A stretch of 9,905 nt of DNA, taken from IMG/VR virus record IMGVR_UViG_2711768022_000003. One strand, 5' to 3'. The notes below the pieces were generated by a model that had not been told where the DNA came from, ran no database searches, and saw nothing but the letters and a program-made list of their open reading frames with translations. This stretch comes from a virus. Lineage: Duplodnaviria; Heunggongvirae; Uroviricota; Caudoviricetes. Numbering within the stretch: position 1 is the first letter of the stretch; each line of letters begins with the position of its first letter. A program made the translations under genes and the position numbers. Shown here piece by piece: positions 1 through 9,905 of the stretch.

Positions 1-17
1 GCCTGTCCAATGTGCAT

Positions 18-50
18 AAAAAAATCCGGAAACAAGTGAGCGTTTCCGGA
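18..50 (-). terminator. Intrinsic terminator-like hairpin just downstream of the portal stop
   Basis: Perfect 9-bp inverted repeat tccggaaac (25-33) / gtttccgga (42-50) with 8-nt loop; on the minus strand the stem is followed by a run of 7 T (complement of A-run 18-24). Confidence 0.55.
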
Positions 51-84
51 TTCTTACACAGCCACTGGATCGGTCAACTGATCC

Positions 85-1332
85 TTAACTGATCGGCATT
101 ACACCACCGGGACGCGGATTCATATCTTCCAGGTCGCGGCAGTCATTGGAAGAGTAAATTCCCCAGTTGATCCCGGTGGCGTAGGCTTCAAAACGGGACT
201 TCATATCCCCGCGCAGTAACGCCCCGGCGTTAAATTTGGCGTAATAAACGCCCTGCTTACTTTTTCGTACCAGTCCGGTGTTGATCCGCTGTTCGATGCG
301 GGTCAGATACGGCACCAGTGAATAGTTGATAAATCCCAGCCCCAGCTCTTCGATATTGTTGAAGGTGGCGCGATCGGTGTTCTGCACCATGTGCAACGGC
401 ACCCGGAACAGACGACAGATTTCTTCCAGCTGAAACTTGCGGGTTTCCAGGAACTGACTGTCCTCGGCGTTCAGCGCCATCGACTTCCAGTCCAGCCCCA
501 TTTCCAGAATCATCGGGCGGTGAGCATTGCCAAGCCCCGTGTGACACTCCTCAAAATCTTTCTTCAGACGCTCGTAAGCATCCGGCGTGAGCTTTTGTTC
601 CGTACGCAACACACCGGATGTCACCGCACCATTACTAAACAACCTGGCACCGTGCTCCTCGGTTGCCGCTGCCAGTGAAATGGCCTCACGCGCATACGCA
701 ATGGGATTCAGCCCGACAAGTCCATCCAGCGTCAGGGTGCGCACATGCCAGATTTCATTCTGGGTCAACACATCCACGGAACCATCCGGAAACGTCACCT
801 GATAAACCGGCTGCCACTGGCTGTTCAGCTTCGGTTCCACACAGCCCGGATCTATCGGAAGAAGCTCCACCACTTCTCCCAGTGCCTTTACCTTGTAGGC
901 GTAAAAATTCCCCCGTAGACACAGGCAGACAATAACCAGCTCCCAGAATTCCTGCGGTGTCATGTAGCCATTAGGTTTTGCCGAAACCAACTTATGCAGT
1001 CGTTCATCCACCGCCCGTGTTTTCAGGGTACCGCTGATTTTGTAGAGACTGCAGGGCAGCATACCAACAGACTCTGCCAGCACCCTGACGCAAGAATAGA
1101 CCGCCGTCAGGCGCATGGCCCGCTGGCTACTGATCCGCTTTCCGGTATAGGTGTCGTATGACAGCCCGATAGCATCAGCAGTTCTGCTGGCGTGGTCACC
1201 GGCACATCGCTTTTTCGTTGAAATAATCCCGAAAAGAACACTATTTACCTCCGCCGACAGACTGCCGTGTACGGTCGAGATATCGCGCCACCAGCCACGA
1301 CCAGAACAGGCACAGCGCCCCGGCAACAACAA
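85..1332 (-). CDS. Phage portal protein, HK97 family (start codon unresolved)
   Basis: Long minus ORF immediately after terL. Translation carries portal-like segments (NSVLFG near the N-terminus, [55 protein letters not shown]). The listed start at 1330-1332 is TTG; the first in-frame ATG is at 1114-1116, after conserved-looking N-terminal sequence, so 1332 is an upper bound. Confidence 0.8.
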
Positions 1333-1423
1333 AACCCGCCGGGGGATAAATCAGCCAGGCACCATACGCCAGCAAAAGCGCACCCAGCACGCCCACCAGA
1401 GGCGCGAGAATCAGCATGATCAT
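1241..1423 (-). CDS. Small hydrophobic protein (60 aa, two predicted TM segments), hypothetical
   Basis: ATG at 1421-1423 preceded by GAGGT with 4-nt spacing, 11 nt after the terL stop. Translation [60 protein letters not shown] is strongly hydrophobic. It overlaps the 5' end of the maximal portal ORF in another frame. Confidence 0.45.
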
Positions 1424-1434
1424 AATTACCTCAG

Positions 1435-3168
1435 TTAAAGCGAGCGGATCCCGTAGGACTCAATGTGGTCAGACAGCGTGTCTTCTTTCTCGTACAGCAT
1501 GGCTCTGCCAACCGCCATAATCAGCGCAACTGCACCATCGATTTTGTTTTCCGCCTGCTCTTTGACGGGTTTCACCACATCATCGTTACCCGGCATGTTT
1601 TTGCCGACCACGTTGCCGATACACCAGGTCATGATGGGATTGCCGTCATGATGAAAACGTCCCGATTCAATCGCTGCTTCCAGCTCTTTCATCGGATCGG
1701 ACATATTGGTGAAGTTCTGGACGATAGTGACGGGATTCAGGTCTTCATCAGCAAGGTCATGTGACAACCCGGTCGCCCCGAAGGGGTCGATGGGTGACTC
1801 ACTGACCGGGCTGATTTTGTTCGCCGCTTTGGCCTCCTCGAGGATGTAGCGATAATCCACCTCCGCACCATCGGTAACGGTCAGAACGCCCATTTCCACC
1901 CATTTCTGAAAGCGTTCGGCTGTCCGTCGATCTTCATTTTTCTCGACGCTGTACACCGTGTCATACGGTACCCAGAAACGCGGGGCCACACTGTAGTAAT
2001 GCGTTTTACCGTCAATCTCGCGGGTATAAAGTCGCGCCATGCTGTTCATATCCAGCTTACGCGCCAGGTCAAAGGCCAGAATGCACGGCTGCCCCTCGAA
2101 CTGCTCAAGGGTCAGTGATTTATCCTCGCAGCTCTGCCAGCTCACCAAGTTGAAATACGCCGAACGCGCCGACACCCAGATATTGAGGTGTTTTGTTTTA
2201 AAGACGTTTGCCAGACGGGCGTTATTTTTCGCACGCTGCTGCTGACTTAACAAAAATTCGCGATAAACCGACACGCCAATATTTGGATTGGCTTTTTCCA
2301 GCACCTGCGGGCCGGTCCAGTCGTCACCTTCATCAACGGTATAGATGATCCCGAACAGTTCATCGTTAGGCACCGAGCCGTTGAGCATCTCGATGACTTC
2401 CCGCCGCTTGTCGTAGCACGGCCCCTCAATGTTGTACCCGGCGGTGGTGATGGCCCACATCAGTGGCTGACGTCGCGCCCCCATCCCGGTAAGCATTGTG
2501 GTATAAAGCGCATCGGTGGCATGCTCGTGATATTCATCAACCACGGCACAGTGGGGTGATGAACCATCACCTGGGTTGCCGATCAGCGGTTCAAACCGCG
2601 CGCCATCCTCCGGACGGTTCATGTTTGAGGCGTTAACCTCAATCCCGAACGCTTCCGTCAGCATGGGTGTGCGTTTACACATCAGTCGCGCCGGGCGAAA
2701 GACTTCCCACGCCTGTTTCTCTGTCGTGGCACCGGAATACACTTCCGCGCCAAACTCGTTATCACAGGCAAAACAATACAGGGCAACACCGGCAGAGATT
2801 GCTGATTTGCCGTTCTTACGGGGGATTTCGGTGTACACCTCCCGGAAGCGGCGCAACCGGGTGCCTTTATTGACCCAGCCAAACGCACAGCAGATCACAA
2901 ATAGCTGCCACGGCTCCAGCGTGATGGGCATCCGTTTGAATGCCCACTCCCCCTTGGTGTGCGGCAACAGCTGAATAAATTTCGCGGCCCGTTCAGCCAG
3001 GTCCTTGTCGAAGCGGTAACGAAACGACTTACTTTTTTCCGCCATCAGGTCATCAAGATGGCGCTGGCAGGCCTGAATCACAAACTGGCAGGCAACAATC
3101 TTTCCGCGCACGACATCCCGGGCATACTGATTTGCAGCATTTACGTTGGGGTAAGATTTCCGGCTCAT
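1435..3168 (-). CDS. terL: Terminase large subunit (577 aa)
   Basis: 577-aa ORF with ATG start overlapping the terS stop (ATGA at 3165-3168). Size and position between terS and portal fit a phage large terminase; assignment is by gene order and overall resemblance, not by a motif I can cite exactly. Confidence 0.9.
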
Positions 3169-3659
3169 GATTCGATAATTTTCAGAAACGGGTTAGTGGC
3201 TTTCTTCTGCCCCGCCAGGCCAATCAGACGCTGGCGGCTGCTGGGGTCGAGTCCGAGCATTGCCCCCGTGCTGCTCATCTCGGACTCCTGTTCTTTTTTG
3301 GCGGTCAGCTCCGGATTTTTGACCCTGCCGCCCATTGCACCGGTGATGGTGTTGCCCTGTATGGCAATATTTTTCACGGCACGTCGCCAGAACTCATAGG
3401 CCACGCACCACCGCTCAAGTACCGCCAGGTCAGTCACGCACAGCAGGCCCTGACCGCAGAGTTCTTTGGTTGTCAGTTGCCACATGATCGTGGCGAGAGG
3501 GAGATCTTCTTCAGCGAACCACTCTGGTGGCTCAACACCTTTGATGGGCGTAAAAACAGGTTCATCTTTGTTCAGGGCTCGCTTGCCGGGGTTTCCGGCC
3601 AGCGCCTTGCGCGCCGTTGGCTTGGGGCGACGCCCGGAACGCCCCGCCGTTCCAGCCAT
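3165..3659 (-). CDS. terS: Terminase small subunit, P27-like (164 aa)
   Basis: ORF-track start at 3668 is GTG directly abutting the SD. ATG at 3657-3659 has AGGAG 8 nt upstream and gives [20 protein letters not shown]..., a basic Gly/Arg-rich N-terminus typical of P27-family small terminases. Stop overlaps the terL start. Confidence 0.85.
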
Positions 3660-3693
3660 ATGCGGCACTCCTGGTTAAATTTCATTTTTCGCG

Positions 3694-3761
3694 GGTATAA
3701 AAAAACGATGGGGCGGGCAGTCCGGAAGACGTCAGGTCACAGGGATTTGCCCCGCCCCTCC
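3694..3761. other. Putative cos region or structured element between HNH and terS
   Basis: GC-rich inverted repeat ggggcggg (3710-3717) / cccgcccc (3751-3758) flanking a 33-nt spacer that contains gacgtc and tccgga palindromes, with an A-run at 3694-3705 (T-run on minus). In HK97-like phages cos lies between the HNH gene and terS. Confidence 0.3.
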
Positions 3762-3780
3762 CTACAAGTGAGAATAATTA

Positions 3781-4131
3781 TCACCGGATTCGTTCGCGCG
3801 CTGTTTTCGCTTTATGGCAGGGCCAGCACAGACTCTGCAGGTTGCTGTCTGCGTCTGTTCCGCCATGCGCTTTCGGGATGATGTGGTCGACGGTTTTCGC
3901 CTCGCTCACCACACCGACACGCAGACACAACTGACACAGACCTTTATCGCGCTTCAGAATACGGGCACGAATCACCGTCCATTTTGAGCCATAGCCACGC
4001 TGGTGGCGGCTCAGTCCGCGCTGGTGCTGCACCCAGCCTTCACCGCGATGTTTATCGCAGTAACCCGAACTGTCTGTGGTTGTACCTGCACATCCACGCT
4101 TACGGCAGGCACGTGGGATTAGTGATGGCAT
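3781..4131 (-). CDS. HNH endonuclease (116 aa), terminase-associated type
   Basis: ATG at 4129-4131 with GAGGT 4 nt upstream. Cys-rich N-terminus (CRKRGCAGTTTDSSGYCDKH) and C-terminal HNH signature (DHIIPKAHGGTDADSNLQSLCWPCHKAK). Sits immediately upstream of cos and terS as in HK97-like phages. Confidence 0.9.
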   Translation of the reverse strand: MPSLIPRACRKRGCAGTTTDSSGYCDKHRGEGWVQHQRGLSRHQRGYGSKWTVIRARILKRDKGLCQLCLRVGVVSEAKTVDHIIPKAHGGTDADSNLQSLCWPCHKAKTARERIR

Positions 4132-4173
4132 AAATACCTCATACCCTGCGAAATGTTTACCACGATAAAAAGG

Positions 4174-4420
4174 CTACTTAATGCACTGAGTGCGGATATA
4201 CTCCTGTGCCCCTTCCAGTTGCATCTGCATCGTCATCAGCCGCTCTCTGAGGGTGAAATAATCCCGTTCAGCGGTGTCTGCCAGTCGGGGGCTGGTTGCA
4301 TTATCCACGCCGGAGGCGGTGGTGGCTTCACGCACTGACTGACAGACTGCTTTGATGTGCAACCGACGACGACCAGCGGCAACATCAGCGCGCAGAGTTT
4401 CATTTTCAGCTTTCGCATCA
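4174..4420 (-). CDS. Rz: Rz i-spanin, 3' part only (5' end lost in N gap)
   Basis: Visible 81 C-terminal residues DAKAENETLRADVAAGRRRLHIKAVCQSVREATTASGVDNATSPRLADTAERDYFTLRERLMTMQMQLEGAQEYIRTQCIK closely resemble the C-terminal half of lambda Rz as I recall it. The reading frame runs into the N-run at 4421. Confidence 0.9.
4236..4418 (-). CDS. Rz1: Rz1 o-spanin lipoprotein (60 aa), embedded in Rz in an alternate frame
   Basis: ATG at 4416-4418. Translation MRKLKMKLCALMLPLVVVGCTSKQSVSQCVKPPPPPAWIMQPAPDWQTPLNGIISPSESG has a lipobox (VVGC) and a proline-rich stretch, closely matching lambda Rz1 as recalled. Entirely inside the Rz reading frame. Confidence 0.85.
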   Translation of the reverse strand: MRKLKMKLCALMLPLVVVGCTSKQSVSQCVKPPPPPAWIMQPAPDWQTPLNGIISPSESG

Positions 4421-4810
4421 NNNNNNNNNNNNNNNNNNNNNNNNNNNNNNNNNNNNNNNNNNNNNNNNNNNNNNNNNNNNNNNNNNNNNNNNNNNNNNNN
4501 NNNNNNNNNNNNNNNNNNNNNNNNNNNNNNNNNNNNNNNNNNNNNNNNNNNNNNNNNNNNNNNNNNNNNNNNNNNNNNNNNNNNNNNNNNNNNNNNNNNN
4601 NNNNNNNNNNNNNNNNNNNNNNNNNNNNNNNNNNNNNNNNNNNNNNNNNNNNNNNNNNNNNNNNNNNNNNNNNNNNNNNNNNNNNNNNNNNNNNNNNNNN
4701 NNNNNNNNNNNNNNNNNNNNNNNNNNNNNNNNNNNNNNNNNNNNNNNNNNNNNNNNNNNNNNNNNNNNNNNNNNNNNNNNNNNNNNNNNNNNNNNNNNNN
4801 NNNNNNNNNN
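4421..4810. other. Assembly or masking gap (390 N)
   Basis: Uninterrupted run of n from 4421 to 4810; it interrupts the endolysin and the 5' half of Rz. Confidence 0.99.
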
Positions 4811-4900
4811 ACCACCTGGGCCAGTGATTAACACAGATGCTATAGCAACAGCCCCACCACCAATAGCAGCTGCAACAGCCTTGCGTAATGATGGCGACAT
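4811..4900 (-). CDS. SAR endolysin (phage-21 R21-like lysozyme), N-terminal 30 codons only
   Basis: ATG at 4898-4900 overlaps the holin stop (TAATG). N-terminus [30 protein letters not shown] is a Gly/Ala-rich signal-arrest-release domain resembling phage 21 R21 as recalled. The rest is in the gap. Confidence 0.8.
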
Positions 4901-5115
4901 TATTCACCTCTCGCAGCCTTACGCTTGTCTTCTCTTATTTTGAAATACAGATTTGTCAGATAAGTCAGAAGCCCCAGAAGCAGACTTCCCAGCACACCAA
5001 TCGCAGCCCACTGTGATGGACTGACCTGATCCAACCACTGCAAAAACCAGTAGCCGGCACTGCCGGCGGAGGTGCCGTAGGCAATGCCTGTTGATATTTT
5101 TTCCATCTGATACAT
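4900..5115 (-). CDS. Class II holin / pinholin (S21, EssD-like), 71 aa with dual-start motif
   Basis: Translation [71 protein letters not shown] resembles phage 21 S21 and DLP12 EssD as recalled. Met1 and Met4 give the typical antiholin/holin dual start. Two TM segments and a charged C-terminus. Confidence 0.9.
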
Positions 5116-5144
5116 ATCCCGCCCCCCGACAGACCTGTGCTATC

Positions 5145-5182
5145 GGAAAGAAAAAAGGCCATCAGCAAAACTCTGATGGCCT
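5145..5182 (-). terminator. Rho-independent terminator upstream of the lysis cassette
   Basis: Perfect 9-bp stem ggccatcag (5157-5165) / ctgatggcc (5173-5181) with 7-nt loop; on the minus strand it is followed by TTTTTTCTTTCC (complement of 5145-5156). Confidence 0.65.
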
Positions 5183-5290
5183 GAATCACCTTTACCAATA
5201 TTGTATGAAAAAACACGCACGACTAATTGACAATAATTTTCATTTCCATTAAAAAAGATCGCGTAGCATTCTTAATTCATGAGGAACTTT

Positions 5291-5356
5291 ACCCGCCAGC
5301 AATCTGAGTAGCGAAAGCTGTTCATCCCCAATGTTTTTGCTGGCGGGTCCTTTTTT
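5291..5356 (+). terminator. Plus-strand-oriented terminator-like hairpin (11-bp perfect stem plus T6)
   Basis: acccgccagca (5291-5301) pairs perfectly with tgctggcgggt (5338-5348). The 36-nt loop contains an agc-GAAA-gct mini-hairpin. The stem is followed on the plus strand by cc + tttttt (5351-5356). On the minus strand no T-tract follows. Confidence 0.3.
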
Positions 5357-5795
5357 CTACGGTCCTCCTCCCCGGAGGGGGGCATTTCATTATTTTTCTA
5401 ATCGTTACTGGTGAGAAGGCGGAAGAAAAAGCCAGTTCTTCGCCCCTAAATAACAGCATGATTCCAGTCCATGCAAAATCTGATTTCCAGCTCACACATA
5501 CCGAGCACTGTACAAAAAACCGCCAGCCAAGGCAGTTAAGAGTGTGTTCCCGGGGTTTGCTTAGAATATTTTGTAAGTTGTCCGAAGAGATATTTACAAC
5601 ACCAGAATGATGAATCATCAGTCCCCTGCCAGAGGTTCACTACGTAACCTGACCGACAATGCACCATTCTGGTGCTGAAAAAAGAGCACTGGAACTGCAA
5701 CAAAACAACATCACAGAACAGGAGATGGTAAGGAGTCAGACATTCCCACACAATATTGTGTCAGTGCAAATAACAACCTTCGTCTCAAATCTCGC

Positions 5796-5870
<75 letters not shown>

Positions 5871-5873
5871 ATA

Positions 5874-5949
<76 letters not shown>

Positions 5950-5951
5950 GC

Positions 5952-6028
5952 TGGCCCACCACCGAGGACTCGAACCTCGCACCGTCAACTTAGAAGGTTG
6001 ATGCTCTATCCGGATGAGCTAGTGGTGG
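5952..6028 (-). tRNA. tRNA-Arg (anticodon UCU), 77 nt
   Basis: CCACCACTAGCTCATCCGGATAGAGCATCAACCTTCTAAGTTGACGGTGCGAGGTTCGAGTCCTCGGTGGTGGGCCA: acceptor CCACCAC/GTGGTGG, anticodon loop CTTCTAA, T-loop TTCGAGT, CCA encoded. Unusual C1-G72 first pair. Confidence 0.8.
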
Positions 6029-6029
6029 T

Positions 6030-6106
6030 TGGTGGCCCTTGCTGGACTTGAACCAGCGACCTGGCGATTATGAGTCGCTCGCTCTGACCAACTGAGCTAA
6101 AGGGCC
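6030..6106 (-). tRNA. tRNA with CAU anticodon, most likely tRNA-Ile2 (lysidine type, reads AUA), 77 nt
   Basis: GGCCCTTTAGCTCAGTTGGTCAGAGCGAGCGACTCATAATCGCCAGGTCGCTGGTTCAAGTCCAGCAAGGGCCACCA. Anticodon arm GCGACTCATAATCGC and T-arm GGTCGCTGGTTCAAGTCCAGC resemble E. coli ileX rather than elongator Met as recalled. Ile-versus-Met identity cannot be settled without a classifier. Confidence 0.8.
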
Positions 6107-6115
6107 GGAGGCAGA

Positions 6116-6144
6116 ATAATAACCATATGTCATCACATCTGCAA
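6116..6144 (-). promoter_or_regulatory. Candidate sigma70 promoter for the tRNA array
   Basis: On the minus strand: TTGCAG (complement of 6139-6144), 17-bp spacer, TATTAT (complement of 6116-6121), then 9 nt to the mature 5' end of the first tRNA. Motif-only prediction. Confidence 0.3.
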
Positions 6145-6192
6145 ACTCATCTGACCACCAGCACGTTTAACGTCCTGTGCCGTTTTTCAGGT

Positions 6193-6220
6193 ATAAAAAA
6201 ACCCGCTCATCGGCGGGTTT
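6193..6220 (-). terminator. Intrinsic terminator downstream of the ORF6N gene
   Basis: Perfect stem aaacccgc (6199-6206) / gcgggttt (6213-6220) with 6-nt loop; on the minus strand the GC core is followed by about 7 T (complement of 6195-6201). Confidence 0.6.
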
Positions 6221-6295
6221 AAGCTGTGTGGCGTAGTAACCACTCTTAACAGGATATTCAACTTTTTACGATCGTAAAGTTTTCGGAAAAAATTT

Positions 6296-6859
6296 TTAAA
6301 ACCGCATCAACCGCTCCACCAGTTGCTCTTTACGGGCAACGATCCACCCGTGTTGCTCCAGATAAAATTTAAACCGTTCCAGAGTACATACCATCGCATC
6401 GGCGGGTACCTTTTCCGTGAACTCAACCTGACCGTGTTTATCGAAGTGGCTCAGTAATGCGCATCCATCATTTTCGATAGATGTGTTTTGTGCCGCTGGT
6501 GGCTGTTTCTGGTTGAAATAACAGTCTTCCAGTTTTTCGAACACTTCCCACGCCTGATCGGTTTCGAGCATTTTGGCGTGACGGGCTGCGCCACGTTCTG
6601 TCCAGAGGATGAGGGAGCGAACGTTACGGGCAATTTTCACAGAAACTCTTAAAGAGTTTTCGTTCTTCAACTCTCGTAACGCATCACCTTCTATCAGGAA
6701 AAAATGTTTACCTTCTATAAACCGTTCTTTGTTTCGATTGAAATTGTTTGTCAAACGCTGGCGCTCTGTTCCGTACAAATCAGCCAGCAGCTCTGTTGTC
6801 ATGACAGGAAGATGGTTATGCGTAAGTGACGGGAGTTTTTCAATAGACGTGCGATTCAT
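6296..6859 (-). CDS. ORF6N-domain protein (phage antirepressor-like DNA-binding protein), 187 aa
   Basis: Start chosen at ATG 6857-6859 (AAAGGA 7 nt upstream); the ORF-track start at 7057 is GTG with no SD. N-terminal half (VMTTELLADLYGTERQRLTNNFNRNKERFIEGKHFFLIEGDALRELK ... SLILWTERGAARHAKMLETDQAWEVFEKLEDCYF) matches the ORF6N / KilA-N-like pattern from memory. The C-terminal ~70 aa are unassigned. Confidence 0.65.
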   Translation of the reverse strand: MNRTSIEKLPSLTHNHLPVMTTELLADLYGTERQRLTNNFNRNKERFIEGKHFFLIEGDALRELKNENSLRVSVKIARNVRSLILWTERGAARHAKMLETDQAWEVFEKLEDCYFNQKQPPAAQNTSIENDGCALLSHFDKHGQVEFTEKVPADAMVCTLERFKFYLEQHGWIVARKEQLVERLMRF

Positions 6860-7065
6860 AGACATGTCCTTTCGAATATTTTGATTTACCCCTTTTGAGA
6901 GGGTGACCGGGCGCTCAAAACCGTCGAAAGTCGGCGGGCGTATTTCCATTGCTGGTATTGTATTAGCCGCACACCCGGTCATAAACCAAGAATTCTGGAC
7001 ACAAAAAAACCACATGGCTATCGGGTGTGGATACCGCTTTCGAGGTGTTTTGAGCACCGCGGGGA

Positions 7066-7094
7066 AATGTAAACTGCAAACCTGAAACTGTCAA
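7066..7094 (-). promoter_or_regulatory. Candidate sigma70 promoter for the ORF6N moron
   Basis: Minus strand: perfect -35 TTGACA (complement of 7089-7094), 17-bp spacer, -10 TACATT (complement of 7066-7071). About 200 nt upstream of the ORF6N start. Confidence 0.3.
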
Positions 7095-7218
7095 CACCGT
7101 CAGGTTCCAATCATCGGGTGGTGAGACGCACAGGGTTGGAACTACCGGGAAACCGACCGGCGAGCTTTTCAGCTCCCCCATGCGCCCCACCATAATTCAG
7201 ATGTGCGCGTGCATACGA

Positions 7219-7244
7219 CAATAAAAAACACGCTCGCGGCGTGT
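7219..7244 (-). terminator. tR'-like terminator downstream of the late promoter
   Basis: Stem acacgc (7228-7233) / gcgtgt (7239-7244) with 5-nt loop; on the minus strand it is followed by TTTTTATTG (complement of 7219-7227). About 75 nt downstream of the predicted pR' -10. Confidence 0.45.
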
Positions 7245-7305
7245 GTCTGTCGCGGTCTCTATCCGGGGTTCCAATCCCGACGCCAGATTTTGCTGGCGCG
7301 TGAGG

Positions 7306-7335
7306 AATATAGCCCCGGACAATGTGTCTGGTCAA
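7306..7335 (-). promoter_or_regulatory. Late promoter pR'-like (probable Q-utilisation region)
   Basis: Minus strand: -35 TTGACC (complement of 7330-7335) starts 5 nt after the Q stop; 18-bp spacer; -10 TATATT (complement of 7306-7311). Position immediately downstream of Q matches lambdoid pR'. Confidence 0.5.
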
Positions 7336-7339
7336 GCAC

Positions 7340-7726
7340 CTACATAATTCGTTCTACGTATCTGTCCATCTCCAGCCGGATATCAAGCATCATCAACATG
7401 CCATCAATAACCCCTTCCGCTTTCTGCAGGCGCTTGCCAATACAGGTATCCGAACACCCATGTTTCCGTGCCAGACTCATAAAAGTCATTCCACCTACGT
7501 AATAATCCACCAGCAAATCGTGCAAATCCTGATTTTTCTTGTTCAACCGGGCCATACAGCCACAAATTATCATTGCATCATCATCAGAACACTGAGGGCG
7601 TGATTTCACTTTCGACGGAATTAACCCTTTAAAACCAGCAGCGATCGACGCCCAGGATACATCTTCATGAGTGTTTGCAGCCCAAGCCCCCCACCGTTCC
7701 ATAACCTGCTGAATATCACGCGCCAT
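7340..7726 (-). CDS. Q: Late-gene antitermination protein Q (phage 82 / QuuD-type), 128 aa
   Basis: Start chosen at ATG 7724-7726 (AGGTGA 5 nt upstream) rather than the upstream ATG at 7745-7747. Translation [61 protein letters not shown] ... [23 protein letters not shown] resembles DLP12 QuuD as recalled. Overlaps the rusA 3' end by 11 nt. Confidence 0.88.
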
Positions 7727-8087
7727 CGTTATCACCTGTGATTTCATAAATCTTCACGCCCAGTCGCCCACCAGGAACGAGCTGACCGCGCACAATATTG
7801 ATTTCATCAAACTGCTCGTCGTCTATGAGTAGTCCGGCATGCGTCAGCGCATCCAGTGGTGCTTTCAGGATATTGTCCAGGTCACGACGGCGCTTATCCG
7901 GTGGCTCTGCAATAATCTTTATCGCCAGCCTTCCGGACAGGTTTAATTTCAGCCGCTGCTGGCGAACAATTAGCGTCACATCACGGCGATAACGCTCACC
8001 AACTTTTGATACAAAATATGTGCTGCCACGACGTCGCCAGTAAGTATTCACCGTCGGCGGATAAGGTAAAATAAACTCATGGCGCAT
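7716..8087 (-). CDS. rusA: RusA Holliday-junction resolvase (123 aa)
   Basis: ATG at 8085-8087 with GGAGG upstream. Translation carries the RusA-type acidic catalytic cluster ([11 protein letters not shown] ... LLIDDEQ) and the expected length. Nin-region position upstream of Q. Confidence 0.88.
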
Positions 8088-8344
8088 CAGCGCAGCACCT
8101 CCTGCACCATTTTTTCAAACTTTCCAACTTTGGTTTCCAGCTCTGCCACACAATCAACGAGCTCATCCACCGCTTTTTGTGCGCGATGTTTCGCCTGCAT
8201 CAGTTCCCTGAGCGCTGGCACCATATCCCGACGAATGGCATCTTTTGTTACACCTGTTTTTTCCAGTTGTTCCGCCTGTCGCAACATTTCCTGCGCGTGT
8301 TTACGCAATTGTTCAGAGGTAAAAGTCATTGTCTGGTTGTTCAA
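8087..8344 (-). CDS. Hypothetical small helical protein (85 aa from TTG, or 80 aa from ATG at 8327-8329)
   Basis: Minus ORF between helicase and rusA. TTG at 8342-8344 has GGAG 8 nt upstream and overlaps the helicase stop (TTGA). Stop overlaps the rusA ATG (ATGA). Translation (MNNQT)MTFTSEQLRKHAQEMLRQAEQLEKTG... is charged and helical-looking; no family recognised. Confidence 0.5.
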   Translation of the reverse strand: MNNQTMTFTSEQLRKHAQEMLRQAEQLEKTGVTKDAIRRDMVPALRELMQAKHRAQKAVDELVDCVAELETKVGKFEKMVQEVLR

Positions 8345-9732
8345 AAGAAACGCTCCATCTTACTGCTGTCGGTACGTGTATTGCTGTATCTGCGCGGCTG
8401 GGGCTGCCGCATTGGGGTGGAAAGAACCTGTGCGCTTTCCTGGTCCACAGGCAGAAAATGTCCGTTATAAAAACGCCGGTAAATCGTCCCCAGAGAACCG
8501 TTACGTTGTTTCGTGATATTAATTTCTGCTATGCCTGTAGCCTGTGTATCCGGGTTGTACACTTCATCCCTGTAAAGCATCAGAATGATGTCTGCATCCG
8601 CCTCTATTTCTCCGGAATTTTTCAGGTCTGAGTTCATGGGACGTTTATTGGGTCTGGACTCCACACCGCGGGAGAGCTGGCTCAGCGCAATCAACGGAAA
8701 ACCACCGGATTTTGCCAGGCCTTTAAGCCCCTTTGAGATTTCACCCACGGCAAGGTCATGACGCCCCGTGGTTCGGGTTTTTATCAGCCCGAGATAATCA
8801 ACCACCACCAGCGCCGTTTCCGGATGTTTAATCAGATGGTGTTTCGTTGTTGCGCATATCTCATCAATGGTCAGGTTCGCCTGGTCCACCATCCAGATAT
8901 TGCGCCCGGTCATCCGCCCCACCCCTTGTGAGAAACGCGCCCAGTCTTCATCTTCAAAGTGAGCCACAGATTTCAGGCGTGATACTGGCATCCCTCCAGC
9001 CGCAGACACCATACGTTCACCAATCTGGATGTTCGCCATCTCCATGGTGAACAGAAGCACACCATGCCCCTGCTCAGTCACCTTGTCGATGATGTCCAGC
9101 GCAAGTTCGGTTTTCCCCATCGAAGGACGGGCGGCAATGAATACCAGGTCTCCGGGCTCCATACCGCCTGTTTTTGCGTCCAGTTCATCAATACCGGTCA
9201 TCAACGTCCTGGATTTCTCCAGCCCCTGATTCCGGCATTCAACACGCTCAACCACTTCCGGAAGCACATCATCAATATGTACCGGCTGAATGACGCCCTT
9301 TCCTGTCGACAGTGTGACCATCATGTTCTGCGCATCCTTCAGGGCATCTTCAGCTGCTTCACAGGTATGCGCATCACGTAATTTCTGCAGCGCCTCATTC
9401 AGTGTTTTTTCTGCATCGCGCAGTGCGGCATTGCGCCGCAACGCTGCAACATAGTGCTCCAGTGAAGACTTCACCCAGGTTTTACGCCCGGTATCAGTAA
9501 TCACCGGGGCAAGTTCCGGCATCTCATTACACAACAGCACGGGGTCAATCACTCCTGAAACACGGGCCTGTCTGCAGATGCCTGTGTAGATATCCCGATA
9601 CGCTCGTACAGAAAAAATGTCCGCCGGTAGTGTGATCAGAATATCCATCACTTCATGATCTGCCCCACGCAGAAAGAATGCGCCAATGACAGCGCCTTCC
9701 AGGTCATCATTACGCCAGACTGGTGTTGTCAT
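8341..9732 (-). CDS. Replicative DNA helicase, DnaB family (463 aa)
   Basis: Start set at ATG 9730-9732 (GAGGTG 7 nt upstream); the ORF-track start at 9873 is GTG. Walker A motif (AARPSMGKTELAL) and DnaB C-terminal domain features (VVVDYLGLI, PLIALSQLSRGVESRPNKRPMNSDL, DADIILMLYRDEVY). Confidence 0.9.
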   Translation of the reverse strand: MTTPVWRNDDLEGAVIGAFFLRGADHEVMDILITLPADIFSVRAYRDIYTGICRQARVSGVIDPVLLCNEMPELAPVITDTGRKTWVKSSLEHYVAALRRNAALRDAEKTLNEALQKLRDAHTCEAAEDALKDAQNMMVTLSTGKGVIQPVHIDDVLPEVVERVECRNQGLEKSRTLMTGIDELDAKTGGMEPGDLVFIAARPSMGKTELALDIIDKVTEQGHGVLLFTMEMANIQIGERMVSAAGGMPVSRLKSVAHFEDEDWARFSQGVGRMTGRNIWMVDQANLTIDEICATTKHHLIKHPETALVVVDYLGLIKTRTTGRHDLAVGEISKGLKGLAKSGGFPLIALSQLSRGVESRPNKRPMNSDLKNSGEIEADADIILMLYRDEVYNPDTQATGIAEINITKQRNGSLGTIYRRFYNGHFLPVDQESAQVLSTPMRQPQPRRYSNTRTDSSKMERFF

Positions 9733-9905
9733 GCAGCCACACCTCTGATACAAGAACGGTAGCTGGGCCAGTTGAACGACAACCAGTTGCGCCCCCCGTC
9801 TGTGATCCTGTCGGCAATGCGGGGGCTGATGAACGCTGGATTTGCCCCTATATTTCCAGACACCTGTTATCACTTAACCCATTACTGGCTTGCTGCCGTA
9901 GATAT

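Follow-up and report, generated by a model that had tools for sequence, protein, structure and literature searches.

Results

Gene content of the window

The window analyzed here is a 9,905-nt stretch of viral DNA (Caudoviricetes; IMG/VR record IMGVR_UViG_2711768022_000003). Sequence comparison places the region of interest in a Shigella sonnei prophage remnant that is SfII/SfIV/e14-like and has a head module of the HK97 type; the region spans the junction of the terminase, ymfR, and portal genes. The window is 100% identical to S. sonnei CP000038.1, which we take to be strain Ss046, over 4420 nt, and only one position differs in another 4126 nt. The same region matches thousands of E. coli prophages, in which the genes for the terminase large subunit, YmfR, and a phage portal protein follow one another in that order. 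The features of the junction are listed in Table 1.

Table 1. Features of the terminase-ymfR-portal junction in window coordinates
Feature	Position	Strand	Description
Terminase large subunit gene	1435..3168	-	577 aa, intact ORF; TAA stop 1437-1435
ymfR, gene for a 60-aa small hydrophobic protein	1241..1423	-	Intact; 183 nt; ATG 1423-1421; TAG stop 1243-1241
GGAGG Shine-Dalgarno sequence of the portal gene	1248..1252	-	Within the ymfR 3' end; 6-nt spacing to the portal GTG
True portal 5' end	1180..1241	-	GTG 1241-1239; 1-nt overlap with the ymfR stop (TAGTG); placed by homolog annotations and N-terminal peptides
1-nt deletion site	1178..1180	-	CTGC here vs CTGGC in homologs; one G of GG lost
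Portal body in the shifted frame	102..1179	-	Phage_portal/portal_HK97 domain; ends NPRPGG; last ~100 nt absent
Spurious upstream extension of the long ORF	1180..1332	-	Off-frame ymfR and portal 5' end; no counterpart in homolog proteins
IS4 left end	1..101	-	TAATGCCGATCAGTTAAGG..., abuts portal codon ~380

The Pfam families PF03354 and PF20441 are recorded for the identical terminase large subunit product in S. sonnei loci, and homologs of the same gene are annotated as terminase large subunit. Farther upstream, an HNH endonuclease gene encoding 116 amino acids (3781-4131, minus strand) lies directly upstream of a P27-family small terminase gene, an arrangement that is also present in the E. 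coli homologs that we retrieved. The lysis cassette is interrupted by a run of 390 Ns (4421-4810). Because the same 390 nt of S. sonnei CP000038.1 fall inside a phage lysozyme gene (165 amino acids, PF00959), the run is read as masking and not as a real gap. Four adjacent tRNA genes (5796-6106, minus strand: Met-CAT, Arg-TCT, Thr-TGT, and Gly-TCC) are found between a gene encoding an ORF6N-domain protein and the lysis genes, downstream of a gene resembling the Q antiterminator. When window positions 1-1700 were scanned for promoter and terminator consensus sequences, nothing was detected above the expectation from shuffled sequence, and the scan revealed no counterpart of the terminator that is annotated inside the membrane-protein gene of SfII.

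The small gene between terminase and portal had been described in the original prediction as a 60-amino acid membrane ORF with a good ribosome binding site and an ATG start, and this description was confirmed. The ATG is preceded by the Shine-Dalgarno sequence GAGG (1432-1429) with a 5-nt spacer, and two hydrophobic stretches were computed on the 60-amino acid sequence. That exact sequence carries the name protein YmfR in S. sonnei, with at least 1000 contigs on record. Clustering at 90% groups it with the UniProt entry YMFR_ECOLI in a set of 665 members that is found on many thousands of contigs. A position between terminase and portal is common to the genes of E. coli prophages, SfII, and SfIV-like phages, and we assign the protein to YmfR. 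YmfR has no family match in Pfam or NCBIfam, and a literature search found no functional study of ymfR. In one S. sonnei assembly (CP021144.1), a run of five C residues inside ymfR, at the equivalent of window ~1341, is shortened to four and no ymfR is called, which is probably a homopolymer sequencing error of that assembly.

The start of the portal gene

Alignment with homologous portal genes, which had been suggested as the means of placing the portal start, does place it, at the GTG that overlaps the stop codon of ymfR. The comparison set consisted of E. coli prophages A36, STEC276, and C311 and phages SfII (NC_021857) and SfIV-like VIT_AJPSC, with their RefSeq or GenBank annotation. In all five of these annotated relatives, a 183-nt small gene is followed by a 1242-nt portal gene (413 amino acids) with an overlap of 1 nt. 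The N-terminal peptides of the homologous portals match the frame of a GTG-initiated 44-amino acid ORF in the window (1241-1107, minus strand), in which the conserved portal N terminus of 21 residues is encoded. The GGAGG sequence is invariant in the six aligned sequences, i.e., the window and the five homologs. On the basis of the homolog annotation, the N-terminal match, and the invariant GGAGG, the true portal start is this GTG. Annotation, conservation, and the Shine-Dalgarno sequence together point to the same start, overlapping the ymfR stop, in the intact relatives. The first base of the portal GTG would then be the last base of the ymfR stop (TAGTG), an ordinary stop/start overlap in a late operon.

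The 44-amino acid ORF was absent from the original prediction, which held that the conserved portal N terminus lacks a canonical in-frame start. The N terminus is instead encoded in another frame. Homologous portals beginning at the equivalent of the Met codon at 1116 had been named there as evidence that would count against it; the homologs begin instead at the GTG on the ymfR stop.

A one-base deletion in the portal sequence

The long portal-like ORF (1332-85, minus strand) is the longest ORF, with 415 amino acids, and begins at the first of three consecutive in-frame TTG codons. These codons (1332-1324) and the first ATG of the long frame (1116-1114) are present in the sequence as previously described, and the gene call in CP000038.1 uses the second TTG as the start, giving 414 amino acids. 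Portal similarity was thought to begin at NSVLFG; however, in-frame similarity starts only at window 1179 and extends downward from there. When the window was aligned with A36 and STEC276, a single gap was found in the window, at GAACT-GCTGAT, with similarity ending after window 102. With SfII, VIT_AJPSC, and C311 added in a six-way alignment, the gap falls between 1180 and 1179, where the window has GAACT-GCTGAT and the homologs have GA[A/G]CTGGC.GA. The deletion sits 62 bases after the GTG, at codon 22/23.

Loss of one G at this position cuts the true N-terminal 21 codons off from the rest of the gene. The 415-amino acid ORF, its TTG codons, and the missing ATG near the start of similarity are all by-products of the frameshift. 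Upstream of the deletion, the long frame is open for 51 codons (1332-1180), and since we estimate the chance of such a run in random sequence as (61/64)^51, or ~0.09, its freedom from stop codons is not unusual.

Insertion of one G at the deletion site yields a continuous 380-amino acid protein up to window 102. This repaired protein is identical to the E. coli A36 portal at 371 of 380 positions and to the SfII portal at 347 of 380, and it matches the profiles PF04860 (359.2 bits, cut-off 39.1) and TIGR01537 (263.7 bits, cut-off 112.05). The single uninterrupted 413-amino acid ORF of HK97-family portals is broken in the window by the deletion at 1179/1180 and by the IS4 junction at 101/102. 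The portal sequence is a member of the HK97 family by descent, but it is a pseudogene. The small and large terminase genes and ymfR are located upstream, and IS4 followed by chromosomal genes is located downstream.

IS4 and the rearranged flank

Portal similarity ends at window 102, and IS4 takes over at 101. Starting at the terminal repeat, window positions 101-1 are identical to the left end of an IS4 copy in E. coli ME8067, and the last residues of the long ORF (V-MPIS-stop) result from read-through into IS4. In the S. sonnei loci, the product that follows has the Pfam domains Nterm_IS4 (PF13006) and DDE_Tnp_1 (PF01609), and the IS4 right repeat is also found, so that both the nucleotide sequence and the transposase family identify the element as IS4. 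The sequence of the IS4 right junction is ACTGGCATTAGTCCCGGTGGTGATGTC. An IS4 hairpin, AATCCGGAAAC...GTTTCCGGATT, is present within window 1-101.

Insertion of IS4 at window 101/102 removes the last ~33 codons of the portal gene. Neither the portal tail nor the protease was found within ~4.6 kb after IS4 in three S. sonnei loci (L007, L010, and L013), and no protease or capsid gene was found downstream in these three. In four complete S. sonnei genomes (the same three and L011), the right flank of IS4 is unrelated chromosome, from the bamE/recN side or from the raiA/pheL/pheA side. IS4 itself is split by an IS3-family element in some S. sonnei strains.

One IMG/VR scaffold, L020 (IMGVR_UViG_2663762996_000003), which carries the deletion and has 99.9% identity to the window, continues across the IS4 site and into the protease gene. 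At its positions 2819-4217, the join is marked by one N and by the IS4 hairpin loop in inverted orientation, after which IS4 positions 69-1426 follow. At its IS4 right junction, the 12-bp sequence GTCCCGGTGGTG is followed by the portal tail and by protease, capsid, and tail genes, a junction seen only in L020. The same 12 bp also precede IS4 in the window. Their presence on both sides of IS4 suggests that the element originally entered by what was probably a simple insertion that duplicated 12 bp. Differences between the left part of L020 and the window are confined to the vicinity of the contig start (window 2483 and 2470) and of the IS4 site (150 and 103). Because of the N at the join, the inverted hairpin loop, and the restriction of the differences to those places, we think that the run-through probably reflects a second copy or a chimeric assembly. 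L020 may nevertheless still carry the right half of the prophage, which is otherwise missing. If the run-through were real rather than a chimera of short reads, the deletion would also exist without the IS4 insertion; the gene would still be frameshifted, and only the order of events would change.

Distribution of the deletion

An indel sequencing error was among the explanations first proposed for the portal start. The indel stands, as the loss of one G at 1179/1180, and the error does not. One might argue for a sequencing or assembly error that conceals an intact portal 5' end from the location of the single-base gap in a GG dinucleotide and from the likely homopolymer error nearby in CP021144.1 (C5 to C4, window ~1341), but runs of only 2 nt are not prone to homopolymer errors, and the distribution of the deletion speaks against such an error. 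Eight S. sonnei loci, CP000038.1 among them, were fetched by means of the exact terminase protein, which many assemblies encode. The exact 45-nt deleted sequence is present in all eight of these separately deposited assemblies, and six of them match the window without a difference across the 3168 nt between the terminase start and window position 1. Six IMG/VR contigs from different genome projects, all of S. sonnei type, carry the deleted form; five are 100% identical to the window, and the sixth is L020. The 343-amino acid product beginning at Met1116 is called on at least 1000 contigs, and all named cluster members among those listed are from S. sonnei. We consider an error very unlikely.

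The intact form, in contrast, was found on at least 120 IMG/VR contigs, 94 of which give a 413-amino acid ORF from the TAGTG start. To sample E. coli, 60 rows were taken at even spacing over 1390 matching records of complete genomes, which gave 58 full-length matches (56 chromosomes and 2 plasmids), and every one of them has one base more than the query. Strict and degenerate exact-pattern scans of a species-representative genome collection gave no match to the deleted form; Shigella appears to have no representative separate from E. coli in that collection, and the scans cover the representatives of other species. Since the deletion recurs in independent assemblies and occurs in none of the 58 sampled E. 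coli matches, it is, on these comparisons, a genuine mutation that has become fixed in the S. sonnei lineage, not an error of sequencing.

Alternative readings of the long ORF

We also considered whether an N-terminally truncated fragment, for example, the 343-amino acid product from Met1116 with its IS4-encoded tail, is expressed and retained because it benefits the host. Many S. sonnei genomes carry this ORF, open and without sequence differences, and the terminase, HNH, ymfR, and lysis genes upstream of it have kept intact ORFs. However, sequence identity is uninformative about selection in a lineage as young and clonal as S. sonnei; by inspection of the sequence, there is no obvious Shine-Dalgarno sequence before the ATG at 1116, and the locus is rearranged at IS4 in different strains. 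Retention of such a fragment seems to us highly doubtful. A particular form of this idea, in which the fragment or a low-level frameshift product serves as a domesticated decoy against the head assembly of superinfecting SfII/e14-type phages, is just as hard to credit. Were it true, there would be a reason why the intact ymfR-terminase-lysis block has been kept.

The original prediction also allowed for a portal that starts at one of the TTG codons inside ymfR, overlapping it by ~90 nt. The length of the ORF and the gene call of CP000038.1 at the second TTG agree with such a start, but the extension is found in no homolog, and upstream of the deletion its frame is not the portal frame of the intact relatives, which start at the GTG. 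The residues encoded by 1332-1180 match no portal, the Pfam and TIGRFAM matches begin well downstream, and the conserved GGAGG precedes the GTG. A TTG start thus has next to no likelihood. Translational recoding, which the original prediction had raised as an unusual coupling or frameshift arrangement, is equally close to negligible: the two frames overlap over 1179-1107, where a programmed -1 ribosomal frameshift or other recoding event could in principle join the 21 GTG-initiated codons to the portal body and give a near-normal protein, but there is no X_XXY_YYZ slippery heptamer anywhere in 1241-1100, the only runs (TTTT and AAAAA) also occur in homologs that need no shift, the portal is a single continuous ORF in the five annotated homologs and the 94 IMG/VR loci, and the two-frame arrangement is restricted to one clonal lineage, where IS4 interrupts the gene as well.

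Discussion

The portal gene of this S. sonnei prophage is almost certainly a pseudogene, frameshifted near its 5' end and cut by IS4 near its 3' end, and with the same high confidence we regard the puzzle of its start as fully explained. Given the two lesions in the sequence, a functional portal is probably not made in S. sonnei.

The relatives of the junction are well known. The SfI/SfII/SfIV/e14 group is lambdoid and cos-packaging, with HK97-family head genes, and serotype-converting Sf phages of Shigella flexneri have been isolated (PMC3851460, PMC3636060). SfII (NC_021857, SfII_03/SfII_04), SfIV/VIT_AJPSC, and SfI share the gene order of small and large terminase, 60-amino acid membrane protein, and portal. 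The DNA of these phages is 93-95% identical to the window region and has the same TAGTG overlap and GGAGG sequence at the junction. In them, the portal is intact (413 amino acids) and is followed by protease and major capsid genes, whereas the copy in the window has lost 1 nt and is cut by IS4. In E. coli prophages of the e14 type, where RefSeq names the small gene ymfR, this gene and the portal 5' region match the window at 90-95% in 1346 E. coli genomes. The extra G is present in 58/58 sampled matches of this type, and the lesions of the window are specific to S. sonnei. The portal gene of e14 in E. coli K-12 (beeE) is also a decayed fragment beside ymfR, a precedent for the loss of a portal gene whose ymfR neighbor stays intact.

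Five insertion sequences, IS4 among them, have expanded in all Shigella species and contribute to functional gene loss (PMC7373316). The IS4 copy abutting the portal sequence is a typical instance of this insertion sequence-driven gene decay, from which it does not differ.

The locus reveals nothing new about translation initiation or recoding and represents an ordinary dead prophage gene. Its value lies in correcting gene calls: the TTG-initiated long ORF of CP000038.1 and the 343-amino acid entries named portal protein are fragments of one pseudogene, and genes of this portal family properly start at the GTG overlapping the ymfR stop.

Follow-up and report, generated by a model that had tools for sequence, protein, structure and literature searches.

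The lysis cassette of phage 21 (OL657228.1) carries the genes of the S21 pinholin, the R21 SAR endolysin and the spanin proteins Rz/Rz1. Its gene order and overlapping ATGA junctions are shared by the cassette in the window, which is the whole stretch of 9,905 nt of viral DNA analysed in this study (IMG/VR record IMGVR_UViG_2711768022_000003), and its Gly/Ala-rich SAR segment and residues E35, D44 and T50 are common to the endolysin reconstructed below. By analogy with phage 21, the pinholin of the window cassette would depolarise the inner membrane, the release of the SAR endolysin into the periplasm and its activation would follow, and the Rz/Rz1 spanin would finally disrupt the outer membrane. 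RrrD of E. coli, a DLP12-type prophage lysozyme (PDB 4zpu), belongs to the same endolysin family, and the homologous E. coli gene is named rrrD in the NCBI annotation; it comes from another prophage context, and the equivalence is one of naming only.

In the window, the cassette is located on the minus strand and is interrupted after endolysin codon 30, ahead of the last 81 codons of Rz, by the only N run present. The features of the window are as follows.

85..1332, minus strand: portal gene of the lambdoid late region
1435..3168, minus strand: large terminase gene (TerL) of the lambdoid late region
3165..3668, minus strand: small terminase gene, P27 family, directly downstream of the HNH gene
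3781..4131, minus strand: HNH endonuclease gene, 96.6% DNA identity to phage phiP27
4174..4420, minus strand: i-spanin Rz, C-terminal 81 codons and stop; full Rz is 154 aa, with PF03245 at 3e-52 (reconstructed)
4236..4418, minus strand: o-spanin Rz1, complete, 60 aa, lipobox VVGC; PF06085 at 6e-20, 55/60 identical to phage 21 Rz1
4418..4900, minus strand: spurious 160-codon ORF made by the gap, in which the endolysin frame continues across the Ns and stops at an out-of-frame TGA (4418..4420)
4421..4810, no strand: N run (assembly gap) of 390 N; 622 nt at the same place in all identical-flank relatives, hence 232 nt short
4811..4900, minus strand: SAR endolysin of phage-21 type, first 30 codons (SAR domain only); 27/30 identical to phage 21 R
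4900..5115, minus strand: S21-type class II holin/pinholin, complete, 71 aa; PF04971 at 1.5e-35, 65/71 identical to phage 21 S
5796..6106, minus strand: tRNA array of Gly(TCC), Thr(TGT), Arg(TCT) and Met/Ile2(CAT), between the ORF6N-domain gene and the holin gene

The HNH-terminase pair is placed straight after the spanin genes, and the pairing of an HNH gene with terminase genes is usual in cos-type phages. Upstream of the holin gene are found the four tRNA genes, an ORF6N-domain gene, Q, and RusA and DnaB-like genes. Stx phages have their tRNA genes and stx at the site that this array occupies; in the window, the site is without a toxin gene. Short-read draft contigs of the locus all end at window 107-109. 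In finished relatives an IS4-like transposase follows immediately past this point and the annotation gives the portal gene as truncated, and the window itself reaches about 106 nt into the IS4-like element. The portal gene is thus cut by this element, and the prophage is therefore defective.

The preliminary description, made from the window alone, had counted 30 endolysin codons and 81 Rz codons beside the gap, and both counts are exact: 4811..4900 encodes endolysin residues 1-30 and 4174..4420 the last 81 Rz codons with the stop, each on the minus strand. A point absent from that description is that Rz1 and the holin are intact. Rz1 is wholly embedded in Rz and out of frame with it, as expected of an embedded two-component spanin, and its ATG lies 2 nt from the gap edge. 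The holin, a PF04971 pinholin, starts with MYQM and has a dual start at Met1/Met4; the holin stop and the endolysin ATG overlap at 4900. At the endolysin N-terminus a weakly hydrophobic Gly/Ala-rich SAR segment replaces a cleavable signal peptide. The remainder of the endolysin (residues 31-165, including the catalytic E35/D44/T50) falls inside the gap, together with Rz residues 1-73, which include the N-terminal membrane anchor.

Relatives were gathered by exact-protein look-ups with the TerL and HNH proteins of the window, which returned the same locus from a large number of genomes, both finished and draft. The left flank (1..4420) is identical to Shigella sonnei Ss046 (CP000038.1) and several other genomes at 4420/4420 positions (100%), and the right flank (4811..8936) is identical to CP000038.1 and other genomes at 4125/4126 positions (99.98%). 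All 14 loci with exact gap-edge anchors, from Ss046 and 13 other genomes, contain an identical filling of 622 nt between the flanks. The same distance was found in E. coli H11 / FDAARGOS_944 and in phage 21. Sixty loci could be anchored to both gap edges, with a spacing of 622 nt in 57, 621 nt in one and 601 nt in two; none of the 60 shows a spacing near 390 nt. Moreover, the pair of edge 21-mers spaced for 390 nt is absent from 2.9 million IMG/VR contigs and from 180 loci, in a search where the window, used as control, matches.

A sibling sequence was retrieved by a look-up with the small ORF carrying a private SNP of the window. It is a 10,052-nt draft contig without gaps (L042, GCA_013947765.1), which has the same A at 5507 and aligns with the window plus the 622-nt filling (L042:5119-5740, reverse strand) over window 109..9905 with 0 mismatches and 0 gaps. 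A 41-mer with the private SNP, sought in genome, viral and metagenome contigs, retrieved relatives only; one of them, L025, is 100% identical to the window, but begins at window 5420. With the filling read from a sibling contig, the match to L042 is the nearest thing to a closure of the gap that can be had without the isolate, and the isolate itself would carry the same filling as its relatives.

Position 5507 lies in a small ORF on the minus strand (5322..5618) and is the only position at which some 8.5 kb of determined bases differ from Ss046. The A is also present in other cassette contexts, those of the L020, L026, L029 and L030 types, and the exact 98-aa product of this ORF occurs in only 34 collection blocks, spread over three different prophage contexts. 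This distribution points to an exchange between co-resident prophages, by gene conversion or recombination, or else to cross-talk of repeats in the assembly.

The hidden length can be derived from the genes as well. It comprises 408 nt of endolysin (codons 31-165 and the stop) and 218 nt of Rz (codons 1-73 minus one visible base), less the 4 nt of the ATGA overlap, which gives 622 nt. The preliminary description had placed the gap at 4421-4810 inside the lysis cassette, judged it too short, and estimated about 600 nt as missing on the basis of an R21-like endolysin of about 165 aa and a lambda-like Rz of about 153 aa. Location and estimate agree well with the relatives, where 622 nt lie between the flanks, the endolysin has 165 aa and Rz 154 aa, so that the shortfall of the 390 N is 232 nt.

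The reconstructed endolysin of 165 aa is identical to phage 21 R at 158/165 residues and keeps E35, D44 and T50. It contains PF00959 at residues 34-156 (2e-45; the catalytic part is read in L042) and matches the structures PDB 3hde (1e-108) and 4zpu, which is RrrD (1.6e-109, residues 1-165). The entry 3hde, a 165-residue 'Lysozyme', is phage 21 R. The full Rz, at 4174..4638 in closed coordinates, is identical to phage 21 Rz at 135/154 residues, and its N-terminal anchor MSRVTAIISALVICIIVCLSW is read in relatives only. As read there, the hidden genes are ordinary, a PF00959 lysozyme of family GH24 and a PF03245 Rz.

The sequence comparison shows that the real length of the gap differs from the N count, the flanks being collinear with gap-free genomes at another distance. 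Two explanations had been offered in the preliminary description, namely that the gap length is not real or that the endolysin is unusually short. The first is supported by the 622-nt spacing in the identical-flank relatives. The second fails on arithmetic: once the 218 nt of Rz are subtracted from 390 nt, only about 57 endolysin codons are left, whereas PF00959 spans residues 34-156, and a complete endolysin of shorter length is therefore impossible and was rejected.

The wrong length has direct effects on gene prediction. Since 390 is 0 modulo 3 and 622 is 1 modulo 3, the endolysin frame runs through the Ns and yields the spurious ORF listed above, while the real endolysin stop lies within the hidden 622 nt. 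False N-terminally extended ORFs of Rz and Rz1 also arise from the gap. A truncated or unusually short endolysin could thus be wrongly inferred from the window, and coordinates downstream of the gap are off by 232 nt with respect to the real genome.

On these grounds the N run very likely represents a scaffold gap, in a draft of S. sonnei type, that hides 622 nt of ordinary sequence, i.e. the last 135 endolysin codons together with Rz codons 1-73. Most probably the assembler would have broken at the cassette, a near-exact repeat among several lambdoid prophages in one genome, and the contig break would then have been bridged by paired reads, with 390 as a size estimate that is 232 nt too low. 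The number 390 is more probably such a paired-read estimate than an arbitrary one; to our knowledge, it is not among the conventional placeholder sizes such as 10, 50 and 100.

The cassette is indeed a multi-copy element, by counts that cover complete E. coli genomes and five IMG genomes. The 622-nt filling is present in 5066 of the 5426 complete E. coli genomes; the median is 2 places per genome and the maximum 8. In the five IMG genomes, each with two prophage contigs, exact runs of 77-690 nt that overlap the gap region are common to both cassette copies, and these runs reach 200-690 nt in four of the five. The cassette variants differ by scattered SNPs only. Furthermore, in short-read sibling drafts from the same lineage, contigs stop within the hidden part of the cassette, at gap+308 (L047), gap+333 (L012), gap+427 (L046) and gap+495 (L048 and L051). 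Three of these four break positions, representing four of the five contig ends, are 1 nt away from SNPs that separate variants (gap+307, +334 and +494). The longest contig carrying TerL measures only 2-5 kb in 1733 of 4305 collection blocks, and such short contigs are compatible with frequent breaks at the cassette. Because the cassette is present in several copies and sibling drafts break inside it, a repeat-induced gap with an underestimated size is therefore the most economical explanation. The sizes of scaffold gaps are estimates with biased, long-tailed errors (PMC9326850), although an error of 232 nt is large for an estimate from short-insert paired ends and counts against the reading of 390 as a size estimate.

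Several IMG/VR pieces also end in the endolysin/Rz stretch, at gap+534 (L056), gap+426 (L062), gap+281 (L095), gap+336 (L145) and gap+524 (L170). They are short pieces, mostly taken from the interiors of long scaffolds, and their contigs go on past these ends; L095 and L145 begin at the first base of their contigs. From such piece ends, other public scaffolds may be discontinuous at the same cassette. In a record of about 5.0 Mb with a related cassette (CP024694.1; L039:1078-1176), a run of 99 N is found about 1.8 kb upstream of the holin gene, as a further gap close to this late region rich in repeats.

The bases at the gap edges, 4420 and gap+622, are variable sites, at which the L007/L014 type and many other haplotypes differ. 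A proposal that the edges were set by the SNPs of cassette variants was dropped, as 383 of 861 positions (44%) show variation somewhere among 96 haplotypes. Masking that preserves length and a consensus from reads mapped to a reference were also set aside as the main explanation, since with either one the gap would hold 622 N, except in a genome that had truly lost sequence here.

Look-ups of the holin and Rz1 proteins, in which each context is represented by one record, showed the modules to be mosaic. The cassette is a mosaic joint in L043, L044, L051 and L171-L180. An identical holin/endolysin segment is combined there with varying upstream modules (Q of the PF06530 type versus DUF1367/YbcO/DUF1133) and varying downstream modules (HNH/TerS/TerL versus a VTT-domain gene with Terminase_3/Mu_F). 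Some of these mosaic contigs could be assembly chimeras across the repeat. A further case is the pair L007 (CP044191.1) and L014 (CP032523.1), an otherwise nearly identical prophage that shows about 70 SNPs and a 3-nt indel within window 4207..4871. This segment extends from the C-terminal part of Rz into the N-terminal part of the endolysin and resembles a discrete patch of recombination across the gap.

It is improbable that the gap conceals a strain-specific event, whether an IS-mediated replacement or a 232-nt deletion, that inactivated endolysin and Rz in a decaying prophage; if so, the N run would be a real structural difference from all sequenced relatives. Among structural changes, an IS in place of the 622 nt, or some other insertion or rearrangement, would have destroyed endolysin and Rz and left neither 390 nor 622 as the right length. 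Shigella genomes are rich in IS elements, a multi-copy IS would likewise cause an assembly gap, and the prophage is already defective through the IS4-like element past window 107 that cuts the portal gene in relatives. IS-disrupted cassettes are known too: the homology of L016 and L021 ends at window 4891 by IS66 and IS3-type genes, and L035 has IS genes on its flanks. However, a simple IS insertion leaves the contig ends adjacent in the reference, and here they are 622 nt apart, so an IS insertion would need an additional exact deletion. The cassette is moreover intact in all 14 identical-flank relatives and in L042, which shares even the private SNP, and we regard a structural change of this kind as distinctly improbable. 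The preliminary description had held that a rearrangement hidden in the gap is not assessable; this stands insofar as a formal exclusion is impossible, but the 100% identical sibling contig makes such a rearrangement unlikely.

Still harder to accept is that the N run has its true length and real bases were hard-masked, the genome having only 390 nt here through a frame-shifting deletion of 232 nt in endolysin and/or Rz. One public collection does contain stretches masked as N, 390 is no conventional placeholder size, and the decay of a defective prophage is plausible. Against this, none of the 60 anchored relatives has a distance near 390 nt, the search of IMG/VR and the 180 loci returned no edge sequences spaced at exactly 390 nt, L042 is intact, and the deletion would have to fall wholly within the mask by coincidence. 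The 57 codons or so that remain beside the hidden part of Rz are too few for the lysozyme domain, and we consider this explanation highly improbable.

That the hidden 622 nt represent a different endolysin-Rz allele, e.g. of the L007/L014 type, rather than the filling of L042 and Ss046, is also highly improbable: the SNPs confined to 4207..4871 in that same prophage do point to a tract exchanged by recombination, and the Rz1-HNH module is also found paired with lysins of 177 aa and 158 aa, but in the visible parts of the tract (4207..4420 and 4811..4871) the window has 0 mismatches to the Ss046/L042 allele, whereas the L007 type differs from these parts at 31 and 8 positions, respectively.

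The gap is thus very probably an assembly artefact over a well-known gene set, with nothing unusual hidden in it. Its significance is practical, as a warning for annotation, and not biological. As this case also shows, short-read assemblies of Shigella and E. coli break repeatedly at the phage-21-type lysis cassette.

Compared with known systems, the window resembles most closely the defective lambdoid prophage of S. sonnei Ss046 (CP000038.1, 2924425-2938158), with the same gene content and order. The Ss046 prophage and the same locus in other finished genomes contain 622 nt and no gap, whereas the window contains 390 N, and at 5507 the window has A where Ss046-type records have G. The relationship to phage 21 is more distant, with a DNA identity of only about 92%. 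Downstream of the cassette, the window continues into the HNH gene and phiP27-type terminase genes and phage 21 into the bor region. Unlike phage 21, the window has N in place of 135 endolysin and 73 Rz codons. At collapsed repeats with gaps of estimated size, an N run likewise joins contigs that are collinear with finished genomes, and the missing piece is multi-copy. In scaffolders that estimate gap sizes, the N count deviates from the true distance (PMC9326850), as it does in the window, which we infer to belong to this class.

Follow-up and report, generated by a model that had tools for sequence, protein, structure and literature searches.

The locus described here raises the question whether a promoter-like and a terminator-like signal, located on the plus strand opposite to the late genes of a lambdoid prophage, form a gene for a small RNA (sRNA). 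The window, i.e. the whole analysed stretch of 9,905 nucleotides (IMG/VR record IMGVR_UViG_2711768022_000003), had been described in a first-pass annotation as carrying such a gene, convergent with the late transcript. This proposal is supported by the joint conservation of promoter and terminator, a reduced divergence, the lack of a conserved open reading frame (ORF) and relatives in the same slot. Judged from the sequence, positions 5227-5356 are probably an autonomous plus-strand gene for a non-coding RNA of about 95 nt, of the PasA/PasC kind of prophage sRNA. Most likely this predicted RNA, named W in the following, is a further sRNA of the known prophage type encoded opposite the late operon, unannotated so far.

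Genomic context

The window comprises the late region of a lambdoid E. coli prophage, and a stretch with 99.8% identity was found in E. coli CFSAN029787. Every annotated CDS and tRNA gene of this counterpart is located on the strand corresponding to the minus strand of the window. The gene order is replication genes, antiterminator Q, DNA methyltransferase, four tRNA genes, class II holin, YdfR-family pseudogene, lysozyme, lysis protein and terminase. With ARAGORN and Rfam the tRNA genes were placed at 5796-6106. The gap between tRNA and holin genes comprises 680 bp and includes the predicted unit. An RNA of roughly 90 nt, 150-250 nt upstream of the holin, had been expected; this holds with refined values of about 95 nt and 146-241 nt upstream of the class II holin start. 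In lambdoid prophages this slot is bounded by the last moron (accessory cargo inserted behind the late promoter) and by the lysis cassette, and would hold a mosaic set of sRNA genes. W is flanked by two late-strand terminators, 5518-5537 and 5156-5182. The latter is kept together with the holin and has decayed in remnants without it. The coordinates of all features are listed in Table 1.

Table 1. Features of the holin-upstream region, with positions in the window
Feature	Position	Strand	Basis or remark
Class II holin gene, 71 aa, first of lysis cassette	4900..5115	-	ORF and RefSeq annotation of the 99.8%-identical record
Conserved 380-bp holin-upstream module carrying W	~5116..5496	.	Homology to other prophages stops at ~5496
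Late-strand intrinsic terminator (10-bp stem 5156-5182 and T-run)	5148..5182	-	~35 nt upstream of holin start; same conserved module as W
-35 hexamer TTGACA of predicted sRNA promoter	5227..5232	+	Sequence; invariant in all W-class copies
-10-like TAAAAA, 17 nt after -35, without final T	5250..5255	+	Sequence
Predicted sRNA of ~95 nt (W)	5261..5356	+	5' end 5261 +/- 3 from promoter geometry; 3' end within T-run
Terminator stem, 5' arm ACCCGCCAGCAA, includes GCCAGC core common to the slot family	5291..5302	+	12 bp, 100% complementary
Inner 8-bp helix with GAAA tetraloop, within terminator loop	5305..5324 (5305-5312/5317-5324)	+	Folding
GTTCATCCC	5320..5328	+	Identical in W and class B despite differing surrounding loop
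Terminator stem, 3' arm TTGCTGGCGGGT	5337..5348	+	0 variable sites in 29 distinct W-class copies
T6 run ending plus-strand intrinsic terminator	5351..5356	+	Conserved as T5-T8 in all classes
Second hairpin, outside conserved unit	5362..5383	+	Detected in the window; T5 at 5393-5397

A promoter-like site on the minus strand (5417-5389), which would yield a late-strand RNA of about 235 nt ending at 5148, was rejected, as its hexamers and spacing are not conserved. The search for k-mers of W repeated elsewhere in the window gave one 11-mer complementary to the 5' end of isrK; about 0.2 are expected by chance, so the match is not significant.

Promoter

Both hexamers and the 17-nt spacer of the first-pass annotation were recovered at exactly the reported positions. 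The composite TTGACA-N17-TAAAAA occurs once in the window, compared with 0.00 expected from 200 dinucleotide shuffles. TTGACA alone is not enriched (3 matches, 6.45 expected). Compared with the sigma-70 consensus, the -35 hexamer matches at 6/6 positions with a spacer of 17 nt, and the -10 hexamer at 4/6 with A2 present and T6 absent. The missing final T, highly conserved in -10 hexamers, had already been given as a caution and counts against the preferred explanation. A consensus promoter scanner rejected the W promoter, because it demands T at position 6 of the -10. Between copies the length of the A-run at the -10 varies by one nucleotide.

A sigma-70-type promoter with perfect -35, 17-nt spacer and weak A-rich -10 would start transcription near 5261. 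This 5' end was placed by promoter geometry and by PasA, whose tabulated 5' end, taken from RNA-seq coverage, lies 7 nt past the equivalent A-rich hexamer. The 5' end of PasA may be a processing site (Zhu et al., bioRxiv 10.64898/2026.05.13.724894), which weakens the argument that promoter architecture sets the 5' end.

Terminator and folding

Transcription would end near 5356, at a GC-rich stem of 12 bp followed by T6. A perfect hairpin with T6 had been noted before, with a stem of 11 bp and a loop of 36 nt; both hairpin and T6 were found, the stem being slightly longer. The stem consists of 12 perfect pairs, eight of them G-C, with 34 nt between the arms, and is followed by CC and T6. With its GC-rich stem and T-run it has the properties of an intrinsic terminator, the loop of 34 nt being atypically long. 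A consensus terminator scanner missed the hairpin, since its loop range is 3-8 nt. Such a structured 34-nt loop makes an atypical terminator and counts against the preferred explanation. Past the hairpin the minus strand reads TAAAGTT and has no T-run. Hence, the hairpin terminates in one direction only, and late transcription would not be stopped.

Folding of 5260-5400, the region singled out in the first-pass annotation, gave -49.7 kcal/mol for the plus strand (z=-3.88, 0/200 shuffles as good), which is more stable than the minus strand with -40.9 kcal/mol (z=-2.27). For the plus-strand RNA of 100 nt z=-3.2 was obtained. The inner helix is formed only by the plus-strand RNA, because two G.U pairs become A.C mismatches on the other strand. 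The nonamer GTTCATCCC is, from its conservation, a candidate pairing or protein-contact element. The 3' arm includes GCTGGCGG, which is similar to Chi (GCTGGTGG); this lead was dropped, and Pas members carry GCTGGCT.

A second hairpin with a T5 run had been counted as part of the same gene. Its presence in the window was verified, its membership in the unit was not. The G-run length differs among near-identical copies, GGAAAA takes the place of the 3' arm in the 86% class, and no other segment is as variable as this region (0.56 variable sites in 29 distinct copies). As relatives do not keep this hairpin, it is no part of the conserved unit.

Coding potential

The observation that no plus-strand protein gene is present was borne out: the annotated genes are all on the minus strand, and at W no conserved ORF was detected on either strand. 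The window has none of the plus-strand protein genes that related prophages carry between lysozyme and holin. Thus, the window has no upstream plus-strand gene that would need the W terminator.

It is highly improbable that W encodes a very small protein or is a type I antitoxin RNA against a minus-strand peptide. The predicted RNA does contain an ORF of 10 codons (ATG 5282 to TAG 5314), but this has no Shine-Dalgarno sequence, and compared with the 86% class it shows three nonsynonymous and no synonymous differences. On the minus strand a 63-aa 'hypothetical protein' is annotated over the region in some RefSeq genomes; it is neither hydrophobic nor toxin-like. In the window it is interrupted and shortened to 26 aa, and the minus-strand ORFs at W comprise 26-37 aa and are not conserved. 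No conserved hydrophobic toxin ORF was found on the opposite strand, and a type I toxin-antitoxin antisense RNA was rejected. In K-12 the small-protein gene ynfU of Qin has an analogous position and orientation, yet neither the essQ-cspB intergenic region of Qin nor the nmpC-essD region of DLP12 is similar to W.

Distribution and conservation

The segment 5215-5400 gave 1555 matches in 1427 of 5426 complete E. coli genomes (~26%), 912 of them chromosomal and 643 on plasmids. In part, this wide distribution is due to clonal expansion of a few lineages. Copies of W were found in prophages, in holin-less remnants and on plasmids carrying iss. Among the carriers are nine near-identical genomes including CFSAN029787, and ST95 strains such as IHE3034 or APEC O18. 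For most of the 40 matches listed no annotation lies under W; under three a 'hypothetical protein' is annotated. In ST131-type genomes holin and lysozyme are gone and the module is located between an Rz fragment and an IS element. On the iss-carrying (ColV-type) plasmid examined, W follows iss at a distance of about 470 nt, both being on one strand. In a scan of the GTDB species representatives, the loop pattern of W was restricted to E. coli and Shigella (Shigella flexneri), the other hits being chance matches. In the INPHARED phage genomes no match to W was detected.

Between lineages that BLAST retrieved independently, the unit 5227-5357 diverges by 8-11% and the hairpin with T-run by 3-7%, compared with 15-21% for the flanks. 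For hairpin versus flanks Fisher p was 0.0005-0.005 in five of the six lineage pairs. Hence, the difference of W between lineages is about half that of its flanks, and the reduction spans the whole unit including the promoter. The unit is also intact in holin-less remnants and iss plasmids, while the adjoining late-strand terminator decays. In the variability profile of 29 distinct copies 19 loop positions were fixed by the retrieval pattern and have to be discounted. Within the W class the terminator stem is invariant, and owing to the low diversity no covariation of the stem is seen there.

With Rfam 15 no match was obtained at the W unit, neither at gathering score over the whole window nor at E<=10 over 5050-5850. 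The sequence of W was absent from a full-text literature search, and nothing relevant was found in the literature on antisense RNA, holin and lambdoid prophages. A paper on sRNAs of outer membrane vesicles (OMV) used Rfam only. The UTI89 sRNAs PapR and C271 were considered and rejected as W, since their sequences differ.

Relatives in the same slot

Relatives of W with the same slot and orientation were found in other lambdoid prophages. Class B, a diverged class, was identified by a stem-only pattern search of IMG/VR. In locus L085 it is located on the strand opposite to the late genes, and its terminator abuts the stop codon of a nanS-p-like esterase (SASA-family sialate esterase). Its slot, between this stop codon and the lysis genes, is that of PasA. 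A distance of 20 nt separates the TTGACA of class B from the beginning of a 60-aa ORF, which precedes a 77-aa ORF read from the sequence as a candidate holin. Alignment of the 3' hairpins of W and class B gave z=10.3 (0/1000 shuffles). Both share GTAG and GTTCATCCC within a loop of equal length; the inner helix is not shared. It is present in W and W2, comprises 4 bp in class C and is absent in class B. Therefore, it was rejected as a feature of the family and is specific for the W class.

The corresponding slot of the Stx2 prophage Sp5 (O157 Sakai) holds class S, flanked by an esterase remnant and ECs_1210 (NC_002695.2, about 1272094-1272200, minus strand). Its promoter TTGACAATAAGAACTGTTTTCATTAAAAA is nearly that of W, and CATTAAAAA(A) at the -10 occurs in both. 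In 20 of 1000 shuffles the similarity of the W and S promoters was reached. The class S terminator, CCGCCAGCG-N11-CGCTGGCGG-T7 with a loop of 11 nt, resembles those of PasC and PasA (z about 5). The Hfq-CRAC table of Sakai gives no peak for this unit. The Rfam models for AsxR and STnc100 find their own targets in Sp5, and no model covers the class S or class B units.

The promoter-only pattern TTGACAATRA-N9-YCATTAAAAA matched 83 IMG/VR stretches. Each distinct sequence recovered among them continues with a CCGCCAGC...GCTGGCGG-T-run terminator 60-100 nt downstream, one copy having GATGGCGG. Together with the sequences of the earlier loci, all belong either to the W class (including the class C variant) or to class S, i.e. 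to two different RNA bodies. The promoter is always paired with the terminator, which indicates one travelling unit with interchangeable bodies.

Covariation was examined with an alignment of 13 terminators of all classes. Across classes 86.5% of the stem is paired, and the GCCAGC/GCUGGC core is invariant. Two-sided changes were observed at four of the 12 stem pairs (C-G/G-C/A-U; C-G/A-U; A-U/G-C). The covariation score was 0.234, compared with 0.110 for column shuffles (0/500) and 0.045-0.144 for slid partners. Compensatory changes, named in the first-pass annotation as a sign of a conserved structure, are thus present across the wider slot family and missing within the W class.

It is clearly unlikely that there is no discrete sRNA and that the hairpin with T6 merely stops plus-strand read-through, for instance from bor/iss-type morons of like orientation, or that conservation at the DNA level or recent spread has kept inactive hexamers. 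The weak -10 without final T, the low diversity of the W class, which limits inference, and the position of W downstream of iss on the ColV plasmid would fit such a reading. However, the perfect -35 and its spacing are conserved with the terminator across classes with unrelated RNA bodies, and the divergence is lowered over the whole unit, not over the hairpin alone. Furthermore, the window lacks the upstream gene that such a terminator would serve, and slot relatives of the same architecture are abundant RNAs.

Comparison with known prophage RNAs

PasA and PasC of EPEC E2348/69 were detected with RIL-seq and verified on Northern blots, and they require Hfq for stability (PMC8550237). PasA extends from 743499 to 743415 of NC_011601 (85 nt), and PasC has a length of 79 nt (PMC8550237). 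Both are located opposite to the late genes between esterase and holin, PasA about 214 nt upstream of its holin. The holin/lysozyme operon typically directly adjoins pasA and pasC (bioRxiv 10.64898/2026.05.13.724894). Their sequences have TTGACA, a 17-nt spacer and the A-rich hexamer TCAGAA, or TGAAAA in a second tandem unit, and their terminators are built on AGCCAGC...GCTGGCT. EcOnc51 and EcOnc52 of EHEC Sakai are homologues of PasA and PasC and experimentally supported members of the slot.

W resembles PasA and PasC in several respects. All are intergenic in a lambdoid prophage, beside the holin/lysozyme operon and opposite to the late genes. They share the TTGACA -35, which classes S and B have as well, a spacing of about 17 nt and a weak A-rich -10, with lengths of 79-96 nt. 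The 3' stem-loop is formed on the GCCAGC/GCUGGC core and followed by poly-U, and a late-strand terminator lies between unit and holin. The predicted seed of PasA is its GCCAGCA terminator arm, and this arm is also the conserved element in W. For the targets of PasA an enrichment of UGCUGGC-type motifs was found.

In contrast, W aligned locally to PasA, PasC and the second unit of the PasA locus no better than shuffled sequences did. The PasA/PasC family is delimited by alignment or BLAST similarity, which W does not show. W has a 12-bp stem with a structured loop of 34 nt, whereas the loops of PasA and PasC comprise 11-19 nt. Its upstream neighbour is a tRNA cluster with a methyltransferase, theirs is a sialate esterase. 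ExPEC/APEC lineages and plasmids commonly carry W, while PasA and PasC are enriched in EPEC/EHEC chromosomes; for all Pas genes together only 12 plasmid hits were reported (Zhu et al., bioRxiv 10.64898/2026.05.13.724894). As W is not directly similar to PasA/PasC, the links W-B, W-S and S-PasC/PasA form a mosaic chain and no simple family tree. PasB and PasD were rejected as W, since their probes are absent from the window; PasB is located in the tail region, another slot.

AgvB and AsxR (RF02702, RF02703; PMC4104026) are, like W, prophage RNAs directed against the late operon, with genes in the moron region that follows PR'. A further likeness is that they face a late-strand sRNA-like element, with which they form a convergent pair (PMC4104026). 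They comprise 51-60 nt with a different conserved 3' domain of about 42 nt, unlike W. They occupy the first position directly after the moron, W the holin-proximal one. W as AgvB or AsxR was rejected, because no covariance-model match was found at gathering score over the window or at E<=10 over 5050-5850; the AsxR model finds AsxR in Sakai Sp5. Upstream of asxR in this prophage the motif TTGACA-17-TAAAAA was not detected.

The OOP RNA of phage lambda is a cis-antisense RNA of 77 nt to the cII mRNA, which overlaps the coding region and acts via RNase III. W is likewise short, with its own promoter and intrinsic terminator, directed against a major phage operon and fully complementary to a part of its transcript. 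It differs from OOP in region and sequence, overlaps an untranslated leader only and persists where the cis target is deleted.

With OOP as a model, W could act in cis only. As an antisense RNA or a convergent promoter, it would in lysogens limit the read-through that enters the holin from the tRNA/moron region. Alternatively, it would form a duplex with the late mRNA that RNase III would cleave, and would thereby tune the timing of lysis. Such a role would resemble the action of OOP on cII. Taken together, these two forms are unlikely. The predicted RNA would oppose the Q-dependent late operon with perfect complementarity to its transcript, its position between two late-strand terminators suggests a module insulating the lysis genes, and the RIL-seq partners of PasA include the 3' end of the adjacent esterase mRNA. 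But promoter and terminator are kept intact in remnants and plasmids in which holin and late operon are gone. The RNA body is wholly different between the classes of the slot, and the conservation therefore does not concern the complementary late-strand sequence. In addition, the validated relatives have many trans partners, W does not overlap the translation start region of the holin, and its predicted pairing with this region is no better than with shuffles.

Possible function and wider occurrence

The preferred reading of W as an autonomous sRNA gene leads to the following expectations, which are drawn by analogy. Most likely W is made in the lysogen from its own promoter. It probably binds Hfq via terminator hairpin and U-tail, and probably acts in trans by base-pairing with mRNAs of the host or the phage. 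In addition, W may pair with the late transcript. Since the validated relatives work together with Hfq on targets in trans, the expression 'antisense to the late transcript' refers to a geometry and not to a demonstrated mechanism.

The data suggest, at the level of sequence, that PasA and PasC belong to a larger group of sRNA genes which recombine and share a fixed slot before the lysis cassette. A more far-reaching reading is tentative and rather unlikely: W, B, S, PasA and PasC would constitute one mosaic superfamily in the holin-upstream slot, and W would have been domesticated. In this case a common promoter cassette and GCCAGC(A/G) terminator arm would be retained while bodies are swapped by recombination. 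Purifying selection would act on W in prophage remnants of the ST131 type and beside iss on ColV virulence plasmids, and W would be retained for its regulation of host genes in extraintestinal pathogenic E. coli.

Prophage sRNAs, e.g. AgvB, AsxR, PasA-D and Esr41, rewire the regulation of their pathogenic E. coli hosts, and the catalogues of prophage sRNAs to date cover a few EHEC and EPEC strains. W is absent from Rfam and unannotated, yet it occurs in ExPEC/APEC lineages, ST131-type remnants and iss-carrying ColV-type plasmids. If expressed, it would be among the most widespread accessory sRNAs of E. coli. The combination of promoter type and terminator core at a fixed slot offers a simple way to find more sRNA genes of this kind.

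Copies and relatives of the predicted sRNA unit

The occurrence of W, the predicted plus-strand sRNA unit of about 95 nt, was investigated in complete E. coli genomes, where plasmids carry it at 643 places. The carriers include plasmids of the ColV type that are positive for iss. The copy examined (p14EC020b, 892-1020) is embedded in the remnant of a lambdoid lysis region and lies about 470 nt downstream of iss, on the same strand as this gene. A single G-to-A change leads to an A.C mismatch in the stem of this copy. Near-identical copies also differ in the length of two homopolymers: the A-run of the -10 region (window 5250-5256) has five or six A in W and in its relative, class S, alike, and the G-run of the second hairpin (window 5377-5382) has four to six G.

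Class S combines a promoter of the W type with a terminator resembling that of PasC, a validated sRNA of EPEC prophages. The class S unit of Sakai (Table) is matched by no Rfam model, and the Hfq-CRAC table has no EcOnc entry for it. For K-12 the slot in prophage Qin that is analogous in position and orientation (NC_000913.3, 1640805-1640975; upstream of essQ, opposite strand) is filled by the small-protein gene ynfU. The sequences of ynfU and W are unrelated.

Neighbouring RNA elements of the late strand

Table. Positions of RNA elements and terminators (coordinates and strands are those of the window unless an accession is given)
Feature	Position	Strand	Remarks
Class S sRNA-like unit, unannotated	NC_002695.2, about 1272094-1272200	minus	Stx2 prophage Sp5, between esterase remnant and ECs_1210
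Intrinsic terminator, strong	5148-5182	minus	about 35 nt upstream of holin start codon
Element of ~290 nt	5518-5795	minus	follows tRNA-Gly, stops at late-strand terminator 5518-5537; contains GcvB-like segment
sRNA-Xcc1	6897-6980	minus	Rfam
C4 antisense RNA	7114-7197	minus	Rfam
isrK	7223-7299	minus	Rfam
a1b1 target of C4 antisense RNA	7260-7312	minus	Rfam

The terminator before the holin has an equivalent at the locus of PasA, another EPEC prophage sRNA, and is decayed in holin-less remnants. Presumably, it protects the lysis genes in lysogens and is passed by Q-modified polymerase.

In the element behind the tRNAs, the late-strand segment UGUGAUGUUGUUUUGUUG (5698-5715, minus) agrees in 17 of 18 positions with the seed region R1 of GcvB from E. 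coli, a score reached in one of 1000 shuffles. This segment could be a phage mimic of the GcvB seed, if read from the late strand, or an AgvB-like sponge site for GcvB on the plus strand; the Rfam model of AgvB did not match. Copies of the element with ~70% identity were found behind similar tRNA clusters in about 224 other E. coli genomes, and in two aligned copies the GcvB-like segment is not the same.

The sequence TTTTGCTGGCG, which forms the 3' arm in the terminator of W (5335-5345), is repeated on the plus strand within isrK (7288-7298). Hence, W would be complementary to the 5' end of IsrK (GCGCCAGCAAAA) over 11 nt; with a chance expectation of about 0.2 this match is by itself not significant. 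The four Rfam elements, isrK included, are close-packed on the late strand at 6897-7312, and the tRNAs lie downstream of them.

Follow-up and report, generated by a model that had tools for sequence, protein, structure and literature searches.

A gene-free tract between the tRNA genes and the holin gene of a lambdoid prophage is probably a mosaic of two mobile RNA or regulatory modules

What occupies the long interval between the tRNA genes and the lysis genes of a lambdoid prophage whose operon is otherwise tightly packed? In the 9,905 nucleotides of viral DNA analysed here (the window), the late operon runs from right to left, and the other genes (portal, TerL, TerS, HNH, holin, ORF6N antirepressor, Q, RusA and DnaB) all lie on the minus strand, in keeping with the packed setting described in the initial annotation. 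The gap without an annotated gene measures 680 nt, from tRNA-Gly (position 5796) to the start of the class II holin gene (5115). The gap of about 610 nt first noted at 5183-5795 is real and equals this interval minus the hairpin at 5156-5182 and the holin leader; that hairpin, then taken for the terminator of the lysis cassette, is in fact a late-strand intrinsic terminator upstream of the holin gene. An AT-rich stretch and an abundance of hairpins had also been pointed out and are both borne out, with a GC content of 0.37-0.39 in windows covering 5111-5335 versus 0.47-0.58 nearby, and eight terminator-like sites in 4850-6350 versus 1.7 +/- 1.3 in shuffled sequences. Nine E. coli genomes share the sequence at an identity of at least 99.3%, and in all of them RefSeq leaves the tract without a feature. 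Rfam 15 gives no match at the gathering threshold within 5116-5795; the matches at gathering in the window (tRNAs, C4, isrK, a1b1 and sRNA-Xcc1) all fall outside the tract, and at E <= 10 it yields chance-level matches only (miRNA precursors, MicA, Qrr and similar). A search of the literature returned nothing relevant on RNA downstream of phage tRNA-Gly or on RNA adjoining iss.

The remark that the tract sits where morons are found in related prophages was right, and the place can be named: it is the Q-to-S moron slot, which is known to hold small RNA genes (Tree et al., 2014; PMC4104026). It is probable, in our view, that the tract is a non-coding mosaic of two mobile RNA or regulatory modules lodged in this slot, hereafter modules A and B. 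Both are widespread, conserved and so far unannotated. Of the options first offered for the tract, an RNA-encoding or regulatory region is the one supported: both halves are kept as non-coding blocks across hundreds to thousands of replicons; one has conserved, strand-specific secondary structure; and in the other, a conserved promoter-like site and an intrinsic terminator lie on the opposite strand, where the known sRNAs PasA and PasC are encoded. A G+C-rich hairpin followed by a U run, the mark of a predicted terminator, is present at 5537-5518(-), 5182-5156(-) and 5291-5356(+).

The upstream edge of the tract is a tRNA array at 5796-6106(-), in which ARAGORN, the Rfam tRNA model and the RefSeq annotation of an identical prophage place four genes, Met/Ile2(cat), Arg(tct), Thr(tgt) and Gly(tcc), the last of them at 5796-5870(-) according to ARAGORN. 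A consensus scan predicts a promoter-like site, TTTGCA-18-TATTAT, before the array (6116-6145, minus strand), and a late-strand terminator lies upstream of that site at 6199-6220; with these two predicted signals, the tRNA operon resembles a moron complete in itself. Next comes module A (5510-5795, minus strand), a structured, non-coding 3' trailer of about 285 nt with an intrinsic terminator at its end; it thus occupies the position of a tRNA 3' external transcribed spacer, between the last tRNA and the operon terminator on the same strand. With positions 5500-5795 as the query, it is found at about 70% identity in 233 E. coli genomes, and in each locus fetched it stands directly after tRNA-Gly, regardless of the gene that follows. 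Among 120 IMG/VR contigs, the module A hairpin lies 124-143 nt past the 3' end of a tRNA in 106, and the terminator downstream, with a conserved GCC..GGCGGUUUUUU, is present in 113.

The structure of module A is conserved and specific to the late strand. In its consensus fold 98.8% of 1,137 pair cells are paired, as against 36-60% when the fold is slid and 82% on the opposite strand. The first element, domain P1 (5686-5767, minus strand), consists of a nearly invariant GCACUG/CAGUGC helix that closes off two small hairpins showing covariation; a U run comes next, at 5678-5683. Helices 1-3 of the domain contain AU<->GC double changes (13 versus 13 sequences at columns 49/62). The long hairpin at 5604-5670(-) has a lower stem of 19-20 bp, a bulge on the 3' side and an apical stem of 5 bp, in which 5646-5650 pairs with 5633-5637. 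The bulge, of the UGGCAGGG or the CUGGCAGGG type, lies at 5624-5632 and is largely conserved. Broadly one fold shape is seen among 23 distinct variants of this hairpin, and the apical stems vary in sequence with pairing kept in most of them (AGGUU/AACCU, GGAGAU/AUUUCC, AGAGAU/GUCUCU, GGGCU/AGCCC). The lower stem is 96.5% paired, and 10 of its positions vary through G-U only; the changes there are mostly single-sided G-U transitions with few double compensations, which counts against our preferred reading. The long helix (helix 4) is 99% paired on the late strand versus 74% on the opposite one, and a model of the hairpin, R2, scores 77 bits on the former and 27 bits on the latter. Immediately after the long hairpin comes a small conserved one, GGUGUUGUAAAUAUC (5589-5603, minus strand; helix 2, 94% paired), whose GUGUUGUAA is invariant. 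The module ends in the intrinsic terminator at 5512-5537(-), with a stem at 5518-5537 (helix 7, 100% paired) and a U run at 5512-5517.

Such an arrangement suggests that module A would be co-transcribed with the tRNAs, fold into P1, the bulged hairpin of about 20 bp and the small hairpin, and stop at its intrinsic terminator. Two roles could follow. The terminator would end constitutive tRNA transcription before the lysis genes in the lysogen, and the module may offer a processing site of the RNase III or RNase E type that releases the tRNAs. Processing would leave a stable, terminator-bearing RNA, which could act like a 3'-ETS or a PasD-type small RNA. A separate internal promoter was considered and set aside: a good TACAAT occurs in some variants only and is unconserved in the alignments.

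RNAs of the 3'ETS-leuZ type, which are reportedly tRNA trailers, offer the closest parallel in position. Like them, module A lies between the last tRNA and an intrinsic terminator; processing of the tRNA 3' end would set it free as an RNA with a terminator hairpin and a U tail. Unlike the roughly 50 nt of 3'ETS-leuZ, however, it extends over about 285 nt, is highly structured and is phage-borne. Stable RNAs without known function are co-transcribed with phage tRNAs, and among the known phage elements of related appearance are the RNase III processing hairpins of T7 and the stable RNAs C and D in the tRNA cluster of T4. The T7 hairpins, like the one in module A, are long, imperfectly paired and interrupted by an asymmetric internal loop, and they separate functional units on a polycistronic phage transcript. 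The likeness to these T7 and T4 RNAs is one of shape and position, with no sequence relationship to module A.

STnc100 (RF02076) and its relatives PasD and EcOnc27 resemble module A in being late-strand RNAs of the Q-to-S slot in which a single-stranded stretch is followed by an intrinsic terminator. Some 'long' variants of module A in other phages even contain an STnc100-like core (CGGGAGGCACCCG inside a closing helix), although one of them, L089, scores 17.5 bits against STnc100, for which the gathering score is 47. The window has a short variant without this core and gives no STnc100 match at E <= 10. Module A further differs from STnc100 and PasD in being fused to a tRNA operon and in having no conserved internal promoter evident in the alignment. 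Searches of the tract with PasD, AsxR, AgvB and EcOnc27 (blastn, word size 7) found nothing above chance.

The other half of the tract, module B, is a holin-linked leader block at about 5140-5497, with limits taken from the alignment. The query 5183-5496 recovers 1,508 records in 1,427 of 5,426 E. coli genomes (about 26%) at about 85% identity (80-90%), with 915 chromosomal and 643 plasmid copies. Its neighbour in the loci examined is a class II holin gene or, in one plasmid locus (L005), iss; module B travels as one block with class II holin genes and persists beside iss in the plasmid examined. Modules A and B are joined in nine genomes only. In the window, the neighbour is a P21 S-type class II holin gene (4900-5115, minus strand; Pfam PF04971, Phage_holin_2_1, E 1.5e-35; also in RefSeq), which forms the downstream edge of the tract.

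Conservation within module B peaks at two places, 5160-5199, around the late-strand terminator, and 5300-5359, at a hairpin on the plus strand. The terminator (5150-5182, minus strand; stem 5156-5182, U run 5150-5155) precedes the holin start codon by about 40 nt, and its conservation across module B variants is 0.95; an analogous terminator precedes the holin gene in prophage PP2 of E2348/69. Only Q-modified polymerase should pass the terminator of module B. The terminators of lambda tR'/6S RNA and StxS are likewise late-operon terminators passed only by Q-modified polymerase, and the terminated product can be a regulatory RNA (PMC7547250); those terminators lie immediately downstream of pR', whereas the ones in the window are about 1.2-2.2 kb further on, past the tRNA operon and directly before the holin gene. 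For a short sRNA with its 3' end at 5150, promoters were also sought on the minus strand, where the best sites are weak and unconserved.

The second peak belongs to a candidate small RNA on the strand opposite to the late operon. A promoter-like site, TTGACA-17-TAAAAA, is predicted at 5227-5255(+); the best such site is on the plus strand and occurs in five diverged module B variants. It is the top sigma-70-like site in the window copy, in plasmid L005, in ATCC 25922 (L004) and in L214; in the L003 variant, an overlapping TTGACA-18-AAAAAT reading scores marginally higher. The TTGACA is invariant across all module B variants. The -10 hexamer lacks the highly conserved final T and is missed by a standard scan, and the promoter is for this reason to be taken as a prediction. 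The candidate small RNA itself (5262-5356, plus strand) would be about 95 nt long. Its 5' part would be single-stranded; a 12-bp stem, formed by 5291-5302 and 5337-5348, would surround an inner hairpin with a GAAA cap, and a U6 tail would follow at 5351-5356. The U run is present on the plus strand only, and the plus strand of 5260-5400 folds at -49.7 kcal/mol (z -3.9); the candidate was also folded alone. Within module B, conservation is highest over the candidate (0.92-0.98), and no conserved ORF covers it on either strand. A second G+C-rich hairpin, followed by a U-rich stretch, lies beyond it at 5362-5383(+) in the window type and is degraded in other module B variants.

The opposite-strand unit is most likely a gene for an Hfq-type small RNA analogous to PasA and PasC. 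These two RNAs, of 85 and 79 nt, are validated by Northern blot and RIL-seq and are Hfq-dependent (PMC8550237, table S6), and their loci lie antisense between an upstream gene and a class II holin gene; pasA, pasC and pasD1 directly adjoin the conserved holin/lysozyme operon (Zhu et al., 2026). PasA runs from 743499 to 743415(-), 214 nt before the holin gene at 743713(+), and for the candidate at 5262-5356(+), the distance from its own start to that of the holin gene at 5115(-) is about 147 nt. PasA and PasC in EPEC E2348/69, known as EcOnc51 and EcOnc52 in EHEC Sakai, and the candidate all occupy the intergenic slot directly before a class II holin gene, are oriented against the late operon and fall within 79-95 nt. 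In our own reading of the E2348/69 and Sakai sequences, PasA is preceded by TTGACA-17-TCAGAA and PasD/EcOnc27 by a TAAAAA hexamer; PasA/PasC and the candidate thus share a TTGACA 17 nt from an A-rich hexamer without a T. Further likenesses are a 3' stem-loop with a GCCAGC(A) arm followed by poly-U, where the PasA arm overlaps its predicted seed, and a late-strand terminator between the sRNA gene and the holin gene.

The two also differ. The stem of the candidate is longer (12 bp), with a structured loop of 34 nt, and the candidate is found in ExPEC/APEC-type prophages, on plasmids beside iss and in Shigella, whereas the Pas sRNAs are reported mainly from EPEC and EHEC. With blastn at word size 7-9, neither PasA nor PasC aligns to the tract or to its 99% identical copies; the criterion for Pas membership used by Zhu et al. 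(2026) was blastn similarity with query coverage above 75%. Model R1, of 15 Pas variants, scores 22 bits (E 0.02) for the AR_0086 variant of module B, 13 bits for L214 and 11 bits for ATCC 25922, and the window copy is absent at E <= 10. The candidate is not filed as a member of the PasA/PasC group because the BLAST searches are negative, R1 is indecisive and GCCAGC/GCTGGC stems are common in unrelated terminators. Nor is an antisense sRNA a general companion of class II holins: upstream of 62 GTDB-species holin loci, a clean antisense terminator was found only in the Escherichia/Shigella copies and in one PasA locus. A seed, GCCAGCAAUC, can be predicted for the candidate, for targets with the motif UUGCUGGC; the seed proposed for PasA/PasC likewise falls in a GCCAGCA arm of the terminator. 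At eight translation starts in the window, its duplex energies are no better than those of shuffled sequences (z -0.25 to +1.0).

A bolder interpretation, which we put forward tentatively, goes further for both modules. Module A would represent an undescribed phage RNA family of about 290-400 nt, carried on lambdoid tRNA-Gly genes, with the bulged hairpin as a processing or protein-binding site and a 3' part that is a cassette-exchangeable sRNA (short here, with the STnc100-like core elsewhere), and module B would encode, on its plus strand, a novel Hfq-type riboregulator present in about a quarter of complete E. coli genomes and on hundreds of plasmids, with iss beside it in the one examined.

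The rival that survives best, a rather unlikely one in our estimate, is a purely cis-acting spacer that makes no trans-acting RNA and consists of insulating terminators and linkers kept by recombination, the plus-strand hairpin and U6 serving to stop antisense transcription from the lysis or the bor/iss side. The three late-strand terminators between the antirepressor gene and the holin gene (6199-6220, 5518-5537 and 5156-5182) agree well with such a role, as do the module edges, both of which are mosaic junctions. In related prophages bor/iss points towards the lysis genes, and in L005 iss lies on the same strand as the plus-strand terminator and upstream of it. A point against our own reading is that the variants of module B, being 85-99% alike, are too close to show covariation; their sources are limited to E. 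coli, Shigella and viral contigs, and their conservation could therefore reflect recent spread together with the holin gene and iss. A spacer of this kind does not, however, call for a rightly spaced TTGACA-17-TAAAAA upstream of the plus-strand terminator in all variants, and the structure of module A, with P1, the long hairpin, its largely conserved bulge and the invariant GUGUUGUAA, far exceeds what a terminator needs. Proven sRNA genes in the same slot in E2348/69 and Sakai argue further against a purely cis-acting spacer.

A protein gene, past or present, is far less probable. The initial annotation had entertained a decayed moron. Such a tract would be what is left of a gene, for instance for a toxin, porin, esterase or TerB, once located between the tRNAs and the holin, and the slot in related prophages does hold TerB/DUF3927, a SASA esterase or stx, with short hypothetical proteins sometimes predicted there by PGAP. 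This idea is not supported, and we regard it as very unlikely: none of the 19 stop-free segments of at least 28 aa in the six frames matches a Pfam, NCBIfam or PHROG family, the protein matches that exist are self-like only, and both halves are intact non-coding units in many contexts in which frame-breaking indels are tolerated. The start, position, length and frame of the ORFs differ among homologues of the tract.

An intact small protein is equally improbable. The tract holds ORFs of 26-98 aa, and the Qin prophage of K-12 has, upstream of essQ, a gene for the 56-aa YnfU that shares this slot and orientation; however, the region upstream of K-12 essQ has no DNA similarity to module B. The Cys/Trp-rich 98-aa ORF reported earlier is present at 5322-5618(-), with four Cys and four Trp. 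It has no match to a Pfam, NCBIfam or PHROG family, and among 5.8 billion proteins it matches six clusters, all from Shigella or E. coli and either near-identical or confined to the module B half (46% coverage). This frame crosses the junction of the two unrelated modules near 5497-5510 and is judged spurious because it is a chimera of them. The 71-aa ORF at 5536-5751 is lost as a conserved frame among 26 module A variants, and the plus-strand ORFs of module B, the YnfU-like possibility, have lost their start or gained stops in the AR_0086 variant. The tract is thus without a credible protein gene.

Least probable of all is that the module A hairpin is a put-like RNA which modifies RNA polymerase and allows transcription begun at the tRNA promoter to continue into the lysis genes: it is a conserved, structured RNA upstream of two terminators, as the HK022 put RNAs are structured nascent RNAs that suppress termination (PMC9378689), but the latter have another architecture (two stem-loops, about 70 nt, next to early promoters; PMC9378689), model R2 finds no match in the HK022 genome at E <= 1, this phage encodes its own Q antiterminator, and constitutive read-through into the holin gene would kill the lysogen.

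The reading of the tract as two RNA or regulatory modules has implications beyond this prophage. Small RNAs from the Q-to-S region (AgvB, AsxR, StxS and PasA-D) rewire host regulation in pathogenic E. coli, and their discovery has proceeded one strain at a time, through Hfq cross-linking or RIL-seq. The tract contributes two further candidates that were missed by sequence searches with known sRNAs, one joined to the tRNA genes of hundreds of phages, the other present in about 26% of complete E. coli genomes and in 643 plasmid copies, beside the serum-resistance gene iss in the plasmid examined. If, as we infer, the modules are transcribed and processed and act in trans, the known sRNA repertoire would be extended, and module A would provide a concrete case of phage tRNA-operon trailers as RNA regulators. 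The locus also suggests how a constitutive tRNA operon can sit upstream of a holin gene without death of the lysogen, namely because terminators are stacked between the two. Finally, for annotation, PGAP occasionally places short proteins in this slot, and the 'hypothetical proteins' so predicted are best regarded as spurious.

The window corresponds to the replication-to-packaging section of a lambdoid prophage, in which all genes lie on the minus strand: a DnaB helicase (8341-9873), RusA (7716-8087), the antiterminator Q (7340-7747), an ORF6N antirepressor (6296-7057), four tRNAs (5796-6106), a class II holin (4900-5115), an HNH gene (3781-4131), TerS (3165-3668), TerL (1435-3168) and portal (85-1332). 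This gene order, running from Q through the tRNAs to the holin, places the tract in the Q-to-holin slot of the late operon, which is the site of stx and other morons, as the initial annotation had supposed, and where clustered sRNA genes have been found (Tree et al., 2014; PMC4104026). The gap it had pointed out is real: the 680 nt between tRNA-Gly and the holin start carry no annotation in any of nine complete E. coli genomes with near-identical sequence. The tract is also AT-rich, with GC dropping to 0.37-0.39 in windows spanning 5111-5335, and rich in hairpins (eight terminator-like ones versus 1.7 +/- 1.3 in shuffles). The tract is made up of two non-coding modules, both widespread, both lacking annotation and both of generally known kinds, and the earlier reading of an RNA-encoding or regulatory region was right. 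Module A, the right half (5510-5795, minus strand), is most probably a tRNA-operon trailer RNA with a predicted terminator; module B, the left half (about 5140-5497), is a candidate holin-proximal antisense sRNA gene together with a predicted insulating terminator.

The division emerged from a BLAST search of 5,426 complete E. coli genomes, in which the tract breaks into two parts. While 5183-5496 found matches of about 85% identity in 1,427 genomes (1,508 records; 915 chromosomal and 643 plasmid copies), 5511-5780 matched 233 genomes at about 70% identity, on chromosomes only, and the two are joined in nine genomes only. Module A lies directly 3' of tRNA-Gly in every locus fetched, irrespective of whether TerB/DUF3927 genes or another holin type come next. 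Module B immediately precedes a class II holin in AR_0086, the prophage examined; in ATCC 25922 and plasmid pEC244_2 both holin and lysozyme have been lost by deletion, and module B abuts an Rz remnant. On pEC244_2 (L005 2501-2807), the one plasmid inspected of the 643 copies, it adjoins iss and the Rz/Rz1 remnant, and iss is followed, on its own strand, by the plus-strand terminator of the module.

The pattern of the central hairpin of module A retrieved at least 120 IMG/VR contigs; among the matches listed, the hairpin begins 124-143 nt past the tRNA 3' end in 106 of 120, and a terminator GCC..GGCGGUUUUUU stands 54-162 nt beyond it in 113 of 120. At least 60 distinct full-length versions were found, 26 short (286-315 nt, the window's type) and 34 long (390-402 nt). 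The consensus fold drawn from the 26 short versions (alignment A1) comprises, on the late strand, a domain with an almost invariant closing helix GCACUG/CAGUGC and then a U run, a long hairpin, a small hairpin GGUGUUGUAAAUAUC, a 3-bp short helix and the terminator at the trailer's 3' end (5512-5537, minus strand). Pairing holds in 98.8% of 1,137 pair cells, against 36-60% when partners are slid by 1-3 columns, and four pairs show double changes. Because many changes pass through G-U, the fold is strand-specific: pairing falls from 98.8% on the late strand to 82.0% on the opposite one, and that of the long helix from 99% to 74%. With a covariance model built on the hairpin, the late strand scores 77 bits and the opposite strand 27. 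This model found no match in the HK022, E2348/69 and Sakai loci. Folded separately, 23 distinct hairpin variants share broadly one shape, with a 19-20-bp lower stem and, on the 3' side, a bulge of type (C)UGGCAGGG that is largely conserved; most variants also have an apical stem of 5-6 bp, which stays paired while its sequence depends on the class (AGGUU/AACCU, GGAGAU/AUUUCC, AGAGAU/GUCUCU or GGGCU/AGCCC).

Inspection of the alignments revealed no evident promoter inside module A, a good -10 TACAAT being present in some variants only. A promoter-like site (6116-6145, minus strand) precedes the tRNA array, and a terminator (6199-6220, minus strand) lies 3' of the antirepressor gene. Most simply, these features are read as a tRNA operon complete in itself, with a long structured trailer ending at 5512-5537. 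In phages, RNase III processing sites take the form of a long stem interrupted by an asymmetric internal loop; module A presents such a shape between the tRNAs and the downstream mRNA, and it may serve as such a site. Its terminator-bearing 3' part resembles a 3'-ETS-type or PasD-type small RNA and may act as one. Further, in the long variants (L089 7579-7771, on an IMG/VR contig, and 33 others) about 60 nt of trailer are exchanged for a cassette of about 150 nt, whose core CGGGAGGCACCCG within a GAGGCG/CGCCUC helix resembles STnc100/PasD/EcOnc27. The STnc100-like match in their 3' part is weak (17.5 bits, E 0.07, under the gathering score) and absent from the window's short variant. The sequences suggest that tRNA trailers and known prophage sRNAs have exchanged cassettes.

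Conservation across 11 distinct variants of module B peaks twice. The first peak (5160-5199, 0.95) is the predicted late-strand terminator (stem 5156-5182, U run 5150-5155, minus strand), about 40 nt before the holin start. The second (5300-5359, 0.92-0.98) is a plus-strand hairpin element, in which a 12-bp stem (5291-5302 with 5337-5348) encloses a GAAA-capped inner hairpin and is followed by U6. The U run of this element (5291-5356) exists on the plus strand only, which makes it a predicted terminator for transcription opposing the late operon; the plus-strand fold of 5260-5400 has z = -3.9. The best sigma-70-like site of the module, TTGACA-17-TAAAAA (TTGACA 5227-5232, TAAAAA 5250-5255, plus strand), ranks top on either strand in the window copy, the pEC244_2 copy, ATCC 25922 and a further variant (L214), and in the AR_0086 variant it is narrowly outscored by an overlapping reading, TTGACA-18-AAAAAT. 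A weakness of the predicted promoter is that its -10 is missing the final T. The RNA expected from this site spans 5262-5356, about 95 nt.

This candidate recalls PasA (85 nt) and PasC (79 nt) of EPEC E2348/69, Hfq-dependent sRNAs verified by Northern blot and RIL-seq (PMC8550237); pasA, pasC and pasD1 typically directly adjoin the conserved holin/lysozyme operon (Zhu et al., 2026). By their coordinates, PasA and PasC occupy the gap that separates the class II holin from the gene before it and run opposite to these two genes ('> < >'); a late-strand terminator stands between them and the holin. Read in the sequence, both have TTGACA-17-T(C/G)A(G/A)AA upstream and end in an AGCCAGC...GCUGGCU stem with poly-U. 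The predicted PasA seed is in and beside the GCCAGCA arm, where the candidate has GCCAGCAAUC. The candidate agrees with them in position, orientation, size and design; BLAST of the tract against PasA/PasC gave no similarity. A covariance model from 15 Pas variants scored module B variants at 11-22 bits (best E 0.02), with the window copy missing from its hits at E <= 10, and GCCAGC/GCTGGC stems are frequent among unrelated terminators. The candidate is therefore described as a putative unit acting like PasA/PasC rather than filed among them. In E2348/69 prophage PP2 (L007 3762-3870, minus strand), a PasC-like second unit with its own TTGACA and terminator stands in tandem after PasA (83 bits, Pas model). 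It ends near the reported 3' end (743264) of the 236-nt minor PasA form and may explain that form.

Sequence features, conservation, strand bias and linkage of the modules being observed, we infer how their RNAs may be transcribed and processed and what they could target. In the lysogen, the tRNA promoter would be active and the module A terminator would stop tRNA transcription; if it is leaky, the 5156-5182 terminator would do so, and we propose that these two terminators thus keep the holin silent. After induction, Q-modified polymerase would pass all these terminators. The trailer, cut away from the tRNAs, could survive as a structured RNA, and the plus-strand unit, made independently, could yield an sRNA with a regulatory function or, failing that, an RNA antisense to late read-through transcripts. 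Pairing of the candidate sRNA with translation starts in the window was not above chance. A plausible, though less likely, account is that the tract acts purely in cis, as a stack of insulators and recombination linkers.

Far less probable is each of three others: a decayed moron, as suggested earlier, a real small protein or a put-like antiterminator. Neither the tract's ORFs nor 19 stop-free segments of at least 28 aa in six frames matched Pfam, NCBIfam or PHROGs. The 98-aa ORF (5322-5618, minus strand), rightly doubted from the start, matched six protein clusters only among 5.8 billion proteins searched, all Shigella/E. coli 'hypothetical proteins' that are near-identical or cover 46% of it; since it crosses the junction of two unrelated modules, it is a chimera. 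An intact, conserved ORF covering the tract is absent: in the right half, ORF start, length and frame vary among the 26 variants, and in the left, short ORFs, whether plus- or minus-strand, are disrupted from variant to variant by lost starts or gained stops. Judged by its sequence, the tract would be neither a gene nor a gene remnant.

In K-12 Qin (L353 4806-4976), the 56-aa ynfU occupies the equal slot and orientation, antisense and directly upstream of the holin essQ. DNA similarity between the ynfU locus and module B was not found; the slot hence accepts different small antisense cargo and seems to be a general landing site. Elsewhere in the window, Rfam identifies a C4 antisense RNA (71 bits), isrK (77.5 bits) and an a1/b1 C4 target (50 bits) packed between the Q and antirepressor genes (7114-7312, minus strand). 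This block is a module for antirepressor control, of the P1/P7 immI-like or Gifsy-1 IsrK-like type, and occupies the expected place of the late promoter pR'. Within the 5' part of the antirepressor frame, 6897-6980 (minus strand) matches sRNA-Xcc1 over its full length (77.4 bits, against a gathering score of 53). The first tRNA (6030-6106, minus strand) is Met by ARAGORN (anticodon CAT) and tRNA-Ile in the RefSeq annotation of the corresponding CFSAN029787 gene, a call denoting an ileZ-like lysidine tRNA, as in Stx phages. A masked run of 390 N (4421-4810) hides part of the lysis cassette, so that the window's lysis genes are not fully readable; in the near-identical CFSAN029787 prophage, the holin is followed by a YdfR fragment, lysozyme and a lysis protein. 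Finally, the HNH endonuclease gene directly upstream of TerS, TerL and portal is an HK97-type arrangement for HNH-assisted packaging.

Follow-up and report, generated by a model that had tools for sequence, protein, structure and literature searches.

The stretch of DNA analysed here (the window; 9,905 nt, IMG/VR virus record IMGVR_UViG_2711768022_000003, Caudoviricetes) carries a Q gene (7747..7340; PF06530), a tRNA array (Met-Arg-Thr-Gly; 6106..5796) and, between them and on the minus strand throughout, a series of promoters, RNA elements and terminators that accompany a single antirepressor-like ORF6N gene. A prior sequence-only reading had singled out positions 6193 to 7094 as a self-contained moron, a lone 187-aa gene with its own promoter and a strong terminator. 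That anatomy is real, the relevant coordinates being 7094..7066 for the promoter, 6859..6296 for the gene and 6220..6193 for the terminator: the observation itself was confirmed, and the interpretation placed upon it was partly supported. Four curated RNA elements, namely IsrK, c4-a1b1, C4 antisense RNA and sRNA-Xcc1, were found in the 480 nt that separate Q from the ORF6N gene.

The gene runs from ATG 6859 to a stop codon at 6298..6296, and its Shine-Dalgarno (SD) sequence AGGA (6870..6867) lies 7 nt ahead of that start codon; a further ATG in frame, at 6865, is only 1 nt away from the same SD. The ORF6N-like N-terminal domain previously proposed was borne out by profile search, in which Pfam PF10543 matched residues ~14-98 at E = 8.9e-21 with 74.4 bits (cut-off 27.8), so that the proposal survives the refuting condition set for it in the sequence-only reading; a PHROG search demonstrated that the protein covers the whole of the 'anti-repressor' profile phrog_2379 (E = 3e-85), and BLASTP aligned 184 of the 187 residues with Gifsy-1 AnrP (STM2616/SL2578; 49% identity, E = 7e-58), a protein of the same length with which the C-terminal domain (residues 131-187) is shared. 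Homologues numbered 4661 at E <= 0.001, mostly from enteric bacteria, the best (99%) being from Shigella sonnei. The gene is a common prophage antirepressor gene of the Gifsy-1 AnrP type, for which antirepressor activity would be expected by analogy: expression of AnrP raises antQ-operon mRNA levels and induces the Gifsy-1 prophage (PMC4825925). Among the functions originally suggested, antirepression is the best supported, on the strength of this full-length homology. The immunity region, with the repressor that the ORF6N protein would target, lies outside the window.

An AlphaFold2 model of the protein was confident at residues ~10-115 (ORF6N); beyond these, a disordered linker leads to a small domain at the C-terminus (131-187) with a pLDDT of ~65. 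No match to the model was returned by Foldseek against the PDB at E <= 0.001, and a PDB sequence search yielded none even at E <= 1. The C-terminal ~70 aa, noted at the outset as unassigned, are still so in Pfam and NCBIfam, where neither the full protein nor its C-terminal 74 aa matched any NCBIfam family; the disordered linker and the C-terminal pLDDT of ~65 in the whole-chain model account for this domain still being unassigned. PADLOC matches to the candidate defence system PDC-S05, being weak (E = 1.4e-7) and confined to the ORF6N domain, were not counted as a sign of a defence role.

The promoter of the cassette consists of TTGACA (7094..7089), a 17-nt spacer and TACATT (7071..7066), a sigma-70 arrangement with 10 of 12 consensus matches in a promoter scan, and the -10 element ends 207 nt before ATG 6859, in agreement with the ~200 nt first estimated. 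The distance was correctly read; what had been overlooked is that this gap is occupied by functional RNA, comprising a leader with pairing sites a1 and b1, a terminator, an sRNA-Xcc1-class (Xcc1) RNA, and the further pairing sites a2 and b2. The predicted transcription start (~7060..7058) coincides with the foot of the a1 hairpin. Judged on the window alone, the promoter was no better than chance (9 such sites against 7.7 expected from shuffles). Comparative data nevertheless make it credible: both hexamers are kept in four relatives while the spacer diverges, in other bacteria 33 of 44 loci (75%, against 2.8% of random windows) have a TTGAC 35-51 nt ahead of a1, and the position of the -35 element is conserved also at loci with neither Q nor pR' nearby. 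At the other end of the cassette, the closing intrinsic terminator (6220..6193) has an 8-bp stem (AAACCCGC/GCGGGTTT at 6220..6199) followed by a U-run to 6193, and its fold (-12 kcal/mol, z = -3.2) is in keeping with the strength originally claimed for it, if not with the claimed position directly after the stop codon, which it follows at a distance of 75 nt. Weak Rfam matches to Trp, Phe and Leu leaders at 6193..6266 were attributable to this terminator hairpin alone and were discarded.

Within the leader, the a1 hairpin (GGUG-CUCAAAA-CACC; 7044..7058) presents a loop plus flanks, GCUCAAAAC (7055..7047), complementary to a segment a' of the Xcc1 RNA, and is followed by b1 (UCGAAAG; 7037..7043), complementary to the Xcc1 hairpin-2 loop b'. 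The leader terminator (7003..7030) comprises CCACA, an 11-nt loop, UGUGG and U7; it carries a compensatory change in Escherichia coli EC12 (CCGCG/UGCGG), and its fold is thermodynamically weak, no better than that of shuffled sequence. An anti-terminator hairpin in the leader was also entertained; EC12 could plausibly form one, but it is not retained in the window, and the idea was dropped. The Xcc1 RNA itself (6897..6981, ~85 nt) matched Rfam family RF02221 over model positions 1-87 of 87 (77.4 bits against a cut-off of 53), whereas neither C4 nor c4-2 was matched at 6897..6981 in Rfam even at E <= 10. Its outer stem pairs 6981..6971 with 6914..6904, its 3' tail is CACCC, and there are two recognition segments: b' (CUUUCGA; 6930..6924) in the loop of hairpin 2, and a' (GUUUUGAGC; 6921..6913) at the junction. 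The RNA ends 38 nt ahead of ATG 6859 on the same strand with no promoter-like site between, and the two are presumably co-transcribed. Ahead of the ATG lie the a2 hairpin (CCCU-CUCAAAA-GGGG; 6889..6903), whose loop (6899..6893) is complementary to a', and the b2 site (6867..6875), in which UCGAAAG (6875..6869) overlaps the SD of the ORF6N gene. Both Xcc1 segments, a' and b', are accordingly complementary to a leader pair, a1/b1, and to a gene-side pair, a2/b2, and when the read-through leader was folded, the minimum-energy structure had a1b1 paired with a'b'.

The same stretch might be regarded as protein-coding, either as an N-terminal extension that lengthens the ORF6N protein to 253 aa or as a separate 48-aa 'AntB2' peptide. 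The frame is indeed open from GTG 7057, the mechanical start of the ORF listing, in register with the gene; phrog_35956 matches residues 15-62 of the extension (E = 2e-28), and the annotation of phage P13374 places antB2 across the Xcc1 element. The stretch, however, matches an RNA covariance model with conserved structure and has a hairpin plus U7 terminator within it, the start called by PGAP for the EC12 homologue is that of the 187-aa form, and the SD spacing suits ATG 6859. Ribosome coverage of the sRNA-Xcc1 copy in E. coli O157:H7 EDL933 was 0.02, with 40,293 RNA reads listed (PMC5331693), and the stop-free frame differs among 55 Xcc1 elements from diverse bacteria, a weak test in so short an element. 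A coding leader is scarcely credible in the light of these data, and the RNA reading was preferred over both the 253-aa and the 48-aa forms. The GenBank entry for phage Nil2 describes its ant gene as 'disrupted by a putative bacterial retrotransposon'; the inserted segment corresponds to the promoter-Xcc1 unit, in which nothing resembling a retro-element was noticed.

Comparison with close relatives showed the Xcc1 loop and both of its b sites to vary in concert. Three specificity variants in all were represented: the Xcc1 loop CUUUCGA with UCGAAAG at both sites in the window, CUACUGA with UCAGUAG at both sites in EC12, RM8082 and O157:H7 Z869, and CUACUUG with CAAGUAG at both sites in Nil2 and P13374. 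For b'/b1 and for b'/b2, each of 7 pairs, 5 pairs are changed on both sides with 100% pairing retained, a signal that was absent once the partner columns were slid. The a1/a' pairing (9 pairs) is likewise 100% paired and is invariant among four close relatives, and a2/a' (7 pairs) is 100% paired. That all three Xcc1 pairing sites have changed together in the lineage of the window argues for ongoing selection. The pairing network of the Xcc1 RNA with its sites is shown by these data; that the pairing represses, that the RNA is processed and that the protein acts as an antirepressor is what we infer beyond it.

A second set of RNA elements of comparable design precedes the cassette. A pR'-like promoter (TTGACC-18-TATATT; 7306..7335), located by promoter scan 5 nt past the Q stop codon and equated with the isrK promoter of Gifsy-1 by alignment with the Gifsy-1, VT2-Sakai and E. 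coli loci, is followed by an IsrK-type short RNA (7223..7299; RF01394, 77.5 bits against a cut-off of 50; fold of -26 kcal/mol) with a1/b1 target hairpins (c4-a1b1 match at 7312..7260; RF03163, 50.1 bits against 46.7) and a terminator hairpin at 7244..7228, which is the tR' hairpin recognised in the sequence-only reading. Next comes a C4 antisense RNA (7114..7197; RF01695, 71 bits against 45) with a fold of -44.9 kcal/mol (z = -5.1), in which ATG 7193 stands where orf45 begins in Gifsy-1. A downstream b2-type site, GAUUGGAAC (7104..7112), completes this first unit; it is followed by neither ribosome-binding site nor gene, although EC12 retains a relic ATGA there. The b1, b' and b2 segments of the unit covary three ways (window/EC12, TUM9757, and Gifsy-1/VT2-Sakai) and so served as a positive control for the Xcc1 comparison. 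Homology to Gifsy-1-type loci stops just past the b2-type site.

An IsrK-C4-antirepressor module is standard after tR' in Gifsy-1 and in many E. coli prophages. The site behind tR' is consequently not an arbitrary point of insertion for the supposed moron; in the window, the gene of the module is replaced by the Xcc1 cassette. We propose that the IsrK-C4 unit is another system built on the same plan, which lost its own gene when the cassette recombined in. Equivalent features of Gifsy-1 isrK-orf45-anrP include its location directly after Q, the IsrK plus C4 (orf45/STnc1160) region, a tRNA downstream, and the combination of a short terminated RNA with a read-through mRNA. It differs in that ~210 extra nt, comprising the second promoter, a decoy, a terminator and the Xcc1 RNA, part the IsrK-C4 region from the gene in the window. 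The ORF that starts at ATG 7193 (76 codons) ends at 6963, inside the Xcc1 RNA, out of frame with ATG 6859 and 104 nt short of it, so that the translational coupling of orf45 and anrP through an overlapping AUGA is absent in the window. No isrJ match was found downstream of the ORF6N gene.

Such an arrangement might mean that the ORF6N gene depends for its expression entirely on the late, Q-dependent transcript that starts at pR', with no use made of the internal promoter and with the RNA elements as mere relics of recombination. Nothing other than terminators, which Q-modified polymerase ignores, stands between pR' and the gene; the Gifsy-1 counterpart of pR', PisrK, drives transcription of anrP (PMC4825925), and the C4 unit is demonstrably without its target gene. 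Relics, by way of contrast, would hardly be expected to keep both promoter hexamers alongside a diverged spacer, to have the -35 element conserved in position at loci without Q or pR', or to have three pairing sites altered in concert, and exclusive Q-dependence is for these reasons highly improbable.

To extend the comparison beyond close relatives, genome contigs were subjected to a genome-wide pattern scan, which gave 120 loci of which about half were chance matches removed by an outer-stem rule, leaving 55 Xcc1 elements with 48 distinct loops; Rfam confirmed 47 of the 51 elements outside E. coli phage loci, the other four falling under its threshold. Pairing sites in this set were identified by complementarity search with non-cognate comparisons as the sole control. 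A stretch of 7 nt or more complementary to the loop was present upstream in 69% of the 55 elements (2.6% of non-cognate pairs) and downstream in 45% (1.6%), while joint a and b sites were recorded upstream in 45 elements (82%, against 2.3%) and downstream in 27 (against 1.0%). Across taxa, the junction segment a' and its complement vary together, and in other taxa, as in the window, b2 adjoins the SD of the next ORF. A hairpin plus T-run separates b1 from the Xcc1 RNA in 41 of 47 loci, and the genes downstream at these 47 loci encode Bro-N (9), ORF6N (6), Rha (4), AntA (4) and KilA-N (1) proteins and the SymE toxin (3). In roughly half of this set, and above all in the Xanthomonas cassettes, there is no clear downstream b2 site, and blocking of an SD cannot therefore explain the whole sRNA-Xcc1 family.

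These data bear directly on the description of sRNA-Xcc1 in the literature as a trans-acting RNA under HrpG/HrpX control that is linked to virulence, has numerous predicted targets in host or plant and in recent papers is even discussed as cross-kingdom, a role that would reduce its adjacency to an ORF6N gene to hitch-hiking. It has been seen as a discrete RNA of ~88-100 nt in Xanthomonas (PMC2996969) and in Xylella vesicles (PMC12189769), and is abundant in EDL933; a discrete, stable RNA suits a c4 model equally well, however. The loop is hypervariable, with 48 sequences in 55 elements, and in most loci it matches same-strand sites at a fixed distance, from which a private, cis-linked target is to be expected rather than a conserved host target. 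The neighbours, moreover, are consistently antirepressor-type or toxin genes: other copies precede symE in Xanthomonas integron cassettes, where upstream a1/b1 sites are present but no clear b2, and an ORF6N gene in APSE phages. An independent trans-acting role with incidental linkage is decidedly improbable on this evidence, and a private target in cis is the reading adopted here.

The wider set also clarifies in what sense the cassette is self-contained. The promoter-RNA-gene unit occurs alone outside E. coli phages, and in that respect the description was fair; the part that did not survive is the simple conversion gene expressed in lysogeny. Constitutive expression of the ORF6N protein in the lysogen, for exclusion, defence or a similar purpose, with insulation by the terminator and with the RNA motifs as bystanders, would be compatible with a single gene bracketed by promoter and terminator, with the occurrence of the cassette not only behind Q but elsewhere too, within the nin region or the early-left operon, and with the PADLOC matches. 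Those matches are restricted to the ORF6N domain, though, and a constitutive antirepressor would destabilise lysogeny. The leader, furthermore, contains the curated Xcc1 element, a structured RNA in which the variable loop covaries both with the SD of the gene and with a leader site, and a terminator stands between promoter and gene in the great majority of the loci surveyed. The homologue AnrP is in addition silent in translation under basal conditions, a transcriptional fusion giving 280 Miller units and a translational fusion 4 (PMC4825925). Unregulated expression of this kind is accordingly an improbable account of the cassette.

The closest precedent for the arrangement is the immI operon of phages P1 and P7, reportedly described by Citron and Schuster in 1990 as c4 antisense RNA followed by icd and ant. 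In both systems a structured RNA of ~80 nt precedes an antirepressor gene on a shared transcript; the RNA is made up of an outer stem, a pair of inner hairpins, a single-stranded junction and then a CACC-type tail; its two recognition segments match a1/b1 upstream and a2/b2 downstream at a ribosome-binding site; and related phages differ in specificity because RNA and sites have changed in step. They differ in that the Xcc1 RNA belongs to RF02221, which is in no clan, and not to C4 (RF01695, clan CL00128), the family to which the separate copy at 7197..7114 does belong; hairpin 1 of Xcc1 has a strongly conserved internal loop (AAUACAAYACC...GG.AAUA) that C4 is without; and b2 here falls on the antirepressor's own SD, with no icd-like ORF upstream. 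A further parallel is satellite phage P4, in which the processed CI RNA pairs with seqA and seqC, complementary sequences on either side of it in its own transcript, and there is likewise a leader terminator; CI prematurely terminates transcription of the replication genes (PMC4825925), whereas the Xcc1 RNA is proposed to block translation.

Taken together, these results favour, with a probability that we put at about 0.7, an antirepressor cassette gated by antisense RNA, similar to P1/P7 immI and Gifsy-1 isrK-orf45-anrP but using an RNA of the sRNA-Xcc1 family, in which the ORF6N gene is probably kept silent by the Xcc1 RNA encoded upstream of it. In order along the minus strand, the cassette comprises a promoter, a1/b1 in the first ~25 nt of the leader, a weak terminator, the Xcc1 RNA, a2, b2 on the SD, the ORF6N gene and a strong terminator. 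Most transcripts would end at the leader terminator as an a1b1 RNA of ~55 nt, the counterpart of IsrK, while those that read through would yield the Xcc1 RNA, which is probably excised and stable, as the C4 RNA is through RNase P; indirect support comes from the C4-like CACCC tail behind the outer stem, from the discrete ~88-nt RNA of Xanthomonas and from the abundant, untranslated RNA of EDL933. Pairing of Xcc1 with a2/b2 would block translation of the antirepressor, and the a1b1 sites, either in cis or in trans as the short RNA, would compete for Xcc1, so that the balance of the two would set the timing of antirepressor synthesis; the protein would then inactivate a prophage repressor, as AnrP does, and lead to phage induction. 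Q-modified transcription from pR' would pass all of the terminators and flood the system. The direction of control, with Xcc1 repressing and a1b1 relieving, is drawn by analogy from P1 c4 and Gifsy-1 IsrK; in Gifsy-1 the state paired in cis is the translationally silent one, and the control logic in the window may differ in detail. By analogy with AnrP, the product of the cassette in a lysogen is probably the Xcc1 RNA and not the ORF6N protein.

The balance tips slightly towards a broader proposal, that sRNA-Xcc1 (RF02221) is a second and hitherto unrecognised class of c4-type 'immunity' antisense RNA rather than a trans-acting virulence sRNA. Each member would be a complete portable unit that runs from a promoter through an a1b1 decoy leader, a leaky terminator and the RNA to a2b2 at the ribosome-binding site. 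With hypervariable loops, such units would privately gate an adjacent antirepressor (ORF6N, Bro-N, Rha, AntA or KilA-N) or SymE toxin gene in Gammaproteobacteria, Betaproteobacteria and beyond, and the two units stacked behind pR' in the window, which belong to different RNA families, would provide layered RNA control of induction. Within the literature open to search, no description of a c4-like nature for sRNA-Xcc1 was found. For the locus itself, a moron of unknown function would become a concrete and testable switch for prophage induction. Matches to part of the region were found in 1349 of the 5426 complete E. coli genomes, O157:H7 and Stx phages among them, where toxin release is controlled by induction. 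If the broader proposal is correct, target prediction for sRNA-Xcc1 in Xanthomonas and Xylella would be redirected, the c4 paradigm would gain a second RNA family, and the many loop variants would predict RNA-based groups of hetero-immunity or cross-talk among co-resident prophages.

Every gene in the window lies on the minus strand, and together they make up the junction at the late region of a lambdoid prophage. It comprises genes for a DnaB-like helicase, for RusA (8087..7716) and for the antiterminator, Q (7747..7340; PF06530). The stretch analysed here comes next, followed by four tRNA genes (Met-Arg-Thr-Gly; 6106..5796), a P21-type holin (5115..4900), a lysis region of which part is masked with N, and genes for an HNH endonuclease, the terminase subunits and the portal. 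Between the holin and an Rz-like ORF, a 390-base run of N (4421..4810) covers the greater part of the endolysin region. The gap between tRNA array and holin (5115..5796, ~680 nt), the position occupied by stx in Stx phages, contains only one ORF, of 98 aa (5618..5322), for which Pfam and PHROG returned no match, plus several terminator-like hairpins (e.g., 5182..5156 and 5537..5518).

An Rfam scan of the 480 nt following Q detected four curated elements, each above its gathering score and all on the minus strand: the c4-a1b1 target motif (RF03163; 7312..7260; 50.1 bits), isrK (RF01394; 7299..7223; 77.5 bits), the C4 antisense RNA (RF01695; 7197..7114; 71 bits) and sRNA-Xcc1 (RF02221; 6980..6897; 77.4 bits), hereafter Xcc1. 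The hairpin that the sequence-only reading had taken for tR' exists, and is the IsrK terminator. The promoter-like site assigned to the ORF6N gene (TTGACA-17-TACATT; 7094..7066, minus strand) was returned by a scan and sits between C4 and Xcc1, so the '200 nt' separating it from the gene is not a spacer. Within the window this match was not above chance (9 sites found against 7.7 expected). The terminator ending the cassette (6220..6199, minus strand; −12 kcal/mol, z = −3.2) proved real, although it lies 75 nt beyond the stop codon rather than right after it; with its own promoter and terminator the cassette is self-contained, as had been proposed. By folding, a further terminator in the leader (7030..7003) did not exceed shuffled sequence in stability. 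Another promoter-like site, TTTGCA-18-TATTAT (6116..6145), lies past the cassette terminator and ahead of tRNA-Met, and may provide the tRNA array with its own promoter.

The predicted 187-aa gene (6859..6296, minus strand) was confirmed, with an AGGA Shine-Dalgarno (SD) sequence 7 nt before its ATG, and a profile search verified its ORF6N domain (PF10543; E = 8.9e-21). Its closest protein match was from Shigella sonnei (99% identity); PHROG anti-repressor family 2379 matched it end to end (E = 3e-85), and STM2616 of Gifsy-1, the antirepressor-like protein AnrP, over its full length (49% identity; E = 7e-58). The N-terminal half shared 68% identity with the Stx phage P13374 antirepressor, ORF26, and 46% with the VT2-Sakai protein Ant; the C-terminal domains of these two differ from that of the 187-aa protein. 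The AlphaFold2 model comprised a confident ORF6N domain (residues 10–115), a disordered linker (116–130) and a small C-terminal domain with a beta-hairpin and two helices (pLDDT about 65). No solved structure was matched by either sequence or fold search; the C-terminal domain is shared with AnrP and otherwise without assignment. Given the AnrP homology and the PHROG match, antirepression, one of the options initially offered, is the likely function. Alignment of AnrP-like homologues (A3, P0002–P0120) presented a mosaic family: the part of the ORF6N domain at residues about 31–80 comes in several versions that differ sharply, and these are attached to the nearly invariant segment LILWTERGAARHAKMLETDQAW and the C-terminal domain, a pattern that suggests recombination within the gene.

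In the work of Hershko-Shalev et al. (PMC4825925), anrP transcripts start at the isrK promoter and arise when the IsrK terminator is read through; the message is untranslated in basal conditions (280 Miller units with a transcriptional fusion, 4 with a translational one), and expressed AnrP raises antQ-operon mRNA and induces Gifsy-1. The order of elements is Q-IsrK-C4-anrP-isrJ-tRNA in Gifsy-1; Q-IsrK-C4-ORF6N gene, without Xcc1, in E. coli TUM9757; ninE-IsrK-C4-ant-roi in VT2-Sakai; ninE-IsrK-C4-antA-promoter-Xcc1-antB-roi in Nil2; IsrK-C4-ORF29-Xcc1-antirepressor-kil in P13374; and, in the window and E. coli EC12, RM8082 and O157:H7 Z869, IsrK-C4 with no gene, then promoter-Xcc1-ORF6N gene. 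BLAST matches divided the leader into two mosaic blocks joined at the promoter; in alignments, homology to Gifsy-1-type loci extended through the post-C4 site GAUUGGAAC (7112..7104) and ended there, and EC12 retained ATGA, the start of the lost gene. On this evidence from sequence comparison, the window carries an IsrK-C4 unit from which the gene is lost and, joined to it, a distinct promoter-Xcc1-gene cassette. What is left for the C4 RNA may be action in trans on other prophages only, or action on transcripts that read through into the Xcc1 cassette. An ORF of 76 codons (6963..7193, minus strand) has its ATG (7193) inside C4, exactly where orf45 begins in Gifsy-1, and crosses the second promoter and the leader to end inside Xcc1, half of which it covers. 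Coupling of translation as described for Gifsy-1 cannot operate here. In O157:H7 Z869 (2838..3093 of its locus), the cassette is followed by tRNA-Met and then by STnc100 and AgvB (anti-GcvB) sRNAs, a neighbourhood dense in phage regulatory RNAs.

In the C4 unit, the leader site b1, the antisense segment b' and the downstream site b2 covary three ways, as GGAAC (window, EC12), AGGAAC (TUM9757) and GGCGUC (Gifsy-1, VT2-Sakai), which served as a positive control for equivalent covariation in the Xcc1 cassette. The gene-less unit occupies 7104..7335; the covariation also concerns loci L003, L004 and L126. An alignment of the cassettes of the window, EC12, Nil2 and P13374 was near invariant apart from three short places, which change together. 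The hairpin-2 loop of Xcc1 (b') reads CUUUCGA in the window, where the leader site (b1) and the site on the SD (b2) both read UCGAAAG; the loop is CUACUGA and both sites UCAGUAG in EC12, RM8082 and Z869, and CUACUUG and CAAGUAG, respectively, in Nil2 and P13374. Each interaction comprised 7 pairs, 5 of them changed on both sides and all cells paired, across only three specificity variants, and the signal was lost on sliding the partner columns by 1–3 positions. The junction segment GUUUUGAGC (a'), which links hairpin 2 to the outer stem, has complements in two hairpin loops, both reading CUCAAAA: the first opens the leader (a1; 7058..7044, minus strand) and the second lies just 3' of Xcc1 (a2; 6903..6889, minus strand). 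The order along the transcript is a1, b1, terminator, an RNA bearing b' and a', a2, and b2 on the SD. The c4 system of P1/P7 reportedly has the same site order, an arrangement encoded in the Rfam C4 and c4-a1b1 families; these share clan CL00128, and sRNA-Xcc1 belongs to no clan.

A pattern from the conserved Xcc1 core AATACAANACCNNNNNNGGNAAT, applied to one genome per species, gave 120 loci, about half of them chance matches; 55 elements, the window's among them, passed an outer-stem filter. Their hosts include Xanthomonas, Pseudomonas, Neisseria, Pasteurellaceae, Enterobacterales, Desulfovibrio and Acidobacteria, among others; Rfam confirmed 47 of the 51 elements outside E. coli phage loci, and detected no C4 or isrK within the 8-kb loci of those confirmed. 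The hairpin-2 loop took 48 different sequences in the 55 elements. With sites located by complementarity search and non-cognate pairs as the sole control, a perfect loop complement of at least 7 nt was found within 140 nt upstream in 69% of elements (2.6% for non-cognate pairs) and within 60 nt downstream in 45% (1.6%). Under the requirement that a junction complement lie just 5' of a loop complement, 45/55 elements had such a site upstream (2.3%) and 27/55 downstream (1.0%). The downstream site adjoins the SD of the next ORF. A hairpin plus T-run separated b1 from the RNA at 41/47 loci, and TTGAC lay 35–51 nt upstream of a1 at 33/44 (2.8% of random windows); because of this fixed distance across so wide a set, the promoter at 7094..7066 is well supported.

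Domains of the next gene (n = 47) were Bro-N (9), ORF6N (6), Rha (4), AntA (4) and KilA-N (1), the usual antirepressor repertoire, and the SymE toxin (3). A clear downstream site was absent from about half of the 55 elements, chiefly Xanthomonas cassettes. In twelve Xanthomonadaceae cassettes (L014, L021, L030, L032, L038, L042, L070, L074, L076, L088, L093 and L102) the upstream a1/b1 sites were clear and the leader contained a terminator, and no b2 could be recognised on the SD of the gene that follows, be it SymE toxin or others; control in cassettes of this type may be exerted on termination rather than translation. Arrays of Xcc1 units also exist: two tandem copies occur in a Desulfovibrionaceae MAG (L009, 713..1047), and five in one Xylella genomic island (PMC12189769).

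A copy found in E. coli O157:H7 strain EDL933, for which 40,293 RNA-seq reads and a ribosome coverage of 0.02 are listed (PMC5331693), is an abundant, untranslated RNA in a lysogen, and the Xanthomonas RNA is a discrete species of about 88 nt (PMC2996969). Bacterial and plant targets have been predicted in Xylella (PMC12189769), an APSE-phage paper mentions sRNA-Xcc1 in passing upstream of an ORF6N gene, and a Xanthomonas integron preprint places it upstream of symE and comments that regulation there must differ from that by SymR. In the literature searched, the original 2011 description excepted, no paper was found that tied sRNA-Xcc1 to c4-type control.

Transcription from 7094..7066 would start near 7059, and most transcripts would end at the weak terminator (7030..7003), yielding an RNA about 55 nt long with a1b1, the counterpart of IsrK, which in Gifsy-1 is the short RNA that activates translation in trans (PMC4825925). 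Read-through would generate Xcc1, probably processed like C4 (both RNAs have a CACC-type tail); Xcc1 would pair with a2/b2 and block initiation at ATG 6859, and a1b1 sites would compete for it. In the minimum-energy fold of the read-through leader, a1b1 is paired with a'b' in cis. The leader-terminator loops (window 7010..7030 and loci L011–L121) have a conserved motif, CCCGAYAG or CCUCCGUCAA, resembling the 3' arm of the Xcc1 outer stem, and in the read-through fold this stretch pairs with the Xcc1 5' arm, which hints at an alternative structure coupling termination to RNA folding. Once translated, the protein would inactivate a repressor and induce the prophage, and Q-modified polymerase coming from pR' would run past the terminators. 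For each regulatory step, the sign is taken from analogy and could differ.

The initial observation is confirmed and its interpretation partly supported: the unit is probably an RNA-gated switch rather than a moron expressed in lysogeny. The protein and its IsrK-C4 context are of known kinds; the Xcc1 unit behaves as a new form of c4-like system, and calls for sRNA-Xcc1, an existing RNA family, to be reinterpreted.
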